Of a stretch of DNA of 64,000 nt, positions 1 through 64,000 are shown piece after piece. Where the stretch lies: NCBI RefSeq assembly GCF_001677475.2, contig NZ_CP015229.1. The stretch is one strand, 5' to 3'. The DNA comes from Escherichia coli. Its GTDB lineage: Bacteria > Pseudomonadota > Gammaproteobacteria > Enterobacterales > Enterobacteriaceae. The notes beneath the pieces are model-generated. The model had not been told where the DNA came from. It ran no database searches and saw only the letters and a list, made by a program, of their open reading frames with translations. The number at the start of each line of letters is the position of its first letter. Within the stretch, counting starts at the first letter, position 1. The position numbers and the translations under genes were made by a program.

Positions 1-1322
1 TATACATGTTGGCAGTTGGCCCACCGAGATCGGAAATTACGCCCGTAAAACCTGGAACGGTGTCGCGGATCGCTTCGATCTCATTGATGATCGAATCTTC
101 CGAACGGCTCTGAATAATGCGCCCTTCATGCTCGGTAATAGAACAGAAAGAACAGCCACCAAAGCAGCCACGCATAATGTTGACCGAGAAACGGATCATT
201 TCGTAAGCCGGAATACGAGCATTGCCATAGGCCGGATGCGGCACGCGCTTGTACGGCAGCGCAAAAACGCTGTCCATCTCTTCGGTAGAAAGCGGGATAG
301 CAGGCGGGTTGATCCACACATAGCGGTCGCCATGTTTTTGCATCAATGCGCGGGCGCAGCCTGGGTTAGTTTCGTGGTGCAGAATACGCGAAGCATGGGC
401 GTACAGCACTTTATCGCCCTTCACTTTCTCGAAAGAAGGCAGCAACACGTAGGTTTTTTCCCATGGTTTCGGGCGCGGCGGCTGCACAGTTACAGCTTTA
501 GCTTCCTGCTTTTTCGGGGCCACCGGTTTGTTATCCGCGCACGGCAGATCTTCGCCATACGGATGCGGGATTGGGTCGATTTTCCCTGGGGTATCAAGAC
601 GGGTGGAATCCACACCGCTCCAGCCAGGCAGCGCCTCTTTTACGATAATTGCGGTATTACGCACATCGCGGATTTCACTAATCGGCTCACCCATCGCCAG
701 ACGATGCGCCACCTCCACCAACGGACGCTCACCGTTACCGAACATCAGCATGTCGGCTTTCGAATCCACCAGCACGGAACGGCGCACGGTATCGGACCAG
801 TAATCATAATGCGCGGTACGGCGCAGACTAGCCTCAATACCGCCGAGGATCACCGGCACATCTTTCCACGCCTCTTTACAACGCTGGGTATAAACCAGTG
901 TGGCGCGATCCGGTCGCTTACCCGCGACGTTATCCGGCGTGTAGGCATCGTCATGACGTAAACGGCGATCGGCAGTGTAACGGTTGATCATCGAATCCAT
1001 GTTGCCAGCAGTAACACCAAAAAACAGATTCGGTTTACCCAGACGCATAAAGTCGTCTTTGCTGCTCCAGTCCGGCTGGGCGATGATCCCGACGCGAAAG
1101 CCCTGCGCTTCCAGCATACGACCGCAAATCGCCATCCCAAAGCTTGGGTGATCGACATACGCGTCGCCAGTAACCAAAATGATGTCGCAGCTATCCCAGC
1201 CAAGTTGATCCATCTCTTCACGAGACATCGGCAAAAACGGTGCCGGTCCAAAACAGGCGGCCCAGTACTGCGGCCAGGAGAACAGGTCGCGATCCGGTTG
1301 GATCAGGGAGATAGAGCTCATT
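1..1322 (-). CDS. ygiQ: Radical SAM protein YgiQ (UPF0313), N-terminal part only; gene runs off the window start
   Basis: Reverse-strand translation from 1322 reads [40 protein letters not shown]; open frame continues to position 1. Missing from the ORF track because it is truncated by the window edge. Confidence 0.8.
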
Positions 1323-1431
1323 TTGCTTCCAGAAATGATAAAAAAATAATCAAAGGCCGGGGATTATAAGCCGGAACGAAAGAGAAATCGAAAGGTATTC
1401 CATACTCGCCCTCCTCGGGCGAGTATGAAGA

Positions 1432-2844
1432 TTACGGTACCGGATTGACCAACAGTTGCCCAATCGAGCCACGGTCCGCCATTTCCAGCGTCTGACTGTT
1501 GAAGTAGAACGGGAAGTGCGCCCAGGAAGGCTGACCAAAATAAACAAGCAGCTCCACTTGTCCGTCAACCCAAACGGTATCTTTCCAGCCTCTGTCTTCC
1601 GGGAACGGCATCGCGCCATTCACGTTACGGATCTGGAACATCACGCCTTCAATATGGAACGCTTGCGGCTCGTCCGCGCGTACCGTCCAGCGTTCCCATG
1701 TTCCTTGCTGCGCGGTGACATCAATACGGTTGACGTCCCACAGCTGTCCATTAATACCCGGGTCATCACCCAGACTGATATCGCGACTGCGAATTGGCGA
1801 ACCAGCCATGATTTCAGTTGGCAGCAAGCGCATCGGAAGACTGTCTGTGACCAGCGGCAGAAGGCCGGTTGGGCGCAGCGTTAGCACCAGGGTAGAAACC
1901 AGAATGCTGGATGGCTCAAAGAAGCCACGAATACGATCAACAATGCTCGCCGCTTCGCCACAGGTGATCGACACTTCATCACCGTTGCTCATATCCACCA
2001 GAATCTCGCGGCGCTCGCCCGGTGCCAGCGAAAGTTGCTTCACCGATACAGGAGCAGGCAGGAATCCCTGATCGCCAGAAATCACATGTAACGGGCGACC
2101 ATCGCTCATCTGTAGTTGATAGCGACGAGAGTTCGACGCGTTCAGCAGTCGCAAGCGCACCCAGCCGCGCGAGACTTCAACGTACGGGCTTTGTACACCG
2201 TTAACCAGCAGCGTATCACCAACAAAGCCGCCGCTTCCCGGTTCGTTGTATTCTGGCGTACCAAAGTTATCCAGCCGTTTATCCTGGATAATGACCGGAA
2301 AATCATCCACACCATAATGGTTGGGGATAGGCAGCGACTTGCTGACTTCATCTTCCACCAGCCACATTCCGGCAAGGCCGTTATAGACCTGCTGAGCCGT
2401 GCGGTTGGGAGTATTGGCGTGATACCACAGAGTAGCTGCGTTCTGGCGAATAGGCAGTACGGGTGCCCAGTCAGCGTTTGGCGACATCATCCGTGCCGGA
2501 CCGCCCATCAGCGGGCCTGGTACCTGTAGCCCGGACACCGTCATTGAGACATTTTCTGTCAGGCGGTTGCTGTAAATAAGCTTAACATCGTCGCCTTTCC
2601 AGACGCGGATAGTCGGCCCCAGGTAACGACCATTGATTCCCCAAACCGACGCGCGTGTCCCTGGCGTAAATGACCAGTGCGCACGTTGTACAGTCATAAA
2701 CAGCGGTTGCCCACGGCGAGATTCAAGCAGCGGCGGAACGGGTAGCGGTTGCTGTTGCCCGGCTGCGCTGGCCTTCAGGGGAACAGCGCCTGCACAAAGT
2801 GCAATCCCCGATGCCTGAATGAACTGACGCCGACTGAGTGACAT
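1432..2844 (-). CDS. ftsP: Cell division protein FtsP (SufI), Tat-exported multicopper-oxidase-like
   Basis: 470 aa; N-terminal twin-arginine signal (SRRQFIQASG); position next to plsC/parC. Confidence 0.9.
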   Translation of the reverse strand: MSLSRRQFIQASGIALCAGAVPLKASAAGQQQPLPVPPLLESRRGQPLFMTVQRAHWSFTPGTRASVWGINGRYLGPTIRVWKGDDVKLIYSNRLTENVSMTVSGLQVPGPLMGGPARMMSPNADWAPVLPIRQNAATLWYHANTPNRTAQQVYNGLAGMWLVEDEVSKSLPIPNHYGVDDFPVIIQDKRLDNFGTPEYNEPGSGGFVGDTLLVNGVQSPYVEVSRGWVRLRLLNASNSRRYQLQMSDGRPLHVISGDQGFLPAPVSVKQLSLAPGERREILVDMSNGDEVSITCGEAASIVDRIRGFFEPSSILVSTLVLTLRPTGLLPLVTDSLPMRLLPTEIMAGSPIRSRDISLGDDPGINGQLWDVNRIDVTAQQGTWERWTVRADEPQAFHIEGVMFQIRNVNGAMPFPEDRGWKDTVWVDGQVELLVYFGQPSWAHFPFYFNSQTLEMADRGSIGQLLVNPVP

Positions 2845-2918
2845 ATTTGCTCCATGTAAAACTGGCTAAAGTAATACCGTGCAGGAAAGTGTTCCCCGCA
2901 AAAATACAGATTGCCGAC

Positions 2919-3656
2919 TTAAACTTTTCCGGCGGCTTCGCGCTCTGCGACTTCTTTATCGAGCTCGGCGATTTTTTGTTCCATTATCGAACGACAATGG
3001 GCAGCCAGCTCACGAACCTGATCTTTGCCATACTGACTGACGTCAATTGGCGGCAGCATTTCGACAATCACCAGACCGTTGTGCAGTCGATTAAGATTAA
3101 TCTTATTCGAAGTTGTAGAGACACACACGGGAATAATCGGGACGCCCGCCGCAATTGCCGCGTGAAATGCCCCGGTCTTGAACGGTAGCAGGCCGCGACC
3201 ACGGCTGCGGGTACCTTCCGGGAACATCCAGATGGAAATACGGCGTTTTTTGAAGTGATTCACTACTTCCGCAATAGTGCCGTGAGCTTTAGTGCGATTA
3301 TTTCTGTCGATCAATAAGTTGCCGGTTAACCAGTACAACTGCCCGAAGAAGGGGATCCACAGCAAGCTCTTTTTACCTACCGTCACCGTCGGCGGTTGCA
3401 CAATGTTCGATGCTGTCACCATGTCATAGTTGTTCTGGTGGTTAGCGATATAGATAGCATTGCCGTAGCTTTCAGCGTCTGCAGGTTTGCGGCACTCAAC
3501 TTTCAGGCCGAACAGCGGCGCAAGACGGCCAAACATATGCCCAAAGGTGGCCACATGTTTCGGGTTACGCGGGCTGAAAAGGCAGTAAATGGAGCCGAAT
3601 ACACAGACTAAGATGCTGTAAATCACGGTAATAATAAGACGAAAGATATATAGCAT
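2919..3656 (-). CDS. plsC: 1-acyl-sn-glycerol-3-phosphate acyltransferase
   Basis: 245 aa; NHQNNYD acyltransferase motif region; conserved position upstream of parC. Confidence 0.9.
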   Translation of the reverse strand: MLYIFRLIITVIYSILVCVFGSIYCLFSPRNPKHVATFGHMFGRLAPLFGLKVECRKPADAESYGNAIYIANHQNNYDMVTASNIVQPPTVTVGKKSLLWIPFFGQLYWLTGNLLIDRNNRTKAHGTIAEVVNHFKKRRISIWMFPEGTRSRGRGLLPFKTGAFHAAIAAGVPIIPVCVSTTSNKINLNRLHNGLVIVEMLPPIDVSQYGKDQVRELAAHCRSIMEQKIAELDKEVAEREAAGKV

Positions 3657-3888
3657 AACACCCTCTGAAGGTCTGAGAGACTGGCATTGTACGTCACCTG
3701 AAATCAGGTTAGGGCATTGTTAAAAGCCGCTCTCTGGAAAAGCGTATTGTTAATCGCAACGCATGAATAAACAACGGTTTCAAGGGAATTTTTATCGTTT
3801 CCGGGGGTTGAATACGCTGCCGGATGACGACTTAACGTTTCATCCGGCGTTCCTTGCAAGCGGGAGGAAACAGGCCCTCCCCGGCATA

Positions 3889-6147
3889 TTACTCTTCGCT
3901 ATCACCACTGCTGGCACGGCGAGGAGAGTCGATCTCAACACGATCGATACGCTGCAAACCGCGCATCAACGTACCGCGGCGTCCACGTTCGCCAGTGACT
4001 TTCTGTAGCTCTTCCGGACGCAGTTTAATTTTGCGTTTCCCAACATGAATGGTCAGCGTGCTTTGCGGCGGCAGAACGTACAGTTGCGCAAGACCATCTT
4101 CTCCACGCGCGGCTTCTGCCGATGGAATGTTGATAATCTTGTTGCCTTTGCCCTTCGACAGCTGCGGCAGATCGCTTACCGGGAACATCAACATACGGCC
4201 TGCCTGAGTGATTGCCAGCAGCATATCGGAAGCATCTTCAATCACCACCGGCGGCATAACATGGGCATTTTCCGGTAAGGTGATCAAAGCTTTACCTGCA
4301 CGGTTACGCGCCACCAGATCGTTAAAGGTGCAGACGAAACCGTAACCCGCATCGGAAGCCATCAGCAGTTTCTGATCGTCGCTTTCCATCAGCATATGGT
4401 CAACGGTCGCCCCAGGCGGCAACGTTAATTTGCCGGTGAGCGGTTCGCCCTGACCACGCGCCGACGGCAGCGTAATCGGGTCAATGGCATAGCTACGACC
4501 GGTGGAATCAACAAACACTACCGGTTGGTTGCTCTTACCTTTCACCGCCGCTTTGAAGCTATCACCCGCTTTATAATTCAGGCCCGGCGCGTCGATATCA
4601 TGGCCTTTAGCGCTGCGTACCCAGCCCATCTGCGACAGCACAATAGTGACAGGTTCAGACGGCAGCATGTCGTGCTCGCTCATCGCTTTCGCTTCTTCGC
4701 GTTCCTGCAACGGCGAACGACGATCGTCACCGTAGGCTTGCGCGTCTGCCTGCAGTTCTTTCTTCAGCAGGTTATTCATTTTACGCTCGGAAGCCAAAAT
4801 GCCCTGCAACTGGTCGCGCTCTTTTTCCAGCTCACTCTGCTCACCGCGAATCTTCATCTCTTCCAGTTTGGCAAGATGACGCAGTTTCAGTTCGAGGATC
4901 GCTTCCGCCTGGGTTTCCGTAAGGCCAAACCGCGACATCAGCGCCGGTTTCGGTTCATCTTCATTACGAATGATCTCAATCACTTCGTCGATATTGAGAA
5001 ACGCCACCAGCAAACCTTCGAGGATATGCAGGCGCTTGAGGACTTTCTCCAGACGATAGTTCAGTCGGCGGCGCACGGTATCGCGGCGGAACACCAGCCA
5101 TTCAGAGAGGATTTCCAGCAGGTTTTTCACCGCCGGACGACCATCCAGACCGATCATATTGAGATTAATGCGATAGCTCTTTTCCAGATCGGTGGTAGCG
5201 AAGAGGTGGTTCATCACCTGATCCATATCCACGCGGTTGGAACGCGGCACAATCACCAGACGGGTCGGGTTCTCGTGGTCAGATTCATCGCGCAGATCGT
5301 CAACCATCGGCAGCTTTTTGTTGCGCATTTGCGCAGCAATTTGCTCCAGTACGCGCGCACCTGAAACCTGATGCGGCAATGCGCTGATAACCACCGCACC
5401 ATCTTCTTTCTTCCACACCGCGCGCATACGCACTGAACCACGTCCGTTCTCGTAGATTTTACGGATCTCGGCGCGCGAAGTGATAATTTCCGCTTCAGTC
5501 GGATAATCCGGCCCCTGCACGATATCCAGCAGCTGATCGAGCGTGGTTTTCGGCTGGTCGATTAATGCGATTGCCGCCTGAGCCACTTCACGCAGGTTAT
5601 GCGGTGGAATATCGGTCGCCATGCCGACGGCAATACCGGTGGTACCGTTAAGCAAAATGTTTGGCAGACGGGCAGGTAGCATTTTCGGCTCCTGCAAAGT
5701 GCCGTCGAAGTTTGGTACCCAGTCAGCCGTCCCCTGCCCCAGCTCGCTCAATAGCAGCTCGGAATATTTCGACAACCGGGATTCGGTGTAACGCATTGCC
5801 GCGAACGATTTCGGATCGTCCGGCGCGCCCCAGTTCCCCTGACCATCAACCAGCGGATAACGGTAAGAGAACGGCTGCGCCATCAGGACCATCGCTTCAT
5901 AACAGGCGCTATCGCCGTGCGGATGGTATTTACCCAGTACGTCACCGACTGTACGGGCCGATTTTTTAAATTTGGCGCTGGCATTCAGGCCCAGCTCAGA
6001 CATCGCATACACAATGCGGCGCTGAACAGGTTTCAGACCATCACCAATAAACGGCAACGCACGGTCCATGATCACGTACATGGAGTAGTTTAAGTAGGCG
6101 TTTTCCGTAAATTCATGTAGCGCAAGGCGCTCTGCCATATCGCTCAT
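3889..6147 (-). CDS. parC: DNA topoisomerase IV subunit A
   Basis: 752 aa; GyrA/ParC N-terminal signature ([17 protein letters not shown]). Confidence 0.95.
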
Positions 6148-6284
6148 TAATTCTGATTCCTCAACTTATTCGCCAGCCTTCAAAGGGGCAATATTGCCGG
6201 AGATACTACATTATCTGCCGCGTCGAGTCACAGGAGATCAGCGTGAATAGCGCCGCCGGACGTGCTCCGACGGCGATAAAGGCA

Positions 6285-7892
6285 TCAATGTGCCTTGATA
6301 TACAACTCTTTGCTGTAGACATAATCCTGGGGATTATGCAGCGGAAAACCGCCAACGTAGGGTTTAAGCAGTTTGATTAACGGCTGATAGTAGATAGGAA
6401 TCAGCGGTGCCTGTTGGTTGATGATCACTTCTGCCTGCTGATACAACGCATTACGCTTTGTCGCATCAGTGATCTGCGTGGCCTGGTTTAGTAAGGCGTC
6501 ATACTGCGCATTTTTCCAGTGACCGACGTTTTCTTCACTATCGCTTTTGAGCGTGTTCAGGAAGCTGGAAGCATCATTGTACGTCGTATCCCACGACTGC
6601 CGAGACAGCATGAAATCACCGGCTCGTCGGGCATCAAGATAGGTTTTCCACTCCATTGTACGCAGCGTCACCTGTGCACCCAGCCATTTTTTCCATTCGG
6701 AAGACAACGCTATCGCGGTCTTTTCATGCAGATCGTACTTGTTGTAGAACAGCTCAAAGCGTAGCGGATGAGAGGCGTCGTATCCCGCCTGTTTCAGCAA
6801 GGCTTTTGCCATCGCGACGCGCTCACTCATTGGCTTTTGCAGTTCATCGAACGTCGTCGTGCTAAAGCCTTTTACCTCTGGCGGCGTCAGCGTGGTTGCG
6901 GGCGTTCTCAACCCCAGTACCTTTTGCGCAATAAGCTGTCGATCAACCGTAAGATATAGCGCCCGACGCACTCGCACATCGTTAAATGGCGGTTTCTCAA
7001 GGTTAAAGTTGTAATATTCGCTGTTCAGACGCGGGATAATTCGTAGCTCGCCAGGCAGTGATTTTTCAATGGCAGGAATTTGCTGCGCCGGAACCCAGGT
7101 GAGATCGACCTCTCCCGCGCGATAGCGGTTATAGCCGGTGACCGAATTATCCAGCGCCAGATACTCAACTTGTTGCAATACTGTATGTTGCGCATCGCGG
7201 TACTTTGGATTTTTGCGTGCAGTAATCTTTTCGTTAACTACCCACTGTTCAAGCACAAAGGCACCGTTGTAAACCATGTTCTCTGGCTTACTCCAGCTAT
7301 CGCCATGTTTAGCGATGACATGATGAGGAACCGGGAACAGCGTCGGCCAGGCGAGCATCGTCGTGAACCAAGGAACCGGCTGCTCAAGCGTAACTTCAAG
7401 AGTACGATCATCCGTCGCTTTGACACCCAGCGATGTAACATCTGCTTTACCCGCAACAATAGCCGCGGCATTGTTAATGTGCGCCTGTGCCAGATAGCCA
7501 GCAAAAGGGCTTGCCGTTTTCGGGTCAACCGCGCGCTGCCAGCCGAGGACAAAATCCTCTGCCGTCAAAGGCTGACCGTCTGACCACTGCAAACCGCTAC
7601 GCAGATGGAAAATATAGCGCTTGCCGCCGTCCAGTATCTCCCAGCGTTCAGCCTGAGCGGGCTGCACCTGGCCTTCACCGTCCATCCATACCAGACCTTC
7701 AAACAGATCCAGCACAATCTGCGCGGCAGTATTCTCCTCCACCTTTTGCGGGTCGAGCGTACCTGGGTCGCTATGATTGTTGTAACGAAAGACTTGTTGC
7801 GGGGCGAGCGGTGTGTTGGCGGGAACGTCAGCAGCGTAGAGAGGTGCCGCACTTACCAGGCTGACCAGCCATAATAAATTTCGCGTATACAT
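6285..7892 (-). CDS. ygiS: Periplasmic solute-binding protein of an ABC transporter (family 5, oligopeptide-type)
   Basis: ORF 6285-7955; likely start at the internal Met preceding a signal peptide (MYTRNLLWLVSLVSAAPLYA). Confidence 0.8.
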   Translation of the reverse strand: MYTRNLLWLVSLVSAAPLYAADVPANTPLAPQQVFRYNNHSDPGTLDPQKVEENTAAQIVLDLFEGLVWMDGEGQVQPAQAERWEILDGGKRYIFHLRSGLQWSDGQPLTAEDFVLGWQRAVDPKTASPFAGYLAQAHINNAAAIVAGKADVTSLGVKATDDRTLEVTLEQPVPWFTTMLAWPTLFPVPHHVIAKHGDSWSKPENMVYNGAFVLEQWVVNEKITARKNPKYRDAQHTVLQQVEYLALDNSVTGYNRYRAGEVDLTWVPAQQIPAIEKSLPGELRIIPRLNSEYYNFNLEKPPFNDVRVRRALYLTVDRQLIAQKVLGLRTPATTLTPPEVKGFSTTTFDELQKPMSERVAMAKALLKQAGYDASHPLRFELFYNKYDLHEKTAIALSSEWKKWLGAQVTLRTMEWKTYLDARRAGDFMLSRQSWDTTYNDASSFLNTLKSDSEENVGHWKNAQYDALLNQATQITDATKRNALYQQAEVIINQQAPLIPIYYQPLIKLLKPYVGGFPLHNPQDYVYSKELYIKAH

Positions 7893-8000
7893 GGTATTCC
7901 TTACCGGAGAAATTATAAGCCCAATAACAATACGCCTGTGGCATTGTTCGCTCAAACTTATCGCGAGTGATTTGGCTCACACTCCGGTAAAGATTCCCCA

Positions 8001-8483
8001 TCACGCTAACGGTACATAAACATCCGTTTCCAGTCGCTGCTCTGTCACCCCTTCGGCAAGATTGGTGTAGTGAAACAGAATCGGTGCTTTACGCATTTTC
8101 TCGCCGCTTGCAGGCAGCCAGTGGCGAATAATGCCCCATATCGTGTGTGAAATATCGTCCAGCTCGCCAACATGGCGGGTAACAGCATAACGCCCACCGG
8201 TAAGTTCGCCATTACTCACGCCATAACGATTATCGGGGATCGGTTCGCTAACGCTGCCGCAGATATCAAAGCGAAACGCTTCCGGTGCGGTGGTGGCAGG
8301 GTCGTCCCAGGCGACGCCAAAAGTCTGGCTTTGGTTAACAGGAGAAAGCCCCGTCTCTTTACGCCACATGATAAATTTCGCCACGCTGTAGTTGAGCAAC
8401 TCAGGGCTACAGCGGTGCGGCAACATCGCCACAGGGATTGATGGGAAATCGATAATATTTACATCCAGTGTCAGGTTTGTCAT
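8001..8483 (-). CDS. ygiV: GyrI-like small-molecule-binding domain protein / transcriptional regulator
   Basis: 160 aa; sequence and position between ygiS and ygiW. Confidence 0.7.
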   Translation of the reverse strand: MTNLTLDVNIIDFPSIPVAMLPHRCSPELLNYSVAKFIMWRKETGLSPVNQSQTFGVAWDDPATTAPEAFRFDICGSVSEPIPDNRYGVSNGELTGGRYAVTRHVGELDDISHTIWGIIRHWLPASGEKMRKAPILFHYTNLAEGVTEQRLETDVYVPLA

Positions 8484-8535
8484 TTTGCCTCCCTGCGAAA
8501 TTATTCCCGGGAACGCGTCCCGGGAGCGGTAACAA

Positions 8536-8928
8536 TTACGGATTTACTTTGCGGATCTGTTTGACGTCAATTTCAACAGAATTCCAGTCTTTATCGACTT
8601 CCCCCTGAATCTCAACCGTATCTTTCGGCGTCACCGTCACGCCGTTCCAGCGTTTGTGGTCGATATCAACATTGATAGTACCGCTGGCATCTTTGAACAC
8701 GTAGAGATCGTCAGAGATGCGTTCAACGATATTGCCGCGCAGGGTTACCCAGGTGTCGTCACGCAGGGATTTTGCGCTTTCTACAGTCGTTACGCTGCCA
8801 TTCGGCCCCTGGAATCCTCCGGCCTGACTTTGCGTTGCCGATGGGCCAGAAAAACCGCCCTGCTCTGCTGCCATCACCGGTGCGCTGCACAGGGCCATTA
8901 CTGCGATTACTGCTGCGAATTTTTTCAT
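8536..8928 (-). CDS. ygiW: Periplasmic OB-fold (BOF family) stress protein
   Basis: Signal peptide MKKFAAVIAVMALCSAPVMA; ATG at 8926-8928; divergent from qseBC. Confidence 0.75.
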   Translation of the reverse strand: MKKFAAVIAVMALCSAPVMAAEQGGFSGPSATQSQAGGFQGPNGSVTTVESAKSLRDDTWVTLRGNIVERISDDLYVFKDASGTINVDIDHKRWNGVTVTPKDTVEIQGEVDKDWNSVEIDVKQIRKVNP

Positions 8929-9079
8929 GTTTATTACTCCCTTTAATGTCTGTTTCCGAGCATTTAACAAGATAGTCCTTAACAACTTCTTAAGGGAAAA
9001 AAATAAAATTTAATGCTGTACAGAGCGCGTTACAACACGGTTTACTGGCAGCAAATACGGTTATCGCAGGGATGAAAAA

Positions 9080-9739
9080 ATGCGAATTTTACTGATAGAA
9101 GATGACATGCTGATTGGCGACGGCATCAAAACGGGCCTTAGTAAAATGGGTTTTAGCGTCGACTGGTTTACACAAGGTCGTCAGGGAAAAGAGGCGCTAT
9201 ACAGCGCACCTTATGATGCGGTGATCCTGGATTTAACCTTACCAGGCATGGATGGTCGCGATATTTTGCGCGAATGGCGAGAAAAAGGTCAGCGTGAGCC
9301 GGTATTGATCCTGACCGCGCGCGATGCGCTGGCGGAACGTGTAGAAGGGCTGCGTCTGGGAGCTGACGATTATCTGTGTAAACCTTTTGCGTTGATAGAA
9401 GTCGCCGCCAGGCTAGAAGCTCTGATGCGCCGAACCAACGGCCAGGCCAGCAACGAGCTGCGCCACGGCAACGTCATGCTCGACCCCGGCAAACGTATCG
9501 CCACACTGGCTGGCGAACCCTTAACGCTGAAACCAAAAGAATTTGCCCTGCTGGAATTACTGATGCGTAACGCTGGTCGGGTACTGCCGCGCAAACTGAT
9601 TGAAGAGAAACTGTATACCTGGGACGAAGAGGTCACCAGTAATGCCGTTGAAGTGCATGTGCATCATCTGCGACGCAAACTCGGCAGTGATTTTATTCGT
9701 ACCGTTCATGGTATTGGCTACACATTAGGTGAGAAATGA
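9080..9739 (+). CDS. qseB: Two-component response regulator QseB (OmpR family)
   Basis: 219 aa; receiver domain (MRILLIEDD) plus winged-helix C-terminus; 4-nt overlap with downstream kinase gene. Confidence 0.9.
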
Positions 9740-11085
9740 AATTTACCCAACGTCTTAGTCTGCGAGTCAGGCTGACGCTAATCTTTTTAATTCTGGCCTC
9801 GGTGACCTGGCTGCTTTCCAGCTTTGTCGCCTGGAAACAAACAACGGATAACGTCGATGAGTTGTTCGACACCCAACTGATGCTGTTTGCCAAACGGTTA
9901 AGTACGCTCGATCTCAACGAAATCAACGCGGCAGATCGCATGGCACAGACGCCAAATAAATTAAAACACGGTCATGTTGATGACGATGCGCTGACCTTTG
10001 CCATCTTTACCCACGACGGCAGAATGGTCCTTAACGATGGCGATAACGGAGAAGATATTCCCTATAGCTATCAGCGGGAAGGTTTTGCTGACGGGCAACT
10101 GGTCGGTGAAGACGATCCCTGGCGTTTTGTCTGGATGACCTCACCTGATGGCAAATATCGCATCGTTGTTGGTCAGGAATGGGAATACCGCGAAGACATG
10201 GCGCTGGCGATTGTTGCCGGGCAATTGATCCCGTGGCTGGTCGCACTGCCGATTATGTTAATCATCATGATGGTACTACTGGGTCGTGAACTCGCGCCGC
10301 TGAACAAACTGGCGCTGGCACTACGTATGCGTGACCCTGACTCGGAAAAACCACTAAACGCGACGGGCGTACCTAGCGAAGTGCGTCCACTGGTTGAGTC
10401 GTTGAATCAACTGTTCGCCCGCACACATGCGATGATGGTTCGTGAACGACGCTTTACCTCCGACGCAGCTCACGAACTACGTAGCCCGTTAACGGCGCTG
10501 AAAGTGCAAACCGAAGTTGCGCAGCTCTCTGACGATGATCCGCAGGCGCGGAAAAAAGCGCTGCTTCAATTACATTCCGGAATCGATCGCGCTACTCGTC
10601 TGGTTGATCAACTGCTCACGCTATCGCGGCTGGACTCACTGGATAACCTTCAGGACGTCGCGGAGATCCCGCTTGAAGATCTCCTGCAATCGTCGGTGAT
10701 GGATATTTACCACACGGCGCAGCAGGCGAAAATTGACGTGCGACTGACACTCAATGTCCAGGGCATCAAACGCACCGGACAACCGCTATTGCTAAGTTTG
10801 TTGGTGCGAAACCTTCTGGATAACGCCGTGCGTTACAGTCCACAGGGTAGCGTGGTAGACGTCACGCTGAATGCCGATAATTTCATCGTGAGGGATAACG
10901 GCCCCGGTGTGACGCCAGAGGCACTGGCGCGAATTGGCGAACGCTTCTATCGCCCACCCGGGCAAACCGCTACCGGCAGTGGACTTGGGCTATCGATTGT
11001 CCAGCGAATCGCCAAATTGCATGGCATGAATGTTGAGTTTGGGAATGCGGAACAAGGTGGATTTGAGGCGAAGGTAAGCTGGTAA
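9736..11085 (+). CDS. qseC: Sensor histidine kinase QseC
   Basis: 449 aa; two TM segments, H-box (AAHELRSPL), ATPase domain; translationally coupled to qseB. Confidence 0.9.
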
Positions 11086-11194
11086 GGGTAAGACTTTTGC
11101 TAAATTCGCAAAAGACTTTGCACATTTTGCTAATTTCACCGTACCGCTCTGTGACGTACTATAGTCGACAAACGTCTCACCTTGAGGTTAAAAA

Positions 11195-11776
11195 ATGAGC
11201 AACATCCTGATTATCAACGGCGCGAAAAAATTCGCCCACTCCAATGGTCAACTGAACGACACCCTGACCGAAGTCGCGGATGGCACACTGCGCGACCTCG
11301 GGCATGATGTCCGCATCGTTCGCGCCGACAGCGACTACGATGTCAAAGCGGAAGTACAAAACTTTCTCTGGGCTGATGTGGTGATCTGGCAGATGCCAGG
11401 CTGGTGGATGGGCGCGCCGTGGACAGTGAAAAAATACATTGATGATGTATTCACCGAAGGTCACGGGACTCTGTATGCCAGCGATGGTCGTACCCGCAAA
11501 GATCCGTCGAAAAAATACGGCTCCGGCGGCCTGGTACAGGGCAAAAAATATATGCTTTCTCTGACCTGGAACGCACCAATGGAAGCCTTCACCGAAAAAG
11601 ATCAGTTCTTCCACGGCGTTGGCGTTGACGGTGTGTATCTGCCGTTCCATAAAGCAAACCAATTCCTCGGTATGGAACCGCTGCCGACATTTATCGCTAA
11701 TGACGTGATAAAAATGCCTGATGTTCCCCGCTATACTGAAGAATATCGCAAGCATCTTGTGGAAATTTTTGGTTAA
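11195..11776 (+). CDS. mdaB: NADPH:quinone oxidoreductase MdaB
   Basis: 193 aa flavodoxin-like; MSNILIINGAKKFAHSNGQLN. Confidence 0.85.
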   Translation: MSNILIINGAKKFAHSNGQLNDTLTEVADGTLRDLGHDVRIVRADSDYDVKAEVQNFLWADVVIWQMPGWWMGAPWTVKKYIDDVFTEGHGTLYASDGRTRKDPSKKYGSGGLVQGKKYMLSLTWNAPMEAFTEKDQFFHGVGVDGVYLPFHKANQFLGMEPLPTFIANDVIKMPDVPRYTEEYRKHLVEIFG

Positions 11777-11806
11777 CTAGAGCTCAGGCTTTAGAAGGAG
11801 TTAACC

Positions 11807-12121
11807 ATGCTTACCGTAATCGCAGAAATCCGTACTCGTCCTGGTCAACATCACCGTCAGGCGGTATTGGATCAGTTTGCTAAAATCGTTCCAACCGTAC
11901 TGAAGGAAGAAGGTTGCCACGGCTATGCGCCGATGGTGGATTGCGCTGCTGGCGTGAGTTTCCAGTCTATGGCGCCGGACTCTATCGTGATGATTGAGCA
12001 GTGGGAAAGCATCGCGCATCTTGAAGCGCACTTGCAGACCCCGCACATGAAAGCGTACAGCGAGGCCGTAAAAGGCGATGTGCTGGAGATGAATATCCGC
12101 ATCCTGCAACCGGGGATTTAA
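11807..12121 (+). CDS. ygiN: Quinol monooxygenase YgiN (ABM domain)
   Basis: 104 aa; follows mdaB with RBS GGAG. Confidence 0.8.
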   Translation: MLTVIAEIRTRPGQHHRQAVLDQFAKIVPTVLKEEGCHGYAPMVDCAAGVSFQSMAPDSIVMIEQWESIAHLEAHLQTPHMKAYSEAVKGDVLEMNIRILQPGI

Positions 12122-12165
12122 CATTCCTGAAAAGAGGCCGGTGTTGCTACCGGCCTCAGGTCAGA

Positions 12166-13053
12166 TTAGCCATTCTTTCTTCCCGTTTTCAAACCCCGAT
12201 GGAAATCGTTAATTCGCTTAATGGTTTTAACCGCACGCTGCGGCATCGCGGAAGCCACCGACCAGACAATCATTTCCAGGCACAACAATACCGTACCATG
12301 TAGTGGCGTTTTCCCCTTTTCATCCCCGCGCGGAACATGAATCACGATACTGGCGTCTTTGCTAAAACGTGAATCCAGCGCGTTTGTCAGCAAAATAACA
12401 GGGATCCCCAGCCGCCTCGCCTCACGAAGCGTTGTCAGCCCTTCCCGGTGCGCAGATTTTTGCGCCATCATGATCAGAACATCGCCACGTTGAAGCGCGA
12501 TCAGTTGCTCGGCAAGGCCAATACCCGTACGGTTTAGTGCCGTGGCAGGCAAACCTATGCGGTTGAATAGTCGTGCGGTATAGTCCGCCAGAATACCCGA
12601 AGCGCCAATGCCAAAAATTGCGACTTGCCGTGCCTGCACCAACAACGCTACCGCTTGCGCAAGCGCGTGGCGGTTTTCAGGCTCTGACAGGACATTACAA
12701 GTATACAAATGCCCTTCAAGAACAAAGTCGATTGCGGTGTTAACATCGCTCGTCAAGTTACTCACCGTCGTAGACATCTTTTCGCTGGAACTAAGGGCTG
12801 GACCAAGCCACTGTTCCAGAGTGCGTCTCAGATCACGCAGCCCGGCAAACCCCAGAGCCTGTATAGCCCTGATAACTGTGGCATCGGAAGTGTTCAACGT
12901 GGCCGCAATTTCCATCGCCGTTTGCTCGAGTACCACTTCACGATGCTCATTAATGTAGCTTGCGACAGCTCTTAACCCAGGCGTTAACTGACTCGCGCGA
13001 GTGCGAAAACGCTCACCATAAATATCAACCCGCGTTTTGTCTTTCTGGATCAT
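12166..13053 (-). CDS. RpiR/MurR-family transcriptional regulator (HTH + SIS domain)
   Basis: 295 aa; N-terminal HTH and SIS-domain-like core; start codon overlaps stop of upstream binding-protein gene. Confidence 0.65.
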   Translation of the reverse strand: MIQKDKTRVDIYGERFRTRASQLTPGLRAVASYINEHREVVLEQTAMEIAATLNTSDATVIRAIQALGFAGLRDLRRTLEQWLGPALSSSEKMSTTVSNLTSDVNTAIDFVLEGHLYTCNVLSEPENRHALAQAVALLVQARQVAIFGIGASGILADYTARLFNRIGLPATALNRTGIGLAEQLIALQRGDVLIMMAQKSAHREGLTTLREARRLGIPVILLTNALDSRFSKDASIVIHVPRGDEKGKTPLHGTVLLCLEMIVWSVASAMPQRAVKTIKRINDFHRGLKTGRKNG

Positions 13054-13997
13054 TTAGCCTCCGGTAGAGGTCGTCCCGCAATTTGTGATTGTATCTGCGC
13101 AGCCATCAGCCCCAGAGATGCAAAGGAGTTAGAAATCGCCTCTTCACGAGAAATCAGCACATAGCGCCCGGAACGACAGGCCGTCAGAAACTGACACCAT
13201 CCCGGCATGACTTTTTCCATTGCTGCCAGCTCATCCTGAGGTTTACCACCGGTGTCACCGCGCCAGGTTGCAAAAACAAAATCGGCATCCAGTTCAGGTA
13301 AACGCTCTGCGCTCACATCCATTCGCCCACCTTCAGGAATGCTCTCAATCAGCGGCGGAAAGCGAAAACCAGCATCGCGTAATACCCGCCCCAGCGAATG
13401 ATAGCTATGCATCACATTAATTTTTCCCTGATTTGCCTGAATCACCGATACCGTTATTTTTTGGCTGTCCAGCGTCGCCTTCAGCGCATTGATTTGTGCC
13501 TGATAGCGGCGTTCAAGTATCGCCAGCTGCGACTGCGTTCCTGTAAGTTCTGCCAGCTTGCGGTAGATTTCTGGCGCGCCTCCTTTGAGATGATCAATGC
13601 TCACCGTGGGCGCAATTTTTTCCAGTTGTTCAATGGGCGTATTACGGGTCGGTTCTGTGATGATCAGGTCAGGCTTTGCCGCCACAATCGCTTCAATATC
13701 AATATCAGCGGTGCCAATAAAAGCGATCGATGAATTATCAAAGTCGACACCTGTCAATAACGCGCCTGATCGAATGAAATGGCTACCGTCAGGCCGGGTT
13801 CGCCCGTGGCTGGCGACAGGAGGTACACCGAGCTCAATCAGAGGAATAGTGATATCAAGATCGTGTAAAGAGACAATTCTCTTTGGATGAGCAGGAACAG
13901 TGACTTTGCGCCCTAAATCATCAGTAAAGACCTGAACAGGTTCTGTCGCGCGGGCAAAGAATGACAACAGTATCAGCAGAGAAAAAAATAAACGCAT
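13050..13997 (-). CDS. Periplasmic substrate-binding protein, siderophore/cobalamin type (FecB-like)
   Basis: ORF 13050-14060; probable start at Met preceding signal peptide MRLFFSLLILLSFFARA. Confidence 0.7.
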   Translation of the reverse strand: MRLFFSLLILLSFFARATEPVQVFTDDLGRKVTVPAHPKRIVSLHDLDITIPLIELGVPPVASHGRTRPDGSHFIRSGALLTGVDFDNSSIAFIGTADIDIEAIVAAKPDLIITEPTRNTPIEQLEKIAPTVSIDHLKGGAPEIYRKLAELTGTQSQLAILERRYQAQINALKATLDSQKITVSVIQANQGKINVMHSYHSLGRVLRDAGFRFPPLIESIPEGGRMDVSAERLPELDADFVFATWRGDTGGKPQDELAAMEKVMPGWCQFLTACRSGRYVLISREEAISNSFASLGLMAAQIQSQIAGRPLPEAK

Positions 13998-14007
13998 ATA
14001 ACTCCCA

Positions 14008-15057
14008 TTAAAAACTGTTCCTGCGCTGCCAGAGCAGTAGCAAAAAGAATGGTCCACCAATCAATGAAATAATGATTCCGGCAGGCAGTTGCAAAGGCAA
14101 AAAAGCCAAACGACCAATGCTATCCGCCAGGATGACTAACAACGCCCCCGATACGGCGCTCCCCAGCAGTAATGTCGTCTGCCCGCCACGTAGAATAAAA
14201 CGTGATATATGGGGTGCTATCAATCCGACAAAACCGATGTTACCAACACACGAAACGCAGACGGCTGTCAGGATTATTGGTGCGGCGACACGTAACAACG
14301 CCAGACGAGAACTATTCACCCCTAACCCGGTTGCAACCTGATGACCAAGCAGAGCGATATCCGCCGTCCTGGCGGTGAACAGCAATAAAAGAGCGGCTGG
14401 CAACATCCAACAGGCTGAAATACCGACTAACATCCAGTTAGCTGCATGCAGGCTTCCCGATAACCACATCAATGCAGTTTGTACATCTCGAACATCTGCA
14501 GTGGTCATAAATACACCGATACCGGCGGCGAAAAACCAGGAAACACCAATACCAATCAGAACAAATCGCGGGCGGGAAATATCGCGTGCACAAAAAATCA
14601 CGATTAAAGCCACCAACAAGCCACCAGCAAGACCAGCCACTGGACGCCAGAACATTCCCAGCATTGGAAACTGGAAGATCAGCCACAGCACCGCCACGCT
14701 ACATCCTTCTTTGACGCCGATTAAACCAGGATCGGCAAGGCCGTTACGCGCAATGGATTGCATCGCGGCCCCCGCCATACCTAACATGGCTCCGCATAGC
14801 AATGCCATGATGACTCTCGGCAAGCGAATATCCTGCACAATATAACGTGCGTCTGTGCTTACGTTTTCTGGAGCAAACAACGCTCGTCCTACTTCCGATG
14901 CCGGGACAGAAAAAGAACCATGCATCAGACCGAATATCAGTATTCCAACCGCAAACAGAAACAGCCCACCAAGCAACACCAGATTTTTAGGGCGTACCAG
15001 TGTCGAAAACTTACCAACACGTAGTGGACGTAGCCCGACGTTCATTATCCGACTCAT
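14008..15057 (-). CDS. ABC transporter permease, FecCD family
   Basis: 349 aa polytopic membrane protein. Confidence 0.75.
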   Translation of the reverse strand: MSRIMNVGLRPLRVGKFSTLVRPKNLVLLGGLFLFAVGILIFGLMHGSFSVPASEVGRALFAPENVSTDARYIVQDIRLPRVIMALLCGAMLGMAGAAMQSIARNGLADPGLIGVKEGCSVAVLWLIFQFPMLGMFWRPVAGLAGGLLVALIVIFCARDISRPRFVLIGIGVSWFFAAGIGVFMTTADVRDVQTALMWLSGSLHAANWMLVGISACWMLPAALLLLFTARTADIALLGHQVATGLGVNSSRLALLRVAAPIILTAVCVSCVGNIGFVGLIAPHISRFILRGGQTTLLLGSAVSGALLVILADSIGRLAFLPLQLPAGIIISLIGGPFFLLLLWQRRNSF

Positions 15058-16037
15058 TTGAACATCCTCGTCGCCATAATGACAAAAACAGGCGCACCAA
15101 CTAACGCCGTCATGACACCGGTCGCTAACTCATGGGGCGTGAAAAGCGTCCGAGCAATAATATCTGCCAGTAATAACAAAAGCGCGCCGACACAAGCTGA
15201 AAGAGGGAGCAGAACGCGCAGATCCGCTGATACCAGACGCCTGACAATCTGCGGTACTAGCAGGCCGACAAAACCAATGGGGCCAGCAATCGATACGGCT
15301 GCGCCACAGAGCAACGCGATCGCAAGCAGAGTGAATGTTCGCGTGCGGAGTACCGAGACGCCCAGCCCCTGCGCCATGCGATCACCCAGTGCCAACATGT
15401 TAAGAGAGGGCGCAAGGTAAATGGCTAACACAACCCCCCCCAGAGAAAACCAGGCGGACGTACCCAGCGTCGCCCAATCCTGCCCCGCTAAATCACCTGC
15501 TAGCCATGTCCGCATCGCCAGCAGTGTTTGTTCGTCAAGAATCAGGATTGCAGCCGTTATTGAGGACACGAACGCCGATAGCGCCACGCCGCATAAAGTA
15601 ACTTTCATTGGCGTTAACCCTGAACGCCCTGCGGAGGAAAGCAGCAATATCAACAGGAACAATAACGCGCCCCCCGTAGATGCCAGCAGTGGGCGTCCAA
15701 CCGGAAAGGCCAGTCCAAGCGCACTGGCGGCAACGACAGCAAGAGCGGCTCCGGCATTTAAGCCTAAAATATGTGGCTCCCCCAATGGGTTACGAATGAC
15801 AGCCTGCAACAAAGCACCAGCAACTCCAAGAGAAGCACCGGTAAGCAATGCTGCCGCTAAACGCGGCAAACGGAGTCTTACAATTACGTTGTGATCGAAG
15901 TTTTGCGGTTCAAAATGAAGAAATGCCTGCAACACCGTTTGTGGTGCAATAAATCGGGCACCAATCCCTGGATATACCACGCATCCCACCAGCAGTAAGG
16001 CGAGGAAAATTACAGTAACCAGCCCTGTGCGCATCAT
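15054..16037 (-). CDS. ABC transporter permease, FecCD family
   Basis: 327 aa polytopic membrane protein; overlaps neighbouring genes by 4 nt. Confidence 0.75.
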   Translation of the reverse strand: MMRTGLVTVIFLALLLVGCVVYPGIGARFIAPQTVLQAFLHFEPQNFDHNVIVRLRLPRLAAALLTGASLGVAGALLQAVIRNPLGEPHILGLNAGAALAVVAASALGLAFPVGRPLLASTGGALLFLLILLLSSAGRSGLTPMKVTLCGVALSAFVSSITAAILILDEQTLLAMRTWLAGDLAGQDWATLGTSAWFSLGGVVLAIYLAPSLNMLALGDRMAQGLGVSVLRTRTFTLLAIALLCGAAVSIAGPIGFVGLLVPQIVRRLVSADLRVLLPLSACVGALLLLLADIIARTLFTPHELATGVMTALVGAPVFVIMATRMFK

Positions 16038-16843
16038 ACTTTTTCTACACCACGAAACGGCATGAAGAACGGCTTTCCCGTCAGAGGATTTATTGATGCG
16101 TGAACATCAACGTCAAAGACAGCTTTTACCAGCTCAGGCGTGCAATGCTCCCCCTCATTCAACACACGCACCACTTTCCCCTGGCGTAAAAATATCAACG
16201 TATCGCCATAATTGACGGCAAAATTCAGATCATGCAACACCACGACGACTGTACGCCCGTGATGACGCGTTAAGTCATGTAATAACTCAAGAATTTCAAC
16301 CTGATAACGTAAATCAAGCCAGGTTGTGGGTTCATCCAGCAGGATATAAGGCGTCTTTTGCGCCAACACCATCGCAATCCAGCAACGCTGGCGCTGCCCA
16401 CCAGAGAGTTTTTCAACCGGTAAATGTGCAAACTCCTGCGTACCGGTTAATTTCAGGGCCTCTTCTACCGCCTGCTCGTCGGCGTCGCTCCATTGACGTA
16501 TGAAATTTTGCCAGGGAAAACGCCCACGCGACACCAGTTCATAAACGGTTAAGCCCTCCGGCAATAATGGCGACTGCGGCAAGATCCCAAGTCTACGGGA
16601 TAACGCTTTCGTTGGTTGCTCGTGAATCGCTTTACCATCCAGCAATATAGAGCCGCCCATAGGCTGCAAGATACGTGCAATGGTGCTGAGCAACGTCGAC
16701 TTTCCACAGCCGTTTGCCCCAACCAGAACGGTCATTTTTTCTGTGGGAACGGAGAAAGAAACACCATCAACAATGATCTTCTTGTGATACCCGGCAGAAA
16801 CATTGTCGAGGATCAGCCCCTGCCCTTTTGCGTTATGTGCCAC
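16034..16843 (-). CDS. ABC transporter ATP-binding protein (FecE-like)
   Basis: 269 aa; Walker A GANGCGKST, signature LSGGQRQR, Walker B ILLDEP. Confidence 0.8.
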   Translation of the reverse strand: MAHNAKGQGLILDNVSAGYHKKIIVDGVSFSVPTEKMTVLVGANGCGKSTLLSTIARILQPMGGSILLDGKAIHEQPTKALSRRLGILPQSPLLPEGLTVYELVSRGRFPWQNFIRQWSDADEQAVEEALKLTGTQEFAHLPVEKLSGGQRQRCWIAMVLAQKTPYILLDEPTTWLDLRYQVEILELLHDLTRHHGRTVVVVLHDLNFAVNYGDTLIFLRQGKVVRVLNEGEHCTPELVKAVFDVDVHASINPLTGKPFFMPFRGVEKV

Positions 16844-17216
16844 GTGTACGCCAACTTAATCAAAGACAAACAAAAATAAAACTCATTCTCTTTTGAGAGT
16901 TTGACGCCACAAAATGTAGTAGTCAAGAAGTTAAAATCCATACAAAAACAAGGTAAATAACAGGTGAAATATTTTTAAAGATAAAAATAAAATCATTAAA
17001 TATTAATAAATTACCATCAATTAAATTGCATTAACCTCTCATAAAAACACATGTAGCAATTTTTTGTTATTTCTCATTTACTACTACATTACCGCATGGT
17101 TGAATGATTCTCAATTACATATCCGATGGTGAAATAACAAACGGATAGTGCTTAGTGAGCAACAAGAAACAATTTTCACTCACGACAATCCGTGAGTTTT
17201 TGGGATAACAGACTAA

Positions 17217-19358
17217 ATGGCTAAGTTCACACCTTCATTCTCAGGAATCAAAGGTCGGGCGCTCTTTTCACTGCTCTTTGCAGCACCGATGATTCATGCA
17301 ACCGACACTGCAACGACCAAAGATGGCGAAACAATCACTGTTACAGCGGATGCAAATACCGCAACTGAGGCGACCGATGGTTATCAACCTCTGAGCACCT
17401 CCACGGCGACATTAACCGATATGCCGATGCTGGATATCCCGCAAGTGGTCAATACGGTTAGCGATCAGGTTCTGGAAAATCAGAATGCGACGACGCTGGA
17501 TGAGGCACTTTATAACGTCAGTAACGTGGTACAGACCAATACATTAGGCGGAACTCAGGACGCCTTTGTACGTCGTGGGTTTGGTGCTAACCGGGATGGC
17601 TCCATCCTGACCAACGGTCTGCGAACCGTACTTCCTCGCAGCTTCAACGCTGCAACAGAACGTGTGGAAGTGCTAAAAGGCCCGGCCTCCACGCTGTATG
17701 GCATTCTTGATCCTGGCGGACTGATTAACGTCGTGACAAAGCGCCCGGAAAAAACATTCCATGGTTCTGTATCAGCCACGTCCTCCAGTTTTGGCGGAGG
17801 CACTGGGCAACTGGATATCACAGGTCCCATTGAAGGCACTCAGCTGGCATACCGCCTGACGGGGGAAGTGCAGGATGAAGATTACTGGCGGAATTTCGGT
17901 AAAGAGCGCAGCACATTTATTGCCCCATCACTCACCTGGTTTGGTGATAATGCAACAGTAACCATGCTCTATTCACATCGGGATTATAAAACGCCGTTCG
18001 ATCGTGGAACGATTTTCGACCTTACGACGAAACAGCCCGTAAACGTTGATCGAAAAATACGTTTCGACGAACCGTTTAATATTACAGATGGTCAGTCCGA
18101 TCTGGCGCAACTCAACGCAGAATATCATCTCAATAGCCAGTGGACAGCGCGCTTTGATTACAGCTACAGCCAGGATAAATACAGCGATAATCAGGCTCGT
18201 GTTACCGCGTATGATGCAACGACAGGAACGCTGACACGGCGTGTTGATGCAACTCAGGGATCTACCCAGCGTATGCATTCTACTCGTGCGGATCTACAAG
18301 GGAATGTTGATATTGCTGGATTCTATAATGAGATTCTGGGTGGGGTGTCATATGAATATTATGATCTTCTGCGGACAGATATGATCCGCTGTAAAAACGC
18401 TAAAGATTTCAATATCTACAACCCTGTTTATGGCAATACCAGCAAATGCACAACGGTCTCGGCGTCGGACAGCGATCAGACGATCAAACAAGAGAGCTAC
18501 TCAGCATATGCGCAAGATGCGCTCTATCTGACCGATAACTGGATTGCCGTCGCTGGGATCCGCTATCAGTATTACACGCAGTATGCGGGTAAAGGCCGTC
18601 CTTTTAATGTCAATACTGACAGCCGCGATGAACAATGGACGCCCAAACTGGGGTTGGTCTACAAACTGACGCCATCGGTATCCTTATTTGCCAATTATTC
18701 GCAAACATTTATGCCGCAATCGTCAATTGCCAGCTACATTGGCGATCTTCCACCGGAATCATCTAATGCTTACGAAGTCGGGGCAAAAGTCGAGCTGTTC
18801 GATGGTATAACCGCAGATATTGCGCTGTTTGATATCCATAAACGTAACGTGTTGTATACCGAAAGTATTGGTGATGAAACCATCGCCAAAACGGCAGGCC
18901 GCGTTCGTTCAAGAGGGGTAGAAGTCGACCTTGCGGGAGCATTAACTGAAAACATTAATATCATTGCCAGCTACGGCTATACCGATGCTAAGGTTCTGGA
19001 AGATCCTGATTATGCAGGGAAACCATTGCCGAATGTTCCTCGTCATACCGGTTCGCTATTCCTGACCTATAACATTCATAACATGCCAGGCAATAACACA
19101 CTGACGTTTGGCGGTGGTGGACATGGCGTAAGCCGTCGTTCGGCAACCAATGGGGCTGACTATTATCTGCCAGGCTATTTCGTTGCCGATGCCTTCGCCG
19201 CATACAAAATGAAATTGCAGTATCCGGTCACACTGCAATTAAACGTCAAAAACCTATTTGATAAAACGTATTACACCTCTTCCATCGCCACAAATAATCT
19301 GGGGAATCAGATTGGCGATCCGCGTGAAGTGCAATTCACGGTGAAAATGGAATTTTGA
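17217..19358 (+). CDS. TonB-dependent outer-membrane receptor
   Basis: 713 aa; signal peptide, TonB-box-like ETITVTA, plug domain, C-terminal aromatic residue (ends MEF); divergent from the ABC operon across an AT-rich 370-bp region. Confidence 0.8.
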   Translation: MAKFTPSFSGIKGRALFSLLFAAPMIHATDTATTKDGETITVTADANTATEATDGYQPLSTSTATLTDMPMLDIPQVVNTVSDQVLENQNATTLDEALYNVSNVVQTNTLGGTQDAFVRRGFGANRDGSILTNGLRTVLPRSFNAATERVEVLKGPASTLYGILDPGGLINVVTKRPEKTFHGSVSATSSSFGGGTGQLDITGPIEGTQLAYRLTGEVQDEDYWRNFGKERSTFIAPSLTWFGDNATVTMLYSHRDYKTPFDRGTIFDLTTKQPVNVDRKIRFDEPFNITDGQSDLAQLNAEYHLNSQWTARFDYSYSQDKYSDNQARVTAYDATTGTLTRRVDATQGSTQRMHSTRADLQGNVDIAGFYNEILGGVSYEYYDLLRTDMIRCKNAKDFNIYNPVYGNTSKCTTVSASDSDQTIKQESYSAYAQDALYLTDNWIAVAGIRYQYYTQYAGKGRPFNVNTDSRDEQWTPKLGLVYKLTPSVSLFANYSQTFMPQSSIASYIGDLPPESSNAYEVGAKVELFDGITADIALFDIHKRNVLYTESIGDETIAKTAGRVRSRGVEVDLAGALTENINIIASYGYTDAKVLEDPDYAGKPLPNVPRHTGSLFLTYNIHNMPGNNTLTFGGGGHGVSRRSATNGADYYLPGYFVADAFAAYKMKLQYPVTLQLNVKNLFDKTYYTSSIATNNLGNQIGDPREVQFTVKMEF

Positions 19359-19359
19359 T

Positions 19360-19400
19360 CAAAAAAGCCCGGTATACACTTGTATACCGGGCTATGTTTT
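19360..19400. terminator. Bidirectional hairpin terminator between receptor gene and parE
   Basis: Stem-loop AGCCCGGTATACACTTGTATACCGGGCT flanked by A-run and T-rich run. Confidence 0.55.
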
Positions 19401-19421
19401 ATTCTTCTGGCGGGAGGATTA

Positions 19422-21317
<1,896 letters not shown>

Positions 21318-21342
21318 TTAAGTTAGCAATTCGAGTTGATCG

Positions 21343-21924
21343 TCAGAGATGGTGCAGACCAAGAAAATCGACGATCGGGTTGAAATAATCTTCGAAGCCC
21401 GTGAATGCGTGGTTGCCGCCTTCTATGACAGTCTGGCGGCAGGAAGCGTAGTACGCCACCGCCTGGCGGTAATCCAGCACTTCATCTCCCGTCTGTTGCA
21501 GCAGCCAGATCAAATCCGGCGCTTCCAGCGGGTCAATCTGCATGACTTTGAGATCGTAAATATGGCGTGACTCTAGCACATATTGCTGCCCGGTGTAGGG
21601 GTTCTCGTTCTGACCGAGATAGTCCGTCAGCAGTTCAAACGGGCGTACCGCCGGGTTTACCACCACTGCGGGCAGCATAAAACATTGCGACAACCAGGTG
21701 GCGTAATATCCCCCCAGTGACGAACCGACAATACCCAGCGAATCGCCGCCATGTTCCAGGACAATGGATTCCAGCAGTTCTGCCGCGTCGGAAGGATACG
21801 GCGGCAACTGCGGAATGATCATCTCTACGTCAGGGTGATGTTCCGCCAACCAGTTTTTTAACAAGCTCGCTTTTGCAGAGCGCGGCGAGCTGTTGAAACC
21901 GTGTAAATAAAGAAGCGTAGACAT
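21343..21924 (-). CDS. yqiA: Esterase YqiA (alpha/beta hydrolase)
   Basis: 193 aa; GSSLGG nucleophile elbow; conserved parE-yqiA-cpdA order. Confidence 0.8.
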
Positions 21925-22751
21925 CAGTAGCCTTCTGAAGCGGTATCAGGTTGGAAACGTGTGTCCGCCAGGCGATGCACCTCGGTGGTCAGCGTGCCAT
22001 CAGCATGTAACTCGAGAGTACGCCAGCCGGGCGCGATGGTGTCCAGCGTAAAGTTGGAACAGTGCGGCTTAAACTGCACACAGGTCGACGGTGTTGCCAG
22101 CAGGCGGCGACCGTTCCAGTCGAGATCCAGCTCCTGATGAATATGACCGCACAGCAAGTATTTGACGTGCGGAAACTTCGCCAGCACGGTATCCAGTTCG
22201 CCCGCATTACGCAGGCTGTGTTGGTCAAGCCAACTACAACCCGCAGGTAGCGGATGATGATGCAGCAGCAGCAACGTATGGCGTTCTGGCGCATCGGCCA
22301 GTTTACGTTCCAGCCACTCAAGCTGAAACTCGCTCAGCTCACCGTGCGGCACGCCAAACACCTGGCTATCCAGCAACAGGATTTGCCATTGCTCACCAAT
22401 AAACACCCGCTTCGCCGGGGAGATACCCGCATCCTGTAACGCGCTGTACATCGCGGGCTGGAAATCGTGGTTGCCCGGCAGCCAGACGCAGGGCGCACGA
22501 AAACTTGCGATGCCTTCAGCGAAATGCTGATAGGCCGCAGAGGATTGATCCTGCGCTAAATCACCTGTCGCGACAATCAGGTCGAATTCGTGCTGGTGTG
22601 GCCGAATCGCCTCCAGCACCGCCTGGTAGCTTTCCCAGGTGTTTACCCCTAACAGGGCTTCGTGCTTTTGCGCAAACAGGTGAGTGTCGGTAATTTGTAA
22701 AATCCTGACTCTGGCCTCACCAGCCAGAGGAAGGGTTAACAGGCTTTCCAA
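21924..22751 (-). CDS. cpdA: 3',5'-cyclic AMP phosphodiesterase
   Basis: 275 aa metallophosphoesterase (GDLAQD, GNHD motifs). Confidence 0.85.
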
Positions 22752-22775
22752 ATGGTGTCCTTAGGTTTCACGACG

Positions 22776-23198
22776 CTAGTAAACCGGAATCGCCATCGCT
22801 CCATGTGCTAAACAGTATCGCAACCAGTCCGCTAGAAACTGATTAATTTGATGCTTTTCGTCGCGTTGATGCAACTTTTTATTAGGATAATCATACCGCG
22901 CTTTGAAGCGAAAAATCTGCTGGCTTGAACACACTTCAGCCACCATCGCGTCATGATACAGACGCACCGTCATTGACGGAAGGCTCCAGTAACTGATAGC
23001 GGGCGCAGTCTGTTCTATTGTCACCAGGGTAGTGTATCGGGTCGATTCCACAATCGTTAGCCGATATTGTGCGTTTGCCACCTGATAGCTTACAGTTTCG
23101 CCGGGTGCGTCATTGCGCGGCAACAAACGGCGCAATTGTGAAAAGTTCATCTCGCACAGGCGCATCATTTCAGGAAAGTCAGGTGTGTAACGCTTCAT
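22776..23198 (-). CDS. yqiB: DUF1249 protein YqiB
   Basis: 140 aa; conserved position. Confidence 0.7.
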
Positions 23199-23828
23199 TT
23201 ATGCCCACTCATTTTTTAACGCTTGATGATGCAGCTGCAGCCATTGCAAAGCGATGACCGACGCTGCGTTGTCGATTTTCCCCTCTTCTACCCACTGGTA
23301 TGCCTGTTCCCGGCTTACCACATGAACGCGAATATCTTCGTTTTCATCAGCCAGACCGTGAATACCGCTTGCGGTCGTGGCGTCCACTTCGCCCACCATA
23401 ATTGACGAACGCTCACTGGTGCCCCCCGGGCTTGCCAGGAAACTTAACACCGGTTTGGTCCGTTTGACTATCAGTCCCGCCTCTTCAATCGCTTCGCGAC
23501 GGGCAACATCTTCCACACTTTCACCCTCTTCAATCATCCCGGCAACCATCTCCAGTAGCCAGGGGGTTTCGCTGGTGTCGTACGCGGCAATCCGAATCTG
23601 CTCAATCAGCACAACTTCATCACGCACTGGGTCAAAGGGTAGCAAGACTGCGGCGTGACCGCGCTCAAAAATTTCCCGCCGTACCTCATGACTCATTTGC
23701 CCGTTGAATAGACGATGACGAAATCTATAAAGATCTAATGAAAAAAAGCCGCGATAAAGTGTTTCTCGTGCAATAATTTCTACATCGTTTTTGCCAAATG
23801 TAACGGGCAGGTTGTCTGGCTTAAGCAT
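23199..23828 (-). CDS. nudF: ADP-ribose pyrophosphatase (Nudix)
   Basis: 209 aa; Nudix box ([22 protein letters not shown]). Confidence 0.85.
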
Positions 23829-24032
23829 TGTTAATGTCCTGGCACTAATAGTGAATTAAATGTGAATTTCAGCAACGTTTGACTGCCGTTTGAGCAGTCA
23901 TGTGTTAAATTGAGGCACATTAACGCCCTATGGCACGTAACGCCAACCTTTTGCGGTAGCGGCTTCTGCTAGAATCCGCAATAATTTTACAGTTTGATCG
24001 CGCTAAATACTGCTTCACCACAAGGAATGCAA

Positions 24033-25514
24033 ATGAAGAAATTGCTCCCCATTCTTATCGGCCTGAGCCTTTCTGGGTTCAGTTCGTTGAGCCAGGCCGA
24101 GAACCTGATGCAAGTTTATCAGCAAGCACGCCTTAGTAACCCGGAATTGCGTAAGTCTGCCGCCGATCGTGATGCTGCCTTTGAAAAAATTAATGAAGCG
24201 CGCAGTCCATTACTGCCACAGCTAGGTTTAGGTGCAGATTACACCTATAGCAACGGCTACCGCGACGCGAACGGCATCAACTCTAACGCGACCAGTGCGT
24301 CCCTGCAGTTAACTCAATCCATTTTTGATATGTCGAAATGGCGTGCGTTAACGCTGCAGGAAAAAGCAGCAGGGATTCAGGACGTCACGTATCAGACCGA
24401 TCAGCAAACCTTGATCCTCAACACCGCGACCGCTTATTTCAACGTGTTGAATGCTATTGACGTTCTTTCCTATACACAGGCGCAAAAAGAAGCGATCTAC
24501 CGTCAATTAGATCAAACCACCCAACGTTTTAACGTGGGCCTGGTAGCGATCACCGACGTGCAGAATGCCCGCGCACAGTACGATACCGTGCTGGCGAACG
24601 AAGTGACCGCACGTAATAACCTTGATAACGCGGTAGAGCAGCTGCGCCAGATCACCGGTAACTACTATCCGGAACTGGCGGCGCTGAATGTCGAAAACTT
24701 TAAAACCGACAAACCGCAGCCGGTTAACGCGCTGCTGAAAGAAGCCGAAAAACGCAACCTGTCGCTGTTACAGGCACGCTTGAGCCAGGACCTGGCGCGC
24801 GAGCAAATTCGCCAGGCGCAGGATGGTCACTTACCGACTCTGGATTTAACGGCTTCTACCGGGATTTCTGACACCTCTTATAGCGGTTCGAAAACCCGTG
24901 GTGCCGCTGGTACCCAGTATGACGATAGCAATATGGGCCAGAACAAAGTTGGCCTGAGCTTCTCGCTGCCGATTTATCAGGGCGGAATGGTTAACTCGCA
25001 GGTGAAACAGGCACAGTACAACTTTGTTGGTGCCAGCGAGCAACTGGAAAGCGCGCATCGTAGCGTCGTGCAAACCGTACGTTCCTCCTTCAACAACATT
25101 AATGCTTCTATCAGTAGTATTAACGCCTACAAACAAGCCGTAGTTTCCGCTCAAAGCTCATTAGACGCGATGGAAGCGGGCTACTCGGTCGGTACGCGTA
25201 CCATTGTTGATGTGTTGGATGCGACCACCACGCTGTACAACGCCAAGCAAGAGCTGGCGAATGCGCGTTATAACTACCTGATTAATCAGCTGAATATTAA
25301 GTCAGCCCTGGGTACGTTGAACGAGCAGGATCTGCTGGCACTGAACAATGCGCTGAGCAAACCGGTTTCCACTAACCCGGAAAACGTTGCCCCGCAAACG
25401 CCGGAACAGAATGCTATTGCTGATGGTTATGCACCTGATAGCCCGGCACCCGTCGTTCAGCAAACATCCGCACGCACTACCACCAGTAACGGTCATAACC
25501 CTTTCCGTAACTGA
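24033..25514 (+). CDS. tolC: Outer-membrane channel TolC
   Basis: ORF 23994-25514; start at ATG 24033 (MKKLLPILIGLSLSGFSSLSQA signal peptide). Confidence 0.95.
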   Translation: MKKLLPILIGLSLSGFSSLSQAENLMQVYQQARLSNPELRKSAADRDAAFEKINEARSPLLPQLGLGADYTYSNGYRDANGINSNATSASLQLTQSIFDMSKWRALTLQEKAAGIQDVTYQTDQQTLILNTATAYFNVLNAIDVLSYTQAQKEAIYRQLDQTTQRFNVGLVAITDVQNARAQYDTVLANEVTARNNLDNAVEQLRQITGNYYPELAALNVENFKTDKPQPVNALLKEAEKRNLSLLQARLSQDLAREQIRQAQDGHLPTLDLTASTGISDTSYSGSKTRGAAGTQYDDSNMGQNKVGLSFSLPIYQGGMVNSQVKQAQYNFVGASEQLESAHRSVVQTVRSSFNNINASISSINAYKQAVVSAQSSLDAMEAGYSVGTRTIVDVLDATTTLYNAKQELANARYNYLINQLNIKSALGTLNEQDLLALNNALSKPVSTNPENVAPQTPEQNAIADGYAPDSPAPVVQQTSARTTTSNGHNPFRN

Positions 25515-25661
25515 TGACGATGACGGGGCTTCGGCCCCGTCTGAACGTAAGGCAACGTAAAGATACGGGTTATCTGCCGCATTCTTCCCCCTTCTCGCTT
25601 CAATTTCGACCAGCCATCCTCTATTCTGATGGGTATTTACCACTGGTCCCGGAAGACAAAA

Positions 25662-26333
25662 ATGAAACGGACAAAATCCATACGCCACGCATCGTTCCGC
25701 AAAAACTGGAGCGCACGCCATCTGACACCAGTCGCTCTCGCGGTTGCCACTGTTTTTATGCTGGCTGGCTGTGAAAAGAGTGATGAAACAGTGTCTCTCT
25801 ATCAAAATGCTGACGACTGTTCAGCTGCAAACCCAGGCAAAAGCGCCGAATGTACCACTGCGTACAACAATGCGCTGAAAGAAGCCGAACGTACTGCGCC
25901 GAAATACGCCACCCGTGAAGACTGTGTTGCTGAATTTGGTGAAGGTCAGTGCCAGCAGGCACCAGCCCAGGCTGGTATGGCACCAGAAAACCAGGCGCAG
26001 GCCCAGCAATCCAGCGGAAGTTTCTGGATGCCGCTGATGGCCGGTTACATGATGGGGCGTCTGATGGGCGGCGGCGCGGGATTTGCACAGCAGCCGCTGT
26101 TCTCCTCGAAAAACCCAGCCAGCCCGGCTTACGGTAAATATACCGACGCGACGGGTAAAAACTATGGCGCAGCGCAGCCAGGCCGCACCATGACCGTACC
26201 GAAGACGGCAATGGCACCAAAACCGGCGACCACCACCACCGTTACTCGTGGCGGTTTTGGTGAATCTGTTGCCAAACAAAGCACTATGCAGCGTAGCGCA
26301 ACCGGCACCTCTTCTCGTTCAATGGGTGGCTGA
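25662..26333 (+). CDS. ygiB: DUF1190 lipoprotein-like protein YgiB
   Basis: Likely start at ATG 25662 (MKRTKSIRH); C-terminal Gly/Met-rich region. Confidence 0.7.
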
Positions 26334-26338
26334 TACCG

Positions 26339-27499
26339 ATGGAAAGAGTCAGTATTACCGAGCGCCCGGACTGGCGCGAAAAAGCCCACGAATACGGTTT
26401 CAATTTTCACACCATGTACGGCGAGCCGTACTGGTGTGAAGATGCTTACTACAAGTTGACCCTCGCCCAGGTTGAAAAGCTGGAAGAAGTCACCGCCGAA
26501 CTGCACCAGATGTGCCTGAAAGTGGTGGAAAAAGTGATCGCCAGCGATGAGCTGATGACCAAATTCCGCATTCCAAAACACACCTGGAGTTTTGTGCGCC
26601 AGTCATGGCTGACTCACCAGCCATCGCTTTATTCGCGTCTTGATCTGGCGTGGGATGGCACTGGCGAACCTAAACTTCTGGAAAATAACGCCGATACGCC
26701 AACGTCACTATACGAGGCGGCGTTCTTTCAGTGGATCTGGCTGGAAGATCAGCTTAACGCCGGTAACTTGCCGGAGGGCAGCGACCAGTTTAACAGTCTG
26801 CAAGAAAAACTGATCGATCGCTTCGTTGAGCTGCGTGAACAGTATGGCTTCCAGTTGCTGCATCTCACCTGCTGTCGCGACACGGTGGAAGATCGCGGAA
26901 CCATTCAGTATTTGCAGGACTGCGCGACAGAAGCTGAAATCGCTACTGAATTCCTCTACATCGACGATATCGGTTTAGGCGAAAAAGGTCAGTTCACGGA
27001 TTTACAGGACCAGGTGATTTCTAACCTGTTCAAGCTGTATCCGTGGGAATTTATGCTGCGTGAGATGTTCTCCACCAAGCTGGAGGATGCAGGCGTACGC
27101 TGGCTGGAACCGGCGTGGAAGAGCATTATCTCCAACAAAGCGCTTCTGCCGCTACTGTGGGAGATGTTCCCGAATCACCCGAATCTGCTGCCTGCTTATT
27201 TTGCGGAAGATGATCATCCGCAAATGGAAAAATATGTGGTTAAACCGATCTTCTCCCGTGAAGGCGCAAACGTGTCGATCATTGAGAACGGCAAAACCAT
27301 TGAAGCAGCGGAAGGTCCGTATGGCGAAGAAGGGATGATTGTTCAGCAATTCCACCCGTTACCGAAATTTGGCGACAGCTATATGCTGATTGGTAGCTGG
27401 CTGGTGAACGATCAACCTGCCGGAATTGGCATTCGTGAAGACCGTGCATTGATCACCCAGGATATGTCTCGGTTTTATCCACATATTTTTGTTGAATAA
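26339..27499 (+). CDS. ygiC: Glutathionylspermidine-synthase-like ATP-grasp protein YgiC
   Basis: 386 aa; position after ygiB. Confidence 0.8.
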
Positions 27500-27536
27500 G
27501 CCATGATACCGGATGGCACTCGCCATCCGGTAATTA

Positions 27537-28325
27537 TTAGCCTATCAGCACCGACAACATACTTAAACTGCCCATTTCTATACCATCGACCGGAATGGTA
27601 ATTGGCTCCTGCCCATCCCACGCACCTAAGACATACAACAACGGCAGATAGTGCTCTGGCGTTGGGTTCGATAACGCGCCACCTTCATGGTCGAGATAAT
27701 TCACCAGAGGATGCTGCTCTACCGGCCCTTGCCACGTCAGATTCGCTTTCACATACTCATTAAACGACGTCGCCCACGGATACGGTGAACTATCACCGTG
27801 CCACTTCACTGTGCGCAGGTTATGCACCACGTTACCGCTGGCGACCAACATTATTCCTTCATCCCGCAGCGCTGCCAGTTTGCGCCCCATTTCGAAATGC
27901 CAGGCAGCAGGTTTGCTACTGTCGATACTCAACTGCACCATCGGGATATCGGCGTCAGGATACATCTTAATCAGCACGCCCCACGAGCCGTGGTCAAAGC
28001 CCCAGGCTTCTTTATCCAGCGTCACCGGGACCGGCGCTAACAGCTCAACCAGATGCTGTGCCAGCGCAGGCGAACCCGGAGCAGGATAATGCGTGTCGTA
28101 CAGCGCCTGCGGGAAGCCACCAAAGTCATGAATCGTGGGCGGCGTCTCCATCGCGGTCACTCCTGTTCCACGGGTAAACCAGTGAGCCGAAACCACCACA
28201 ATCGCTTGCGGGCGTGGCAATGTCATCCCCAACTTCTGCCAGCTGCGGGTATACAAATTATCTTCCAGCACGTTCATCGGACTACCGTGACCTAAAAACA
28301 ATGCTGGCATACGTGTTGAAGACAT
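27537..28325 (-). CDS. ygiD: Extradiol (DOPA-type) ring-cleavage dioxygenase YgiD
   Basis: ORF 27537-28352; HGSP motif near N-terminus; start placement uncertain. Confidence 0.75.
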   Translation of the reverse strand: MSSTRMPALFLGHGSPMNVLEDNLYTRSWQKLGMTLPRPQAIVVVSAHWFTRGTGVTAMETPPTIHDFGGFPQALYDTHYPAPGSPALAQHLVELLAPVPVTLDKEAWGFDHGSWGVLIKMYPDADIPMVQLSIDSSKPAAWHFEMGRKLAALRDEGIMLVASGNVVHNLRTVKWHGDSSPYPWATSFNEYVKANLTWQGPVEQHPLVNYLDHEGGALSNPTPEHYLPLLYVLGAWDGQEPITIPVDGIEMGSLSMLSVLIG

Positions 28326-28467
28326 GATGATATCCTTAACTAAAGGTGTCATTTTGATATCCTCACAATACGCTTGTTTGGCGGAGTAAGAACCCGGATA
28401 ACAATGATGATGATCATCAGTTATTTTGACGATCTGCCTGAAGGTGAAGATTTATAAGGAGTTGTCG

Positions 28468-29241
28468 ATGTCAGTACCTCTCATTCTGACCATACTGGCG
28501 GGGGCAGCCACGTTTATTGGCGCGTTTCTCGGCGTTCTCGGGCAAAAACCCTCGAACCGCTTACTGGCGTTTTCGCTAGGATTTGCGGCGGGGATCATGT
28601 TGCTCATCTCATTAATGGAAATGCTTCCTGCCGCACTAGCAGCTGAAGGAATGTCGCCTGTGTTGGGTTATGGAATGTTTATCTTCGGTCTGCTTGGCTA
28701 TTTTGGCCTGGACCGCATGTTGCCACATGCGCATCCGCAGGATTTAATGCAAAAATCGGTGCAGCCGTTGCCAAAATCGATCAAGCGCACAGCCATTCTG
28801 CTCACTCTCGGCATCAGTCTGCATAACTTCCCGGAAGGGATTGCCACCTTTGTCACGGCGAGCAGCAACCTGGAGCTGGGCTTTGGCATCGCACTGGCCG
28901 TTGCGTTACACAATATTCCTGAAGGTCTGGCGGTTGCAGGCCCGGTTTACGCGGCAACGGGGTCTAAACGCACCGCGATTCTTTGGGCGGGGATTTCTGG
29001 ACTGGCAGAAATTCTTGGTGGTGTGCTGGCGTGGTTAATCCTCGGTAGCATGATTTCCCCGGTGGTCATGGCGGCAATCATGGCGGCGGTTGCAGGAATT
29101 ATGGTGGCGCTCTCGGTTGATGAATTAATGCCGCTCGCCAAAGAGATTGACCCTAATAATAACCCCAGCTATGGCGTACTATGTGGAATGTCAGTGATGG
29201 GATTCAGTTTAGTGCTGCTACAAACGGCGGGAATTGGTTAA
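28468..29241 (+). CDS. zupT: Zinc transporter ZupT (ZIP family)
   Basis: 257 aa from ATG 28468 ([16 protein letters not shown]); histidine-containing TM helices. Confidence 0.85.
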
Positions 29242-29298
29242 AAGCAACATCAGAAGTTGTCCAGCGCATGGACAACTTCTGCCAGCTTCACTAAAGCC

Positions 29299-29469
29299 TT
29301 ATTCTACCTTTTCGGCTGTCTCTTCTCTCGTACTGTTTAAGTATTTGTTCCGCGCTTCAAGCAGTGCGTCTCTGTCCTGGCGAAACGCCCGACAATAACG
29401 TTTCAAATGCAGGAAATAACCCACAACAACAAGAGCAATCAATACAATCCAGTACCAGGCGATAAACAT
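29299..29469 (-). CDS. Small single-pass membrane protein (hypothetical)
   Basis: ORF 29299-29493; hydrophobic N-terminal helix then charged tail; start uncertain. Confidence 0.35.
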   Translation of the reverse strand: MFIAWYWIVLIALVVVGYFLHLKRYCRAFRQDRDALLEARNKYLNSTREETAEKVE

Positions 29470-29730
29470 CCTTTTACCCTTAATATTTAACAATACTAAA
29501 CATTTAGCGCATAAATTTCACATATCCTTTTTCGGATATATTCATATGGTCGCATAATAACGGAACAATTATATGATTTTGATCATAATGAAAAAGAATG
29601 CCTGATATTAATGAAATTTTCTCATAGAAAGAGAAGCGGAATTAACATCTTGCATAGCAGGGAAAAATAAAAACCGAAGCCTGCTACAACTTCGGTTTCT
29701 TGATTAAGGCAGTAAATTAAGCAGCGGTTT

Positions 29731-30384
29731 TCAGCTGGCTTTACGCTCATGTGCCTGACGATATGCCACCAGGTCTTCAATAGTCACGAGCGCCATATTG
29801 TGTTTATTGGCAAACTCAATGCACTCTGGTGCACGCGCCATCGTGCCATCGTCATTAGTCAGCTCACACAGCACACCAGCCGGTTTAAAGCCTGCCAGCG
29901 TCATTAGATCAATAGTTGCCTCAGTATGACCGCCACGCGTCAGTACACCACCAGCCTGAGCGCGGAGTGGGAAAACGTGGCCCGGGCGATTCAGATCAGA
30001 AGGTTTTGCGCCATCGGCAATCGCTGCGCGAACGGTCGTAATACGGTCAGCGGCAGAAACACCGGTAGTCACACCTTCAGCCGCTTCAATGGTCACGGTA
30101 AAACCGGTGCCATAGGCGCTGGTGTTATTTTCTACCATCATTGGCAGATCGAGTTGTTTACGGCGATCTTCAGTAATGCACAGGCAAACAATACCGCTAC
30201 CGTGGCGAATGGTCAGCGCCATCTGCTCAACGGTCATGGTTTCTGCCGGGAAGATCATATCACCTTCGTTTTCACGGTCTTCATCATCAAGCACCATCAC
30301 ACCGCGTCCTTCACGCAGTGCAGCCAGTGCATTTTCAACACGTTCGAAAGGCGTACCAAAAGAGGAAAGTAGCGTCTGATTCAT
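29731..30384 (-). CDS. ribB: 3,4-dihydroxy-2-butanone-4-phosphate synthase
   Basis: 217 aa; RENEGD motif. Confidence 0.9.
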
Positions 30385-30419
30385 GGTAAAAAAACCTCAC
30401 TAAAATTATGGTTACCAGA

Positions 30420-30645
30420 ATCAGGGCAGTCTTAGGAGTGGCGGCATATAGCCAAAATAACGTGAGCGGGTCCATGCCCGACAGAATCGTTACTCTCTCC
30501 CATCCGGACTCTAACCGTCGGCCCCGGAATTACACCGGATCTGCTGTCCTTTGAGTTCGCACCCAAAGCGCTCGCGGGCTTTCAACTGAGTTGATTTACC
30601 GCCGGTGGGGAATTTCGCCCCGCCCTGAGAATAAGCGGATTCACT
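30420..30645 (-). promoter_or_regulatory. FMN riboswitch (RFN element) in the ribB leader
   Basis: Reverse strand contains GGGGCGAAATTCCCCACCGGCGGTAAA ... CCGGGGCCGACGGTTAGAGTCCGGATGGGAGAG, the conserved RFN aptamer blocks, just upstream of ribB. Confidence 0.8.
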
Positions 30646-30757
30646 ATAACGCTAATGATTAGCGGCAGCAACGCATAGCTTCACATAATTCTGGTTTATG
30701 ACTTACCCTTATCGCACTACAATGGCACTCAACACCTATCAGTACAGGGAAACTACA

Positions 30758-31057
30758 ATGATTGACCCGAAAAAAATTGAGCAAATCGCTCGCCAGGTTC
30801 ACGAATCAATGCCTAAAGGAATCAGGGAGTTCGGGGAAGATGTGGAGAAAAAAATCCGCCAAACCCTACAAGCACAGCTGACGCGTCTCGATCTGGTGAG
30901 CCGCGAAGAATTCGACGTACAGACGCAAGTCCTGTTACGGACTCGTGAAAAACTAGCTTTACTGGAGCAGCGCATCAGTGAACTGGAAGCGCGCAATAAT
31001 TCGGTAGCAGATCTTCAATCTCCTCCGGCTATCCCGCCTATTGATAAAGCAGAATAA
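30758..31057 (+). CDS. ubiK: Ubiquinone biosynthesis accessory factor UbiK (YqiC)
   Basis: Start at ATG 30758 ([16 protein letters not shown]); coiled-coil small protein. Confidence 0.75.
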
Positions 31058-31065
31058 AGCAACAC

Positions 31066-31088
31066 AAAAACGGGCCAGACGGCCCGTA
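31066..31088 (-). terminator. Rho-independent terminator downstream of glgS
   Basis: Reverse strand CGGGCCGTCTGGCCCG followed by TTTTT. Confidence 0.55.
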
Positions 31089-31091
31089 ATA

Positions 31092-31292
31092 TCAGTGTTC
31101 TAATTCAAGTTCTCTGGTTTGCATCATCTGTTGACAATACCAGGCATAACGTGCGCAAAACCAGGTTCTATGTTCTTCATCCATGTTACCAGTAACGGCC
31201 AAAATATCGACCGGGCGACCTTCTGCGTGCATTCTGGCAAAACTACGCGCGAGAAAATCGAAATTATTTAAAGAATTAAGACTATGATCCAT
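31092..31292 (-). CDS. glgS: Surface composition regulator GlgS
   Basis: 66 aa [21 protein letters not shown]... Confidence 0.85.
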
Positions 31293-31560
31293 AAGCACAT
31301 CCTCCGGTTATTGCATACCTTTTAAGGCCATATGCTTTTTCTGATTTCAGTATTCCCCAATCAGTGTAGTGCCTTTAAACATAACGTGCGTAAATATATT
31401 GTCCCCGATCACACTTTTTAGTGAAAAATAAAAAACCATATTAAAAGACTTTCTCTTCCAGAACTTCTCTAACATGTGTTATTATTAACAAAGATAAATG
31501 TAAGCAAGGAAACTATCCCAAAGTAAATATTGCGTCACTAAATGGACATTGGAGTGACAT

Positions 31561-32190
31561 ATGATTTTATTCGCCGACTATAATACCCCTTATCTTTTCG
31601 CTATTTCCTTTGTACTGTTGATCGGCCTTTTAGAAATTTTAGCGCTTATCTGCGGTCACATGCTCTCCGGTGCTCTTGATGCACATCTTGACCATTATGA
31701 TTCCATAACCACAGGTCATATTAGCCAGGCACTTCATTATCTCAATATCGGAAGATTGCCAGCTCTCGTCGTTCTATGCTTGCTGGCTGGTTTTTTTGGT
31801 CTTATTGGCATCCTGTTGCAGCATGCCTGCATCATGTTCTGGCAATCACCACTGTCGAACCTGTTCGTGGTTCCTGTCAGTTTTCTGTTTACGATTATTG
31901 CGGTGCATTATACCGGTAAAATAGTTGCGCCCTGGATTCCACGCGACCATAGTTCAGCTATTACAGAAGAAGAATATATTGGTAGCATGGCGTTAATTAC
32001 CGGTCATCAGGCCACTTCAGGTAATCCCTGCGAAGGAAAACTCACCGATCAATTTGGCCAAATACATTATTTACTACTGGAGCCTGAAGAAGGAAAAATT
32101 TTCACTAAAGGAGACAAAGTGTTAATTATTTGCCGACTTTCTGCAACGCGATATTTGGCGGAAAACAATCCCTGGCCCCAAATATTGTAA
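31561..32190 (+). CDS. yqiJ: Inner-membrane protein YqiJ (DUF1449)
   Basis: 209 aa; multi-TM; upstream of the flotillin-like gene. Confidence 0.75.
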
Positions 32191-32216
32191 TTTATTAATC
32201 AAAAGGAAATTTAATA

Positions 32217-33878
32217 ATGGATGATATTGTTAATTCTGTGCCCTCCTGGATGTTTACCGCAATTATTGCCGTATGCATTCTGTTTATTATTGGAATTATT
32301 TTCGCCAGGCTCTATCGTCGCGCTTCGGCAGAGCAAGCTTTTGTTCGTACTGGTTTAGGTGGGCAAAAAGTGGTAATGAGCGGTGGCGCAATCGTGATGC
32401 CGATCTTTCATGAAATAATCCCCATCAATATGAATACCCTGAAGCTGGAAGTCAGCCGCTCAACCATTGATAGCCTGATTACGAAAGATCGTATGCGCGT
32501 CGATGTAGTAGTCGCTTTCTTTGTGCGGGTAAAACCTTCAGTAGAAGGGATTGCCACCGCCGCCCAGACGCTGGGGCAACGCACCCTGTCGCCTGAAGAC
32601 TTACGTATGTTGGTTGAAGATAAATTTGTCGATGCCCTCCGTGCAACAGCTGCGCAAATGACCATGCATGAGTTACAGGATACCCGCGAGAACTTCGTGC
32701 AGGGAGTACAAAATACCGTAGCTGAAGATCTGTCGAAAAACGGCCTGGAACTGGAAAGCGTTTCACTTACCAACTTTAACCAGACGTCGAAAGAACATTT
32801 CAATCCTAACAACGCCTTTGACGCCGAAGGTTTAACCAAGCTGACGCAGGAGACGGAGCGCCGTCGTCGCGAACGTAACGAAGTTGAACAGGATGTAGAA
32901 GTTGCGGTGCGTGAGAAAAACCGTGATGCGCTTTCGCGGAAGCTGGAGATTGAACAACAAGAAGCGTTTATGACGCTTGAACAGGAGCAGCAGGTTAAAA
33001 CCCGTACCGCTGAGCAGAATGCGAAAATTGCAGCTTTTGAGGCCGAGCGTCGTCGGGAAGCAGAGCAGACGCGTATTCTGGCTGAACGACAGATTCAGGA
33101 AACAGAAATCGACCGCGAACAGGCCGTCCGCTCAAGAAAAGTTGAAGCTGAACGTGAAGTTCGCATTAAAGAGATCGAACAGCAGCAGGTCACCGAAATC
33201 GCTAACCAGACGAAATCGATCGCTATTGCCGCCAAATCGGAACAACAGTCCCAGGCAGAAGCGCGTGCTAATCTCGCACTTGCAGAAGCGGTAAGCGCCC
33301 AACAAAACGTAGAAACCACTCGCCAGACTGCCGAAGCCGATCGTGCTAAACAAGTTGCCCTAATCGCTGCCGCGCAGGATGCAGAAACCAAAGCGGTTGA
33401 ACTGACCGTGCGGGCGAAAGCAGAAAAAGAAGCCGCAGAGATGCAGGCGGCGGCTATCGTTGAGTTAGCCGAAGCTACACGTAAAAAGGGTCTGGCGGAA
33501 GCAGAAGCACAACGTGCGCTGAACGATGCTATCAACGTACTTTCTGATGAACAAACCAGCCTTAAATTCAAACTGGCCTTGTTGCAGGCGCTACCTGCGG
33601 TAATAGAGAAATCCGTTGAGCCGATGAAGTCTATCGACGGCATCAAGATTATTCAGGTCGATGGATTAAACCGAGGTGGTGCTGCGGGGAATGCGGCATC
33701 AGGCAGCGTTAGTGGCGGAAACCTGGCAGAACAGGCATTGTCTGCCGCCCTTTCTTACCGCACACAGGCACCACTGATTGACTCCTTGCTCAATGAAATC
33801 GGTGTTTCAGGCGGCTCACTGACGGCATTGACCTCACCCTTAACCTCAACAACTCCCGTCGAAGAAAAAGCAGAGTAA
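32217..33878 (+). CDS. yqiK: Flotillin/band-7 (SPFH) family protein YqiK
   Basis: 553 aa; N-terminal TM, SPFH domain, long Ala/Glu-rich coiled coil. Confidence 0.8.
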   Translation: MDDIVNSVPSWMFTAIIAVCILFIIGIIFARLYRRASAEQAFVRTGLGGQKVVMSGGAIVMPIFHEIIPINMNTLKLEVSRSTIDSLITKDRMRVDVVVAFFVRVKPSVEGIATAAQTLGQRTLSPEDLRMLVEDKFVDALRATAAQMTMHELQDTRENFVQGVQNTVAEDLSKNGLELESVSLTNFNQTSKEHFNPNNAFDAEGLTKLTQETERRRRERNEVEQDVEVAVREKNRDALSRKLEIEQQEAFMTLEQEQQVKTRTAEQNAKIAAFEAERRREAEQTRILAERQIQETEIDREQAVRSRKVEAEREVRIKEIEQQQVTEIANQTKSIAIAAKSEQQSQAEARANLALAEAVSAQQNVETTRQTAEADRAKQVALIAAAQDAETKAVELTVRAKAEKEAAEMQAAAIVELAEATRKKGLAEAEAQRALNDAINVLSDEQTSLKFKLALLQALPAVIEKSVEPMKSIDGIKIIQVDGLNRGGAAGNAASGSVSGGNLAEQALSAALSYRTQAPLIDSLLNEIGVSGGSLTALTSPLTSTTPVEEKAE

Positions 33879-34039
33879 ACCCTCTTCTAGGAATAATCCC
33901 TGGCCCAAAAAGCCGGGGATTTTTTATATCTGCGTTCCGCTAAAAAGTGTAAATGATCAGGTTGTTGCAGCGTTTTGCGTGACTGCTCGGGGAAGGCAAA
34001 ACTGCATCAGAGAAAGCATTGCGCGGGGTCTGGCGCTCA

Positions 34040-34190
34040 TCAACAATCGGGGAGTCAGTAAGGGGCTGAAACGGGAAAGCCCCTCCCGAAGAAGGGGCCT
34101 TATAGAAGGAAAGGGTTATGATGAAGTTCGTCATCATACTGATTGTGTTGTTACTGTTAAGTTTCCCGACTTACTAACAACTCATCAGAG
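34040..34190 (-). ncRNA. Sib-type antisense sRNA (antitoxin) overlapping the ibs ORF; boundaries approximate
   Basis: Inferred from the ibs ORF and flanking hairpins; ends cannot be fixed from sequence alone. Confidence 0.4.
34118..34177 (+). CDS. Ibs-type type I toxin peptide (19 aa, MMKFVIILIVLLLLSFPTY)
   Basis: Short hydrophobic ORF with upstream GGAAAGGG RBS; hallmark of ibs/sib loci in the yqiK-hldE intergenic region. Confidence 0.65.
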   Translation: MMKFVIILIVLLLLSFPTY

Positions 34191-34296
34191 GGGGGAGAAA
34201 TCCTCCCTTACCCTTGTTCCTTTACTTTAGGTTGAAAAAAAAACAGCGTCAATAGATCTGCCTGCTACGAAGCGAGATCTGTGAAGCGCTTTCCGG

Positions 34297-35730
34297 TTAG
34301 CCTTTTTTATCCTGTTGGATCTTCTTGATAATATTAGTGGTCGAGCAACCGTCTTCAAAGTTGAGCACCAACACTTCGCCGCCGTTGGCCCAGACTTCTT
34401 TACTCCCGGCAATCTCTTCTGGTTTATAATCGCCGCCTTTCACCAGCAGGTCTGGCAGGATACCGGCGATCAAGCGCTGCGGCGTGTCTTCTTCAAACGA
34501 CACCACCCAGTCGACCGCTTCCAGTGCGCCCAGCACAATCATACGCTGTTCGAGCGGGTTAACGGGGCGGGAATCCCCTTTCAGCCGTTTGGTGGAGGCA
34601 TCGCTGTTGACGGCGACAATCAAACGGTCACCCAGTTTACGGGCATTTGCCAGATAAGAGACGTGTCCGGCGTGCAGGATGTCAAAGACGCCATTGGTCA
34701 TCACCACTTTTTCACCGCGTTTACGCGCTGCCGCTACAGCAAGCTTCAGTTCCTCTTCGGTCATCACGCCAAAGCCGGTATCTGCACGTCCACGTACTGC
34801 GTTTTCCAGCTCGATCGGCGAAACCGTGGATGTCCCCAGTTTGCCGACCACCACACCAGCCGCCGCATTGGCAAAGAAGCAGGCTTCTTCCAGCGAATTA
34901 CCCGCTGCCAGCGTTGCCGCCAGGACACCAATCACCGTGTCGCCCGCACCGGTAACGTCATACACTTCCTGCGCCTGAGTTGGCATATGCAGCGGTGCTT
35001 TACCCGGTTGCAGCAGCGACATACCCTGTTCGGAACGGGTCACTAACAGAGCCGAGAGTTCGTAATCGGCAATCAGTTTCATGCCGCGCTCAACAATCTC
35101 TTCTTCGGTCTTACATTTACCGACAACAGCTTCAAATTCCGAGAGATTCGGCGTTAACAGCGTAGCGCCGCGGTAGCGCTCAAAATCGGTACCTTTTGGA
35201 TCAATCAGCACCGGAACACCCGCTTTACGCGCCAGTTGGATCATCTGCTGTACGCTTGCCAGCGCACCTTTGGCGTAGTCAGAAAGCACCAGCGCGCCAA
35301 TCGAACTCAGTGCCTGATTAATCCGCTCGTGCAGCGGCTGCGGATCAACCCCTTCAAAACCTTCTTCGAAATCCAGGCGGATCAGCTGTTGGTTACGGGA
35401 AAGCACTCGCAGTTTGGTAATAGTCGGATGCGTCGGTACAGAAACGAAGTCGCATTTTACGTTGACGTCCGCCAGTGATTTACTCAGCGCACGCGCCGCA
35501 TCATCAATACCGGTCAACCCGACCAGGCGAGCGTTAGCACCAAGAGAAGCGATGTTCATCGCCACGTTGGCTGCGCCGCCCGGACGTTCTTCAATGGTAT
35601 TAACTTTAACCACGGGCACCGGCGCTTCCGGCGAGATACGGCTGGTGGGACCGTACCAGTAACGATCCAGCATCACATCACCAACCACCATCACTCCTGC
35701 ACGTTCAAACTCTGGCAGCGTTACTTTCAT
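34297..35730 (-). CDS. hldE: Bifunctional heptose 7-phosphate kinase / heptose 1-phosphate adenylyltransferase
   Basis: 477 aa; N-terminal sugar kinase and C-terminal cytidylyltransferase-like domains. Confidence 0.9.
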
Positions 35731-35777
35731 TCCTGTCTCCTGAGAGATTCAAAATTTGCGCGCGATAATATCACACT

Positions 35778-38618
35778 TCATTCTTCCACCAGCCACTTCT
35801 GCCAGCTTGCCCGCACCAGTTCACGCTCTGCGGTGAAGCAATCCTCCGACACATGGCCCGGCAATTCCTGTAATGCCAGATGATGAAGTTCATCGCGCAG
35901 CGTCGTGTAAGCACGGGTCAGCGCCATCGCTTCCTGCTCTTCCATAATGTCGTTTTGCGCCAGTAGTTCCAGAATGCGCACGTTGTCTGACCAGCGCGTT
36001 AACTTCGGTTTTTCATGAGCGTAGCGCAACACCAGATATTGAGTAATAAATTCGATATCGGTAATTCCGCCTTCATCGGCTTTGATATCAAAGCGATCGC
36101 GATGTTTATTGCCGAGATGGGCACGCATTTTCTCGCGCATTTCCCGCACTTCTGTTTGCAGGGTTTTGCCTTCGCGCGGCAGCATCATAATTTCCCGACG
36201 CACCGCGTCAAAGTGCGCAGTGAGCTGTGGATCGCCATACACTACCCGCGCACGCACCAGCGCCTGATGCTCCCACGTCCAGGCCTCGTTTTTCTGATAA
36301 TCAGCAAACGCTTCAGCGGATGTCACGAGCATTCCCGCCGCCCCGGACGGACGCAGCCGCGCATCCACTTCGTACAAAATGCCGGAAGAAGTACGCGTAC
36401 TGAACAGATGCATAATGCGTTGCGCCAGACGCAGATAAAATTGCCGCCCGTCGATTTCCCGCTCGCCGTCGGTCATCACATCCATCGGGCAATCATGGAG
36501 GAAGATCAGGTCAAGATCGGAACTGTAACCTAACTCCCAACCGCCCAGCTTGCCGTAGCCGACCACCGCAAAACCACGGCCTTCGCGTTCGTTCAGGTGA
36601 TTTGGCTTACCGTAGCGGGCAACCATTTGAACCCACGCCTGCTGAACGACGGCGTCAATCATGGCTTCCGCCAGCCAGGTTAAGTGATCGCTCACTTTCA
36701 TCACCGGTAGCGTACCGGCGATATCCGCTGCCGCAATACGTAACAGTTGCGCCTGTTTGAACTGACGCAGCGCCTCAAGCTGTTGTTCTTCGTCATCTTC
36801 CGGCACGCGCAGTAAATACTGGCGCAGTTCATCACGGTAGGCATCCGTCGCCGTCGGCTGGTAGAGAGTGTTTGGATCGAGCAGTTCATCCAGCAATAAC
36901 GGATAACGCGCCAGTTGGCTGGCAATCATCGGCGATGCGGCACACAGAGAAATCAAATGTTTAAGCGCCGCGGGGAATTCACTGAGCAATTCTAAATAGG
37001 TGGTGCGGGTAACAATCCCCACCAGCAAGGCGGTAATGCGCGACAGCGTAACGGCAGCGTCTTCACGCGCACAGACATCACTTAGCAAATGTGGCATCAG
37101 ATGGTCGAGCACCTGACGTCCTCGCGGCCCGATGGTGCGCTTATCCAGCTCTTTGCGGAAATCGGCAATCAGCGTTAGCACCTGTTTGCGATCATCCTCG
37201 CTAAGATGCGCCAGCACTGGCGTGGTGTCATCTTCCTGCAACGCATCCTGCCACAGCTCACGCCACTGTTCCGACAGCGACTCTTCCTGAGTTTCGCTTT
37301 CGTCGTCGCCAATCAATTCGTTAAACACCCGGCGCACATTGGTCATATGTCCGGTCAGCTTCCCTGTTAGTTGCGACCAGTCAGCGAAATCCATTGCCCA
37401 CGCCAGCCGCGCACGATTAAGCTCATCAGAAGGAAGCGTCTGGGTTTGTTCGTCGTTAATGCTTTGCAGCAGGTTTTCCAGACGCCGCAGGAACAGATAC
37501 GCCACTCGCAATTGTTCAGCATCGTTTTCAGAAAGCAGATGCAGCGCGGCAATAGCGCTGAGCGTTGGTAGTAAAGAGCGCGATTGCAGCGACGGTTCAC
37601 GCCCGCCGCGAATAAGCTGGAATACCTGGACGATAAATTCAATTTCTCGAATGCCACCCGCGCCAAGTTTGATGTTGTCGGTCAAACCACGTCGACGCAC
37701 TTCGCGGGCAATCATCCCTTTCATGTTGCGCAGCGACTGGATGACGCTGAAATCGATGTAACGACGGAAAACAAACGGGCGCAGCATCGCACGCAACTCG
37801 TTAGCATAGACGCCTTCGCTATCGCCCATAATCCGCGCCTTGACCATCGCGTAACGCTCCCAGTCGCGCCCCTGCTCCTGGTAATAATCTTCCAGTGCCG
37901 CAAAGCTCAGCACCAGCGGGCCACTTTCGCCAAACGGACGCAGTCGCATATCCACGCGATAGACGAAACCATCCTGCGTTGGTTGATCCAGCACTTTAAT
38001 CAGCCGCTGCCCCATGCGGGTAAAAAACTGCGCGTTATCCATTTCCCGGCGTCCGCCCTGGGTACAACCATGTTCCGGCCAGGCAAAAATCAGATCGATA
38101 TCAGAGGAGAAATTCAGTTCCCCGCCGCCCAGCTTACCCATGCCTAAAATCAGCAGCGGTTGCGCTTCGCCCTGCGCATTGCACGGCGTTCCCCATTCGC
38201 GGCAGCAGGCGTCATACAGCCAGTCACGCGCCGCAACAATCAGCGTCTCCGCCAGATGACTGAGCTGCTGCAAAATGCTCTCTTCAGTAACCAGTGCCAG
38301 CGTTTGCGCCCAGGCGATGCGCACCATAATGCGCCGCCGGAATAGCCGCAGCTCGCGCATTACCCCGGCTTCGTCACTCACATTACTGAGCGCCTCCTGC
38401 AACCAGGCAGCGTAATGCTGCCATTCGTCGGCCTGCGGCGGTTGGCTTTCCAGTTCCGTCAGCCACTCTGGATGCGCAATCACGCTGTCCTGCACAAAAT
38501 CACTGAAAGTAAGTACTGACTTCGCCTGTGCGCTAAGTGATTCCTCGGCTAAAGGCTCTGGCAGCCGCTCAACAACGGTCTGCCAGTACTGCTGTAACGG
38601 TGAAGAGAGCGGCTTCAT
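35778..38618 (-). CDS. glnE: Glutamine synthetase adenylyltransferase/adenylyl-removing enzyme
   Basis: ORF 35778-38822; probable start at internal Met ([12 protein letters not shown]), giving about 946 aa; two nucleotidyltransferase domains. Confidence 0.9.
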
Positions 38619-38640
38619 TAGCGATTTTATCCTTGCCTGA

Positions 38641-39942
38641 TTAACGTTTTCCGCTGTGCAACCAGAACGGTTCCTGATTGTTTGCCTCATTACGGAAATG
38701 TTCAATTTCAATGCGTTGACCGGTCGCAATAGCGTGATGCAGCCCCTGCCAGTTCTCCAGCCAGGCTTGCGCGACGACAGGATTGTAGTAACCCGCCAGC
38801 AACAATATCGAATCAATATCACGCGTCAGGCGTGGCAACTGGTCATGGTAGCGATCGCCTAACGGCTGGCAGAAAACGCTTTTCAGTTCCGCGGCATGGC
38901 GGGAAAGATGGATATCGGCAAAGCGTTTGAAGGAATCGCTGATTTTGCCCTGCGCTTTGGCATCTAAAAACGGCTGCCAGGCTTTGCTTACCAGCCATTC
39001 GGTCAACGCCAGCTTCGCCATCGCCGTTTCGGTAGAGTAGACCGCCGTTACGGCAGACACCGCAGAAGCGATGGTCGCTTCGCATTGAGTCAGTAAATCA
39101 CGTAAGTGAGTGCTCGCTTTACGCGGCACAATGCCACCGAACAGCATCAGCGTATGGCGAACAAGGCCAATGGCTGCCAGCACCTGCTCTTTCGCCGCAT
39201 CGTTGCCGCGTACCCACAGTTCTTCATGATACTGCCATTGCGCTAACGCCAGCTCGAGCGCCGCTTCCAGCCCCTGTTCCACATCAGCTTTTGCCGCAAC
39301 ATGCAAAATGGTGGTCGGTTTGATTTCACGCGCGGGATTGCCCTGCGCCAGATGATAGCCACGCGCCGCTTTGCTCAGGCTGCCCTGGCGTAATCCGGTT
39401 TGCGATACCAGTTGGTTCGCCAGTTTCAGCACCGCGCGCGTGTCGCCGCTAAGCAGTTCCAGTTCCAGCTCGCAGATAGGTTCAGCAAATTCACCCGCTT
39501 TCACTTCCCCCTGGTCGAGGGCGATTTCAATTTGGCTACCATCAACCTCTACCAGCCACTTTTCGCGATAAAAATCGGTGCTGAACAGCGGTTGTACGCG
39601 GGAAGCAAGATCGGCAGGCAATTCGCCGTTCGGCCAGACTTCCGTCGGTAACTGCGCCAGGTCGAGCGTCGGTTCGCTCAACGCCACGTTATATTCCGGG
39701 CGCTGGTGTAAGCCGCCTGTCACTCTTCCTGCAACTTTCATGGTCATCTCATAGCGACCGTTTTCGCCACGAATACGCAAGCCCATGTCGTGCCCACGCA
39801 GCCAGTTATCCGGCGTTTCGTAGTAAATATTCAGCAACTGCACGGGGTCATGGTGCTCGCCGCCCAGCGTATTGAGATGGTCACGCAACGCCTCAACGGC
39901 ACTGTGATTAACAATAAACTTTAATTCGATTTCCTGAGCCAT
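38641..39942 (-). CDS. ygiF: Inorganic triphosphatase (CYTH domain) YgiF
   Basis: 433 aa; N-terminal EIELKF CYTH motif. Confidence 0.85.
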
Positions 39943-40183
39943 AGCCTTTACTTATCGGTTATGTCACATAAGTGACGATGAACGGCGAACTTAATGCGAT
40001 CTTTTTTGTCAGTAGATAGTATTTTGCGCCAAATTGCCATGCAACGGGCAATTTGACGGGCGTAAAAGTTTGAAGCAGTGGCAAGACCTGACACAGAGGA
40101 TTCCGATTGATGTCGAATGCTTTGCGTAGCGACACTGATGCCACTACTATCGTTCCACTTTCCATGACAATAACGACAGCCTG

Positions 40184-40804
40184 ATGCCAAAATTACGCCT
40201 GATCGGATTAACTTTACTCGCACTTAGCGCCACTGCCGTCTCACACGCTGAAGAAACGCGCTATGTTTCTGATGAACTGAATACCTGGGTCCGTAGCGGT
40301 CCGGGAGATCATTATCGCCTCGTGGGCACGGTTAACGCCGGCGAGGAAGTGACCTTATTACAAACTGACGCCAACACCAATTATGCCCAGGTGAAAGACA
40401 GCTCTGGCCGTACCGCCTGGATCCCGTTGAAACAACTTAGCACAGAGCCAAGCCTGCGCTCCCGTGTGCCAGATCTGGAAAATCAGGTCAAAACCCTGAC
40501 CGATAAGCTCACCAATATCGATAACACCTGGAATCAGCGCACCGCAGAAATGCAGCAAAAAGTGGCGCAGAGCGACAGCGTGATCAACGGGTTAAAAGAA
40601 GAAAATCAGAAACTGAAAAACGAGCTGATTGTCGCGCAGAAAAAGGTCGATGCCGCCAGCGTACAGCTGGATGACAAACAGCGCACCATCATCATGCAGT
40701 GGTTTATGTATGGCGGCGGCGTGCTGGGGCTTGGCTTGCTGCTCGGTCTGGTACTGCCGCACCTGATCCCAAGCCGCAAACGCAAAGATCGCTGGATGAA
40801 CTAA
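40184..40804 (+). CDS. ygiM: SH3-domain membrane-anchored protein YgiM
   Basis: 206 aa; signal peptide, coiled coil, C-terminal TM. Confidence 0.75.
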   Translation: MPKLRLIGLTLLALSATAVSHAEETRYVSDELNTWVRSGPGDHYRLVGTVNAGEEVTLLQTDANTNYAQVKDSSGRTAWIPLKQLSTEPSLRSRVPDLENQVKTLTDKLTNIDNTWNQRTAEMQQKVAQSDSVINGLKEENQKLKNELIVAQKKVDAASVQLDDKQRTIIMQWFMYGGGVLGLGLLLGLVLPHLIPSRKRKDRWMN

Positions 40805-40867
40805 ATCGCCTTCTTCGTTGCACTGTCTTATTATTAGGAATTGTGTATTTGACGAAGGGATGATGGC

Positions 40868-42106
40868 GTGAAGATTTATCTGGTCGGTGGTGCTGTTCGG
40901 GATGCATTGTTAGGGCTACCGGTCAAAGACAGAGATTGGGTGGTGGTCGGCAGTACGCCACAGGAGATGCTCGACGCGGGCTACCAGCAGGTAGGCCGCG
41001 ATTTTCCTGTTTTTCTGCATCCGCAAACGCATGAAGAGTATGCGCTGGCACGTACTGAACGGAAATCCGGTTCCGGTTACACCGGTTTTACCTGCTATGC
41101 CGCACCGGATGTCACGCTGGAAGATGATCTTAAGCGTCGCGATCTGACCATTAATGCGCTGGCCCAGGACGATAACGGCGAGATTATCGACCCGTACAAC
41201 GGTCTGGGCGATCTGCAAAATCGTCTGTTGCGCCATGTTTCCCCCGCTTTTGGCGAAGATCCGTTACGCGTATTGCGCGTGGCGCGTTTTGCTGCGCGTT
41301 ATGCCCACCTCGGTTTTCGTATTGCCGATGAAACTCTGGCACTGATGCGCGAGATGACCCATGCGGGTGAACTGGAACACCTGACGCCTGAACGGGTATG
41401 GAAAGAGACGGAAAGCGCCCTCACCACCCGCAATCCCCAAGTCTTCTTCCAGGTACTGCGCGATTGTGGTGCACTGCGCGTTTTATTCCCGGAAATTGAC
41501 GCCCTGTTTGGCGTTCCGGCCCCTGCCAAGTGGCATCCGGAAATCGACACGGGTATTCATACCTTAATGACGCTCTCAATGGCGGCGATGCTGAGTCCGC
41601 AGGTCGATGTCCGTTTCGCAACGCTATGCCACGATCTCGGTAAAGGACTGACGCCGCCAGAACTTTGGCCGCGTCATCATGGTCATGGCCCGGCGGGTGT
41701 TAAGTTAGTGGAACAACTCTGCCAGCGTCTGCGTGTGCCAAATGAAATTCGCGATTTAGCCAGACTGGTGGCTGAGTTTCACGATCTCATCCACACCTTC
41801 CCAATGCTGAACCCAAAAACCATCGTCAAATTATTTGATTCCATCGATGCCTGGCGTAAACCGCAGCGTGTCGAGCAACTGGCGCTGACCAGCGAGGCTG
41901 ACGTGCGCGGCAGAACCGGTTTTGAATCGGCGGACTACCCGCAAGGCCGCTGGTTGCGCGAAGCCTGGGAAGTGGCACAGTCAGTGCCGACAAAAGCCGT
42001 CGTTGAAGCGGGATTTAAAGGTGTGGAGATTCGCGAAGAGCTGACCCGACGGAGGATTGCGGCGGTAGCCAGCTGGAAGGAACAACGTTGCCCAAAGCCT
42101 GATTAA
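40868..42106 (+). CDS. cca: tRNA nucleotidyltransferase (CCA-adding enzyme)
   Basis: 412 aa; GGAVRD nucleotidyltransferase motif plus HD domain; GTG start. Confidence 0.9.
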
Positions 42107-42137
42107 CTTTTTAAATTCAGTATATTGCAGAAATCCT

Positions 42138-42176
42138 TTAGGTCGGATAAGACGCACAAGCGTCATATCCGACACT
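42138..42176. repeat. REP-like palindromic element between cca and uppP
   Basis: GTCGGATAAGACGC...GCGTCATATCCGAC imperfect palindrome. Confidence 0.4.
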
Positions 42177-42185
42177 ATCTCTCAA

Positions 42186-43010
42186 TCAAAAGAACACAAC
42201 GTACACCGCAGCTGCCACAATAAAGCGATAAATGGCGAACGGGATAAACGAAATGCGCTTAATCAGTTGCAGGAAGGTTTTAATCGCTATCAGTGCCACC
42301 ACAAAAGCGGTGATAAACCCAACGGCAAACATCGGGATATCGCCGGTTGTCAGGAAGCCCCAGCTTTTGTAGAGATCGAGCGCCGTTGCGCCCATCATCA
42401 TCGGCACCGCCAGCAGGAACGAGAACTCGGAAGCAGCGTAACGGCTCACGCCCATCAGCATCCCACCTGAAATGGTCGCCCCGGAACGGGAGAAACCCGG
42501 CCACAGCGCCAGACACTGGAAACAGCCAATCATAAACGCCTGACGATAGGTCATATCATCAAGACCCGGCGCACGCGGCTCTTTCGGCTTCAGGCATTCG
42601 GCGGCAATCAGCAACAAACCGCCAACGACCAGTGCATACATCACATTTATCGGGTTAAACAATGACTTAATCGTGTCGTGGAACAACAGCCCCAGTACCA
42701 CCGCCGGAATCATCCCCAGCAAAATGTGGATCAGCGTTAAACGACCTTTGCTTTCTCCTTCGTGCTGCAACGGGCGGCCAAAGTGGATGCCAATCAGGCC
42801 AAACAGACGCCGCCAGAACATCACTACTACCGCCAGAATTGATCCTAACTGGATCACAACTTCAAAGGTTTTCGCCGTGTCGCCCTCAAACCCCAACAAG
42901 TGACCGACAATAATCATATGGCCCGTGCTGGATACCGGCAGAAATTCTGTCAATCCTTCGACCACACCCAATATTGCCGCTATCAGCAGCGAGTGCATAT
43001 CGCTCATCAA
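42186..43010 (-). CDS. uppP: Undecaprenyl-diphosphate phosphatase
   Basis: 274 aa polytopic membrane protein (BacA family). Confidence 0.9.
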
Positions 43011-43097
43011 TAAACCCCTAAATTATTAAAATGTACCGCTTGTCCGAACTACTGCAGTATGACCAGGTTATAACCATTTGGTTTAACAGCTGTAAAA

Positions 43098-43466
43098 TTA
43101 ATTATTTTCTTTCAGATTATTGCCACGCTCAATGATTACGCCAACATTCGCCGCCCGCGCCACTGCGCCTGGCTTGCTGAGTTTGATACGCACCCACGGC
43201 GAGTTGAAGCGTGCTAACAGCAGCTCCGCCACCTCTTCAGCCACGCGCTCCACCAGCGCAAAACGCGCCCCCTCGACGTGGCTGACCACCGTTTCTGCAA
43301 TGTCAGCGTAACTGAGGCAATCCGCCACATCATCACTTTTCGCCGCTTTACGGTTATCCCATGCCATTTCGATATCGAACACTAACTTCTGTTCGATGGT
43401 CTGTTCCCAGTCGTAAACACCAATAGTGGTGATTACCGAAAGTTGCTCTATAAATACAATATCCAT
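43098..43466 (-). CDS. folB: Dihydroneopterin aldolase
   Basis: about 122 aa; MDIVFIEQLSVITTIGVYDWEQ. Confidence 0.85.
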   Translation of the reverse strand: MDIVFIEQLSVITTIGVYDWEQTIEQKLVFDIEMAWDNRKAAKSDDVADCLSYADIAETVVSHVEGARFALVERVAEEVAELLLARFNSPWVRIKLSKPGAVARAANVGVIIERGNNLKENN

Positions 43467-43570
43467 CACGTCCTGCCTGCTTTTTGGCTAACCGGATACC
43501 ACTTCCGGCGAAATGTGCGTATTATCCACAGATTCATCGTTGAACACGAATTTTCAAAACGGAACAGCTT

Positions 43571-44188
43571 ATGAGTGCAATCGCGCCTGGAATGATCCTC
43601 ATCGCGTACCTCTGCGGCTCCATTTCCAGTGCCATTCTGGTTTGCCGCTTGTGTGGGCTGCCCGATCCGCGAACCAGCGGCTCCGGCAATCCAGGCGCAA
43701 CCAATGTGTTACGTATCGGTGGCAAGGGAGCAGCCGTAGCAGTACTGATTTTCGACGTTCTGAAAGGAATGTTGCCCGTCTGGGGCGCGTATGAATTAGG
43801 TGTCAGCCCCTTCTGGCTAGGCTTAATTGCCATCGCCGCCTGTCTTGGACACATCTGGCCCGTTTTCTTCGGATTTAAAGGAGGAAAAGGCGTTGCTACC
43901 GCTTTTGGTGCCATCGCACCAATTGGCTGGGATCTCACCGGAGTAATGGCGGGAACCTGGTTACTGACCGTGCTATTGAGCGGATACTCGTCGCTGGGAG
44001 CGATTGTCAGCGCACTGATTGCTCCGTTTTATGTCTGGTGGTTTAAGCCACAATTCACCTTCCCGGTTTCGATGCTCTCTTGCCTGATCCTGCTGCGTCA
44101 TCATGACAACATCCAGCGTCTGTGGCGTCGTCAGGAGACAAAAATCTGGACGAAATTCAAAAGAAAGCGCGAAAAGGATCCCGAGTGA
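43571..44188 (+). CDS. plsY: Glycerol-3-phosphate acyltransferase PlsY
   Basis: 205 aa membrane protein; divergent from folB. Confidence 0.85.
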
Positions 44189-44200
44189 TTTCTGGTGGAT

Positions 44201-45133
44201 CTACATAACCTGATAGCCTTCGTCGGGCTTGCCCAGCCGTTGCTGGCACCATGCCGCCAGAAATTCCACGCAGACACGTAATTTCATGCTGCGATAGAGC
44301 GGCTCCCGGTAAACAGCCCAGATATTGGCGCTTTGTGCATACTCCGGCAATACTCGCACCAGTTTGCCACTCTCCAGAAACGGCAACACATCCCACTCGG
44401 AACGCAACATAATCCCTTTGCCCTCCAGCGCCCATTGCAACACTATCTCGCCGCTATTGGAGGAAAGATGCCCGCTTACCTTCACCGATTTTTTCTCCTG
44501 ACCGTTCCCCAACTCCCATATTCCGTGAGTCATATCGCGCTCTTTGGTCACCAGACAATCATGACGACTTAATTCCTGTAAGGATTGTGGCTGCGGATAT
44601 TTTTGCAGATACTCAGGTGCTGCGCATAATATTCTTTTATTTTTCGTTAACAGATGCGCAATATAATAATCAGGAATTTCGTCATTAATACGAATATCCA
44701 GATCAATATTATCCTGCACTAAATCAATTTGCCGATCGAACAATTCAAAATGCACCTGTAACTCAGGATAATTGCGCATCAGTTCGGTAATGGCTGGCGC
44801 AATATGGCTGCGCCCAAAACCAAAACTGCAACCAATACGAATCATCCCCTCCGGGCGCGTTTTGATTTGCGTGACGTCATCGACCAGTCGCTGATATTGG
44901 GTGAGGATTTCCAACGCATGTTCGTAACAACGTTGGCCACTTTCAGTCAGCGCCACGCCGCGAGCGGATCGGTTCAGCAGCGTTGTTGCCAGCGTATTTT
45001 CAAGGATTTGGATCCGCTTGGTGACAAATGCAGGCGTCTGCCCAAGCGTCGCCGCTGCGGCGCTAAAACTCTCGCTGTGGACGATTTCTACCAGTACCTG
45101 CAAATCTTTGGCTAAAGGCCAGCTATTCAGCAT
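44201..45133 (-). CDS. ttdR: LysR-type regulator of tartrate utilisation
   Basis: 310 aa; N-terminal HTH; divergent from ttdA. Confidence 0.8.
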
Positions 45134-45339
45134 CGTTAATTATCCGCAGTTGTGATAAGCGCAGTGTATTTCGCAAAACATTGCCATTCCCTGCTCTGGC
45201 GCAATATTCATTCTTATTTTCGCGTTGATTCACGAACTGTGAATTACATATTCACGGCGGCAAAAAATATAAAACCACATTTTTAGTGGTAGTTTGTGGC
45301 GGTGAATTTTTCCAGACAAATACATAAACTGGAGTTGCC

Positions 45340-46251
45340 ATGATGAGCGAAAGTAATAAGCAACAGGCAGTGAATAAGTTGACGGAGATTATCGCTAACT
45401 TTACCGCCATGATTTCTACCCGAATGCCCGATGACGTGGTGGACAAACTAAAACAGCTAAAGGATGCCGAAACGTCGTCGATGGGGAAAATCATCTACCA
45501 CACGATGTTCGACAACATGCAAAAAGCAATCGACCTGAATCGCCCGGCCTGCCAGGACACCGGCGAAATCATGTTTTTTGTTAAGGTCGGTTCCCGTTTC
45601 CCACTGCTTGGCGAGCTGCAAAGCATTCTTAAGCAAGCCGTGGAAGAGGCAACCGTCAAAGCGCCACTGCGTCACAATGCGGTAGAAATTTTTGACGAAG
45701 TGAACACCGGCAAAAATACCGGCAGCGGCGTACCGTGGGTCACCTGGGATATCGTCCCCGACGGTGACGATGCGGAAATCGAAGTTTACATGGCAGGCGG
45801 CGGCTGCACGTTGCCTGGTCGTTCGAAAGTGTTAATGCCGTCGGAAGGCTACGAAGGCGTAGTGAAATTCGTCTTCGAAAATATCTCCACCCTCGCCGTA
45901 AACGCCTGTCCACCGGTACTGGTAGGCGTGGGCATCGCCACCTCGGTGGAAACCGCCGCTGTGCTCTCACGTAAAGCCATTTTGCGCCCAATTGGCAGCC
46001 GCCACCCCAATCCGAAAGCGGCAGAGCTGGAGCTACGCCTGGAAGAAGGACTCAACCGTCTGGGGATTGGTCCACAAGGGCTGACTGGCAACAGTTCAGT
46101 GATGGGCGTACATATCGAATCTGCCGCCCGCCATCCGTCAACCATCGGCGTTGCTGTTTCTACAGGCTGCTGGGCGCATCGTCGCGGCACACTGCTGGTT
46201 CATGCCGATCTCACCTTTGAAAATCTGTCTCACACCCGGAGCGCGTTATGA
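45340..46251 (+). CDS. ttdA: L(+)-tartrate dehydratase alpha subunit
   Basis: 303 aa Fe-S hydro-lyase alpha chain. Confidence 0.85.
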
Positions 46252-46853
46252 AAAAGATCCTGACAACCCCGATCAAAGCTGAAGATCTGCAAGATATTCG
46301 CGTCGGCGATGTGATCTACCTGACCGGTACGCTGGTGACCTGTCGTGACGTTTGTCACCGTCGCTTGATCGAACTGAAACGTCCGATCCCTTACGATCTC
46401 AACGGCAAAGCGATTTTCCACGCTGGCCCCATCGTGCGCAAAAACGGCGACAAATGGGAGATGGTATCCGTCGGTCCGACAACCAGTATGCGTATGGAAA
46501 GTTTTGAACGTGAATTTATCGAACAGACCGGCGTGAAACTGGTGGTCGGCAAAGGCGGAATGGGGCCGCTGACCGAAGAAGGCTGCCAGAATTTCAAGGC
46601 GCTGCATGTGATTTTCCCGGCAGGCTGCGCAGTACTGGCGGCAACCCAGGTGGAAGAGATTGAAGAAGTGCACTGGACAGAACTCGGGATGCCGGAGTCG
46701 CTGTGGGTCTGCCGGGTCAAAGAGTTCGGTCCGCTGATTGTTTCTATTGATACCCACGGCAACAACCTGATAGCCGAAAACAAAAAGCTGTTCGCCGAAC
46801 GCCGCGATCCCATCGTGGAAGAGATTTGCGAGCACGTCCACTACATCAAATAA
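46248..46853 (+). CDS. ttdB: L(+)-tartrate dehydratase beta subunit
   Basis: 201 aa; 4-nt overlap with ttdA. Confidence 0.85.
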
Positions 46854-46901
46854 CCCTCCCGGAGAGGCTCACCCCCTCTCCTTTTTCGCAGGCATAACAC
46901 G

Positions 46902-48365
46902 ATGAAACCTTCCACTGAATGGTGGCGATACCTTGCGCCGCTGGCGGTCATCGCCATTATTGCTCTAATTCCGGTTCCCGCAGGGCTGGAGAGTCATACC
47001 TGGCTCTACTTTGCCGTTTTTACTGGCGTGATCGTTGGGCTGATCCTCGAACCCGTGCCGGGTGCCGTGGTGGCGATGGTGGGTATCTCCATTATCGCCA
47101 TTCTCTCGCCGTGGCTGCTGTTTAGCCCCGATCAACTCGCCCAGCCAGGCTTTAAGTTCACCGCCAAATCCCTCTCCTGGGCAGTTTCTGGTTTTTCTAA
47201 TTCGGTTATCTGGCTGATTTTCGCCGCCTTTATGTTTGGCACAGGCTATGAAAAAACCGGGCTGGGGCGACGTATCGCGCTGATTCTGGTGAAAAAGATG
47301 GGGCATCGCACGCTGTTTCTCGGCTATGCGGTGATGTTCTCCGAGCTGATCCTGGCACCTGTAACACCGTCCAACTCGGCGCGTGGTGCGGGAATTATCT
47401 ATCCCATCATCCGTAACCTGCCACCGCTCTATCAATCACAACCAAATGACAGCAGTTCACGCAGCATTGGCTCGTACATCATGTGGATGGGGATTGTTGC
47501 CGACTGCGTGACCAGCGCCATTTTCCTGACGGCGATGGCACCAAACTTGCTGTTAATTGGACTGATGAAAAGTGCATCTCACGCCACGCTGAGTTGGGGC
47601 GACTGGTTCCTCGGGATGTTGCCGCTCAGTATTTTACTGGTGCTGCTGGTTCCCTGGCTGGCTTACGTGCTGTACCCGCCGGTACTGAAGTCTGGCGATC
47701 AGGTGCCGCGCTGGGCAGAGACGGAACTGCAGGCAATGGGCCCGCTCTGTTCGCGTGAAAAACGGATGCTGGGGCTGATGGTAGGCGCGCTGGTGCTGTG
47801 GATTTTCGGCGGTGATTATATCGATGCCGCGATGGTCGGTTACAGCGTGGTGGCGCTGATGCTGCTTCTGCGCATTATCAGTTGGGACGACATTGTCAGT
47901 AATAAAGCGGCGTGGAACGTTTTCTTCTGGCTGGCCTCGCTTATCACCCTCGCTACCGGACTCAACAACACCGGTTTTATTAGCTGGTTTGGCAAACTGT
48001 TAGCAGGCAGCTTAAGCGGTTATTCGCCGACGATGGTGATGGTGGCGTTGATTGTGGTCTTTTATCTGCTGCGCTACTTTTTTGCCAGCGCCACGGCGTA
48101 TACCTCCGCCCTCGCACCGATGATGATTGCCGCTGCGCTGGCGATGCCGGAAATCCCGCTGCCGGTGTTCTGCCTGATGGTTGGTGCGGCAATTGGTCTG
48201 GGGAGCATTCTTACACCATATGCCACCGGCCCCAGTCCGATTTACTACGGCAGTGATTATCTGCCAACGGCGGATTACTGGCGACTGGGGGCGATTTTTG
48301 GGCTGATATTCCTCGTATTGCTGGTGATTACCGGCTTACTGTGGATGCCCGTGGTGTTGCTTTAA
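46902..48365 (+). CDS. ttdT: Tartrate/succinate antiporter (DASS family)
   Basis: 487 aa polytopic transporter. Confidence 0.85.
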   Translation: MKPSTEWWRYLAPLAVIAIIALIPVPAGLESHTWLYFAVFTGVIVGLILEPVPGAVVAMVGISIIAILSPWLLFSPDQLAQPGFKFTAKSLSWAVSGFSNSVIWLIFAAFMFGTGYEKTGLGRRIALILVKKMGHRTLFLGYAVMFSELILAPVTPSNSARGAGIIYPIIRNLPPLYQSQPNDSSSRSIGSYIMWMGIVADCVTSAIFLTAMAPNLLLIGLMKSASHATLSWGDWFLGMLPLSILLVLLVPWLAYVLYPPVLKSGDQVPRWAETELQAMGPLCSREKRMLGLMVGALVLWIFGGDYIDAAMVGYSVVALMLLLRIISWDDIVSNKAAWNVFFWLASLITLATGLNNTGFISWFGKLLAGSLSGYSPTMVMVALIVVFYLLRYFFASATAYTSALAPMMIAAALAMPEIPLPVFCLMVGAAIGLGSILTPYATGPSPIYYGSDYLPTADYWRLGAIFGLIFLVLLVITGLLWMPVVLL

Positions 48366-48407
48366 GTAAGGACGGTGCCGGAAGTAACTCTCCGGCACCC
48401 GATAGTT

Positions 48408-49421
48408 TTACGCAGCCGGTAACTCCGCCAGCGGCCAGCGCGGACGCACGCTAACGCCGAGATCCGCCGTCGCGCCTGCTTTAAACCGCACCATTCCGGC
48501 ATAGGCGATCATCGCACCGTTATCGGTACAAAACTCCGGACGCGCGTAGAACACTTCGCCGCGGCGTTTTTTCATCATTTCAGCCAGCTTCGCCCGTAAC
48601 GTGCGGTTAGCACTCACGCCGCCTGCCATGACCAGTCGCTTAAAGCCAGTCTGATCCAGCGCTCGCTTACACTTAATCATCAACGTATCGACCACCGCAT
48701 CTTCAAAGGCACGGGCGATATCAGCACGCGTCTGGTCGTCGGTGCCGTTGTCACGAATGGTATTTGCCGCGAAGGTTTTCAGGCCGGAGAAGCTGAAATC
48801 CAGCCCCGGACGGTCGGTCATCGGACGCGGGAAGACAAAGCGCCCGGCAGTACCCTGAGCCGCCATTTTCGACAGCAGCGGCCCGCCTGGATAATCCAGC
48901 CCCAGCAGCTTCGCGGTTTTATCAAACGCTTCACCAGCGGCATCATCAATGGACTCGCCGAGCAGCTCATACTGACCAATGCCGGTAACGCTGATTAACT
49001 GCGTATGACCGCCGGAAACCAGCAGCGCGACAAACGGAAATTCCGGTGGGTTATCTTCCAGCATCGGCGCTAACAGATGCCCTTCCATATGGTGTACCGG
49101 GATTGCCGGAACGTCCCAGGCAAATGCCAGAGAACGCCCCACGGTCGCGCCAACCAACAGCGCGCCGACTAATCCAGGGCCTGCGGTATAGGTCACTGCG
49201 TCAATGTCTTTTGCCGTTAAACCAGACTCCTTTAGCGCCGCCTGGATCAACGGTACGGTTTTACGCACATGATCGCGGGAGGCCAGCTCAGGCACTACAC
49301 CGCCGTAGTCAGCGTGCAATTTCACCTGACTATACAATTGGTTGGCTAACAAACCTTTTTCATCGTCGTAAATGGCGATGCCGGTTTCATCGCAGGAAGT
49401 TTCAATACCCAGTACACGCAT
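48408..49421 (-). CDS. tsaD: tRNA N6-threonylcarbamoyladenosine synthase TsaD
   Basis: 337 aa; [19 protein letters not shown]. Confidence 0.9.
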
Positions 49422-49619
49422 GACTTGTTTTACCTCGCTTTATTACCGCGCAGTGTAGGACCAATGCGGGTTGATGTAAAACTTTGTTCGCCCCTGGAGA
49501 AAGCCTCGTGTATACTCCTCACCCTTATAAAAGTCCCTTTCAAAAAAGGCCGCGGTGCTTTACAAAGCAGCAGCAATTGCAGTAAAATTCCGCACCATTT
49601 TGAAATAAGCTGGCGTTGA

Positions 49620-49874
<255 letters not shown>

Positions 49875-49984
49875 TTCCCCGAGAGCGTTGCTCTCCGATC
49901 AGACTGAGTTGTAGTTGTAAGGCCGTGCTTCCGAAAGGAATGCGCGGCTTATTTTCGTTTATGAATTGCTAAAAATCGGGGCCT

Positions 49985-51730
49985 ATGGCTGGACGAATCC
50001 CACGCGTATTCATTAATGATCTGCTGGCACGCACCGACATCGTCGATCTGATCGATGCCCGTGTGAAGCTGAAAAAGCAGGGCAAGAATTTCCACGCGTG
50101 TTGTCCATTCCACAACGAGAAAACCCCATCATTCACCGTTAACGGTGAGAAACAGTTTTACCACTGCTTTGGATGTGGCGCGCACGGCAACGCGATCGAC
50201 TTCCTGATGAACTACGACAAGCTTGAGTTCGTCGAAACGGTCGAAGAGCTGGCAGCAATGCACAATCTTGAAGTGCCATTTGAAGCAGGTAGCGGCCCCA
50301 GCCAGATCGAGCGCCATCAGCGGCAAACGCTTTATCAGTTGATGGACGGTCTGAATACGTTTTACCAACAATCTTTACAGCAACCTGTTGCCACGTCTGC
50401 GCGCCAGTATCTGGAAAAACGCGGATTAAGCCACGAGGTTATCGCCCGCTTTGCGATTGGTTTTGCCCCCCCTGGCTGGGACAACGTCCTGAAGCGGTTT
50501 GGCGGCAATCCAGAAAATCGCCAGTCATTGATTGATGCGGGCATGTTGGTCACTAACGATCAGGGGCGCAGTTACGACCGTTTCCGCGAGCGGGTGATGT
50601 TCCCCATTCGCGATAAACGCGGTCGGGTGATTGGTTTTGGCGGGCGTGTGCTGGGCAACGATACCCCCAAATACCTGAACTCGCCGGAAACAGACATTTT
50701 CCATAAAGGCCGCCAGCTTTACGGTCTTTATGAAGCGCAGCAGGATAACGCTGAACCCAATCGTCTGCTTGTGGTCGAAGGCTATATGGACGTGGTGGCG
50801 CTGGCGCAATACGGCATTAATTACGCCGTTGCGTCGTTAGGTACGTCAACCACCGCCGATCACATACAACTGTTGTTCCGCGCGACCAACAATGTCATTT
50901 GCTGTTATGACGGCGACCGTGCAGGCCGCGATGCCGCCTGGCGAGCGCTGGAAACGGCGCTGCCTTACATGACAGACGGTCGTCAGCTACGTTTTATGTT
51001 TTTGCCTGATGGCGAAGACCCTGACACGCTGGTACGAAAAGAAGGTAAAGAAGCGTTTGAAGCGCGGATGGAGCAGGCGATGCCACTCTCCGCATTTCTG
51101 TTTAACAGTCTGATGCCGCAAGTTGATCTGAGTACCCCTGACGGGCGCGCACGTTTAAGTACGCTGGCACTGCCATTGATATCGCAAGTGCCGGGCGAAA
51201 CGCTGCGAATATATCTTCGTCAGGAATTAGGCAACAAATTAGGCATACTTGATGACAGCCAGCTTGAACGATTAATGCCAAAAGCGGCAGAGAGCGGCGT
51301 TTCTCGCCCTGTTCCGCAGCTAAAACGCACGACCATGCGTATACTTATAGGGTTGCTGGTGCAAAATCCAGAATTAGCGACGTTGGTCCCGCCGCTTGAG
51401 AATCTGGATGAAAATAAGCTCCCTGGACTTGGCTTATTCAGAGAACTGGTCAACACTTGTCTCTCCCAGCCAGGTCTGACCACCGGGCAACTTTTAGAGC
51501 ACTATCGTGGTACAAATAATGCTGCCACCCTTGAAAAACTGTCGATGTGGGACGATATAGCAGATAAGAATATTGCTGAGCAAACCTTCACCGACTCACT
51601 CAACCATATGTTTGATTCGCTGCTTGAACTGCGCCAGGAAGAGTTAATCGCTCGTGAGCGCACGCATGGTTTAAGCAACGAAGAACGCCTGGAGCTCTGG
51701 ACATTAAACCAGGAGCTGGCGAAAAAGTGA
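49985..51730 (+). CDS. dnaG: DNA primase
   Basis: 581 aa; zinc-binding CCPFHNEKTPSF, TOPRIM domain. Confidence 0.95.
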   Translation: MAGRIPRVFINDLLARTDIVDLIDARVKLKKQGKNFHACCPFHNEKTPSFTVNGEKQFYHCFGCGAHGNAIDFLMNYDKLEFVETVEELAAMHNLEVPFEAGSGPSQIERHQRQTLYQLMDGLNTFYQQSLQQPVATSARQYLEKRGLSHEVIARFAIGFAPPGWDNVLKRFGGNPENRQSLIDAGMLVTNDQGRSYDRFRERVMFPIRDKRGRVIGFGGRVLGNDTPKYLNSPETDIFHKGRQLYGLYEAQQDNAEPNRLLVVEGYMDVVALAQYGINYAVASLGTSTTADHIQLLFRATNNVICCYDGDRAGRDAAWRALETALPYMTDGRQLRFMFLPDGEDPDTLVRKEGKEAFEARMEQAMPLSAFLFNSLMPQVDLSTPDGRARLSTLALPLISQVPGETLRIYLRQELGNKLGILDDSQLERLMPKAAESGVSRPVPQLKRTTMRILIGLLVQNPELATLVPPLENLDENKLPGLGLFRELVNTCLSQPGLTTGQLLEHYRGTNNAATLEKLSMWDDIADKNIAEQTFTDSLNHMFDSLLELRQEELIARERTHGLSNEERLELWTLNQELAKK

Positions 51731-51924
51731 TTTAACGGCTTAAGTGCCGAAGAGCGATCGGGAAGCCCCCGACAGCCGCACTGAGAGGCAGCGGCAAATA
51801 TATAAGTACGCCCTCGTAATTATCGTTGGCGGTAAACAACCGTTGGATTTCAGCGTTAACGGCTGAAGGACATCGGGTCAATCGCCCAACACCAACCTCA
51901 TGAAATAAGTGTGGATACCGTCTT

Positions 51925-53766
<1,842 letters not shown>

Positions 53767-53844
53767 TCGGTAGGCCGGATCAGGTGTTACGCCGCACCCG
53801 GCACTAGTCCCTCCGCACAAACGCTACCTTTTCGGTGGCGTTTT

Positions 53845-54351
53845 TTATCGCCCACGCACTACCAGCGCCTGGTCCAGCTCGCGATACGCTTCAACCAGTT
53901 TCTCCAGTGAAACGCGACTTAAACCGCTGGGATTTGGCAGCACCCAAATCTGCGTCGAACCAATGGTGAGCGTTTGTTTCCCCCACTGTGCACCGCGCTG
54001 GCTGAATCCCTGTTCATATGCTTGTTTGCCCAGAATCGCCAACGCCTGCGGCTGATAATCTTCAATTTTTTCAATCAGCTTACGCCCGCCTGCGTGTAGT
54101 TCTTGCTTTGAAACTTCATTGGCTTGCACCGTTGGACGGTCTACCAGTTTGGTGACGCCACAACGATAATCCAGCAGATGCTGTGCCTCCTGCGGCTTCA
54201 ACTGACGGTCGGTAAACCCGGCCTGATATATCACCTTCCAGAAGCGATTTGCCGGATGAGCAAAGGGAAAACCAGTCCCGGCGGATGAAAGCCCAGGGTT
54301 GATACCGCAAAACACGACCCGTAACCCTGGAGCCAAAATATCCTCAACCAT
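53845..54351 (-). CDS. mug: G/U mismatch-specific uracil-DNA glycosylase
   Basis: 168 aa; GINPG motif. Confidence 0.9.
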
Positions 54352-54475
54352 ATTTACTCCTTTCTAACATCACCAGGAAAAGTATAACGAATTGAAAATA
54401 CATTGTTTATAAAAACAGCAGGCGCGCGGTAATGGCTGGATTGCGACACGGAGTTACTTTATAATCCGCTACCAT

Positions 54476-54551
54476 GGCCCCTTAGCTCAGTGGTTAGAGC
54501 AGGCGACTCATAATCGCTTGGTCGCTGGTTCAAGTCCAGCAGGGGCCACCA
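54476..54551 (+). tRNA. ileX: tRNA-Ile2 (anticodon CAU, lysidine-modified), ileX-type
   Basis: 76-nt cloverleaf GGCCCCTTAGCTCAGTGGTTAGAGCAGGCGACTCATAATCGC...GGGGCCACCA with CAT anticodon and encoded CCA; differs from both Met tRNAs. Confidence 0.85.
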
Positions 54552-54765
54552 GATTTCAATGAATTACAGATGTATCCAAACTATCTTGCTTTACCAGGAT
54601 ACTTATAGGATACCTCTGAGAAGTATTAACAAGTAAGAATTGGCTCATGCCTACAGAACAGTTGGGTCGTAGCAGCCGTTCACCTGCGAACAAGAAAGTG
54701 CTACGGGTCTGAACTTTTGCCCCCAACTCTCCAAGAGACCGGCAAAAACCCTGACGGAGGTATCA

Positions 54766-54909
54766 ATGGATACTTTAAGAAAGGGCTCAGACCTGCTGTC
54801 TGCACGTGTGATTGCCGTTACAGGTTTAATCGCAGCACTTGGCAATTTAGGTCTATGCCCAATAGCCGTAGTGCTAGTATGTATAGCTTTAGTTATCATG
54901 CTGAAGTAA
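54766..54909 (+). CDS. Candidate 47-aa small membrane peptide (MDTLRKGSDLLSARVIAVTGLIAALGNLGLCPIAVVLVCIALVIMLK)
   Basis: ATG preceded by GGAGG at correct spacing; followed by GGCCCAGCtttcGCTGGGCC hairpin; rare codons (TTA, AGA, CTA, ATA); below the ORF-track size cutoff. Confidence 0.35.
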   Translation: MDTLRKGSDLLSARVIAVTGLIAALGNLGLCPIAVVLVCIALVIMLK

Positions 54910-55652
54910 TGACAGCGTAACAAGCTCGGCCCAGCTTTCGCTGGGCCTCCCATTTCTACCTCCCAAAATCTATTAGAAACAATAAGCCACTAAAGAAAGA
55001 GCTTTTGCTGGCTACAATACTCACATACAAACAATTTTTATTTTTCGCGGGCGTAAAAAAACGATGGGGCTGGCAGTCCGGAAGACGTCAGGGTACAGAG
55101 ATTTGTACCCGCCTCTCCCTGTGCATGAGCACAATAAGTAACCGAAGGCGGAATTCCGCCCTCGGTACTCACATATGAGAAACGATATTTCTTCCACCGA
55201 TACCCTTTATTTGGGTATCGCGAGTAAGCCCCAAAATCTGGGTGTTACTCTTACTACCCAAACTACGGGTAGTTTCCGTAGTTTCATGGTCGAGTTGCAG
55301 ATCTGCAACTCACCCACCAGCCAACGCAATTTTGCGTTATCGGGAATATCAGCAAGTTACCGCCGCAGTCGTTCCGGCTTCTTCCACTGGTAAGTATTTT
55401 TCGCGCTCTCCCTCCGTTGTTGAGAACGGCGACGGTATGCCAGCAACTCAAGGACTCTGATCCGTATGTCGCGCATATCCACGCCGTTAAGCTCGATACC
55501 GTCACGGCGCATCATCTCTGCCACCACACGCGCGTAATTTTCGGCTATCACGCTGTCCGGCTGCGTGGCCTCCTATTTGCTTGATGGTTGTTTGATTCCG
55601 GTAACGCGGCGGATTAATCCCAGCAATTCAGATTCTGTCATAGTGCGCTACG

Positions 55653-55992
55653 TTACTTGTCTTTATTCGGCTGCAACTTATCCGGCACATTTCCGGTAGT
55701 TTCCATCAGGTAATCAGCCAGTATCTGTGGGAGGTTGTCGGCAACTCTGGCACTGGCATTACAGGCTTTAACCACTTCCCTTTTAAGCCCATCCAGCATA
55801 GCGGGGGTAATGTGTGGGAAGCTCCTTTGCATAGTAAGCGGGAGGCTGTCCATGATTGATGAAATCTGACTCGCCAGTTTTGAAAGCGCGTACATGCAAA
55901 ACTCTGTATCAATCACGTCACCGCGATCGCGCTCGTTTTTAAGTTCCTGCGCCTCCGCCTGTGCTGTCAGTAATCTGATCCTGACTCGTAAG
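55653..55992 (-). pseudogene. Nu1-like small terminase subunit, C-terminal fragment (gene split by IS insertion)
   Basis: Translation ...LLTAQAEAQELKNERDRGDVIDTEFCMYALSKLASQISSIMDSLPLTMQRSF... resembles the lambda Nu1 C-terminal half; frame is open up to the IS boundary. Confidence 0.7.
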
Positions 55993-56085
55993 TATGAGAC
56001 GACAATAACTCAGTCCGCCTGGCGCCGATTATTCTGGCCGGTTTTGTAACCTGAGTGTCATTTACATGATCCAACAGGAAATGGC

Positions 56086-57465
56086 GTGACGCTCAATACT
56101 TCTCAGGTCAGTTACTATATGACTCAGCGTAAGAAAGGTATAACTCAGCATATCTCGGCCATGAAGGCTGGTATCTCAGTCCGTTCTGGTCGTCGGATCG
56201 AAAAAGGAGAGTGGGCAAAAAACAGTGTTCGGCACTGGCGCACACGCAAAGATCCTCTGGAAGCTGTGTGGGACAGCATGCTTGTTCCTCTGTTGAAAGA
56301 GAGGCCGGCTCTGACACCAACAACTCTACTGGAGATGCTACAGGATAAATATCCCGGCCAGTACCCCAACAGCCTTCGAAGAACAATGCAACGGCGGGTT
56401 CGCGAATGGAAACTACAGTATGGTACAGAGCAGGAGGTCATGTTCCGCCAGCAACATCAGCCCGGCCTGCGAGGCCTGTCGGACTTTACTGAACTGAAAG
56501 GTGTAGTTGTCACCATCGCCGGTAAGTTGTTGGCGCATAAGTTGTATCACTTCCGTCTGGAATGGAGCCACTGGAGCTGGATGCGGGTTGTTCTGGGTGG
56601 TGAGAGCTTCTCTGCTCTGGCTGAAGGCCTGCAGGAAGCCCTCGGACAACTGGGCGGAGTGCCGGTAGAACATAAAACGGACAGCCTGAGGGCAGCATGG
56701 AAACAACAGGGCGAAGATGGACGCCGCGAGCTGACTGAGCGTTATGCTACTCTCTGTCAGCACTACGGAATGCAGGGCGTACACAATAATGCCGGTCGGG
56801 GCCACGAAAATGGCTCGGTTGAAAGTGCCCACGGACATCTGAAAAGGCGTATCTGTCAGGCGCTGATACTGCGGGGCAGTAACGACTTCAGCACCATAGA
56901 AGAATATCAGGCCTTCATCACTCAGCAGGTTATGCGGCACAACCGTAACAATCAGGATCTGGTCAAGGAAGAACGTCTTCATCTGAAACCGCTGCCGCTT
57001 CGTCGCAGTGCTGACTATGATGAGCTGACTGTGAGGGTTAGTCGCAGCAGTACCATCAATGTGAAGCACGTCGTCTACAGCGTACCTTCCCGGCTTGTAG
57101 GTCAACTGTTACGGGTCAGGTTATGGGACGATCGTCTGAGCTGTTACGTTGGCAGCAGCGAGGTCATGAGCTGCCCTCGCGTCAGACCAGAAAAAGGGAA
57201 GACGCGGGCCCGTCGTATCGACTTCCGACATGTGATCGACAGTCTGGCAAAAAAGCCCGGTGCGTTCTGCCATGCAACGCTGAGAAATGACATCCTGCCG
57301 GACGATGAATGGCGGAGGCTGTGGCGTCGCTTATGTAATCATCTGGAGCCCGATATGGCAGGAAGGCTGATGGTACATGCCGGGAAACGTGGATCTGCAC
57401 CGGCTGATGCGCTTCCTGGGTATAAAAGAAAAGGCGTTGCCGGTAGTCAATGTGATACAGCATAA
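56086..57465 (+). CDS. istA: IS21-family transposase IstA
   Basis: 459-aa ORF (GTG 56086; ATG at 56119 also possible); N-terminal HTH-like region and DDE-type catalytic core typical of IstA. Confidence 0.8.
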   Translation: MTLNTSQVSYYMTQRKKGITQHISAMKAGISVRSGRRIEKGEWAKNSVRHWRTRKDPLEAVWDSMLVPLLKERPALTPTTLLEMLQDKYPGQYPNSLRRTMQRRVREWKLQYGTEQEVMFRQQHQPGLRGLSDFTELKGVVVTIAGKLLAHKLYHFRLEWSHWSWMRVVLGGESFSALAEGLQEALGQLGGVPVEHKTDSLRAAWKQQGEDGRRELTERYATLCQHYGMQGVHNNAGRGHENGSVESAHGHLKRRICQALILRGSNDFSTIEEYQAFITQQVMRHNRNNQDLVKEERLHLKPLPLRRSADYDELTVRVSRSSTINVKHVVYSVPSRLVGQLLRVRLWDDRLSCYVGSSEVMSCPRVRPEKGKTRARRIDFRHVIDSLAKKPGAFCHATLRNDILPDDEWRRLWRRLCNHLEPDMAGRLMVHAGKRGSAPADALPGYKRKGVAGSQCDTA

Positions 57466-57510
57466 CCTGAGCAGTTATGAGCAACTACTGCGTGGCAAGG
57501 GAGGTTCGCA

Positions 57511-58266
57511 GTGAGCAATATCCATCACCTTGAACATAGCCTGCGTAAACTACGCCTGACACGAGTTGGAGCTGAATGGCACGCTCTGGAAAAACGAGCG
57601 CTGGCAGAAGGCTGGACACCATCGCGCTATCTTCTGACGCTATGCAATGAAGAACTCCTGTGGCGCGAGAGTGAAAAACTGCGTCGTTATAAAAAGGAGG
57701 CCCGGTTGCCAGTTGCCAAAACGCTGAGCGAATACGACTTCAGTCAGGTGCCGGAACTGAATGGAGCTCAGTTCCGGCAACTCTGTGAAACGACAGACTG
57801 GGTTGATGCAGGAGAAAACGTTCTGCTGTTCGGAGCCAGCGGGTTGGGGAAAAGCCATCTGGCGGCAGCGATCGTGGATGGCGTAGTAGGTCAGGGCTAC
57901 CGGGCCCGGTTCTACAGCGCAGGAGAGCTGTTGCAGGAACTACGTAAAGCCAGAGCTCAGTTGAAACTGAATGAGCTGCTACTGAAACTGGATCGCTACC
58001 GGGTGATAGTGGTGGATGATCTTGGCTATGTCAAACGCGATAGTGCCGAAACGGGTGTGCTGTTCGAGTTAATAGCGCATCGCTATGAACGTGGGAGCCT
58101 GGTGATAACCAGTAACCATCCGTTCAGCATGTGGGGCAGCATCTTCGTGGATGAGACTATGGCGGTGGCTGCGGCAGACAGGCTGATCCATCACGGATAT
58201 ATGTTCGAACTGAAAGGGGAAAGCTACAGGAAAAAGACAGCGAAGGCAGTAACAAGCGCGACTTGA
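57511..58266 (+). CDS. istB: IS21-family helper ATPase IstB
   Basis: 251 aa; Walker A FGASGLGKSHLA and Walker B VIVVDDLGY; GTG start with GGAGG RBS. Confidence 0.85.
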   Translation: MSNIHHLEHSLRKLRLTRVGAEWHALEKRALAEGWTPSRYLLTLCNEELLWRESEKLRRYKKEARLPVAKTLSEYDFSQVPELNGAQFRQLCETTDWVDAGENVLLFGASGLGKSHLAAAIVDGVVGQGYRARFYSAGELLQELRKARAQLKLNELLLKLDRYRVIVVDDLGYVKRDSAETGVLFELIAHRYERGSLVITSNHPFSMWGSIFVDETMAVAAADRLIHHGYMFELKGESYRKKTAKAVTSAT

Positions 58267-58331
58267 TGTCGCCCTGAAGGGTGCGGCCAGTATAGTTGGC
58301 GCGAGTCGGCAAAACTAGTTGACGTCTAATA

Positions 58332-58544
58332 TCGTAAGAGTTCATCATCATCAATCTCGCCTTTGTCGTTTGTAAGCTGGCTAATTGCATTGTTAACCCT
58401 ATTGTCTATCACGCTGGCAACATCATAAAACGCCTCACGGCCTTTACGTTCAACGGGAGTCACTCCCCACTTGTCGAATGCTGTAGCACTTACCCGGCAG
58501 CTTTGCGCCATGGTTTTTTTGTTCATCAGGTGCGATTTCATCAA
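58332..58544 (-). pseudogene. Nu1-like small terminase subunit, N-terminal fragment (gene split by IS insertion)
   Basis: MNKKTMAQSCRVSATAFDKWGVTPVERKGREAFYDVASVI... resembles lambda Nu1 N-terminal winged-helix region; frame runs into the IS and stops two codons inside it. Confidence 0.7.
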
Positions 58545-58639
58545 TATCCCAACTTGGTCAAGGTTTCAGGTTGGTGTGTTGGTGTTATCTTTCCCTTTTT
58601 ATTCATGGAGATAGAGCAAACAACAAAACCACCACCACC

Positions 58640-58725
58640 CCCCTGAAAAAGCTCATAAATAGCGAAAAACCGCGAGGTCGCCGCCCCGTAACGGGTCCAT
58701 ATGCCGGAAAGGACCCGTAAAAAAA
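58640..58725 (-). other. Lambda-type cos site (cosQ-cosN-cosB); cosN 12-nt cohesive-end sequence at 58675-58686
   Basis: Reverse strand reads ACGGGTCCTTTCCGGCATATGGACCCGTTACG-GGGCGGCGACCT-CGCGGTTTTTCGCTATTTATGAGC, near-identical to the lambda cos region as recalled; lies immediately upstream of the Nu1-like gene as in lambda. Confidence 0.7.
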
Positions 58726-58741
58726 GCCGGATTTCTCCGGC
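58719..58741 (-). terminator. Rho-independent terminator after the capsid operon
   Basis: Reverse strand stem GGCCGGAGAAATCCGGC followed by TTTTTTT. Confidence 0.5.
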
Positions 58742-58747
58742 CTTGTC

Positions 58748-59161
58748 TCAGATGGTTTTCAGTATGCGATCGATGTCGCCATCATCGCCCGGGTTTCTGC
58801 CAGCGTATGCCATACCAGCTGATACGGCTTTCGGGCTGTGCATGTCCATAAAGTTTTCAAAGGCTGCGGTAAGCTCTGGTGCAACCTTCTGGCGTTCCTG
58901 CTCTATGGTCATGCTAAGGATGCTTTTAGCCGTACCAACATCGATACAAGGCACGTTTGCCATTGCACGTAACAGCGGCTGATAGTCGCCAGATTCATCA
59001 AGCGCCATAATCGCATCAGAGCGCGGCTTGTCCTTCTCTTCCAGGCTGTTAAGTTGATATACGGCCTCGTAGGTTGATAAACCTCTGTCAGCCATTGCCC
59101 GCGCTTCGGCCTTAAATTTACTCGCCAGCGGTAGCGTCATGATGCTTTCATTCGTTGCCAT
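58748..59161 (-). CDS. Hypothetical 137-aa protein, last gene of the capsid operon
   Basis: Tightly packed 12 nt downstream of the D-like gene; no family recognised. Confidence 0.5.
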   Translation of the reverse strand: MATNESIMTLPLASKFKAEARAMADRGLSTYEAVYQLNSLEEKDKPRSDAIMALDESGDYQPLLRAMANVPCIDVGTAKSILSMTIEQERQKVAPELTAAFENFMDMHSPKAVSAGMAYAGRNPGDDGDIDRILKTI

Positions 59162-59173
59162 CGTTCCCTCTGC

Positions 59174-59509
59174 TTATCGGGCCAGTGGCTGAACGGATAC
59201 GCCAGAACCCGCAAAGGCGGCGCATTTTTTCGCATCGGTGTCGACGCTCTCAGGCCAGTTAACGGCGGCGATATTAAATATCCCCGTCTTATAGCACTGT
59301 GCTGATTTCTGCGTCGACGTGTCAACGGGGTACGAGGTCAGATAAACAGCCTTGCCAGATTCCTGACCATCCCACGGCTTAAACTCGCCATTTTCCGCCA
59401 GCATCAGCGGGGTAAATTCCTGAATAACTCCAGCATCAGCGGCAAAATGTACCAGCGTCGTGGATACCTGCTGACTGCCTGCAAATAACTCAATGTATGG
59501 AGTGTTCAT
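59174..59509 (-). CDS. Head decoration protein, lambda gpD-like
   Basis: 111 aa; shared blocks with lambda D as recalled (TPLML, WDG, YKxGxF, WPE, KKxAAFAG); size matches (lambda D 110 aa). Confidence 0.7.
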   Translation of the reverse strand: MNTPYIELFAGSQQVSTTLVHFAADAGVIQEFTPLMLAENGEFKPWDGQESGKAVYLTSYPVDTSTQKSAQCYKTGIFNIAAVNWPESVDTDAKKCAAFAGSGVSVQPLAR

Positions 59510-59520
59510 AGAATCCCCCG

Positions 59521-60576
59521 TTAAGCAATTTTGACGGTAACAAATTTGCGAATATCTGCCGGTACCGGCTGCGGTGCGCTGTGCGTCTGCACGTACTCAA
59601 TCGCCGGATCGCCATCCTCAATCCAGTTTTTCGGGTAGTACATGTTTTGCGTTGCGCCAGTTCTTACCGCTTCCGGATCCATAATCGCACCATAGGCCAC
59701 CAGCCCTTTATTGTTAGTGTTGCCCAGGACAAGCAAATCAGGCTCAAGGAAATATTTTTCGGTGCCATCGCTGTCGGTGTATTTGCCGGAATAGACGATA
59801 AGGGCCAGATCACCCAGATAGCCTTTAAAGCTCACCACTTCGCCCAGGTTTTTACAGGCCAGCTCTGCGGCGGATTCTGAACCACGGGAAAGATCGTACA
59901 GTTCACGGAATTTTTTAAAGCTGCGTAACGTGCGCCATACCTCAGCGCCCATAATCATGACGTTGGCGGGGCAACCAGCCTGATCGGTGTATAGTTCGAT
60001 GTCATAGATTGGATCGTGTGTTTCCTTATCTGCCTCAGACCACTTTTTGCCCGATCCCTGCGTAATGATGTTTTTAGTCGGGATTTTCCAGTCGATTTCG
60101 TATCTATTTATTCCTTCGCCCTCAATGATGTTTTTTCCGGTCGTGACCGCATTCACCGCCAGCCATTCTATGCGAGCTTTAATAGCGTTTACCTGGCGGC
60201 GCATGTTGCCAGTAATCAGGCGCATACGGCGATAAGTTGGATCGTTAAGCTGTGCCGGATCTTCTCCAGCCATGCGCATGATGGTTTTTGATGGATCGAT
60301 TTCGTGTTTTGGTTTCATATAGCCAGGGCGGATAGTGCTTGTTTCGTACCCTTTATCGCGCTGAACCTGACTCCCCACCATAGGCGAACAAAAAGCCGAC
60401 ATGGTGACTTCTTCAATATCCAGGGTATCTAACATGATGTCCTGCGTGTTGAAGGTTGCCACGTTCGGGAAAAACAGCGACGTAAACAGCGGACTGAATT
60501 TAAATTCCGAAATATCCCCACGATTCAGGTACGCGAAAAGCTGGTTAGTGTTAAGTGCCGTTGCTTTGCCTGTCAT
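59521..60576 (-). CDS. Major capsid protein, lambda gpE-like
   Basis: 351 aa; blocks FKFSPLFTSLFF and PGYMKPKHEIDP, YPKNWIEDGDPA, SAPQP match lambda E motifs (FKFDPLFLRLFF, PGYVKPKHEVNP, YPKNWVTTGDPA, SAPLM) as recalled; similar length. Confidence 0.85.
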   Translation of the reverse strand: MTGKATALNTNQLFAYLNRGDISEFKFSPLFTSLFFPNVATFNTQDIMLDTLDIEEVTMSAFCSPMVGSQVQRDKGYETSTIRPGYMKPKHEIDPSKTIMRMAGEDPAQLNDPTYRRMRLITGNMRRQVNAIKARIEWLAVNAVTTGKNIIEGEGINRYEIDWKIPTKNIITQGSGKKWSEADKETHDPIYDIELYTDQAGCPANVMIMGAEVWRTLRSFKKFRELYDLSRGSESAAELACKNLGEVVSFKGYLGDLALIVYSGKYTDSDGTEKYFLEPDLLVLGNTNNKGLVAYGAIMDPEAVRTGATQNMYYPKNWIEDGDPAIEYVQTHSAPQPVPADIRKFVTVKIA

Positions 60577-60782
60577 TATTCACCCCCATGAGTCTGATTC
60601 ATGCCCAGCGCCGCGCGTAAATAGGCGCGTACCTGCCAGCCTGTTGACGGCTCAACCATCGCCAGCGGCTCAAGTCCTGCCGCAATGCCTGCTTTTACGT
60701 TCTGCTGGTGGCGTTCCTTGAGCGCCTCCACGATGTCTGGGCTTATGTAAACTGTCACCCCGCCTTTTTTCTCTTCTGCCAT
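60576..60782 (-). CDS. Hypothetical 68-aa protein, first gene of the capsid operon, translationally coupled to the capsid gene
   Basis: ORF 60576-60815 from GTG; better start at internal ATG (MAEEKKGG) with AGAGGA RBS; stop TAA overlaps capsid ATG by 1 nt. Confidence 0.45.
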   Translation of the reverse strand: MAEEKKGGVTVYISPDIVEALKERHQQNVKAGIAAGLEPLAMVEPSTGWQVRAYLRAALGMNQTHGGE

Positions 60783-60820
60783 AGTCGGAAATTCCTCTTT
60801 GACGTTAAAAATCACAACTG

Positions 60821-60852
60821 GATGTTCATCCAGTTGTGATTATAATCATGAT
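60821..60852. promoter_or_regulatory. Perfect 14-bp-arm palindrome upstream of the capsid operon (candidate operator; contains CTG-N10-CAG)
   Basis: AATCACAACTGGATG-TTCA-TCCAGTTGTGATT about 40-70 bp upstream of the operon start. Confidence 0.4.
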
Positions 60853-60993
60853 TTCATTTTACGCAATAATGTTGAGTTGTGTTGCAAATTGTGAAATGAT
60901 TTCCGGCAACAGTAGTCACCATACTGTTAGATAAAAGCCTCATATGCAAAAGCCCGATAAGACCCTCTGACCTTATCGGGCTTTTTTTGGGGC

Positions 60994-61018
60994 ATAAAAA
61001 AGCCGGACTTCTCCGGCT
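60994..61018 (-). terminator. Rho-independent terminator after the SSB-like gene
   Basis: Reverse strand AGCCGGAGAAGTCCGGCT followed by TTTTTT; adjacent second hairpin (60952-60988) with T-run on the + strand. Confidence 0.5.
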
Positions 61019-61033
61019 TCTGTTACTCGTTGC

Positions 61034-61456
61034 TTAAAACGGTATGTTATCCCCGTACGGATCATCGTTACCCGCCTGTTGTTTTGCCCTGTTCAGTGCG
61101 TCAGTAGCCTGCCCTTGCTGGCCTTTTTTGCCGCCCGGTCGCGCCGTTCTCGCACTGATTACGCTGTCTGCGATAACCTGCCAGCCCTGCCGCGTTTCGC
61201 CGTTCTGGCCTGTCCACTGGCTTACCTGCATGTTACCCGCCACGCTCACCAGTTCGCCTTTGTGGTGTTTTGCCAGTGCGTCGGCCTGTCTGCCAAACGC
61301 CAGGACGGATAACCACATCGTCGCCGTTCCGTCATCTGCCTGGCTGCACGGAAGGGGGACCGCCATACTAGCCATCGTCATTTGTGTACCCTTGCTGGTG
61401 GTCTTTAACTGCGGGTCAGCCACCAGCCGCCCGTAAGCCGCTATCTGTGCTGTCAT
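61034..61456 (-). CDS. SSB-like single-stranded-DNA-binding protein (divergent OB fold with conserved acidic C-terminal tail)
   Basis: 140 aa; Gly/Gln-rich linker and C-terminus DDPYGDNIPF resembling the SSB tail (DFDDDIPF). Confidence 0.55.
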   Translation of the reverse strand: MTAQIAAYGRLVADPQLKTTSKGTQMTMASMAVPLPCSQADDGTATMWLSVLAFGRQADALAKHHKGELVSVAGNMQVSQWTGQNGETRQGWQVIADSVISARTARPGGKKGQQGQATDALNRAKQQAGNDDPYGDNIPF

Positions 61457-61698
61457 GCTGTCTGCTCTCCGGTTTTAACGTTGATGGTTGTCACCTGTTC
61501 CGCTTCGGCAATCTCCCGTTCTGTCAGCGTGGCAAAGTTTGCAGCTGCCGTTGTCATGAATGCGCTAATCAGTTCGGGATGTGCTTTCGCATATCCTTCC
61601 CCGGCGTTGCGGTCGATGATTTTTATCGACACCCTTAACCAGTGTTCCGTCAAATCAAGGGCGTGCGATTGTGATTTTTTTGTGTGCTTCGCTGTCAT
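61453..61698 (-). CDS. Hypothetical 81-aa protein, 4-nt overlap with the SSB-like gene
   Basis: ORF begins just downstream of the iteron array and overlaps the SSB-like start; no family recognised. Confidence 0.4.
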   Translation of the reverse strand: MTAKHTKKSQSHALDLTEHWLRVSIKIIDRNAGEGYAKAHPELISAFMTTAAANFATLTEREIAEAEQVTTINVKTGEQTA

Positions 61699-61740
61699 AG
61701 GCTTTATCTCACAGCAGTAAATTAAAATTTTTGCGTTTTA

Positions 61741-61980
61741 ACCCTTCACCTGTTCACCTTTTGATATTTTCCATTTAAATTCATACTGTTAAGGGGTGAA
61801 CAGTTTCACAAAAACTATTCACCAACTGTTCACCACTGTTCACCCTTGAAGCTCAATAAACAACCAAAAAGGTGAACAGTGAATAGTTTGGTGAATAGTT
61901 CATAAATAACTGTTCACCCTATAATATACTGATATAAAAGATATTTATGACAGGGTGAACAGTGGTGAACAGTTATTCCA
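61741..61980. repeat. Iteron array: at least 8 perfect copies of TGTTCACC (both orientations) plus degenerate copies; candidate replication origin
   Basis: Direct reading: CCTGTTCACC, GGGGTGAACAGT, ACTGTTCACCACTGTTCACCC, AGGTGAACAGT, ACTGTTCACCC, GGGTGAACAGTGGTGAACAGT in AT-rich context between the helicase and SSB genes. Confidence 0.75.
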
Positions 61981-61985
61981 TAAGT

Positions 61986-63818
61986 TTAATTTTTGCTATC
62001 GTCATTAGTGACTGATACACATGATGGCATCCAGTCTTCTGATTCCTCCGTCAGTGTCACGTTTGAACGTAAACCGTGCTTCGTTTTCCGTTTTATATAC
62101 TCCCTGCCATATTCCGCCATTGCCCCAGGCATATCTTTACCGAAGCGCGTCAGTGTTACAGGTTTACCAAACCCATGAGCCCTCATATAAGCCAGATAGG
62201 CATGATAGAGATACCTGCGCGGGCTGAATGGCACAATTTCAGCATTACCCACTAACAGGCCATCACACATTACCGACGCCATGAGATAGCCGCAGAAGTC
62301 CACCAGCGAATCCCCCTCTCGCTTTATCGCCAGTGCTTCTTCAGATTTCTGCTGCTCATATAACAGGCGTCTGGCTTCGTCCTGGTCAGCAAACCTTGTA
62401 AGCAGATGGCGAATCACTACCGCCAGCTCACCTTCTATTTTTTCCGCCAGCATCGGATCGCGTTCGTTCTCCGGTACAACTTCCGAAAAATTGAATATCA
62501 CCCGACGACGTGAGATCCCCCCGCTGCGGTCACTGAATGACATGGCGTTATTGTTAACCGCCAGCACTACTGCCGGAATACGCGTTGAGTAGGGGGCTTT
62601 GTGTTTCGGGTCAATTGCCACCTTGTCACCGCCTGTAATGGCCTTAATTCCTGCCCCATCACCAGCGTAGCGGGTCATATCCGGCATGATAATCAGCGAA
62701 AAGCCAACCACTAACGCGCGTTCCCTTGCATCTTCCAGCGCCTTCATGCTTGCCGATACTGTGTTGGCCTTACCCGCCAGCATGGTGCAAATCTCCGCCA
62801 TCACGCTTTTACCACTTCCCCCTGGACCTGTTACCTCAATGAATAACTGCCAGTCGTACCGGTTCGCCAGCACCATGAATAATGCAGCCAGTACGCGATC
62901 CGCCTTGCGGTCATTCTCAGCCACCGAACGGCGTAACCACTTCCAGAAATTCGGCGCATGTGTTGCCAGCGTTTCCCCCTCTGCTGGTGGGCTGAAAGGT
63001 AATTCACTGGCAATTAACAACCAGTCGTTTTTGTTATGCTCCCGAAAATTACCTGTTCTGGTATCAAATACCCCGTTACTGAATCCAATCAGGTTACGGG
63101 CTGTATTCCCCATTACAGGCAAACTTAACTTCATGGTATCGACCGCCGATTTAATGGCGTTCTGCGAATAGCTGATCTCCGCATCAATGAAAATCTGCGC
63201 CATAGCACGCTGTAACTCTTTATCCTGAACCGGCTCCCATACAACGCCGTTGTAATGGTGAACAGTGTCAGAGTCAGCATGAATCGCCAGTTCACCGCCA
63301 TAATGTGCCAGGAGAACTTCGCCGCGTTGACTTGCTCCCATCTGGTTAAGCGCCAGTGATGAAGCGTTATCGTCTTTTACCCGCTCTTTTTTCTTTACAG
63401 GCAGTTCAACTACCTTTTTCTTTTCCGCCAGCTCTGCCCGTTCACGTTCCAGATATTCGCGCCAGTTCTCCCGTTTCTGGCTGTGCATTCCTTCAGGATA
63501 ATAATCAGCATCCCTGACACCTGCCGCTGCCAGTTTCTGCCCGATGGTATTAACAAGCCCCGGACGCAATAACCCCGCCTGGTAGAGACGCACACGATAG
63601 CGTCCGTCCGGTACGATTTGCAGGTTGTCCAGTTCGGCAAGTTGTTGCTCTCCAAGCCAGACAGGAGGCACGTTATCGCCAGCCAGTCGCCCGTCCTGTT
63701 CCTGCCACTGCTTCGCATGTGCCCACGCATCACTACCCGCAAAAATGATGACTTCCGTCATTTTGTCACGTGGCTGGTGTTTTAAATTTGGCGCTTTTTT
63801 CATTTCTGCTCTCTCCAC
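61986..63818 (-). CDS. Replication initiator/helicase, SF3 (D5-like) family, P4 alpha-type
   Basis: 610 aa; Walker A GPGGSGKS in a D5/SF3-helicase-like core; sits next to the iteron array; start may be at a downstream Met. Confidence 0.75.
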   Translation of the reverse strand: MERAEMKKAPNLKHQPRDKMTEVIIFAGSDAWAHAKQWQEQDGRLAGDNVPPVWLGEQQLAELDNLQIVPDGRYRVRLYQAGLLRPGLVNTIGQKLAAAGVRDADYYPEGMHSQKRENWREYLERERAELAEKKKVVELPVKKKERVKDDNASSLALNQMGASQRGEVLLAHYGGELAIHADSDTVHHYNGVVWEPVQDKELQRAMAQIFIDAEISYSQNAIKSAVDTMKLSLPVMGNTARNLIGFSNGVFDTRTGNFREHNKNDWLLIASELPFSPPAEGETLATHAPNFWKWLRRSVAENDRKADRVLAALFMVLANRYDWQLFIEVTGPGGSGKSVMAEICTMLAGKANTVSASMKALEDARERALVVGFSLIIMPDMTRYAGDGAGIKAITGGDKVAIDPKHKAPYSTRIPAVVLAVNNNAMSFSDRSGGISRRRVIFNFSEVVPENERDPMLAEKIEGELAVVIRHLLTRFADQDEARRLLYEQQKSEEALAIKREGDSLVDFCGYLMASVMCDGLLVGNAEIVPFSPRRYLYHAYLAYMRAHGFGKPVTLTRFGKDMPGAMAEYGREYIKRKTKHGLRSNVTLTEESEDWMPSCVSVTNDDSKN

Positions 63819-64000
63819 GCGGCAATCATGTTTTTCAGTTCCTGTAGTTTTTTATCAACATCCATACATGACACATGGTTATTTCTGGAAGGCGGGATTT
63901 CCCGCCGGAATCTGCAAATAAAGATCTCCACGTTCAGCGAGCTATGAAATGAATAGCCATCACGAATAAAATACACACGGTCAAACATTATCGATTTTAC

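What the first reader, a model, noticed from the sequence alone, without database searches (positions are those of the whole stretch)
55091..55338. Cluster of six short hairpins/palindromes downstream of the split terminase gene
Within about 250 bp there are six separate inverted repeats: GGGTACA-gagatt-TGTACCC, ACCGAAGGCGG-aatt-CCGCCCTCGGT, CGATACCC-tttattt-GGGTATCG, ACTACCC-aaactac-GGGTAGT, GTTGCAGATCTGCAAC and AACGCAATTTTGCGTT. No convincing protein-coding frame covers them. This density of structure suggests a structured RNA or an array of protein-binding sites (for example att-proximal or regulatory sites) rather than random sequence.
Basis: seen in the sequence. Interest (0 to 1): 0.45.

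Follow-up and report, generated by a model that had tools for sequence, protein, structure and literature searches.

The report
Phage-satellite cos site and palindrome cluster
The hairpin cluster is real and far from random: it is the conserved non-coding tail of a phage satellite (PICI) inserted at the ileX tRNA gene, made of a copy of a helper-phage DNA-packaging (cos) site, a terminator-like hairpin and a palindrome-rich block of unknown function that many E. coli satellites share.

Summary
The window holds 8 perfect inverted repeats in 261 bp, against 0.1 expected. The RNA fold z-score is about -9 on either strand.

The region is the 3' non-coding end of a PICI-type satellite integrated at ileX. 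It is a mosaic.

- **55033-55119:** about 88% identical to the genome termini and HNH-terS spacer of SfV/SfI/ST64B-type phages. It matches SfI's mapped 10-nt cohesive end at 9 of 10 bases (55066-55075). Hairpin 1 is the dyad next to that cos site.
- **Hairpin 2:** the only terminator-like site, on the minus strand.
- **Hairpins 3-5:** these lie in a 123-bp core that is 92-96% conserved in classical and capsid-forming PICIs.
- **Hairpin 6:** the palindrome of an "IHF-consensus + palindrome (+Chi)" unit. This unit forms arrays at the same position in about a third of E. coli genomes.

The region is not the att arm, not the replication origin and not the lambda-type cos; those lie elsewhere in the window. 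Rfam finds nothing, and RNAalifold gives no covariation support for the core. A structured RNA is therefore unproven but not excluded. The cos assignment is solid by homology. The function of the core and units is inferred only.

The parts
55033..55119 (-). SfV/SfI/HK97-type cos region (a copy of a helper-phage packaging site)
   Evidence: It is 84-90% identical to the termini of phages SfV, SfIV, SfI, SfII and ST64B. It also matches the HNH-terS(P27) spacer of E. coli prophages. The same site type lies downstream of the phrog_1561 gene in at least 27 distinct satellite sequences.
55066..55075 (-). Predicted cosN cohesive-end decamer (minus strand TGCCAGCCCC)
   Evidence: It matches the experimentally mapped SfI cohesive end 5'-TGCCCGCCCC-3' (PMC3636060) at 9 of 10 bases. 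The record ends of SfV and SfI bracket this spot. The A allele is the commoner one among satellites.
55091..55110 (.). Hairpin 1: the dyad next to cos, about 25 bp on the right-end side of cosN
   Evidence: A dyad is kept at this position with different arms: GGTCA..TGACC in the phages, GGGT(A)CA..TGTACCC in satellites, and GGGAT-N4-ATCCC in other satellites.
55141..55166 (-). Hairpin 2: terminator-like stem-loop followed by TTACTTATT
   Evidence: It is the only terminator-like site on either strand in 54552-55700. It has a G.U pair on the minus strand. It is degenerate in the L004-type satellites and lacks the U-rich tail in the L006 type.
55194..55316 (-). 123-bp conserved palindrome-rich core (hairpins 3, 3', 4 and 5), function unknown
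   Evidence: It is 92-96% identical in classical PICIs and capsid-forming PICIs whose flanks are unrelated, and 78% identical in the L006 type. It contains two TACCC-N7-GGGTA dyads 54 bp apart. It also contains the heptamer repeats AAACTAC x2 and GTAGTTT x2.
55198..55220 (.). Hairpin 3, CGATACCC-N7-GGGTATCG
   Evidence: The outer pair changes from C-G to T-A in 5 sequences, with T.G intermediates in 4. The loop is variable.
55222..55250 (.).
   Evidence: Seen in the minimum-free-energy folds. The outer stem carries uncompensated changes of both kinds.
55253..55284 (.). Hairpin 4 and its alternative (ACTACCC/GGGTAGT or AAACTACGG/CCGTAGTTT)
   Evidence: Nine-base deletions that remove one AAACTAC copy occur in the L006 and L013 types.
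55292..55311 (.). Hairpin 5: 20-bp palindrome GAGTTGCA-GATC-TGCAACTC with a Dam site at its centre
   Evidence: It is almost invariant.
55314..55321 (-). Chi octamer (GCTGGTGG on the gene-sense strand)
   Evidence: It is oriented for RecBCD entering from the cos right end. It is present in most window-type units but not in all types.
55323..55338 (.). Hairpin 6: the palindrome of an 'IHF-consensus + palindrome' repeat unit
   Evidence: Stems change with compensation between satellites: ACGCA/TGCGT, GTGCA/TGCAC, GCCCA/TGGGT and GGCGG/TCGCC. The hairpin sits at a fixed offset of 21-24 from the motif in the unit family.
55347..55359 (+). IHF-binding consensus TATCAGCAAGTTA (WATCARNNNNTTR), overlapping the stop codon of the upstream gene
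   Evidence: This motif occurs 106 times in one orientation against 16 in the other in 47.7 kb of such arrays, where about 1.5 are expected. Binding by IHF was not tested.
55357..55641 (-). Last gene of the satellite's packaging operon (phrog_1561, 94 aa, unknown function); a pseudogene here
   Evidence: There is an in-frame TAG at 55573-55575. The hairpin region starts at its stop codon.

Best explanation
The 55033-55359 stretch is the right-terminal cis-acting, non-coding region of a PICI-type phage satellite integrated at ileX. It is a mosaic of four modules. In gene sense (minus strand) they run in this order.

1. One 'IHF-consensus + palindrome + Chi' unit, which contains hairpin 6.
2. 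A 123-bp core conserved at the sequence level, which contains hairpins 3-5 and one more hairpin.
3. A terminator-like hairpin (hairpin 2), which probably ends the packaging-operon transcript.
4. A complete SfV/SfI/HK97-type cos site, whose proximal dyad is hairpin 1.

Inferred mechanism:
- A helper phage of the SfV/HK97 type (P27-family TerS, TerL and an HNH protein), or the terminase of a co-resident capsid-forming PICI, would recognise this site in satellite concatemers. It would cut at 55066-55075 and leave 10-nt 3' cohesive ends.
- This would give the satellite a second packaging route. The first route is its lambda-type cosQ-cosN at 58640-58730 with the Rpp/TerS-like gene.
- Modules 1-3 would be transcribed as the operon's 3' UTR. 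They also offer DNA-level features (an IHF bend site, a Chi site facing the cos right end, and dyads) whose roles are not established.

What is shown: identity, homology, position, conservation and the recurrence of the architecture.
What is inferred: cleavage, termination, IHF binding, and any role of the core.
For: **Satellite context**
- Genes present: a D5_N/Pox_D5 primase, SSB, a lambda-E-like capsid protein, a lambda-D-like decoration protein, and a TerS/Rpp-like gene split by an IS21-family element.
- The island is bounded by a 49-bp repeat of the ileX 3' end.

**cos site**
- 55033-55119 matches the termini of SfV, SfIV, SfI, SfII and ST64B, and the prophage HNH-terS spacers.
- SfI's mapped cohesive end TGCCCGCCCC (PMC3636060) is matched at 9 of 10 bases.
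- At least 27 distinct satellite sequences carry the same layout downstream of the phrog_1561 gene: a dyad, then about 25 bp, then GGAC[CT]GCC[AC]GCC, then A/T tracts with ACCCGCGAAA.
- At least 9 further distinct contigs have the lambda-type cosN and this cos 0.8-1.7 kb apart (mostly about 1.3 kb) in the same orientation.
- 348 of 5426 E. coli genomes hold the contiguous cos + core block.

**Terminator**
- Hairpin 2 is the only terminator-like site in the region.

**Unit family**
- IHF-consensus hits are 106 sense against 16 antisense, with about 1.5 expected.
- The hairpin lies at a fixed offset.
- 57% of units have a perfect stem of at least 5 bp, against 7.8% of shuffles.
- The arrays are restricted to satellites: 1731 of 5426 genomes, median one place per genome. 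The Sakai 'prophage Sp7' capsid-forming PICI is one example.

**Core**
- It is 92-96% conserved across otherwise unrelated flanks.
Against: - No cleavage or packaging data exist for this site.
- The cohesive-end decamer differs from the phage version at one base, and the dyad differs from the phage dyad.
- This PICI encodes no HNH protein, TerL or P27-type TerS, so it depends on a helper that is not in the window.
- This particular copy is decaying (IS21 in the Rpp-like gene, a nonsense codon in the last gene) and may be inactive.
- Some capsid-forming PICIs (L005 type) carry the core and the arrays but have their cos-like sequence between HNH and terS. The core is therefore not tied to an adjacent cos.
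- The terminator call is a weak consensus match: 1 found against 0.9 expected in the region. The hairpin is degenerate in some lineages.
- The IHF assignment rests on consensus alone.
Confidence: 0.6

Rival explanations
1. The core, or the whole 55140-55356 stretch, acts as a structured non-coding RNA from the minus strand. It could be a 3'-UTR-derived sRNA or an mRNA-stabilising and processing module of the packaging operon that ends at hairpin 2.
For: - The stretch starts at the stop codon of the last operon gene, and no terminator comes before hairpin 2.
- The minimum free energy is lower on the minus strand (-105.8 vs -95.1 kcal/mol).
- Units keep one orientation relative to the operon (106:16).
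- Unit hairpins keep pairing while their sequence changes.
- Non-Watson-Crick cells are more often G.U in the gene sense than A.C (142 vs 88 cells summed over the helix tallies).
- The first hairpin of the unit and the outer pair of hairpin 3 show compensatory changes.
Against: - There is no Rfam match, even at E<=10.
- The RNAalifold covariation term is +0.49, with only 2 of 63 pairs compensated.
- Stems in the core are no more conserved than loops and linkers (p=0.57).
- The z-score is no better on the minus strand than on the plus strand.
- The L006-type variants carry G.U pairs on the plus strand instead.
- Several palindromes are perfect with 0-2-nt spacers, which is typical of DNA dyads.
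- No promoter-like site is present.
Confidence: 0.25
2. The core is a DNA-level binding platform for a sequence-specific protein. That protein could be a satellite or helper regulator, or a packaging-specificity factor such as the adjacent phrog_1561 protein. It would bind the paired TACCC-N7-GGGTA dyads and the AAACTAC/GTAGTTT repeats, possibly together with IHF.
For: - The core is conserved as sequence rather than as structure.
- The only two exact TACCC-N7-GGGTA dyads in the 64 kb lie 54 bp apart here.
- The arms are conserved while the 7-nt spacers vary.
- The cos-proximal dyad in satellites has shifted towards the same TACCC arm.
- Other satellites carry clear protein-site arrays in the same position: GTGAC repeats at 10-bp spacing, and ori-like GCGGGTTA iterons.
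- The phrog_1561 gene is always adjacent.
Against: - No binding protein has been identified.
- The phrog_1561 protein has no recognisable DNA-binding domain, and its structure model is poor (pLDDT 60).
- 32 of 48 phrog_1561 loci with enough downstream sequence lack the core.
- The core occurs in satellites with different integrases, replicases and packaging modules, so no obvious cognate partner co-varies with it.
Confidence: 0.25
3. A small protein is encoded on the plus strand (55175-55393, MRNDISSTDTLYLGIASKPQN...).
For: The frame is open through the core in every variant examined, including those with 9-nt (in-frame) deletions. Some genomes annotate a hypothetical protein there.
Against: - Variable columns fall 13/8/15 on codon positions 1/2/3, and most changes are non-synonymous.
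- No ribosome-binding site is evident upstream of the ATG (direct reading of the sequence).
- The C-terminus differs in every lineage, and the L005 type lacks the start.
- The ORF matches no PHROG or NCBIfam family.
Confidence: 0.04
4. The hairpins are integrase, Xis or IHF arm sites of attP/attR.
For: The region lies at the island end. It contains an IHF consensus, and lambda attP uses IHF.
Against: - The att core is 54506-54554 and the arm-type repeats are at about 54594-54614, which is at least 480 bp away.
- The same block occurs in satellites inserted at ileX, clpS/cspD, tqsA, hpt and phoQ, and inside prophages, each with different outer arms.
Confidence: 0.02

Closest known systems
cos sites of HK97-like / SfV-SfI-SfII-SfIV-ST64B phages (10-nt 3' cohesive ends; terminase assisted by an HNH protein)
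   Same: About 84-90% identity over 87 bp. The cohesive-end decamer matches at 9 of 10 bases. The upstream dyad and the downstream A/T tracts with ACCCGCGAAA are present. HK97 TerS recognises an A-tract 15-29 bp downstream of the cut (PMC11331095).
   Different: It is not flanked by HNH and terS; it lies after the last gene of a satellite operon. It carries satellite-specific alleles in the decamer (A for C) and in the dyad (TGTACCC for TGTGACC). Cleavage is untested.
Satellites that carry helper cos sites: P4 (P2 cos), SaPIbov5, and EcCICFT073 with cos1/cos2 and Rpp
   Same: A satellite carries a copy of a helper packaging site. EcCICFT073 has two cos sites and an Rpp that retargets helper TerS (PMC6092414, PMC6739421). 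This island also has a lambda-type cosQ-cosN next to a TerS/Rpp-like gene.
   Different: Both EcCICFT073 cos sites are lambda/phi80-like. Here the second cos belongs to a different packaging family (HK97/SfV type). The papers read here do not describe such a combination.
BIME-1 / RIP elements of E. coli (REP palindromes flanking an IHF site) - comparison from my own knowledge
   Same: Short GC-rich palindromes are coupled to an IHF consensus. They are repeated in tandem in non-coding DNA after the last gene of an operon. Roles at both the DNA level (IHF, gyrase) and the RNA level (3' stabiliser) are plausible.
   Different: There is no REP consensus. The units are not dispersed over the chromosome: the median is one locus per genome and they are confined to satellites. 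The palindrome sequence is variable, whereas the motif TAACCCGYTGATATTTTCGG is conserved.
Terminal Chi clusters of lambdoid phages that lack recombination modules (phage LLS; PMC12315714)
   Same: Chi is enriched in the satellite's terminal non-coding DNA: 1 per 677 bp, against about 1 per 5 kb in the chromosomal part of the window. The window's Chi faces the cos right end, which is the active orientation in LLS.
   Different: The orientation bias is weak overall (49 sense vs 37 antisense). The sequences counted are related by descent. No RecBCD dependence is known for these satellites.

Membership tests
HK97/SfV-type cos site | Sequence homology to an experimentally mapped cos, including the 10-nt cohesive end | tested here: met
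   84-90% identity to the SfV, SfI, SfII, SfIV and ST64B termini. Matches TGCCCGCCCC at 9 of 10 bases.
HK97/SfV-type cos site | Located between the HNH endonuclease gene and terS | tested here: not met
   In the window it follows the phrog_1561 gene, and no HNH or terS(P27) gene is adjacent. This placement is the rule in at least 27 distinct satellite sequences.
HK97/SfV-type cos site | A-tract TerS recognition element a few helical turns downstream of the cut | tested here: inconclusive
   T7 and A5 tracts and ACGCCCGCGAAAAAT follow the decamer, as in SfV. The equivalence to HK97 positions +15 to +29 was not established.
HK97/SfV-type cos site | Cleavage by terminase/HNH giving cohesive ends, and packaging | not testable with these tools
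   Requires virion DNA end mapping or a transduction assay.
Lambda-type PICI cos (EcCICFT073 cos1/cos2) | cosN GGGCGGCGACCT with cosQ upstream | tested here: not met
   There is no match with up to 3 mismatches inside 55033-55359. The exact match lies at 58675-58686.
Known structured RNA family (Rfam 15) | Covariance-model match | tested here: not met
   Nothing at gathering threshold. At E<=10 there is only a chance hit to a 22-nt plant-virus pseudoknot model.
Structured RNA (generic) | Base pairs maintained by compensatory substitutions | tested here: inconclusive
   For the core, the covariation term is +0.49 with 2 of 63 pairs compensated. Stems are no more conserved than loops. The unit hairpin (hairpin 6) and the cos dyad (hairpin 1) do keep pairing with changed sequence.
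Intrinsic terminator | GC-rich stem-loop followed directly by a U-rich tract | tested here: met
   Met for hairpin 2 on the minus strand only, and this is a consensus-level match. The other hairpins lack a T tract.
attP/attR arm sites | Adjacent to the crossover core, and specific to the integrase or integration site | tested here: not met
   The att repeat and arm repeats lie at 54506-54614. The block is shared across different integration sites.
Satellite replication origin (P4-type) | Cluster of initiator iterons (TGTTCACC) next to the primase gene | tested here: not met
   No iteron lies in the finding. Eight copies on both strands (plus near-copies) lie at 61751-61971.
BIME/REP elements | REP consensus and hundreds of dispersed chromosomal copies | tested here: not met
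   The arrays occur at a median of one place per genome, in satellites only. The absence of a REP consensus rests on my own knowledge of that consensus.
IHF binding site | WATCARNNNNTTR with an A/T-rich element on its 5' side | tested here: met
   TATCAGCAAGTTA at 55347-55359. Binding itself is not testable here.

The most novel reading that the evidence does not exclude
E. coli PICIs and capsid-forming PICIs share a satellite-specific non-coding 'tail' that, as far as I could find, has not been described. It consists of arrays of IHF-site + variable-palindrome (+Chi) units and, in one widespread lineage, a 123-bp palindromic core conserved at the sequence level. One PICI lineage also combines a lambda-type cos/Rpp system with a complete HK97/SfV-type cos in the same orientation. 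That lineage could therefore be packaged by two unrelated helper families, or into the capsids of a co-resident capsid-forming PICI (a satellite exploiting another satellite).
Probability: 0.3. Interest if true: 0.6.

Novelty: new variant of a known kind. Interest (0 to 1): 0.45.

Why it matters
Which packaging sites a phage satellite carries determines which helper phages can spread it, along with any virulence or defence cargo. A PICI lineage with two cos sites of different families would have a wider helper range than the lambda/phi80 model described for EcCICFT073. It would also make cross-talk between classical and capsid-forming PICIs directly testable.

The conserved core and the IHF/palindrome/Chi arrays mark a cis-acting or RNA-level function in a well-studied element class that nobody appears to have examined. 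They give clear deletion targets. If they turn out to be only a 3' UTR and recombination linkers, the finding is ordinary.

Tried and rejected
- **Rfam**, at gathering threshold and at E<=10: nothing relevant.
- **Lambda-type cosN inside the finding:** absent. It lies at 58675-58686.
- **att arms:** rejected.
- **P4-type origin:** rejected. The iterons are at 61751-61971.
- **Coding ORF on the plus strand:** no codon-position signal and no family match. A 26-aa minus-strand ORF (MKLRKLPVVW...) is truncated in the L006 type.
- **Phage database search of 55120-55356:** no match. This also makes a P2/P4-type cos unlikely.
- **Genome-contig scan with a 16-mer:** only chance hits in unrelated phyla. 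The scan was wasted.
- **Covariation:** RNAalifold on 15 variants gives no support for the core, and stem versus loop conservation does not differ.
- **G.U versus A.C asymmetry to pick the strand:** mixed result.
- **Function of the neighbouring phrog_1561 protein:** no Pfam or NCBIfam hit, all homologues are 'hypothetical', and the AlphaFold model has pLDDT 60, so no fold search was run.
- **Chi as an oriented shield:** Chi is enriched, but orientation is only 49:37.
- **Unit motif as a replication iteron:** it only partly resembles the TAACCCGC iterons of the Sp7 origin.
- **Literature:** searches by gene tag, sequence strings and PICI+Chi+RecBCD terms found no description of this region, and term look-ups inside the two cf-PICI papers found none either.
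Full report
**Observation**

The six inverted repeats are all present at the reported positions. The folds show a seventh: GAGTAA..CCCA-aaatc-TGGG..TTACTC at 55222-55250.

The density is far beyond chance.
- There are 8 perfect inverted repeats (arms of at least 7 bp, loop of at most 8) in 261 bp.
- In 2000 dinucleotide-preserving shuffles the mean was 0.096 and the maximum 2.
- The stretch ranks first among 491 sliding windows of the 64 kb.
- As RNA, 55120-55356 folds with z = -8.9 on the minus strand (-105.8 kcal/mol) and z = -9.5 on the plus strand (-95.1 kcal/mol).

**Context**

The window is E. coli-like chromosome: an FMN riboswitch, a Sib RNA, dnaG, rpoD, mug and tRNA-Ile2(CAU) ileX at 54476-54551. 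Downstream of ileX lies a PICI-type phage satellite with all genes on the minus strand:
- a D5_N/Pox_D5 primase (61986-63818);
- SSB;
- a lambda-E-like capsid protein (59521-60576);
- a lambda-D-like decoration protein;
- an HTH protein;
- a TerS/Rpp-like gene split by an IS21-family element (N-terminal part 58326-58544, C-terminal part 55653-55916; istA/istB 56086-58266);
- a 94-aa gene of unknown function (phrog_1561, 55357-55641), which here carries an in-frame TAG.

In the intact relative in strain KC-Dl-1 the island is bounded by a 49-bp direct repeat of the ileX 3' end. Arm-type repeats GGTATCCTATA[AG]GTATCCTGG sit beside both copies. In the window these correspond to 54506-54554 and about 54594-54614. 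The finding is therefore the non-coding stretch between the last operon gene and the att-proximal arm. It is not the att arm itself.

Two other cis sites lie elsewhere.
- An exact lambda cosN (GGGCGGCGACCT) with lambda-like cosQ is at 58640-58730, upstream of the Rpp-like gene.
- A P4-type origin with eight exact TGTTCACC iterons (plus near-copies) is at 61751-61971.

**The region is a mosaic**

BLAST against 5426 complete E. coli genomes splits it into pieces with different distributions.

*Segment 55033-55119 (contains hairpin 1).* On its own it matches the spacer between the HNH endonuclease and P27-family terS genes of many prophages. It also matches the physical ends of Shigella phages SfV and SfIV (record position 1 corresponds to window 55082), SfI (record end corresponds to 55066), SfII, and Salmonella ST64B.

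The SfI paper mapped a 10-nt cohesive end, 5'-TGCCCGCCCC-3' (PMC3636060). The window has TGCCAGCCCC on the minus strand at 55066-55075.

A motif search across all fetched loci found 27 distinct satellite-context sequences, plus the SfV and SfI termini, carrying the same layout: a dyad, then about 25 bp, then GGAC[CT]GCC[AC]GCC.., then A/T tracts with ACCCGCGAAA. In the satellites whose phrog_1561 gene lay on the fetched stretch, it sits 122-1017 bp downstream of that gene. The dyad keeps its symmetry with different arms:
- GGTCA..TGACC in the phages;
- GGGT(A)CA..TGTACCC in this lineage;
- GGGAT-N4-ATCCC in others.

Hairpin 1 is thus a conserved element of a cos site, most simply a DNA recognition dyad. 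At least 9 further distinct contigs have the lambda-type cosN and this cos in the same orientation 0.8-1.7 kb apart, mostly about 1.3 kb. The contiguous cos + core block occurs in 348 genomes.

*Hairpin 2 (55141-55166).* This is the only terminator-like site on either strand between 54552 and 55700. It has a G.U pair on the minus strand and a TTACTTATT tail. It is degenerate in some lineages.

*Core 55194-55316 (hairpins 3, 3', 4 and 5).* It is 92-96% identical in classical PICIs at ileX and clpS/cspD, and in a lineage next to a 5'-truncated prophage terminase gene. It is equally conserved in capsid-forming PICIs (terL/terS-P27/HNH/portal) whose flanks are unrelated. It is 78% identical in a lineage where an Abi gene follows it. 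It has no match in 50,697 phage records. Some satellites carry two copies about 430 bp apart.

The core contains the only two exact TACCC-N7-GGGTA dyads in the window, 54 bp apart. It also contains AAACTAC x2 followed by GTAGTTT x2, and a 20-bp palindrome centred on GATC.

*Hairpin 6 and the sequence up to the stop codon.* These form one unit of a repeat family. Downstream of phrog_1561 genes, satellites that lack the core still have 300-1000 bp of short perfect hairpins. The units read TAAC[CT]CG[TC]TGAT[AT]TTT[CT]CG[GA]AAA, followed at offset 21-24 by a 4-11-bp palindrome of variable sequence. Often a Chi octamer follows.

The conserved motif is the reverse complement of the IHF consensus WATCARNNNNTTR with an adjoining A/T tract.
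- It occurs 106 times in one orientation and 16 in the other in 47.7 kb of 57 distinct arrays, where about 1.5 are expected.
- 57% of units have a perfect stem of at least 5 bp, against 7.8% of shuffles.
- The arrays occur in 1731 of 5426 genomes, at a median of one place per genome. They are satellite-specific rather than a dispersed repeat.
- Sakai 'prophage Sp7', a capsid-forming PICI, has six units in 860 bp.

**RNA or DNA?**

Points in favour of an RNA role:
- The stretch begins at a stop codon with no earlier terminator.
- The units are co-oriented with the operon.
- Unit hairpins keep pairing with changed sequence.
- Wobble pairs are somewhat more frequent in the gene sense.

Points against, or neutral:
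- Rfam finds nothing.
- RNAalifold on 15 variants gives a covariation term of +0.49, with 2 of 63 pairs compensated.
- In the core, stem columns vary as often as unpaired ones (27/66 vs 17/48, p = 0.57). The core is conserved as sequence, not as structure.
- The L006-type variants put their G.U pairs on the other strand.
- Several palindromes have 0-2-nt spacers.
- There is no promoter-like site.

A plus-strand ORF stays open in all variants but shows no codon-position bias (13/8/15) and matches no family.

I conclude that a structured RNA is neither shown nor excluded. The DNA-level assignments (cos, IHF consensus, Chi) rest on firmer ground.

**Chi**

The window's unit carries GCTGGTGG on the gene-sense strand (plus-strand coordinates 55314-55321), about 240 bp inside the predicted right end. 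That is the orientation recognised by RecBCD entering from that end.

Chi density in different sequence classes:

| Sequence class | Chi sites | Length | Density |
|---|---|---|---|
| Terminal non-coding DNA of these satellites | 86 | 58 kb | 1 per 677 bp |
| Adjacent satellite coding DNA | 109 | 192 kb | 1 per 1.76 kb |
| Chromosomal part of the window | 11 | 54 kb | about 1 per 5 kb |

This recalls the terminal Chi clusters of lambdoid phages that lack recombination modules (PMC12315714). However, the orientation bias here is weak (49:37) and the sequences are not independent.

**What does not fit neatly**

L005-type capsid-forming PICIs keep the core and the arrays at their end, but have a cos-like sequence between HNH and terS. 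The core is therefore not an obligatory part of a neighbouring cos. The same terminal zone in other satellites holds other cis elements:
- GTGAC repeats at 10-bp spacing just upstream of cos;
- ori-like GCGGGTTA iteron modules;
- small cargo genes flanked by units.

The zone looks like a hub for cis-acting sites and cargo exchange.

**Comparison with what is known**

Satellites that carry helper cos sites are established: P4, SaPIbov5 and EcCICFT073. EcCICFT073 has two lambda/phi80-like cos sites and Rpp (PMC6092414, PMC6739421). The PICI and capsid-forming PICI papers I read do not locate a cos in this tail, and neither those papers nor my literature searches describe the arrays. I did not find a description of a lambda-type plus HK97-type cos pair on one PICI.

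**Verdict**

The att idea is wrong and the RNA idea is unproven.

The best reading is a satellite terminal region made of a second, HK97/SfV-type cos, a terminator-like hairpin, and conserved palindromic modules of unknown role. This copy sits in a decaying island (IS21 insertion, nonsense codon), so it may be inactive here even if the module is functional in relatives.

Noticed in passing
window 58640-58730 (minus strand): An exact lambda cosN (GGGCGGCGACCT, 58675-58686) with lambda-like cosQ and flanks lies just upstream of the N-terminal fragment of the TerS/Rpp-like gene and after a terminator hairpin. The satellite's lambda-type cos is here, not in the finding.
   Followed up: partly
window 56086-58266 (with 55653-55916 and 58326-58544): The 'split terminase' is a lambda-Nu1/Rpp-like small-terminase homologue (phrog_57/phrog_1790). 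It is interrupted by an IS21-family element (istA-like 459 aa, IstB_IS21 251 aa).
   Followed up: yes
window 61751-61971: Eight exact copies of the P4-type iteron TGTTCACC on both strands, plus near-copies, lie directly downstream of the D5-type primase gene. This is presumably the satellite's replication origin.
   Followed up: partly
window 55573-55575 (minus strand TAG): The phrog_1561 gene next to the hairpins has an in-frame stop at codon 23. Together with the IS21 insertion, this suggests the island copy is decaying.
   Followed up: yes
window 54766-54909 (+), hairpin 54928-54947: A 47-aa strongly hydrophobic ORF (MDTLRKGSDLLSARVIAVTGLIAALGNLGLCPIAVVLVCIALVIMLK) is followed by a GC hairpin. 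It is convergent with the satellite operon. It was seen in the ileX-integrated relative (L001/L259); the clpS-site satellite (L002) diverges at 55035. It has no PHROG or NCBIfam match and could be a small membrane toxin.
   Followed up: partly
window 54506-54554 and about 54594-54614; L259 8112-8160 and 8269-8289: The att site is a 49-bp direct repeat of the ileX 3' end. Arm-type repeats GGTATCCTATA[AG]GTATCCTGG lie beside both copies. The integrase gene sits at the end of the island far from the tRNA gene.
   Followed up: yes
L004 (NZ_CP027766.1) and L265 (NZ_CP148328.1, 10,790 bp circular): One satellite lineage with the same core lies directly against a 5'-truncated lambda-like terminase gpA gene inside a prophage. 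This may be integration into a helper's terminase gene. A record deposited as a 10.79-kb 'plasmid' is a circular PICI of this lineage (int, alpA, primase, capsid-protease fusion, DUF1441, phrog_1561).
   Followed up: partly
L184, L189, L204, L207, L257 (first ~130 nt after the phrog_1561 gene): In these satellites the space between the last gene and the cos site holds 4-5 GTGAC(A) repeats at 10-bp spacing. This looks like a protein-binding array on one face of the helix.
   Followed up: no
L195, L196, L209, L249, L021, L039, L077 terminal arrays; L266 6733-7104: These carry ori-like modules in the satellite tail: GCGGGTTA x3, then an A/T-rich stretch with an IHF-like site, then TAACCCGC x3. 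The same iteron occurs 11 times (as AACCCGCA) directly downstream of the primase gene of Sakai Sp7. The unit motif TAACCCGYTGAT partly resembles this iteron.
   Followed up: partly
terminal non-coding DNA of 64 distinct satellite loci (L179-L258): The Chi octamer is about 7-fold enriched relative to the chromosomal part of the window (1 per 677 bp). Many satellites have a conserved CGCTGGTGGGC about 50 bp beyond the cos decamer. The orientation bias is weak (49:37).
   Followed up: partly
window ~60700-61100: This is the second most inverted-repeat-rich stretch of the island (2-3 perfect inverted repeats per 261 bp), in the gap between the capsid-side genes and the SSB gene.
   Followed up: no

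Follow-up and report, generated by a model that had tools for sequence, protein, structure and literature searches.

A defective ISEc10 copy splits the Nu1-type terS gene of a PICI at ileX in Escherichia coli, with probable loss of satellite-specific packaging

A phage satellite that keeps its packaging site intact while an insertion sequence (IS) divides the gene for its terminase small subunit (terS) raises the question of whether such an island can still leave its host. This arrangement is found towards the end of the window, a stretch of 64,000 nucleotides of E. coli DNA that was analysed as a whole. The explanation favoured here, at a probability of roughly 85%, is that ISEc10 transposed into the terS of a phage-inducible chromosomal island (PICI) residing at ileX and duplicated 7 bp of its target, that satellite-specific packaging was most probably lost as a result, and that further decay came later.

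The inserted element occupies positions 55993 to 58331 (+ strand, opposite to terS) and is assigned, by descent, to ISEc10 of the IS21 family, of which it is a defective copy. In comparison with a RefSeq-annotated ISEc10 copy of 2410 bp, on which the name rests rather than on the ISfinder reference entry, the 2339 aligned bp show three mismatches and lack one stretch of 71 bp. The genes istA and istB, for a DDE transposase and an AAA+ helper ATPase, lie consecutively, and both products score above the NCBIfam cut-offs: 226.7 bits against 160 for IstA (NF033546) and 266.7 bits against 200 for IstB (NF038214). The IS21-family assignment made by an earlier sequence-only reading of this DNA was thus borne out. 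By repeat search, the ends form imperfect terminal inverted repeats of 48 nt (55993–56040 and 58284–58331) that are 71% complementary. ISEc10 copies taken from seven other records, representing five independent insertion sites, have identical termini, all beginning with TATGAGACG and finishing with CGTCTAATA. Four of these copies are flanked by direct repeats of 5, 5, 6 and 7 bp, and the other three records share a common flank on each side, representing a single insertion site with no repeat. Since independent copies have the same ends and repeats of 5–7 bp, the termini in the window are correctly placed and a duplication of 7 bp lies within the range of this element.

Members of the IS21 family generate short direct target duplications of 4–8 bp. 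Here the heptamer TCGTAAG adjoins both termini of the element, at 55986–55992 and at 58332–58338. The word itself is not rare, as the window holds six copies where 5.96 are expected, and for chance alone to put the same 7-mer at both termini the probability is about 4^-7. The comparison with empty sites settles the matter: in two other genomes the intact alleles contain CTTACGA once, the same heptamer read on the terS strand, between flanks identical on both sides. The direct repeat is a true target duplication, as the earlier reading had proposed. That the junction is a product of faulty assembly, or that the repeat on its two sides is coincidental, is extremely unlikely. Such an explanation could appeal to IS copies being classic sites of misassembly and to the ordinary frequency of the heptamer; against it, both junctions are exact and the termini are those of other ISEc10 copies, the empty sites predict the duplication base for base, and the 71-bp deletion is private to this copy and could not be produced by a collapsed repeat.

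The junction between the IS and terS was absent from all 5426 complete E. coli genomes in the collection. Because the repeats are perfect and the gene is otherwise undamaged, and in view of this absence, the insertion, which is private, is probably recent, an age that had already been suggested from the letters of the sequence.

The gene that received the element is identified by homology as a full-length relative of the Nu1-type terminase small subunits. Its C-terminal part, with the Phage_Nu1 domain, spans 55653–55992 (− strand; codons 69–180 and the stop codon), the first two codons lying inside the duplicated heptamer. The N-terminal part, residues 1–70, spans 58332–58541 (− strand) and aligns with the portion of lambda Nu1 that holds the winged-helix DNA-binding domain. 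When the IS and one copy of the repeat are removed on paper, an open reading frame of 180 codons results, which reads ...GEIDDDELLRVRIRLLTAQAEAQELKNERD... across the join, exactly as had been written beforehand for a predicted product of about 180 aa. The restored protein matches Pfam Phage_Nu1 (PF07471, E = 9e-22) and the terminase small subunit family PHROG 57 (E = 7e-52), with 36% identity to lambda Nu1 (Nu1 residues 3–180 aligned) and 46% identity to N15 gp1 over residues 5–163. A PDB sequence search with the restored protein, in which Nu1 or Rpp structures were sought, returned nothing meaningful and no Rpp match at E <= 1, and NCBIfam holds no model for TerS. The search for an uninterrupted allele recommended by the sequence-only reading was successful: the gene is contiguous in 758 complete E. 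coli genomes, where it is annotated as terminase small subunit (best identity 97.8%), so the two fragments are indeed halves of one protein. Of the N-terminal fragment drawn earlier (58332–58544), the fragment itself stood but its start did not, as the ATG at 58541 is likelier than the TTG at 58544 according to the annotation of relatives. In the present state, the N-terminal fragment terminates in a tyrosine and a stop codon that are both supplied by the IS terminus, and the only in-frame start left to the C-terminal fragment is a GTG at 55916, which would give 87 aa.

The element itself has suffered damage, a defective state that was overlooked in the earlier reading. The 71 bp missing in comparison with full copies (IS positions 1388–1458) fall within istA (56086–57465, + strand), between 57379 and 57380. 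The product is of 459 aa instead of 499, with a frameshift after residue 431 that leaves the final 28 residues out of frame, and the overlap of istA with the start of istB is gone owing to the same deletion. On the other hand, istB (57511–58266, + strand) is intact, with 251 aa as in the annotated ISEc10 copies. The best-ranked ISEc10 copies in the 5426 complete E. coli genomes all lack this deletion. An autonomous copy has an intact transposase; here, because the deletion frameshifts istA, the element would be unable to move or excise by means of its own transposase.

The host element is classified, from its gene content, as a Gram-negative PICI of the TerS-encoding type integrated at tRNA-Ile (ileX). 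The tRNA gene, with a CAT anticodon, lies at 54476–54551 (+ strand) according to ARAGORN, Rfam and RefSeq relatives, in which it is annotated as ileX; the Rfam search returned this tRNA only. The island abuts the 3' end of ileX, whose 3' part is probably its attachment site, and at the same site in strain KC-Dl-1 an island of 10.68 kb is bordered by perfect 49-bp direct repeats of the 3' end of the tRNA; the second such repeat of the present island would fall outside the window. Beyond terS, on the − strand throughout, follow a gene for a 137-aa PICI protein (58748–59161; phrog_1999), a head decoration protein homologue (59174–59509; phrog_49, E = 2e-27, annotated as such in RefSeq relatives), a major capsid protein homologue (59521–60576; phrog_29 "major head protein", E = 5e-110), a single-stranded DNA-binding protein (61034–61456; phrog_44) and a PICI primase/replicase (61986–63818; phrog_864, E = 6e-192), the region of the last being 96% identical in DNA to the island of strain PM4-5. 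The 137-aa protein is weakly similar to the C-terminal part of head-maturation proteases, found no match in PDB or NCBIfam, and is possibly a Nu3-type scaffold.

The visible part of the island contains a primase-replicase, capsid-morphogenesis genes and terS, nothing further of any size being present from the tRNA to the primase gene, and genes for tail, lysis, portal and large terminase are absent from it. The island runs past base 64000, where the window ends; in relatives with the same modules, one end bears an integrase and a regulator of the AlpA type, and this end would here lie beyond that base. Their anatomy (int, HTH regulator, icd-like gene, primase, ssb, capsid, decoration, terS) agrees with the visible part of the present island. 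Two other classes were considered and rejected: a capsid-forming PICI (cfPICI), as no portal, protease, head-tail connector, large terminase or HNH gene is found in the stretch that runs from the tRNA to the primase gene, and a P4-like satellite, whose hallmark genes were not found in the visible part. A scan for promoters and terminators gave counts no better than those of shuffled sequences; one of its sites straddles the right end of the IS and was given no weight. In two genomes inspected, out of 24 with a related ileX island, no progenitor with an intact terS was found at ileX, and the packaging modules of both islands are different: that of KC-Dl-1 has an HTH gene, that of Iso00041 a DUF1441 gene with a protease-capsid fusion.

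Among the closest known systems is the PICI of strain IHE3034, also present in Nissle 1917, which is described as a TerS-encoding PICI (PMC6092414). Its gene order (primase, ssb, capsid, decoration, 137-aa gene, cos, terS, small gene) is that of the window, its terS is 95.1% identical and its cos region is conserved. The islands differ in their integration site, which is ileX in the window, tRNA-Pro in Nissle and tqsA in PM4-5, and the window island is set apart from the IHE3034 type by its interrupted terS and by a stop codon in the small gene downstream. This small PICI gene (phrog_1561; 55357–55640, − strand) encodes 93–94 aa in relatives, and comparison of its translation with three of them revealed a premature TAG at 55573–55575. 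The leftover ORF of 64 aa matches positions 30–93 of the 93 in the phrog_1561 profile; this nonsense codon was also overlooked in the earlier reading.

The cos region (58545–58720, − strand), delimited by comparison with the lambda ends and by conservation in intact islands, is present and unaltered in comparison with intact relatives, in agreement with the proposal that the insertion had spared it. It comprises cosQ (GGGTCCT, 58716–58710), a 12-nt cohesive-end sequence GGGCGGCGACCT at 58686–58675 that is identical to that of lambda and occurs once in the window, and a cosB of the island at about 58660–58545. While cosQ and cosN match those of lambda exactly or almost exactly, this cosB bears no resemblance to the lambda counterpart and holds an inverted repeat (58564–58576 and 58636–58648). 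The start codon of terS follows directly at 58541, the same layout of cos and then terS as in lambda and N15, to whose small subunits the restored protein is homologous over its whole length; the distance from cosN to the start codon is 145 nt, compared with 190 nt in lambda, and terS of the island, in a further difference, is not followed by a large terminase gene.

The lambda-like cosN and cosQ raise the alternative that the island is mobilised normally, with a helper's lambda-like terminase reading these conserved sites and the island's own TerS being redundant. It gains plausibility from the finding that lambda and phi80 still transfer plasmids with a PICI cos and a foreign cosB, yet this transfer occurs at reduced frequency (PMC6092414, PMC6739421) and became efficient only with the specificity factor of the island itself (PMC6739421). 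Conservation of the terS-cosB pair across hundreds of islands moreover argues for its importance, and the cosB found here is unlike that of lambda. Normal mobilisation is accordingly regarded as distinctly improbable. In the one study in which TerS-encoding PICIs of E. coli were tested, no helper was identified, and their transfer did not rise beyond background or close to it (PMC6092414, Table 1). That packaging of the island, if it occurs, depends on a helper Nu1, as the sequence-only reading had held, is a reasonable inference; since the TerS of a helper makes poor use of a related island's cos when the cosB is foreign to it (PMC6092414, PMC6739421), it is at least as likely that the island is mostly immobilised.

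Under the favoured explanation, that of a transposition which disabled the island's packaging, the following course of events may be proposed. In its intact form, TerS would use its N-terminal winged-helix domain to recognise the island's own cosB beside a lambda-type cosN, while the C-terminal two-thirds would serve for oligomerisation and for recruiting the large terminase of a helper phage, so that island DNA enters helper capsids. ISEc10 would then have transposed into codons 69–71 of terS, duplicating 7 bp of target and parting these two functions: from the native start only a DNA-binding stub of 71 residues would be made, the C-terminal part would have lost its promoter-proximal start, and transcription into the small gene downstream would be interrupted as well. 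As the two parts of terS are separated, the island keeps its cos and has most probably lost its satellite-specific packaging. With the specific recognition of cos probably gone, it would be unable to direct its own packaging, and at best an inefficient packaging by the helper's own TerS may proceed through the common cosN and cosQ. The 71-bp deletion in istA would belong to a later decay, and the nonsense codon downstream may precede or follow the insertion.

The stub could retain some activity, and it is here that an opposite explanation enters, in which the insertion is functional. The stub would occupy cosB or pair with the DNA-binding domain of a helper TerS, in an interference similar to that of Rpp, or the IS would act as a reversible switch reset by precise excision. 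The known case is EcCICFT073, which shares with the window island a lambda-like cosQ/cosN beside an island-specific cosB followed by a specificity gene, with capsid and decoration homologues upstream (PMC6739421, PMC9026076). EcCICFT073 lacks TerS and has instead a 144-aa Rpp that pairs with the helper TerS, whereas the window gene is a full-length Nu1 homologue including the C-terminal region, and no match between its sequence and the Rpp structures was detected. A functional insertion would fit with the alignment of the stub to the winged-helix part of lambda Nu1 behind a native upstream region that is kept, with the pairing of a similar domain in Rpp proteins with helper TerS (PMC6739421, PMC9026076), and with the exact restoration of the frame on loss of the IS and one repeat. 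Nevertheless, a junction seen in none of the 5426 genomes gives no sign of selection or spread, transposase-driven events would require another copy as istA is not intact, and IS elements are not known to leave a restored donor site when they transpose; the second lesion, in the downstream gene, fits decay, and no sequence similarity to the Rpp structures was detected at E <= 1. This explanation is regarded as distinctly improbable. Its more specific form, that the stub is expressed on induction and blocks cosB or forms mixed DNA-binding dimers with helper TerS as a minimal Rpp-like interference factor, is very improbable; if true, what was once a mobile satellite would now be a fixed anti-phage locus.

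The case is an ordinary gene knock-out by a common IS of E. coli and, overall, ordinary mobile-element decay. For annotation, the two terS fragments should be treated as one pseudogene and the IS copy as defective. The weight of the finding is modest, as a clean and datable example of the disabling of phage satellites inside their hosts, in which one IS hit takes out the packaging-specificity protein and spares cos as well as the capsid and replication genes. On paper the lesion can be reversed precisely, and for this reason the strain provides a natural pair of terS-null and repaired islands. With this pair it could be asked whether a TerS-encoding PICI of E. coli depends on a TerS of its own and which phages act as its helpers, the latter a question that the first description of these islands did not answer (PMC6092414).

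The small terminase gene (terS) of the phage-inducible chromosomal island (PICI) at tRNA-Ile (ileX) lies on the minus strand in two pieces separated by ISEc10. Its N-terminal ORF (ATG at 58541; there is also a TTG at 58544) runs for 70 codons before 58331-58326 supply a Tyr and a stop codon, and the C-terminal reading frame closes at 55653. With the IS and one repeat copy deleted in silico, the result was a 180-aa protein, as the sequence-only reading had predicted in proposing a restored frame and a product of about 180 aa. The restored TerS carries a Pfam Phage_Nu1 domain (residues 63-148, E = 9e-22), matches PHROG 57 (terminase small subunit) over its full length (E = 7e-52), and shows 36% identity to lambda Nu1 residues 3-180 and 46% to N15 gp1 over residues 5-163. 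Because both fragments lie within single homologue alignments, they are halves of one Nu1-like protein, again as proposed. The insertion point is residue 70 of TerS, and in the lambda Nu1 alignment it falls just past the N-terminal winged-helix region, ahead of the conserved C-terminal two-thirds. The winged-helix DNA-binding and other domain assignments for lambda Nu1 come from literature summarised in PMC9026076. The uninterrupted allele suggested for a search was found in 758 complete E. coli genomes, where the unbroken gene is annotated terminase small subunit (best identity 97.8%). No genome covered more than about half of a 200-bp left-junction probe, which makes the insertion unique in the genome collection.

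Imperfect 48-nt terminal inverted repeats of the IS (55993-56040 and 58284-58331) were located by a repeat search of the window, and the heptamer TCGTAAG touches both ends (55986-55992 and 58332-58338). Since this heptamer occurs six times in the window against 5.96 expected by chance, its presence alone is little proof of a duplication. The examined copies of ISEc10, drawn from seven other E. coli records, all share the start TATGAGACG and the end CGTCTAATA, which confirms that the IS ends are correctly placed. Direct repeats of 5, 5, 6 and 7 bp flank the element in four of these records, so a 7-bp duplication is normal for ISEc10; the remaining three have identical flanks, representing one further insertion site without a direct repeat. 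In the uninterrupted alleles of PM4-5 and Nissle 1917, CTTACGA is present as a single copy, and the 25 bases on each side match the window flanks exactly in PM4-5 and with one substitution in Nissle 1917. By sequence, these alleles represent the empty site and predict the TCGTAAG duplication base for base; together with the shared termini they bear out its assignment as the target duplication. A promoter-like site at 58319-58348 (plus strand), with its -35 TTGACG within the IS right end and its -10 in the terS fragment, would be directed antisense into the N-terminal fragment; promoter-like sites in the window overall were no more numerous than in shuffles.

The two genes between the terS fragments lie on the plus strand and encode 459 and 251 aa. 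IstA, the IS21-family transposase (226.7 bits against an NCBIfam cut-off of 160), and IstB, the helper ATPase (266.7 against 200), both exceed the curated thresholds and uphold the proposed istA/istB element, which megablast placed, annotated as ISEc10, in 898 of 5426 complete E. coli genomes. The window copy differs from a 2410-bp ISEc10 copy by three mismatches and, in that alignment, one 71-bp deletion in istA (IS positions 1388-1458, window 57379/57380). Past residue 431 the deletion shifts the istA frame, so that the product has 459 aa rather than 499. In intact copies the istA stop and the istB start overlap; here the deletion has moved them apart. A copy with the same deletion would be expected to match a probe spanning it in one piece and to rank first; as no single-piece match was present among the matches listed, the deletion appears private to this copy, which is presumably unable to transpose by itself.

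On the minus strand, 5' of the terS start, the window reads ACGGGTCCTTTCCGG...GTTACG GGGCGGCGACCT CGCGGTTTTTCGCTATTTATGA, for comparison with the lambda ends ACGGGTCCTTTCCGG...GTTACG and GGGCGGCGACCTCGCGGGTTTTCGCTATTTATGA. Within this cos (packaging) site, cosQ and the 12-nt cohesive end (58686-58675; a single occurrence in the window) are conserved with lambda, whereas the sequence past the cohesive end is unrelated to lambda cosB. Since the whole region is also nearly identical in the intact islands of Nissle 1917 and PM4-5, cos has been left intact, as the sequence-only reading held. A 13-nt inverted repeat inside the island-specific cosB (TTTCAGGTTGGTG / CACCCCCCTGAAA, 58564-58576 / 58636-58648), kept in intact islands, provides candidate TerS binding elements. 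In PM4-5 (locus L003, NZ_CP096834.1) the cos-terS segment is inverted relative to the window and Nissle 1917 and is bounded by a 77-nt inverted repeat (13829-13905 and 14692-14768) holding cosQ and cosN, giving that island two cos sites in opposite orientation; a different cosB with AAACGACAC / GTCGTTTC motifs follows the second. Two cos sites have been reported for the PICI EcCICFT073 (PMC6092414).

Adjoining terS on the minus strand, with cos on one side and the decoration gene on the other, is a 137-aa gene (58748-59161) assigned to phrog_1999. Its product weakly matches head-maturation protease profiles at their C-terminal end (phrog_53 positions 494-568 of 583, E = 1e-8), a region whose counterpart in lambda is the nested scaffold Nu3; the 137-aa protein may be a satellite-encoded scaffold. 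PHROG homologues of head decoration, major capsid ('major head protein' family), SSB and primase (610 aa) proteins are encoded nearby on the same strand. Relatives with the same modules are islands of 10-11 kb that add an integrase, a small HTH regulator, an icd-like gene and DUF4222, located inside tqsA (PM4-5), next to tRNA-Pro (Nissle 1917) and at ileX (KC-Dl-1, where 49 bp from the 3' end of the tRNA are repeated without mismatch at the island's boundaries). Judged by gene content, the window island and its relatives have the anatomy of Gram-negative PICIs, which comprises integrase, regulator, primase-replicase, capsid morphogenesis and small terminase (PMC6092414; bioRxiv 10.1101/2022.09.14.508007). 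The IHE3034 island, named as TerS-encoding (PMC6092414), has a terS allele 95.1% identical to the window gene. No portal, connector or large-terminase gene was found in the visible part of the window island, which ruled out a capsid-forming PICI. Packaging modules of these satellites are swapped as cassettes. The ileX islands of other strains have the integrase-primase half in common and differ in packaging modules: KC-Dl-1 (L005 15832-16215) has a 127-aa HTH protein replacing the 137-aa gene and no terS annotation, and Iso00041 (L014 13289-15945) has DUF1441 and a ClpP-protease/capsid fusion, plus a HEPN gene and IS903B. About 640 bp (54555-55190) separate the tRNA from the first recognisable island gene; this segment holds a single ORF of at least 100 aa (54651-54953, unassigned), gave no match in Rfam, and is restricted to the roughly 24 of 5426 E. 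coli genomes that have an island at ileX.

In EcCICFT073, an island-specific cosB adjoins a lambda-like cosN, and an island protein reads cosB and then brings the helper terminase (PMC6739421, PMC9026076). On the model of lambda and EcCICFT073, the TerS of the window island, when intact, would be expected to bind that island's cosB and to recruit a helper's large subunit. The insertion would reduce terS to a stub of 71 residues and an orphaned C-terminal part, for which GTG at 55916 is the only in-frame start codon left; transcription toward the small gene downstream would also be broken. Because plasmids with a PICI cos and a foreign cosB are transferred by lambda and phi80 at reduced frequency unless the island specificity factor is supplied (PMC6092414, PMC6739421), the island is expected to be mostly immobile, helper TerS driving weak packaging at best. 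This expectation does not conflict with the earlier proposal that any packaging would need helper Nu1.

Perfect repeats, an otherwise open terS frame, an IS almost identical to active copies and a junction absent elsewhere all point to a recent event, in support of the dating first suggested. The conserved gene downstream of terS (phrog_1561, 55357-55640, minus strand; 93-94 aa in three relatives) carries a TAG at 55573-55575 in place of a Gln found in relatives, leaving only a 64-aa ORF from GTG; this is a second inactivating lesion of the island. The sequence-only reading was right in its observation and in its main interpretation. What happened is an ordinary knock-out by an IS, and both the gene type and the element class were already known. 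The insertion, the TAG in the phrog_1561 gene and the 71-bp IS loss are in keeping with a satellite decaying neutrally within a single lineage.

Follow-up and report, generated by a model that had tools for sequence, protein, structure and literature searches.

A cos site with a lambdoid cutting half and a candidate cosB of its own in a phage-inducible chromosomal island of Escherichia coli

The window analysed here, a stretch of 64,000 nucleotides, is Escherichia coli chromosome and includes part of an island that starts right after a tRNA gene (54476..54551, plus strand; anticodon CAT, annotated as tRNA-Ile in a relative) next to mug and runs past the window end (64000). The tRNA gene belongs to the chromosomal flank, and this tRNA-side flank is the only one visible in the window; relatives have an integrase. 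Read along the minus strand, a block of head genes (58748..60576), encoding a gpE-like capsid protein (59521-60576), a gpD-like decoration protein (59174-59509) and a 137-residue protein (58748-59161), is followed by a cos-like sequence, an interrupted gene for a Nu1-family small terminase (TerS), a small ORF and the tRNA gene. The order of the head genes is the same in EcCICFT073 and EcCIIHE3034. In the relative from strain A33 the annotated series comprises a terminase small subunit, the 137-residue ORF, head decoration, major capsid, SSB, primase, DUF4222 and Icd-like proteins. The arrangement primase–SSB–capsid E–decoration D–small ORF–cos–specificity gene is that of the Gram-negative phage-inducible chromosomal islands (PICIs) and, by this gene order, the host element is a PICI of the EcCICFT073/EcCIIHE3034 family located beside tRNA-Ile/mug. 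It does not have the make-up of a capsid-forming PICI (cf-PICI): just capsid E, decoration D, the 137-residue ORF and TerS are present, and relatives carry no satellite TerL or portal. NCBIfam contains no family for either TerS or the 137-residue ORF.

An earlier note on this DNA had described a near-exact lambda cosQ–cosN–cosB site at 58640-58725, and all of the strings that it quoted are found on the minus strand at the place given. The 12-nt cohesive end of cosN, GGGCGGCGACCT, occupies 58675..58686 (+1..+12 from the nick), with ACGGGTCC...GTTACG directly 5′ of it and CGCGGTTTTTCGCTATTTATGA (58653-58674) directly 3′; nicks here would make the ends of the packaged DNA. The cosN-proximal spacer, CGCGGTTTTTCGCTATTTATGAG, extends over 58652..58674 (minus strand; +13..+35), and the cosQ heptamer GGGTCCT lies at 58710..58716 (minus strand; -30..-24), corresponding to lambda 48473-48479. 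In full, the minus strand reads ...TGA GACAA GGCCGGAGAAATCCGGC TTTTTTT ACGGGTCCTTTCCGGCATATGGACCCGTTACG / nick / GGGCGGCGACCT CGCGGTTTTTCGCTATTTATGAG CTTTTTCAGGGG GGTGGTGGTGGTTTTGTTGTT and then, after GGTGGTGGTGGTTTTGTTGTT, TGCTCTATCTCCATGAATAAAAAGGGAAAGATAA CACCAACACACCAACC TGAAACCTTGACCAAGTTGGGATATTG ATG..., where the ATG (58541) opens the TerS reading frame 145 bp past the nick; the site is thus directly upstream of the Nu1-like gene, as the note had said. The cos-like sequence is real and not a product of chance. The bare 12-mer is weak evidence when taken alone (at ≤1 mismatch a window is expected to contain 0.29 matches), and the 66-nt pattern that joins cosQ, cosN and the spacer has 0 mismatches in the window and is matched in 0/100 shuffles even with three mismatches allowed. 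The island carries a genuine lambda-type cos that marks would-be cohesive ends. The cohesive-end 12-mer is at the same place in 59 of the 80 IMG/VR relatives, and the spacer (+13..+35) is common to lambda, phage 21, N15, EcCICFT073 and all relatives, overlapping the position at which the IHF site I2 of phage 21 is annotated (+30..+44). A second cos (cos2), as found in EcCICFT073 and EcCIIHE3034, was not detected in the window at ≤1 mismatch.

After the 137-residue ORF and abutting cosQ is a putative terminator, the hairpin GGCCGGA-GAAA-TCCGGC (58726..58742, minus strand), followed by seven T residues (58719-58725). This hairpin was read from the sequence; a simple terminator scan missed it and flagged cosN itself. 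It is retained in cos1 of EcCICFT073 and in EcCIIHE3034.

When the site is compared with the true ends of the lambda genome (NC_001416), using the nick as the anchor, the likeness proves to be partial. Positions -32..-15, which include cosQ, agree in 18/18 places, -14..-7 have diverged and -6..-1 agree in 6/6; identity is 33/34 over +1..+34 (39/40 over -6..+34), with the sole change, G18T, being the phage 21 state. From +35 onwards identity drops to background. A string search placed the lambda R boxes at 53-68 (R3; given as 50-65 in the literature; PMC9026076), 108-123 (R2) and 155-170 (R1), and R3, R2 and R1 are all absent from the island site. In a blastn search of 50,697 phage records all 95 matches were confined to about -37..+46. 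No IHF consensus scoring ≥8/9 was present in the island cosB or between its two conserved blocks (see below), lambda I1 scoring 8/9 in the same scan, and there is no equivalent of R1; the nick-to-ATG distance, 145 bp against 190 in lambda, agrees with the missing R1. The lambda cosB (R3–I1–R2–R1) is therefore absent, and the resemblance to lambda is limited to cosQ, cosN and the spacer. Of the cosQ–cosN–cosB site of the earlier note, the first two elements and the spacer stand but cosB does not, and the string taken as cosB is really the spacer between cosN and cosB. The alignment to the lambda cos ends likewise bears out the flanking cosQ block but finds no lambda cosB block, and the interval 58640-58725 does hold cosQ and cosN, although the functional site would reach further, to about 58569.

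In place of the lambda boxes there are two conserved segments. Block A, GGTGGTGGTGGTTTTGTTGTT (58619..58639, minus strand; +48..+68), is a candidate R3 of the island cosB and block B, CACCAACACACCAACC (58569..58584, minus strand; +103..+118), a candidate R2 in the opposite orientation; the A/T-rich spacer between them (58585..58618, minus strand; +69..+102) is poorly conserved. The region from cos to the ATG was aligned for seven lineages from E. coli, Enterobacter/Citrobacter-type relatives and metagenomes, with TerS ranging from 100% down to 57% identity. Identity between lineages was 74% for the cosQ block, 83% for cosN, 94% for positions +23..+35 of the spacer, 88% for block A (scored over +50..+67; 72% of it invariant) and 73% for block B (+104..+118), compared with 29-54% for the segments that separate and follow the two blocks; the flanks alone gave 42-54% around block A and 37-54% around block B. 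Both blocks are conserved among lineages in which TerS is as low as 57-59% identical. They form an inverted repeat that matches in 11/12 positions in most E. coli relatives, a value reached by one in 300 shuffles, and in 10/12 positions in the window itself. The core of block A, GGTGGTGGTTTTGTTGTT, starts at a fixed distance from the nick in 79/80 IMG/VR relatives.

The positions of blocks A and B are those of the annotated R3 (+50..+65) and R2 (+107..+122) of phage 21, and also those of R3 and R2 of lambda. The R3 of N15, which linker scanning placed at bp 48-60 (PMC9026076), reads GAGGTTGTTGTTT and has the same place and G/T-rich character as block A. The pattern of conservation suggests an island cosB of an N15-like type, made up of two conserved G/T-rich blocks that face opposite ways at the R3 and R2 positions; that TerS reads these blocks is a prediction. 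The cassette cannot be regarded as purely an island feature, as N15 and the helper prophage of locus L063 have related DNA-binding domains and G/T-rich R boxes. N15 and lambda have been reported to share packaging specificity despite their unlike R3 sequences (PMC9026076), so the island cosB may be less private than our main model implies.

The TerS gene of the window is split by an ISEc10-type insertion of the IS21 family (55993..58331, plus strand; 2,339 bp; istA 56086-57465, istB 57511-58266) that shares 98.2-98.7% identity with the ISEc10 copy in CFT073 and is flanked by a 7-bp target duplication, TCGTAAG (55986-55992 and 58332-58338). The 5′ fragment (58332..58541, minus strand) comprises codons 1-70, corresponding to the DNA-binding domain, and on entering the IS stops after one extra codon; the 3′ fragment (55653..55992, minus strand) encodes the oligomerization segment and the C-terminal, presumably TerL-binding, half. 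Removal of the IS together with one copy of the duplication restores an intact ORF of 543 nt and 180 residues. A search of 5,426 complete E. coli genomes found no other copy of the IS junction, in agreement with a recent insertion. The earlier note had not connected the IS21-family split with its packaging prediction, on which the split bears. As TerS is split after codon 70, specific (cognate) packaging has probably been lost in the window island: the cos DNA is intact and the cognate recognition protein is very probably dead in this strain, leaving at best inefficient packaging by the helper terminase alone.

The restored TerS is collinear with Nu1 over its full length (37% identity, E = 1e-35), matches Pfam Phage_Nu1 (PF07471) over residues 63-147 and matches phrog_57, 'terminase small subunit', over residues 1-176. 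Its closest phage homolog among the 50,697 records is gp1 of N15 (47.5% identity overall). The DNA-binding domain is 61% identical to that of N15 gp1, with which it shares a motif, 37% to that of lambda and 28% to that of phage 21; a CFT073 lambdoid prophage with a phage-21-type TerS was used as a reference. Judged by these alignments, the island specificity gene encodes a small terminase of the Nu1 family, full length at 180 residues, whose DNA-binding domain is of the N15 type. Its central segment for self-association is strongly shared with Nu1 and gp1, R..L..AQA.AQELKN being invariant. The C-terminal half is 35-51% identical to the C-terminal halves of phage TerS proteins (35-40% for lambda, N15 and phage 21) and by this measure is a distinct, island-specific type, of which two alleles occur among relatives (...ACNACTKLDENIP... 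and ...ACNASARVADNLP...).

An AlphaFold2 model of the N-terminal region of TerS has a β-α-α-hairpin-α arrangement with pLDDT values of 72-81, a weak basis for assigning a winged helix–turn–helix (wHTH). A Foldseek search of the PDB with this model gave nothing at E ≤ 0.001, with weak matches to MerR-type wHTH structures, and a sequence search of the PDB with the island TerS returned chance-level matches that included neither Nu1 (PDB code 1J9I) nor Rpp (PDB codes 6HLK and 6HN7).

No TerL gene was found beside TerS, either in the window part of the island or in about 100 relatives (89 IMG/VR loci plus genomic loci), so the large terminase must come from a helper phage. The earlier note had proposed that a lambda-type terminase is supplied in trans; this holds for the large subunit, whereas the DNA-recognition subunit is not expected in trans, since the island family encodes its own full-length TerS matched to its own cosB. 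All 89 IMG/VR loci with the signature of cos plus block A have the satellite layout. By megablast, the module of cos plus TerS is present in 707 of 5,426 complete E. coli genomes and that of cosB plus rppA in 97, more diverged RppC possibly being missed; TerS-type islands would thus be about seven times commoner than the Rpp type (707 versus 97) at a sensitivity that may pass over RppC. The relatives came from protein-identity look-ups and from E. coli genomes, and a scan of a contig set with one genome per species using the TerS peptide yielded none.

Natural variants show how the parts of the cassette travel. Locus L008, at the EcCICFT073 site next to phoQ, encodes a 194-residue TerS variant with an N-terminal half from phage 21 (96-100% identical) and an island C-terminal half (99% identical), and its cos has a 21/lambda-like cosB with three R boxes and a spacing of 189 bp. 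The type of DNA-binding domain and the type of cosB therefore change together, while the C-terminal half stays island-type. Contig L097 carries both a helper and its satellite, which sits inside the helper's portal gene. The helper has lambda Nu1, lambda R3, R2 and R1, and a gpA whose N-terminus is 100% identical to that of lambda; the satellite has the cosQ block and spacer of the helper, but a block-A cosB and the island TerS. Embedded satellites were found in helpers that have a TerL of the lambda type as well as in others that have one of the 21 type, and it is hard to see how one C-terminal module would suit both. Taken at the level of sequence, these comparisons demonstrate a composite architecture and co-variation of the candidate cosB with the TerS DNA-binding domain.

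We propose, with a probability of roughly 0.65, that the sequence serves as cos, the packaging site, of a PICI of the EcCICFT073/EcCIIHE3034 family, in which a lambdoid cutting part is combined with a cosB of the island's own that is read by an island TerS recruiting the TerL of the helper. Upon helper induction and replication of the island, the island TerS would bind blocks A and B in the manner of R3 and R2, and its C-terminal domain would recruit a gpA-type TerL from the helper, which would nick cosN. The concatemer would then be packaged into helper-derived particles up to the next cosQ/cosN. Such a scheme would be the cos-system counterpart of the strategy of the SaPIs that encode TerS, and an alternative to the Rpp adaptor of EcCICFT073.

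The same architecture could be read in other ways. The island TerS might act mainly as a heteromer with the helper TerS, poisoning helper packaging and directing the mixed complex to the island cosB in the manner of Rpp, with the helper TerS needed to bring in TerL. The strong conservation of the self-association segment with Nu1 and gp1 fits such a partnership, as do the location of the TerS gene in the exact rppA position of EcCICFT073 and the Rpp precedent itself (PMC6739421); however, the island TerS, unlike Rpp, is a full-length protein that can be aligned with Nu1 as far as the C-terminus, and its similarity to RppA is undetectable (no significant similarity by blastp, E = 2.7), and we consider this mode unlikely. 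The earlier note had treated the site as a complete lambda cos, recognized by the lambda holoterminase (helper TerS plus TerL) like lambda DNA. The near identity of cosQ, cosN and the spacer to lambda speaks for that reading, and plasmids bearing EcCICFT073 cos, also without a phage cosB, are still moved by lambda and φ80, if less often (PMC6092414, PMC6739421); since the TerS of the window strain is broken, that strain may have only this inefficient route left. Against it, R3, R2 and R1 are missing, identity is lost from +35, the phage matches end at about +46 and the island family has kept a TerS of its own together with a conserved cosB of another type, which together make recognition as lambda DNA distinctly improbable.

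It is also conceivable, though very unlikely, that cos consists of cosQ and cosN alone and that blocks A and B control TerS expression instead, whether as operators, as activator sites or within an RNA leader. A terminator-like hairpin stands ahead of cosQ, and a search of the minus strand over 58300-59000 gave no sigma-70-like promoter, so that TerS expression needs some other signal in the intergenic region. The blocks, however, are fixed in position from the nick, coincide with R3 and R2 of lambda and phage 21 and with the mapped R3 of N15, and in the L008 mosaic they differ in step with the DNA-binding domain of TerS. That the site is an inert relic, a decayed lambdoid prophage fragment with a cos and a Nu1 remnant and no packaging role, seems scarcely credible: TerS is indeed disrupted in the window and the island extends past the window end, but a capsid–decoration–cos–TerS order without TerL is that of a satellite and not of a phage, it recurs in the 707 E. 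coli genomes and 89 IMG/VR contigs noted above, and the ORF is intact without an IS whose junction occurs in no other genome of the collection.

There is also a more general proposal, the chances of which we regard as evenly balanced. TerS-type PICIs may carry a self-contained specificity cassette, composed of a private R3/R2-type cosB and a full-length Nu1-family TerS with an island-specific C-terminal module, that recruits the helper TerL directly and bypasses the helper TerS. This would constitute a third mechanism of packaging piracy in Gram-negative satellites, in which the DNA-binding half would move together with cosB between these islands and phages of the N15, 21 and lambda types. The site illustrates how an abundant group of E. 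coli satellites would be packaged, with cutting signals borrowed from lambdoid helpers but with its own signals and its own protein for recognition. The principle of a helper-type cosQ/cosN with another cosB has already been published, and the window island is a new, IS-damaged member of the catalogued TerS subgroup. The Rpp adaptor is the sole worked-out mechanism for classical Gram-negative PICIs; complete E. coli genomes contain the TerS-type cassette far more often. The residual novelty lies in this commoner and so far uncharacterized cassette. The candidate R-box coordinates and the natural domain-swap variants are concrete reagents for its study. In the window strain itself the island is probably hard to mobilize, its TerS gene being split by the IS.

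Among known systems, lambda shares with the island the cosQ heptamer, the 12-nt end and its flanks, the spacer to +34 and the location upstream of a Nu1 homolog. The island differs in having no lambda R3, I1, R2 or R1, no gene A after TerS and a TerS that is just 37% identical to Nu1. N15 provides the closest phage TerS and a G/T-rich R3 equally far from the nick. It differs in having a single R3, a nick-to-ATG distance of 88 bp and the cohesive end GGGCGGCGTCCG, and the C-terminal half of its TerS is lambda-type (83% identical to Nu1), whereas that of the island is distinct (39-40%).

EcCICFT073, which we located at 1.378-1.389 Mb of NC_004431, is syntenic with the window island; its cos1 lies in the same gap and is followed by the 144-residue rppA. 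Its cosQ and cosN are like those of lambda and φ80 and it has no phage cosB (PMC6092414, PMC6739421); the EcCICFT073 cosB is read by an Rpp–TerS heterocomplex (PMC6739421), and plasmids with EcCICFT073 cos sites are transferred by lambda and φ80 at reduced frequency (PMC6092414, PMC6739421). The series of terminator, cosQ, cosN and spacer is nearly identical in the two islands, and in both a helper-type cosQ/cosN is joined to a non-helper cosB and followed by a specificity gene. That gene encodes an Rpp adaptor of 144 residues in EcCICFT073 and a Nu1-family TerS of 180 residues in the window island. EcCICFT073 has a single proposed R3-PICI (+48..+65) and a nick-to-ATG distance of 102 bp, compared with two blocks and 145 bp here, and the (GGT)n motif is in opposite orientations in the two. 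Rpp proteins have 144-153 residues and are thought to have no TerL-binding tail (PMC9026076); a TerS of 180 residues that is collinear with Nu1 lies outside the Rpp type (about 135-153 residues, wHTH, without a tail).

The closest described relative is EcCIIHE3034, the coordinates of which have been published (PMC6092414). It has the same gene order, a TerS identical in 167 of 180 residues and a nearly base-for-base identical cosQ–cosN–cosB. It is integrated at cspD–clpS rather than at tRNA-Ile/mug and carries, downstream of its TerS gene, another cos in inverted orientation, which the window does not show, and the TerS of the window is disrupted by the IS. EcCIIHE3034 and EcCI18098 (from strains IHE3034 and 18098) were said to 'encode TerS', whereas those of CFT073 and O42 were said not to; of the islands tested in 2018 EcCICFT073 alone was transferred, and the two TerS-encoding islands were not transferred by resident prophages (PMC6092414). 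A 64-residue ORF of the window (55357-55551) matches, by eye only, the published primer target of EcCI18098. No characterized cos PICI with a full-length TerS and no later paper on EcCIIHE3034-type islands was found in the literature outside subscription-only papers.

The staphylococcal SaPIs offer a parallel from unrelated hosts. In pac SaPIs the satellite's own small terminase redirects the large terminase of the helper, and cos SaPIs such as SaPIbov5 carry the cos cutting site of the helper (PMC6739421). The window island would resemble the former in the strategy of an own TerS and the latter in its borrowed cutting site. The proteins are unrelated, as are the hosts, the SaPI TerS serves headful (pac) packaging, and SaPIbov5 has a complete helper cos and no TerS, whereas the E. 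coli island combines a lambdoid cutting half with a candidate cosB and a TerS of its own.

The TerS gene of the island encodes, once restored, a Nu1-family small terminase of 180 residues. Its reconstructed product is 100% identical to the TerS of the strain A33 locus (L004) over residues 1–100, but only 78% identical over residues 101–167. Among the relatives, the C-terminal part recurs in two allelic forms, …ACNACTKLDENIP… and …ACNASARVADNLP…; together with this split in identity, they suggest recombination inside the gene, which may be linked to the TerL type of the helper. A chimeric TerS of 194 residues is encoded by a PICI located at the EcCICFT073 site, adjoining phoQ (L008, 5001–5585, considered with 190 bp upstream): its N-terminal half is that of phage 21 and its C-terminal half is of the island type, and the accompanying cosB has three R boxes and is 21/lambda-like. 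The DNA-binding domain and cosB act here as one exchangeable cassette, with the C-terminal module of TerS remaining island-specific.

In the window, TerS is interrupted after codon 70 by an ISEc10-type (IS21-family) element of 2339 bp (55993–58331), flanked by a 7 bp target duplication, TCGTAAG. The IS/TerS junction was found in no other complete E. coli genome of the collection, suggesting that the insertion is recent and limited to one strain. A scan of the minus strand over 58300–59000 found no σ70-like promoter in the interval that separates the terminator-like hairpin from the start of TerS.

Directly upstream of cos, on the minus strand, lies an ORF of 137 residues (58748–59161), labelled 'head-tail connector' by PGAP. 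It matches phrog_1999 and, weakly, the C-terminal part (profile positions 494–568 of 583) of phrog_53, a head maturation protease family; in lambda the counterpart of this C-terminal region is the Nu3 scaffold. This ORF and the gpE-like and gpD-like genes may represent the island's own capsid and scaffold set. Between TerS and the tRNA, a minus-strand ORF of 64 residues (55357–55551) matches phrog_1561 and appears, by eye, to match the target of a published EcCI18098 marker-insertion primer. In strain A33 this type of island is present twice, as tandem copies adjoining the same tRNA-Ile (L004, 9706–15502 and 20159–24686), in which many genes carry a frameshift annotation.

The cosQ-to-cosN interval is flanked on the minus strand by a perfect 8 bp inverted repeat, ACGGGTCC ... 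GGACCCGT (58691–58718), which places a mirror copy of cosQ immediately ahead of the nick. This repeat is common to the window, EcCICFT073 cos1 and EcCIIHE3034, and is missing from lambda, phage 21 and the portal-embedded satellites. R3-PICI, the single R box proposed for EcCICFT073 cosB (L007, 27606–27623), has a ACCACCACCAC core. Block A, the candidate R3 of the window (58619–58639), has this core in reverse complement, as (GGT)n, and the two cores are equally far from the nick; the R3-PICI motif is instead oriented like block B, the candidate R2 (58569–58584). No second cosN was found in the window's part of the island at up to one mismatch. EcCIIHE3034 has a second, inverted cosQ–cosN segment 3' of TerS (L023, 10045–10110), resembling EcCICFT073 cos2 (L007, 28298, minus strand).

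At least nine variants of the cosN 12-mer occur alongside the same cosB among 80 IMG/VR relatives. In one IMG/VR contig (L097), the helper cos (about 12310–12550, reverse strand) and the cos of the embedded satellite (near 172–216) have cosQ and the spacer in common, but their cohesive ends are unlike (GGGCGGAAGGCG and GGGCGGCGACCT, respectively). Many relatives are such helper-embedded satellites, each sitting in a lambdoid prophage, within one of its late genes: either capsid gene E (L010–L015, L024–L032), a type of insertion known from bioRxiv 10.1101/2022.07.18.500453, or the portal gene (L042, L048, L063, L078, L096, L097, L101, L103, L104, L108, L111), as also observed here. Whereas the example satellite in that preprint is described there as being without terS, a Nu1-type TerS is present in all of the embedded satellites listed here.

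Follow-up and report, generated by a model that had tools for sequence, protein, structure and literature searches.

The 64,000-nucleotide window of Escherichia coli contig NZ_CP015229.1 contains an island whose genes resemble those of the phage lambda major capsid protein gpE and head decoration protein gpD, which raises the question of what kind of element carries this pair and what the pair contributes to it. It is near certain that the two genes are part of an EcCICFT073-type Gram-negative phage-inducible chromosomal island (PICI) integrated at tRNA ileX, where they lie in its late "capsid" operon, and finding them is a rediscovery, as this well-described E. coli phage-satellite family is already known to have both. 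The explanation that we favour for the whole, and consider probable though well short of assured, combines this late operon with an auxiliary role in building shells on the portal and protease of a helper phage.

The 351-aa ORF (59521..60576, minus strand), the orthologue of c1499, encodes an HK97-fold, gpE-type major capsid protein, as evidenced by a full-length match to lambda gpE (43% identity over 342 aa, E 9e-94) and matches to Pfam Phage_cap_E (PF03864; 3.6e-52, model positions 14-328 of 329), phrog_29 (5e-110) and the chains of the lambda capsid cryo-EM structure (2e-82); the crystal structure PDB 3BQW, moreover, is of a protein nearly identical to it in sequence. The 111-aa ORF (59174..59509, minus strand), orthologous to c1500, matched lambda gpD (37% identity over 76 aa, E 5e-14), phrog_49 "head decoration" (2e-27) and the solved structures of phage 21 SHP (1TD0, 3e-14) and gpD (1C5E, 1e-9), placing it in the gpD/SHP head decoration family (PF02924), the Pfam entry recorded for its orthologues. 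Both ORFs are intact and preceded by Shine-Dalgarno-like sequences; dN/dS is 0.09-0.14 in the 351-aa ORF and 0.06-0.18 in the 111-aa ORF. The resemblance to gpE and gpD put forward by the sequence-only reading is thus borne out, as is the order, with E ahead of D where lambda has D ahead of E.

The island extends beyond the end of the window, and its remaining part was read from a complete, 99.9% identical twin island (L001). The EcCICFT073-type identity follows from gene-for-gene synteny with EcCICFT073 and from 94, 95 and 95% identity of the capsid, decoration and 137-aa proteins, respectively, and the PICI identity from the integrase, AlpA-like HTH, P4-type primase, 11.2-kb length and terminal tRNA repeats of the twin. 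The gene tRNA-Ile (ileX, CAT anticodon; 54476..54551, plus strand), identified by ARAGORN and the Rfam tRNA family and annotated likewise in the genome of the twin, marks the right end of the island, where it serves as the attachment site on the chromosome; besides tRNA-Ile, no Rfam family was matched across the island. In the twin, a partial, 65-nt tRNA repeat occurs at both ends, 11.2 kb apart, and accompanies a tyrosine integrase matching phrog_1 (9e-40); a 69-aa AlpA-like HTH protein matches phrog_66 "excisionase and transcriptional regulator" (4.6e-9), and Pfam Phage_AlpA is present in relatives. A single strand carries every island gene. The replication module (61034..63818, minus strand) comprises an SSB gene (61034-61456), a gene for an 81-aa protein (61453-61698) and a P4/D5-type primase gene (61986-63818), whose 610-aa product matches phrog_864 DNA primase (6e-192) and the P4-family primase C-terminal domain, giving the island a replicase of its own; genes for DUF4222, Icd-like, AlpA-like HTH and integrase proteins lie beyond the module in the twin. 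The twin also falls within the small size of PICIs (~10-15 kb), and a cosN the same as lambda's with a Nu1-type terS (interrupted here) represents the packaging hijack of the Gram-negative type. The gene list of the complete 11.2-kb twin includes no lysis, tail, portal, protease or large-terminase genes, in agreement with the earlier description of a satellite that supplies shell and decoration proteins of its own but neither portal nor protease. A P4-like satellite is not indicated, as no island protein gave a PHROG or NCBIfam match to P4 sid, psu or delta; the genes in common with P4 are only the primase, Icd-like and AlpA-like ones.

The capsid operon consists of four tightly packed genes, encoding a 68-aa protein, the gpE-type capsid protein, the gpD/SHP-type decoration protein and a truncated Nu3-type scaffold. 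It is preceded by a conserved leader (60805..60905, minus strand; fold -20.3 kcal/mol, z -5.2) with promoter-like hexamers, one of which is TATAAT (60844-60839). The leader also contains a perfect palindrome (60840-60811; arms of 14 bp) with a T-run after it, which might serve as operator or as leader terminator. Conservation of the leader extends to islands with capsid proteins of no more than 63-68% identity, and a search of 50,697 phage records gave no counterpart, leaving a Q-type late promoter unsupported. Two terminator-like hairpins after ssb (60948..61018, minus strand; -16 kcal/mol and z -4.9 for the first) set the replication module apart from the operon, and an intrinsic terminator-like hairpin (58719..58741, minus strand; GCCGGA-GAAA-TCCGGC then T7; RNA fold -19.1 kcal/mol, z -3.5) closes it, so that terminator-like hairpins flank the operon on both sides. 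The first gene (60576..60782, minus strand; phrog_3255), whose stop codon overlaps the ATG of the capsid gene, encodes a conserved protein of unassigned function with a predicted shape of an extended segment followed by two helices; it gave no significant Pfam or PDB fold match, the only Pfam hint being a non-significant one to BrnA (ribbon-helix-helix). Its assignment as lambda gpW was rejected despite the equal length, there being no similarity.

The fourth gene (58748..59161, minus strand), which encodes a 137-aa protein and is the orthologue of EcCICFT073 c1501 (95% identical and likewise listed as 137 aa), had been taken for an unknown small gene in an island lacking a scaffold. It is instead a truncated Nu3/gp6-type scaffold homologue and a predicted scaffold, an assignment based on sequence profiles only: hhalign aligned it with a lambdoid scaffold at 98.3% probability (E 1.8e-14; 119 columns, scaffold positions 68-188 of 204), BLASTP gave E values of 9e-10 and 3e-10, the latter with the phage 21 scaffold, its C-terminal end matched phrog_53 (1.3e-8), and its family profile matched the C-terminal ends of scaffold and protease. 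The likeness covers the C-terminal ~60% of Nu3/gp6 and takes in both the FxxFMxxHSP motif and the tail; the N-terminal ~65 residues of the scaffold are missing. The AF2 model is all-helical, and neither this model nor that of the 68-aa protein gave a significant fold match in BFVD or PDB. An assignment as FI was rejected for want of similarity, as was the RefSeq name "phage head-tail connector protein" given to some c1501 orthologues, for which NCBIfam, Pfam and PHROGs give no support. The view that the island has no other head genes therefore stands for the portal, protease and large terminase and fails for the scaffold homologue, cosN and Nu1-type terS.

Downstream of the operon, cosN (GGGCGGCGACCT; 58675..58686, minus strand) is the same as lambda's, with flanks conserved in lambda and EcCICFT073 and a divergent cosB side; cos function has been demonstrated for the EcCICFT073 site (PMC6092414). 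The terS gene, a Nu1-type small terminase gene by phrog_57/1790 and by BLAST against the intact twin, is split on the minus strand into a 5' fragment (58332..58544) and a 3' fragment (55653..55992) by an ISEc10-like IS21-family element (istA, istB; 55993..58331, plus strand), which has the 7-bp duplication TCGTAAG at its flanks and lacks ~71 bp relative to intact copies. Removal of the element restores a 180-aa ORF, and the intact TerS shows 36% full-length identity to lambda Nu1. The last island gene (phrog_1561; 55357..55641, minus strand), encoding 93 aa in intact relatives, has an in-frame stop after codon 22. Because the insertion inactivates terS and the last gene carries this nonsense codon, the island copy here is probably impaired in packaging; its capsid genes are still intact.

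Of 5426 complete E. coli genomes, 597 (~11%) carry the capsid allele. No capsid protein of a sequenced phage is at least 60% identical to that of the island, which shares only 43-47% identity with helper capsid proteins, and the satellite capsid proteins form a separate clade (98% bootstrap) with members in Escherichia, Salmonella, Edwardsiella, Serratia, Kluyvera, Kosakonia and Superficieibacter, in which the order is always E then D. In one-genome-per-species scans, a single-protein query returned nothing and an alignment query only three usable loci, and the synteny of relatives was for this reason drawn from exact-protein look-ups. Two observations count against the shell-building role. 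Of four satellite lineages examined, two are without the scaffold-like gene: L010 has no such gene, and the L013/L016/L018 class has an AlpA-like gene at that position. One relative lies within a P2-like prophage, which has an unrelated capsid system. The capsid strategy is also not unusual, contrary to what had been supposed, with a capsid gene in 21 of 29 reference Gram-negative PICIs (PMC10111431).

Among known systems, EcCICFT073 (c1498-c1503) shares with the island the gene order from the primase to the island end, the lambda-type cosN and the integrase/AlpA/primase backbone. It is integrated beside phoQ, whereas the present island lies at tRNA ileX; it has rppA where this island has the Nu1-type terS, the two showing no similarity; its PerC-like gene is missing here; and the IS-split terS and the premature stop in the last gene distinguish this copy. 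Helper-embedded PICIs (11capE type, PMC10111431) belong to the same satellite capsid clade and share the E-then-D order (L013-L015), but their capsid proteins are only 56% identical to the island's, their third gene is AlpA-like rather than scaffold-like, and they are inserted inside helper late genes. Capsid-forming PICIs (cf-PICIs, e.g., EcCIEDL933) have the same int, alpA and rep backbone and also encode their own capsid protein, whereas here there are, besides terS, genes only for the shell, the decoration protein and the scaffold fragment; the portal, prohead protease, large terminase and head-tail connectors of cf-PICIs are all absent from the complete twin. Compared with the lambda/phage 21 head module (Nu1-A-W-B-C/Nu3-D-E), homologues of Nu1, the Nu3 C-terminal part, D and E are present at 36-47% identity together with an identical cosN, but they run in a reversed and permuted order (E, D, Nu3', cos, Nu1), and the island has no A, W, B, C protease domain, FI or FII.

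On the favoured reading, a lambdoid cos helper phage would induce the island, which would excise and replicate by its own primase, and the island TerS (RppA in EcCICFT073) would direct the helper large terminase to the island cos site. The operon products could then form shells on the helper portal, with the helper protease, in which some or all subunits come from the satellite, and its decoration protein would stabilise these shells. In favour of this reading are the homology of the capsid, decoration and 137-aa proteins to lambdoid head proteins, the lambda-type cosN and TerS, the purifying selection, the satellite capsid clade and the layout of the operon. Helper-induced replication and high-frequency transfer have been shown experimentally for EcCICFT073 only (PMC6092414), and the shell-assembly step on helper portal and protease is a tentative proposal that may well fail. 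The contribution of the operon is probably auxiliary, its benefit being quantitative or helper-specific, since under laboratory conditions the capsid protein of the helper is enough; mixed lattices of satellite and helper subunits may fail to form, because the two capsid proteins share so little identity.

Published experiments bear on this role, as Fillol-Salom et al. (2018, 2019) deleted or overexpressed the EcCICFT073 orthologues, c1499-c1501 (PMC6092414, PMC6739421). Deletion of c1499 or c1500 did not clearly change transfer; for c1499, Table 1 gives values about 2-fold lower in all four recipients, a hint in favour of the role, and, counting against it, the standard marked EcCICFT073 (c1499::cat) transfers at up to 1e6 per ml (PMC6092414). 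The idea that the "c1501::tetA" marker disrupted the scaffold gene and confounded the deletion tests was dropped, as the Table S6 primers place the cassette immediately after the c1501 stop; mapped in this way, the tetA-marked EcCICFT073 has intact capsid-operon ORFs.

A rather unlikely alternative is that the four-gene operon is a self-sufficient shell kit, which with the right natural helpers would form satellite-specific capsids, possibly of smaller T number, on a stolen portal. If true, the operon would be intermediate, in evolution and in mechanism, between the classical PICIs that steal whole capsids and the cf-PICIs that steal tails alone, and the published null phenotype would reflect the helpers (lambda, phi80, phage 4) and assays chosen.

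Redirection of capsid size, in which the satellite capsid protein and/or the truncated scaffold would yield small capsids for an 11-kb genome with natural helpers other than lambda, appears improbable. SaPI1 CpmB is reportedly a scaffold mimic that shares the C-terminus of the helper scaffold, and the 137-aa protein, as a C-terminal scaffold part, would fit such alternative-scaffold logic. SaPIbov5 Ccm, a satellite-encoded homologue of the helper capsid protein and in this like the island's capsid gene, is a precedent for altered shell geometry (PMC8569155), and the Pasteurella PICI PmCI172, which has a capsid homologue, produces small capsids (PMC6092414). By analogy, Ccm and CpmB might be the nearest models for the mode of action of the operon; they are, however, unrelated in sequence, belong to Gram-positive helpers, and both resize capsids and interfere, whereas the E. 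coli orthologues did neither with lambda. The capsid resizing suggested by the sequence-only reading was not supported for these 94-95% identical orthologues, since the DNA packaged with a lambda helper and intact operon ORFs was all phage-sized, with no small capsids seen (PMC6092414), and no PICI-monomer band has been observed in CFT073 in published work.

It is improbable to the same degree that the genes serve as a back-up copy, permitting packaging when helper E or D is interrupted, defective or repressed, and so widening the usable helpers to include cryptic prophages. This idea was raised in PMC10111431, and relatives do sit in PICIs inserted in the helper E gene (L014, L015) and portal gene (L017); yet an embedded satellite must excise before packaging, thereby restoring E, most carriers, including the present island, occupy chromosomal sites, and the published knockout was tolerated.

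Poisoning of helper capsid assembly by satellite subunits, likewise suggested at first, is very unlikely and, for lambda and phi80, largely refuted. Interference is a common satellite theme and the truncated scaffold could compete with Nu3, but deletion of rppA (c1503) alone fully restored lambda plaques and the other post-ori genes, overexpressed one at a time, left lambda uninhibited (PMC6739421); furthermore, deletion of c1499 or c1500 did not relieve lambda interference (PMC6092414), and PADLOC defence models match no operon protein. Equally remote is a decaying, now functionless remnant of an ancestral capsid-forming satellite, a reading to which the lack of a laboratory phenotype and the decay in terS and the last gene would lend themselves and which is contradicted by the selection data, namely dN/dS of about 0.1 at dS of about 0.3, full-length ORFs in all 597 genomes with this allele, and an E-D pair kept through divergence to 51% identity in at least seven genera.

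The finding itself changes little: a 2018 publication already described homologues of capsid and decoration proteins in E. coli PICIs, and the PDB contains a near-identical capsid protein. The puzzle is that an intact pair present in about 11% of complete E. coli genomes, with diverged versions in more, is under strong purifying selection and belongs to a lineage confined to satellites, yet has no known laboratory phenotype. With c1501 as a truncated Nu3-type scaffold, the satellite would carry all shell-forming components but the portal and protease, and the conserved leader, with its promoter-like hexamers and palindrome, could tie expression of the operon to the helper; together, the scaffold assignment and the leader make the puzzle of the capsid genes more testable.

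The 351-aa ORF at 59521-60576 (minus strand) aligned with lambda gpE over its full length (43% identity, E 9e-94) and matched Pfam Phage_cap_E (3.6e-52), phrog_29 (5e-110), and PDB 3BQW ('putative capsid protein of prophage') across all 351 residues (E 5.6e-228). The 111-aa ORF at 59174-59509 (minus strand) shared 37% identity with lambda gpD across 76 residues (E 5e-14) and matched phrog_49 'head decoration' (2e-27) as well as the solved structures of both phage 21 SHP and lambda gpD. The resemblance of the two ORFs to gpE and gpD is far beyond chance, and both reading frames are intact. The sequence-only reading was thus right in calling them lambda E-like and D-like, and in describing their order as reversed (E then D here, D then E in lambda). 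The feature is, however, already known. EcCICFT073, the model Gram-negative phage-inducible chromosomal island (PICI), was found in the CFT073 genome (L005:9931-20655), and the capsid, decoration, and 137-aa proteins of the window shared 94%, 95%, and 95% identity with its c1499, c1500, and c1501, respectively. The paper on helper-embedded PICIs (PMC10111431) counted 21 carriers of a capsid gene among 29 reference Gram-negative PICIs, and the 2019 review by Dokland noted that EcCICFT073 has a capsid homologue yet uses full-size capsids. Considering the published EcCICFT073 genes, the later papers, and PDB 3BQW, the capsid and decoration finding is therefore a rediscovery; what is new here is modest, comprising the scaffold assignment of c1501, the anatomy of the operon and its leader, and a quantified satellite-specific capsid lineage under purifying selection. 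In addition, a 463-aa protein from a 3.2-kb Logan contig (P0030) contained both Phage_cap_E and HDPD domains and looks like a capsid-decoration fusion of satellite type, which may represent a sequencing error or true read-through.

The window is E. coli chromosome with dnaG, rpoD, mug, and then the tRNA gene ileX (54476-54551), immediately beyond which the island begins, its genes lying throughout on the minus strand. The complete element was visible in strain TUM1886, whose twin island (L001) is 99.9% identical and spans 11.2 kb between two partial tRNA copies. The twin encodes, in order, integrase, a 238-aa unknown protein, an AlpA-like HTH protein, small genes, Icd-like and DUF4222 proteins, a P4/D5-type primase, an 81-aa protein, SSB, a 68-aa protein, capsid, decoration, the 137-aa protein, small terminase, and a 93-aa protein, and no portal, protease domain, large terminase, or connectors were detected in it. 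This layout is that of a Gram-negative PICI; the element displays every sequence-testable feature of that class and does not display those defining cf-PICIs or P4-like satellites. Within the right-end region (54476-55035), a GGATAC motif is doubled at 54594-54620, and a hydrophobic ORF of 47 aa without a family match lies at 54766-54909. Relative to TUM1886, about 480 bp beyond the tRNA were non-homologous and the following 600 bp were 88.5% identical, compared with 99.9% for the remainder of the island; moreover, the tRNA 3' half is the 'chromosomal' version in the window and an island-derived variant in TUM1886. The right end of the island is therefore mosaic.

Directly downstream of the decoration gene, the 137-aa orthologue of c1501 (58748-59161, minus strand) matched the C-terminal end of phrog_53, a head-maturation-protease family (~1e-8), as did the corresponding protein of a diverged island (L011), which is 31% identical to it (~1e-8). 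Compared with 1.84 billion proteins, its family profile retrieved proteins of Nu3 length and one S49 prohead protease, matched at its C-terminal end; these hits in turn matched 'head scaffolding protein' and 'capsid assembly protein' families. BLASTP against the protease/scaffold of the resident CFT073 lambdoid prophage and the phage 21 scaffold yielded 36-37% identity (E 2e-10 to 3e-10), and profile-profile comparison with seven lambdoid scaffolds aligned residues 2-121 with scaffold positions 68-188 of 204 (hhalign probability 98.3%, E 1.8e-14). The AF2 model contained only helices, with a floppy tail and a short terminal helix, and fold searches with it added no support. Based on the phrog_53, profile, BLASTP, and profile-profile matches, c1501 is, judged by homology, a stand-alone Nu3/gp6-type scaffold truncated N-terminally. 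No paper stating this was found, and Fillol-Salom et al. 2018 (PMC6092414) list c1501 in their supplement as 137 aa with no annotation. RefSeq calls many orthologues 'phage head-tail connector protein' (e.g., WP_105467928.1; L002:9416-9829), a name supported by no profile library, the homology being to Nu3/gp6 scaffolds instead.

The lambda cohesive-end sequence GGGCGGCGACCT was located immediately beyond the operon terminator, its flanks conserved with lambda and EcCICFT073 and its cosB side divergent. The cos site is followed by terS, whose intact product shows 36% identity in a full-length alignment with lambda Nu1, whereas in EcCICFT073 the unrelated rppA occupies this slot. By sequence relationship, these island proteins belong to the gpE, gpD/SHP, Nu3, and Nu1 families. 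The sequence-only reading had described the gene at 58748-59161 as unknown and had proposed no other head genes, a view overturned by the scaffold homologue, the lambda cosN sequence, and the Nu1-type terS; its statement that portal, protease, and scaffold were missing stands for the portal and protease domain and fails for the scaffold. In the window, terS is split by an ISEc10-like IS21-family element (55993-58331, 2339 bp) with a 7-bp duplication (TCGTAAG), and in-silico excision regained a 180-aa terS ORF. The IS may itself be defective, because intact ISEc10 copies are ~71 bp longer and have an istA of about 499 aa, against 459 aa here. Furthermore, the last island gene (55357-55641, minus strand; phrog_1561), encoding 93 aa in TUM1886, is interrupted by an in-frame stop after codon 22, so that decay shows twice at this island end while the capsid operon is intact. 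The window island is one more copy of a known feature, partly disabled.

As read from the sequence, ssb is followed by two terminator-like hairpins and a leader of ~110 bp with promoter-like hexamers, a perfect palindrome with 14-bp arms, and a T-run. The leader (60805-60905, minus strand), upstream of the 68-aa gene, contains TATAAT and was retained in islands with capsid proteins just 63-68% identical; the palindrome and T-run occurred in four of five aligned islands. No counterpart was detected among phage sequences, nor any Rfam family. One possibility is that a dimeric regulator binds the palindrome as its operator; alternatively, the palindrome may act as a leader terminator coupling the operon to the helper. 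The stop codon of the 68-aa gene overlaps the capsid ATG. Gaps of 11-12 bp lie between the capsid, decoration, and scaffold-like genes, each of which has a Shine-Dalgarno-like sequence, and a strong terminator-like hairpin ends the operon.

Among 50,697 phage genomes, none encoded a capsid protein at least 60% identical, the best matches being Gifsy-1 and phage 21-like phages (46-47%). Homologues with 51-93% identity, where context was inspected, all resided in PICI-type islands of Escherichia, Salmonella, Edwardsiella, Serratia, Kosakonia, Kluyvera, and Superficieibacter, invariably in capsid-decoration order; the scaffold-like gene was missing from two of four satellite lineages examined. 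A neighbour-joining tree recovered a satellite capsid clade (98% bootstrap) sister to a lambdoid phage clade (100%). Pairwise dN/dS was 0.09-0.14 for capsid and 0.06-0.18 for decoration (dS 0.1-0.36). Of 5426 complete E. coli genomes, 597 carried the full-length allele, Nissle 1917 and O157:H7 strains among them. The purifying dN/dS, satellite clade, and full-length spread indicate that the genes are kept by selection and are not relics.

E. coli strain A33 (NZ_CP028742.1) harbored the capsid-decoration segment at five sites, indicating that several related PICIs share one chromosome. In Edwardsiella (L017, 786-10394), a PICI interrupts the portal gene of a lambdoid prophage, and its E-D pair (capsid 62% identical to that of the window) is followed a few kb downstream by the D and E genes of the helper. 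One relative, in Salmonella (L016, GCA_005980655.1, 3292-12978), is a PICI with lambda-E-type capsid and decoration genes that sits within a P2-like prophage, surrounded by tail genes for baseplate J, tail fibre, tube, gpU, and gpD. The capsid system of that helper has no relation to the one of lambda, an oddity if satellite shell proteins have to co-assemble with helper head proteins.

Whereas protein identity, cos/TerS logic, and selection are established, the task of the shell proteins is inferred, and the most economical reading is that they serve as an auxiliary shell kit. A lambdoid cos helper would induce the satellite, whose capsid protein and truncated scaffold would assemble on the helper portal; helper protease would mature the shell, satellite decoration protein would stabilize it, and satellite TerS, or RppA with helper TerS, would steer the helper large terminase to the satellite cos site. 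Deletion of c1499 or c1500 was judged by the authors to be without effect on resident-prophage transfer, and the marked island c1499::cat was transferred by phi80 at up to 1e6 per ml (PMC6092414). These published data restrict the shell-kit role to a non-essential one, although c1499 deletion reduced transfer to 0.48-0.60 of the parent in four of four recipients (Table 1). The lineages without the scaffold-like gene and the relative within a P2-like prophage count as caveats. Concerns that the 'c1501::tetA' marker used for these deletions breaks operon frames were ruled out, the cassette sitting just past the c1501 stop codon.

By analogy with Ccm and CpmB, the satellite subunits might redirect capsid size with helpers other than lambda, an unlikely alternative given that lambda-packaged EcCICFT073 DNA was entirely phage-sized (PMC6092414); with this helper, the resized capsids envisaged in the sequence-only reading were likewise not supported. 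A back-up role, when the PICI is embedded in its helper or the helper is defective, is similarly doubtful. Poisoning of the helper by satellite subunits, also raised there, is essentially refuted for lambda, as c1499 or c1500 deletion did not restore lambda plaques (PMC6092414), whereas among post-ori genes individually expressed under PBAD only c1503 (RppA) inhibited lambda and its deletion fully restored plaques (Fillol-Salom et al. 2019, PMC6739421). Decay without function is contradicted by the selection data.

Follow-up and report, generated by a model that had tools for sequence, protein, structure and literature searches.

A Small ORF Heads the Capsid Operon of a Phage-Inducible Chromosomal Island

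What does a 68-residue protein do when its gene directly precedes, and overlaps, the capsid gene of a phage satellite? The question arises at one end of the 64,000-nucleotide stretch of Escherichia coli DNA analyzed here (the window), where a first-pass annotation had pointed to a small protein in a helper-dependent island. The setting is borne out: the small ORF sits in a Gram-negative phage-inducible chromosomal island (PICI) of the EcCICFT073 type. Islands of this class are recognized by the order int-alpA-primase-(SSB)-late zone, a size of about 10 kb, a specific integration site, and no tail or lysis genes. The primase and SSB genes lie inside the window, which ends short of alpA and int. 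A near-identical intact copy of the island is present in strain TUM1886, relatives are found in O157:H7, a Nissle derivative, and CFT073, and at least 80% of a 2.7-kb stretch covering the operon, cos, and the first part of the small-terminase gene occurs in 590 of 5,426 complete E. coli genomes.

The operon comprises the small ORF, an E-like capsid gene, a D-like decoration gene, and a Nu3-like gene, and has terminators at both ends. Its genes and the elements that follow it are:

60576..60782, minus strand: 68-aa ORF, first cistron, predicted to encode a ribbon-helix-helix protein with one strand (residues 9-13) and two helices (15-34, 47-58)
59521..60576, minus strand: lambda-E-like major capsid protein, 351 aa (phrog_29, E = 5e-110; Pfam Phage_cap_E in relatives)
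59174..59509, minus strand: lambda-D-like head decoration protein, 111 aa (phrog_49, E = 2e-27; Pfam HDPD in relatives)
58748..59161, minus strand: Nu3-like protein, 137 aa, last gene of the operon (phrog_1999; phrog_53, head-protease C terminus, E = 1.3e-8)
58719..58741, minus strand: intrinsic-terminator-like hairpin GCCGGAgaaaTCCGGC plus T7 at the operon end, read from the sequence
58675..58686, minus strand: cosN GGGCGGCGACCT, read from the sequence, followed by the Nu1-like small-terminase gene
58326..58544, minus strand: Nu1-like small terminase, N-terminal 72 codons (phrog_57), cut by an IS21-family insertion

The phrog_29 match agrees with the earlier description of an E-like capsid gene directly downstream of the small ORF. 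The identity of the island capsid to phage E proteins does not exceed 47%, the best match being that of Gifsy-1 (46.5%), and the capsid therefore represents a PICI-specific lineage. The 137-aa protein has no Pfam match, and in tblastn it is 37% identical to an annotated Nu3 of a lambda-like phage (E = 2e-4); judged by these matches, the scaffold candidate of the operon is this protein rather than the product of the small ORF. The gene order differs from the C/Nu3-D-E order of the lambda head genes, and small ORF-E-D is the minimal conserved trio, found also in islands without the Nu3-like gene. The cosN sequence is one that we take to be identical to the lambda cohesive end. The insertion in the terminase gene carries IstA/IstB (56086-58266), and in strain TUM1886 this gene is intact (180 aa, 99.8% identity).

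EcCICFT073 has the same operon, with a 68-aa homologue (positions 463-669 of locus L011) that is 93% identical and lies directly before c1499 (capsid) and c1500 (decoration). The two islands differ in that the window island has a full Nu1-like TerS, here disrupted by IS21, whereas EcCICFT073 has RppA instead. The published work on EcCICFT073 that we consulted does not mention the small ORF.

The Small ORF Encodes a Conserved Protein

The small ORF runs on the minus strand from an ATG at 60782-60780 to a TAA stop at 60578-60576 (68 codons). In a program-made ORF list the frame begins at a GTG (60815) and encodes 79 aa, with this ATG internal to it, but since an in-frame TAA shuts the upstream GTG/ATG extension in most relatives, we place the start at 60782. 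In other strains RefSeq annotates the identical 207-nt CDS, as hypothetical only. Base 60576 is common to the stop codon and the capsid ATG, the junction reading GGGGGTGAATAATGACA. This stop/start overlap, recorded in the first-pass annotation, recurs in 88 of the 89 readable loci (85 TAATG and 3 ATGA; the remaining locus has a 5-nt gap). All 92 related loci examined carry the ORF intact, and its dN/dS is 0.11-0.44 (about 0.2), compared with 0.06-0.21 for the capsid gene. On these three grounds the small ORF is a real gene encoding a 68-residue protein. Furthermore, no other frame of the region, on either strand, stays open throughout.

The ORF had also been credited with a good ribosome-binding site at its internal ATG. 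The Shine-Dalgarno sequence AAGAGGAA and its spacing are indeed kept in essentially all relatives, but the GAGG core ends 11 nt 5′ of the ATG, longer than optimal. Similarly, the overlap makes the proposed translational coupling to the capsid gene plausible, but coupling is not required, because the capsid gene has its own strong and well-spaced Shine-Dalgarno sequence (GGGGGTGA, 3 nt 5′ of its ATG) within the final codons of the small ORF. The conserved G-x-E C terminus of the 68-aa protein is partly explained by this dual use of its codons.

As the first-pass annotation had it, the protein is uncharacterized: it belongs to PHROG 3255 (E = 1.5e-36; residues 1-68 on profile positions 12-79 of 79), labeled "unknown function," and has no significant NCBIfam, PADLOC, or Pfam family. 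tblastn against 50,697 phage records gave no match, and its profile gave chance-level matches only among PDB sequences. Searches with phmmer (1.84 billion representatives) and two word-indexed searches found relatives only in Enterobacterales islands, the few further hits being repetitive and of low complexity, so that no annotated distant relative was reached. In islands of E. coli, Salmonella, Pluralibacter, and Edwardsiella, the gene is always directly 5′ of the Phage_cap_E and HDPD genes.

Conservation along the protein is uneven. Among homologues from four genera, whose overall identity is 49-66%, the N-terminal strand and the beginning of helix A vary little or not at all, and the remainder diverges independently of the capsid, with identities for the small protein and the capsid of 66% versus 93% and 58% versus 86%. 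Two sharply different alleles, 66% identical to each other, lie beside near-identical capsids (93-97%) and promoters; between CFT073 and O157, dN of the small gene is about ten times that of the capsid gene (0.208 versus 0.019). The alleles show no linkage to the full-TerS or Rpp type of island.

Structure Prediction Suggests a Ribbon-Helix-Helix Dimer

Structure prediction, proposed in the first-pass annotation as a check, gave a strand-helix-helix arrangement resembling the ribbon-helix-helix (RHH) fold. The AlphaFold2 monomer (pLDDT 75.5) has the two helices, at 15-34 and 47-58. In a tandem-fusion dimer (pTM 0.63; pLDDT 79-88 in the folded parts), the only strands are at 9-13 and 102-106, which are residues 9-13 of each copy and carry the pattern V-T/S-V-Y-I-S. 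With no other strands in the model, these two would pair with each other. The alignment behind the models comprised only 15 fairly similar sequences. CopG-family proteins recur among the AFDB matches, and the nearest solved structure, on a tentative match, is the N-terminal, DNA-binding domain of TraM (PDB 3omy, 3on0, and 4qpo); a Foldseek search of the PDB with the fused-dimer model returned nothing useful. Together, the models predict that the 68-aa protein is an RHH dimer.

The sequence offers hints in the same direction. The only two Pfam hints, RHH_1 (E = 5.9) and BrnA_antitoxin (E = 0.36), both fall on the strand, and the best family member reaches E = 0.05 against RHH profiles; no RHH family gives a match in sequence that is statistically significant. 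Against an alignment of TraM N-terminal domains, hhalign paired VTVYISPDIVEALKE with VNLYISNDAYEKINA over 15 columns (P = 5e-4, probability 31%), which falls short of establishing homology, and Tra_M (PF05261) is not among the Pfam matches that were listed with E values of up to 10. Homology to an unrelated known protein, which the first-pass annotation had named as an outcome that would count against its reading, is approached only weakly, the TraM/RHH likeness being structural, local, and statistically insecure.

The 68-aa protein and TraM of F-like plasmids share the strand-helix-helix order, predicted in the case of the former, and, in the strand that reads DNA, the local echo V-x-[LV]-Y-I-S-x-D. 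They differ in that TraM has 127 residues with a C-terminal tetramerization domain, whereas the 68-aa protein ends after its RHH-like part, and in the loop between the helices, which is longer in the 68-aa protein. Their contexts also differ, the oriT region in one case and a phage-satellite capsid operon in the other. The 68-aa protein is slightly acidic (net charge about −1), with no Arg or Lys in the ribbon. TraM is likewise small and roughly neutral and autoregulates its own promoter, and the RHH domain of F TraM is also about neutral.

A Conserved Promoter-like Site with a Candidate Operator

Upstream of the small ORF, the following elements were identified:

60948..61019, minus strand: two successive terminator-like hairpins, GAAGCCGGAGAAGTCCGGCTTTTTT and AAAGCCCGATAAGG...CTTATCGGGCTTTT, read from the sequence and conserved in the upstream alignment
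60851..60867, minus strand: dyad ATTGCGTAAAATGAAAT over the −35 element, candidate operator, from the upstream alignment
60839..60866, minus strand: promoter-like TTGCGT-16 nt-TATAAT (−10 perfect, −35 matching 3 of 6)
60810..60841, minus strand: perfect 32-bp palindrome AATCACAACTGGATG/CATCCAGTTGTGATT (15-nt arms, 100% complementary)
60792..60799, minus strand: Shine-Dalgarno sequence AAGAGGAA of the small ORF, read from the sequence and conserved in all aligned upstream regions

The two hairpins follow the SSB gene and close the upstream replication operon. A consensus promoter scan missed the promoter-like site because of its weak −35, but 59 distinct upstream regions show little or no variation in its −10 or in the TTGC of the −35. 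The dyad over the −35 has the family consensus ATTGCA-N5-TGCAAT, the right half being degenerate in the window's copy. The pattern TTGC-N7-GCAA is located 81-90 nt 5′ of the small-ORF ATG in 81 of the 92 loci, and elsewhere has only 21 matches in 793 kb, compared with 11 in shuffles. The rest of the 64-kb window shows no enrichment of the dyad pattern, and the window as a whole has no match to it at one mismatch or fewer, its own copy being degenerate. The promoter region is 75-91% identical among E. coli and Salmonella islands, in which the protein is just 53-66% identical. In Edwardsiella the promoter region falls to 46-65% identity and the dyad is retained; one Edwardsiella locus (L007) has two 24-nt direct repeats of the dyad element and lacks the large palindrome.

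A T-run follows the palindrome, which begins within the final bases of the −10. The predicted RNA fold of the palindrome has −26 kcal/mol (z = −5.8), and 14 pairs are kept over 27 distinct sequences, in which G:T wobbles occur on the sense strand. The palindrome may be either a transcribed hairpin or terminator insulating the operon or, alternatively, an operator. Rfam gave nothing credible in the leader, and a BLAST search of phages with the 153-nt promoter/leader yielded short chance matches only. The succession of a weak upstream promoter-like site, a TATAAT resembling a −10, and a hairpin followed by a T-run had suggested a copy of the lambdoid PR′-qut-tR′ unit read by helper Q, an idea for which the phage BLAST gave no sequence support.

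A Possible Autoregulator of the Capsid Operon

Our preferred reading, a tentative one put a little short of evenly balanced, is that the 68-aa protein is of the RHH type and autoregulates the capsid operon of the PICI. The N-terminal strands of two subunits would pair, followed in each by the two helices, and the dimer, or a pair of dimers, would bind the conserved TTGCA-N5-TGCAA dyad over the −35 of its own promoter. Binding would repress, or set the level of, transcription of the island capsid genes; the stop/start overlap would link regulator output to capsid output, and the variable helical surface would remain available for contact with a further partner. The gene itself, the operon layout, its synteny, the conservation pattern, and the cis elements are observed, and the fold is predicted; the operator and the sign of regulation are inferred, as is DNA binding, for which the invariant strand and a conserved dyad nearly unique to this promoter are circumstantial evidence.

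The arrangement is a familiar one. RHH autoregulators such as CopG, Arc, omega, and those of ParD-type antitoxin operons usually come first after the promoter and overlap the next gene. The 68-aa protein resembles CopG, Arc/Mnt of P22, omega, and the ParD/BrnA-type antitoxins in its (predicted) fold, size, first position, overlap, and promoter dyad or repeat. It differs from them in that it has no significant sequence match to them, its ribbon lacks basic residues, its DNA binding is putative, and the next gene encodes a virion structural protein, whereas CopG/ParD-type regulators are followed by a toxin or replication protein. Counting against autoregulation are the nonsignificant RHH matches, the 15-sequence alignment, the acidic character of the protein, the degenerate dyad in the window, and the lack of co-variation between strand residue 10 (T or S) and the palindrome arms. 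Furthermore, simple negative autoregulation alone leaves a rise of capsid-gene expression after helper induction unexplained, and AlpA, a host factor, or a helper protein could equally well recognize the palindrome or dyad.

In an elaboration that we regard as improbable, the RHH protein would keep the E, D, and Nu3-like genes off until a helper late protein bound its fast-evolving, recombining helices and lifted repression, the alleles corresponding to helper groups.

Alternative Roles

A capsid-assembly factor, which would bind island or helper E as a small internal scaffold, as a chaperone, or as a determinant of size, was what the first-pass annotation expected in this position, and we now consider it unlikely. 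The invariable synteny and stop/start overlap with the capsid gene, and the persistence of the small-E-D trio in islands without the Nu3-like gene, would fit such a role, and deletion of E and D in EcCICFT073, which changed neither interference nor transfer, is compatible with it (PMC6092414). However, the operon already has a scaffold candidate in the Nu3-like gene two genes downstream, divergence of the small protein is independent of that of the capsid, and its predicted RHH fold, of a DNA-binding type, makes a regulator of the capsid genes likelier than a scaffold. Like lambda Nu3/gpC, the small ORF is encoded beside E and D homologues in a head-gene cluster; the earlier view that the protein is unlike Nu3/C stands, as PHROG, Pfam, and phage tblastn gave no similarity of that kind and the island Nu3-like protein is encoded by a separate gene. 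SaPI1 CpmB (72 residues) and P4 Sid are likewise small satellite proteins from the morphogenesis region of a helper-dependent island, but no sequence or fold match between either of them and the 68-aa protein was obtained. That EcCICFT073 DNA is packaged in phage-sized, full-size heads (PMC6092414) and that the 68-aa protein evolves independently of the capsid both speak indirectly against a size determinant like CpmB, Sid, or TcaP.

It is fairly improbable that the protein binds a helper protein or helper DNA in order to sense or interfere with the phage, its variable helices tracking helper diversity. Satellites commonly evolve such sensor or interference proteins (SaPI Stl, PLE CapR), and the divergent alleles beside near-identical capsids and promoters, together with the excess of dN between CFT073 and O157, would suit one. 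However, neither tblastn with the small protein nor BLAST with the leader found a homologue or target in phage genomes, and deletion of rppA (c1503) alone brings lambda plaque formation back nearly to island-free levels (PMC6739421), so that any interference of the small ORF with lambda must be minor in EcCICFT073.

An RHH protein with a DNA role beyond its own promoter, either as a cos accessory factor (cos lies 2 kb downstream; TraM and TraY play such a part for relaxases at oriT) or as a regulator of other island genes, we rate as improbable. A relaxosome accessory protein gives the best structural match, and the operon ends immediately 5′ of cosN and the small-terminase or Rpp gene, but the candidate binding motif is essentially restricted to the gene's own promoter, the two alleles are unlinked to full TerS versus Rpp, and RppA accounts for the packaging specificity of EcCICFT073 (PMC6739421).

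Finally, that the peptide is unimportant and the ORF merely delivers ribosomes to the capsid start is very improbable: the conserved TAATG overlap and the G-x-E codons doubling as the capsid Shine-Dalgarno sequence agree with it, but purifying selection on the amino acids, motifs invariant across 50%-identical homologues in four genera, a confident and repeatable fold prediction, and the capsid gene's own strong, well-spaced Shine-Dalgarno sequence all argue against it.

Implications for Satellite Capsid Genes

Classical Gram-negative PICIs are widespread and most carry an E-like capsid gene, the purpose of which is puzzling because its deletion in the model island had no measured effect (PMC6092414). 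The gene heading the capsid operon has been overlooked until now. If the 68-aa protein regulates the operon, it would offer a direct handle on when and why satellites express capsid, decoration, and scaffold proteins; if it senses helpers as a switch, the capsid genes of "classical" Gram-negative PICIs would gain a regulated, helper-specific role; and if it is just another small RHH autoregulator, the result is a useful annotation and no surprise. An operon regulator would also have to be reckoned with in experiments on the capsid genes. In the published c1499 expression clone, the forward primer anneals within the small ORF, so that the clone starts inside this gene.

The small ORF at the head of the capsid operon

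On its predicted fold, the 68-codon small ORF is best described as a narrowly distributed gene of the ribbon-helix-helix (RHH) kind, standing first in the capsid operon of the classical phage-inducible chromosomal islands (PICIs) of Gram-negative bacteria.

Features of the island around the small ORF
61986-63818, minus: P4-type primase, upstream, in the replication operon
between primase and SSB, minus: 81-aa ORF
61034-61456, minus: SSB
about 61019-60948, minus: two terminator-like hairpins, after SSB
between these hairpins and the small ORF, minus: conserved promoter-like region
60844-60839, minus: perfect -10 TATAAT, 16 nt after TTGCGT (-35)
60810-60841, minus: perfect 32-bp palindrome, beginning in the last -10 bases, with a T-run after it
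60782-60576, minus: small ORF (ATG 60782-60780, TAA 60578-60576), 68 aa
59521-60576, minus: E-like capsid protein, 351 aa (phrog_29, E = 5e-110)
after the capsid gene, minus: D-like decoration protein (phrog_49)
58748-59161, minus: 137-aa protein, annotated 'hypothetical' (phrog_1999; no Pfam family)
58741-58719, minus: terminator-like hairpin, after the 137-aa gene
58675-58686, minus: cosN, GGGCGGCGACCT, between the capsid-operon terminator and the terminase small subunit gene
58326-58544, minus: first 72 codons of the Nu1-like small terminase, interrupted by an IS21-family element

The ORF list enters the gene as 79 aa from a GTG at 60815, with the ATG of the 68-aa form inside. Since the reading frame is closed by a TAA 5' of this ATG in most relatives, the genuine product is the 68-aa form, MAEEKKGGVTVYISPDIVEALKERHQQNVKAGIAAGLEPLAMVEPSTGWQVRAYLRAALGMNQTHGGE; the RefSeq annotation of other strains has the identical 207-nt CDS. 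None of the 92 copies (that of the window and those of 91 related loci, taken from four E. coli genomes, contigs encoding distant homologues and IMG/VR) has a disrupted small ORF, and on neither strand is an alternative frame open across the whole gene. Pairwise dN/dS is 0.11-0.44 for the small gene versus 0.06-0.21 for the capsid gene. The first-pass annotation had the stop codon overlapping the capsid ATG (TAATG); this is indeed what the sequence reads at the 351-aa capsid ORF (59521-60576), and the overlap is kept in 88 of 89 readable junctions, the exception being a 5-nt gap in one Salmonella-type locus. Of the good ribosome-binding site proposed for the internal ATG, a conserved Shine-Dalgarno sequence (AAGAGGAA) is present, but its GAGG core lies rather far off, at a longish though conserved spacing of 11 nt. 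Translational coupling to the capsid gene, also proposed, accords with the stop/start overlap; however, the small ORF's final three codons (G-x-E) double as a strong Shine-Dalgarno for the capsid gene itself (GGGGGTGA), so coupling is not required for capsid translation, and this double use accounts for part of the small protein's C-terminal conservation. The 23-24 nt at the small-ORF Shine-Dalgarno (60789-60812) have exact matches among unannotated 'Campylobacter phage' records and in Shigella phage pSf-1, which may reflect chance, a shared ribosome-binding cassette or record contamination.

Divergence from the capsid gene and the scaffold question

The sequence G-V-[ST]-V-Y-I-S-P-D-I-V, which covers the strand and the beginning of helix A, shows little or no variation among proteins 49-66% identical overall, and the remainder of the small protein diverges independently of the neighbouring genes. 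Between the window and the O157:H7 island, identity is 66% for the small protein, 93% for capsid, 97% for decoration protein and 84% for the 120 nt upstream; between two Salmonella-type islands the corresponding values are 58%, 86%, 85% and 91%. CFT073 and O157 alleles differ with a dN of 0.208 in the small gene versus 0.019 in the capsid gene. A capsid-fitting protein would be expected to track the capsid, and by these sequence comparisons the small protein does not.

Two small-protein alleles, sharply distinct at 66% identity, occur in E. coli islands (type A, 56 loci; type B, 26; compared between related locus L001, 11245-11451, and both the CFT073 island L011, 463-669, and the window, 60576-60782), and type B alleles lack W49 and R56, which are near-invariant elsewhere. 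Since both alleles lie beside capsid genes 93-97% identical, the alignments indicate recombination or accelerated change confined to the small gene.

In lambda, the C-terminal part of the C reading frame constitutes Nu3. The head-protease PHROG is matched by the 137-aa protein at C-terminal positions 494-568 of 583 (E = 1.3e-8), and tblastn pairs this protein with an annotated Nu3 from a lambda-like phage (37% identity, E = 2e-4). As a Nu3-like candidate it probably provides the island with a scaffold of its own, which leaves no need for one at the 68-aa slot. The earlier expectation of a scaffold or capsid-size determinant at the small-ORF position is thus not supported, both because the Nu3-like gene lies elsewhere in the operon and because the small protein's divergence is decoupled from the capsid. 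The same two observations, together with the packaging of EcCICFT073, the model Gram-negative PICI, in phage-sized heads (PMC6092414), make it unlikely that the small protein is a capsid-assembly factor, for which its position and nothing else speaks.

Family and predicted fold

The small protein was rightly called unknown in the first-pass annotation: it belongs to PHROG 3255, a family of unknown function, and has no significant family in Pfam, NCBIfam or PADLOC, no match among phage genomes and no sequence relative in the PDB. Searches of 1.84 and 5.8 billion proteins returned homologues that are all island proteins of Escherichia, Salmonella, Pluralibacter and Edwardsiella. Structure prediction, which had been suggested, was run on the monomer and on a tandem dimer (two copies joined by a 25-residue Gly/Ser linker, with each homologue fused likewise) and yielded an RHH-like model of a strand pair and helices. 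In the AlphaFold2 monomer (15-sequence alignment; pLDDT 75.5) the N-terminus is extended and helices span 15-34 and 47-58. The tandem dimer (pTM 0.63; pLDDT 79-88 in folded parts) has strands at residues 9-13 of both copies and no others, so the two must pair mutually, and paired N-terminal strands are the hallmark of the RHH dimer. The only Pfam hints, RHH_1 and BrnA, both fall at the strand and are non-significant. The aligned stretches of the F TraM sequence agree with PDB entries 4qpo and 2g7o, and hhalign against 21 distinct TraM N-termini aligned VTVYISPDIVEALKE with VNLYISNDAYEKINA (P = 5e-4, probability 31%). Together, the structural and sequence comparisons weakly favour RHH in the same direction, and an RHH fold is probable on these models, while the evidence is short of establishing homology with any named family.

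Promoter, dyad and palindrome

The 120 nt 5' of the small-ORF ATG are strikingly conserved and contain four features. The -35, TTGCGT in the window and TTGCAC in most islands, is weak, which is why a consensus promoter scan missed the site. Spanning it is a dyad, consensus ATTGCA-N5-TGCAAT. Its core, TTGC-N7-GCAA, is found 81-90 nt 5' of the small-ORF start codon in 81 of the 92 loci; 793 kb of islands and their flanks contain only 21 further matches, compared with 11 after shuffling. The right half of the dyad is degenerate in the window copy; in the Edwardsiella island (L007) the element is present as two 24-nt direct repeats, and a weaker second TTGCAA element lies two helical turns upstream.

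The palindrome folds as RNA at -26 kcal/mol (z = -5.8) and reads as a hairpin or terminator stopping read-through from the replication operon; a transcript from the TATAAT promoter would miss most of its 5' arm. Among 27 distinct E. coli versions, 14 pairs are largely kept with a few compensated changes, although position 9 is mismatched in 11, and variants include G:T combinations that give G-U pairs on the sense strand only. Kept pairing and sense-strand-only G:T suggest a terminator built into the promoter; alternatively, the palindrome may be an operator. It is absent from the Edwardsiella island in the upstream-region alignment. The dyad is the better target candidate, since it is kept in every lineage, like the protein's strand.

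Putative autoregulation of the capsid operon

The layout matches that of CopG, Arc, omega or ParD-type operons, and a small RHH autoregulator is the simplest interpretation. Its dimers would occupy the dyad that spans the -35 and hold down transcription of the small-E-D-Nu3-like operon, while the stop/start overlap would keep regulator and structural proteins in step. We infer each step, from fold to DNA binding, to the dyad as operator, to repression, and give the full statement tentative credence, a little under even. Against it stand the weak similarity scores, a net charge of about -1 with a ribbon lacking basic residues, the degenerate dyad of the window copy and the finding of no co-variation between strand residue 10 and the palindrome arms; furthermore, simple autoregulation leaves a post-induction capsid burst unexplained.

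A helper-directed sensor or interference factor would account for the fast-evolving alleles, yet it is rather improbable, as in EcCICFT073 the loss of rppA alone was enough to restore the growth of lambda (PMC6739421). Slightly less probable still is a DNA-processing accessory at cos, which fits the TraM analogy, whereas the dyad motif is confined to the promoter and small-protein alleles are unlinked to TerS or Rpp type. That the small ORF is a mere coupling leader is very improbable, being contradicted by selection on the peptide.

Island copies and the published record

The cosN matches the lambda cohesive end exactly, with nearly identical flanks. The IS21-family element (56086-58266, plus; IstA 459 aa, IstB 251 aa) lies inside the island's Nu1-like terminase gene, flanked by 58326-58544 and about 55650-55920 (both minus), and because of this insertion the window's island copy is probably packaging-defective. 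Strain TUM1886 has an uninterrupted copy at 99.8% identity, about 10 kb long and adjoining a tRNA gene, with an intact terminase small subunit of 180 aa; its order (integrase, HTH regulator, Icd-like, DUF4222, primase, SSB, small ORF, capsid, decoration, 137-aa protein, terminase small subunit) is the organisation of Gram-negative PICIs (PMC6092414, PMC10111431). At the island end in the window, a tRNA gene (54476-54551, plus, anticodon CAT) is presumably the attachment site; ARAGORN calls it Met, and RefSeq labels its TUM1886 equivalent tRNA-Ile. At least 80% of a 2.7-kb query (operon, cos and start of the small-terminase gene) is present in 590 of 5,426 complete E. coli genomes. Some relatives (L004, L007-L009) are helper-embedded, with prophage head genes directly after the small-E-D trio: FI and tail genes in Salmonella; portal, protease and a second D and E pair in Edwardsiella. 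As the Nu3-like gene is missing from these relatives, the conserved unit comes down to small-E-D.

A literature search found no paper mentioning the small ORF, an overlooked, testable putative control point for satellite capsid genes. In EcCICFT073, a 93% identical copy (L011 463-669) lies immediately 5' of c1499 (capsid) and c1500 (decoration), whose deletion left interference and transfer unaffected (PMC6092414). Work on this island cloned the genes past the origin singly, c1499 first. The pBAD18-c1499 forward primer (PMC6739421, Table S5) anneals at small-ORF codons 32-38 (L011 557-577), and the c1499 capsid clone therefore began with a truncated copy of the small ORF.
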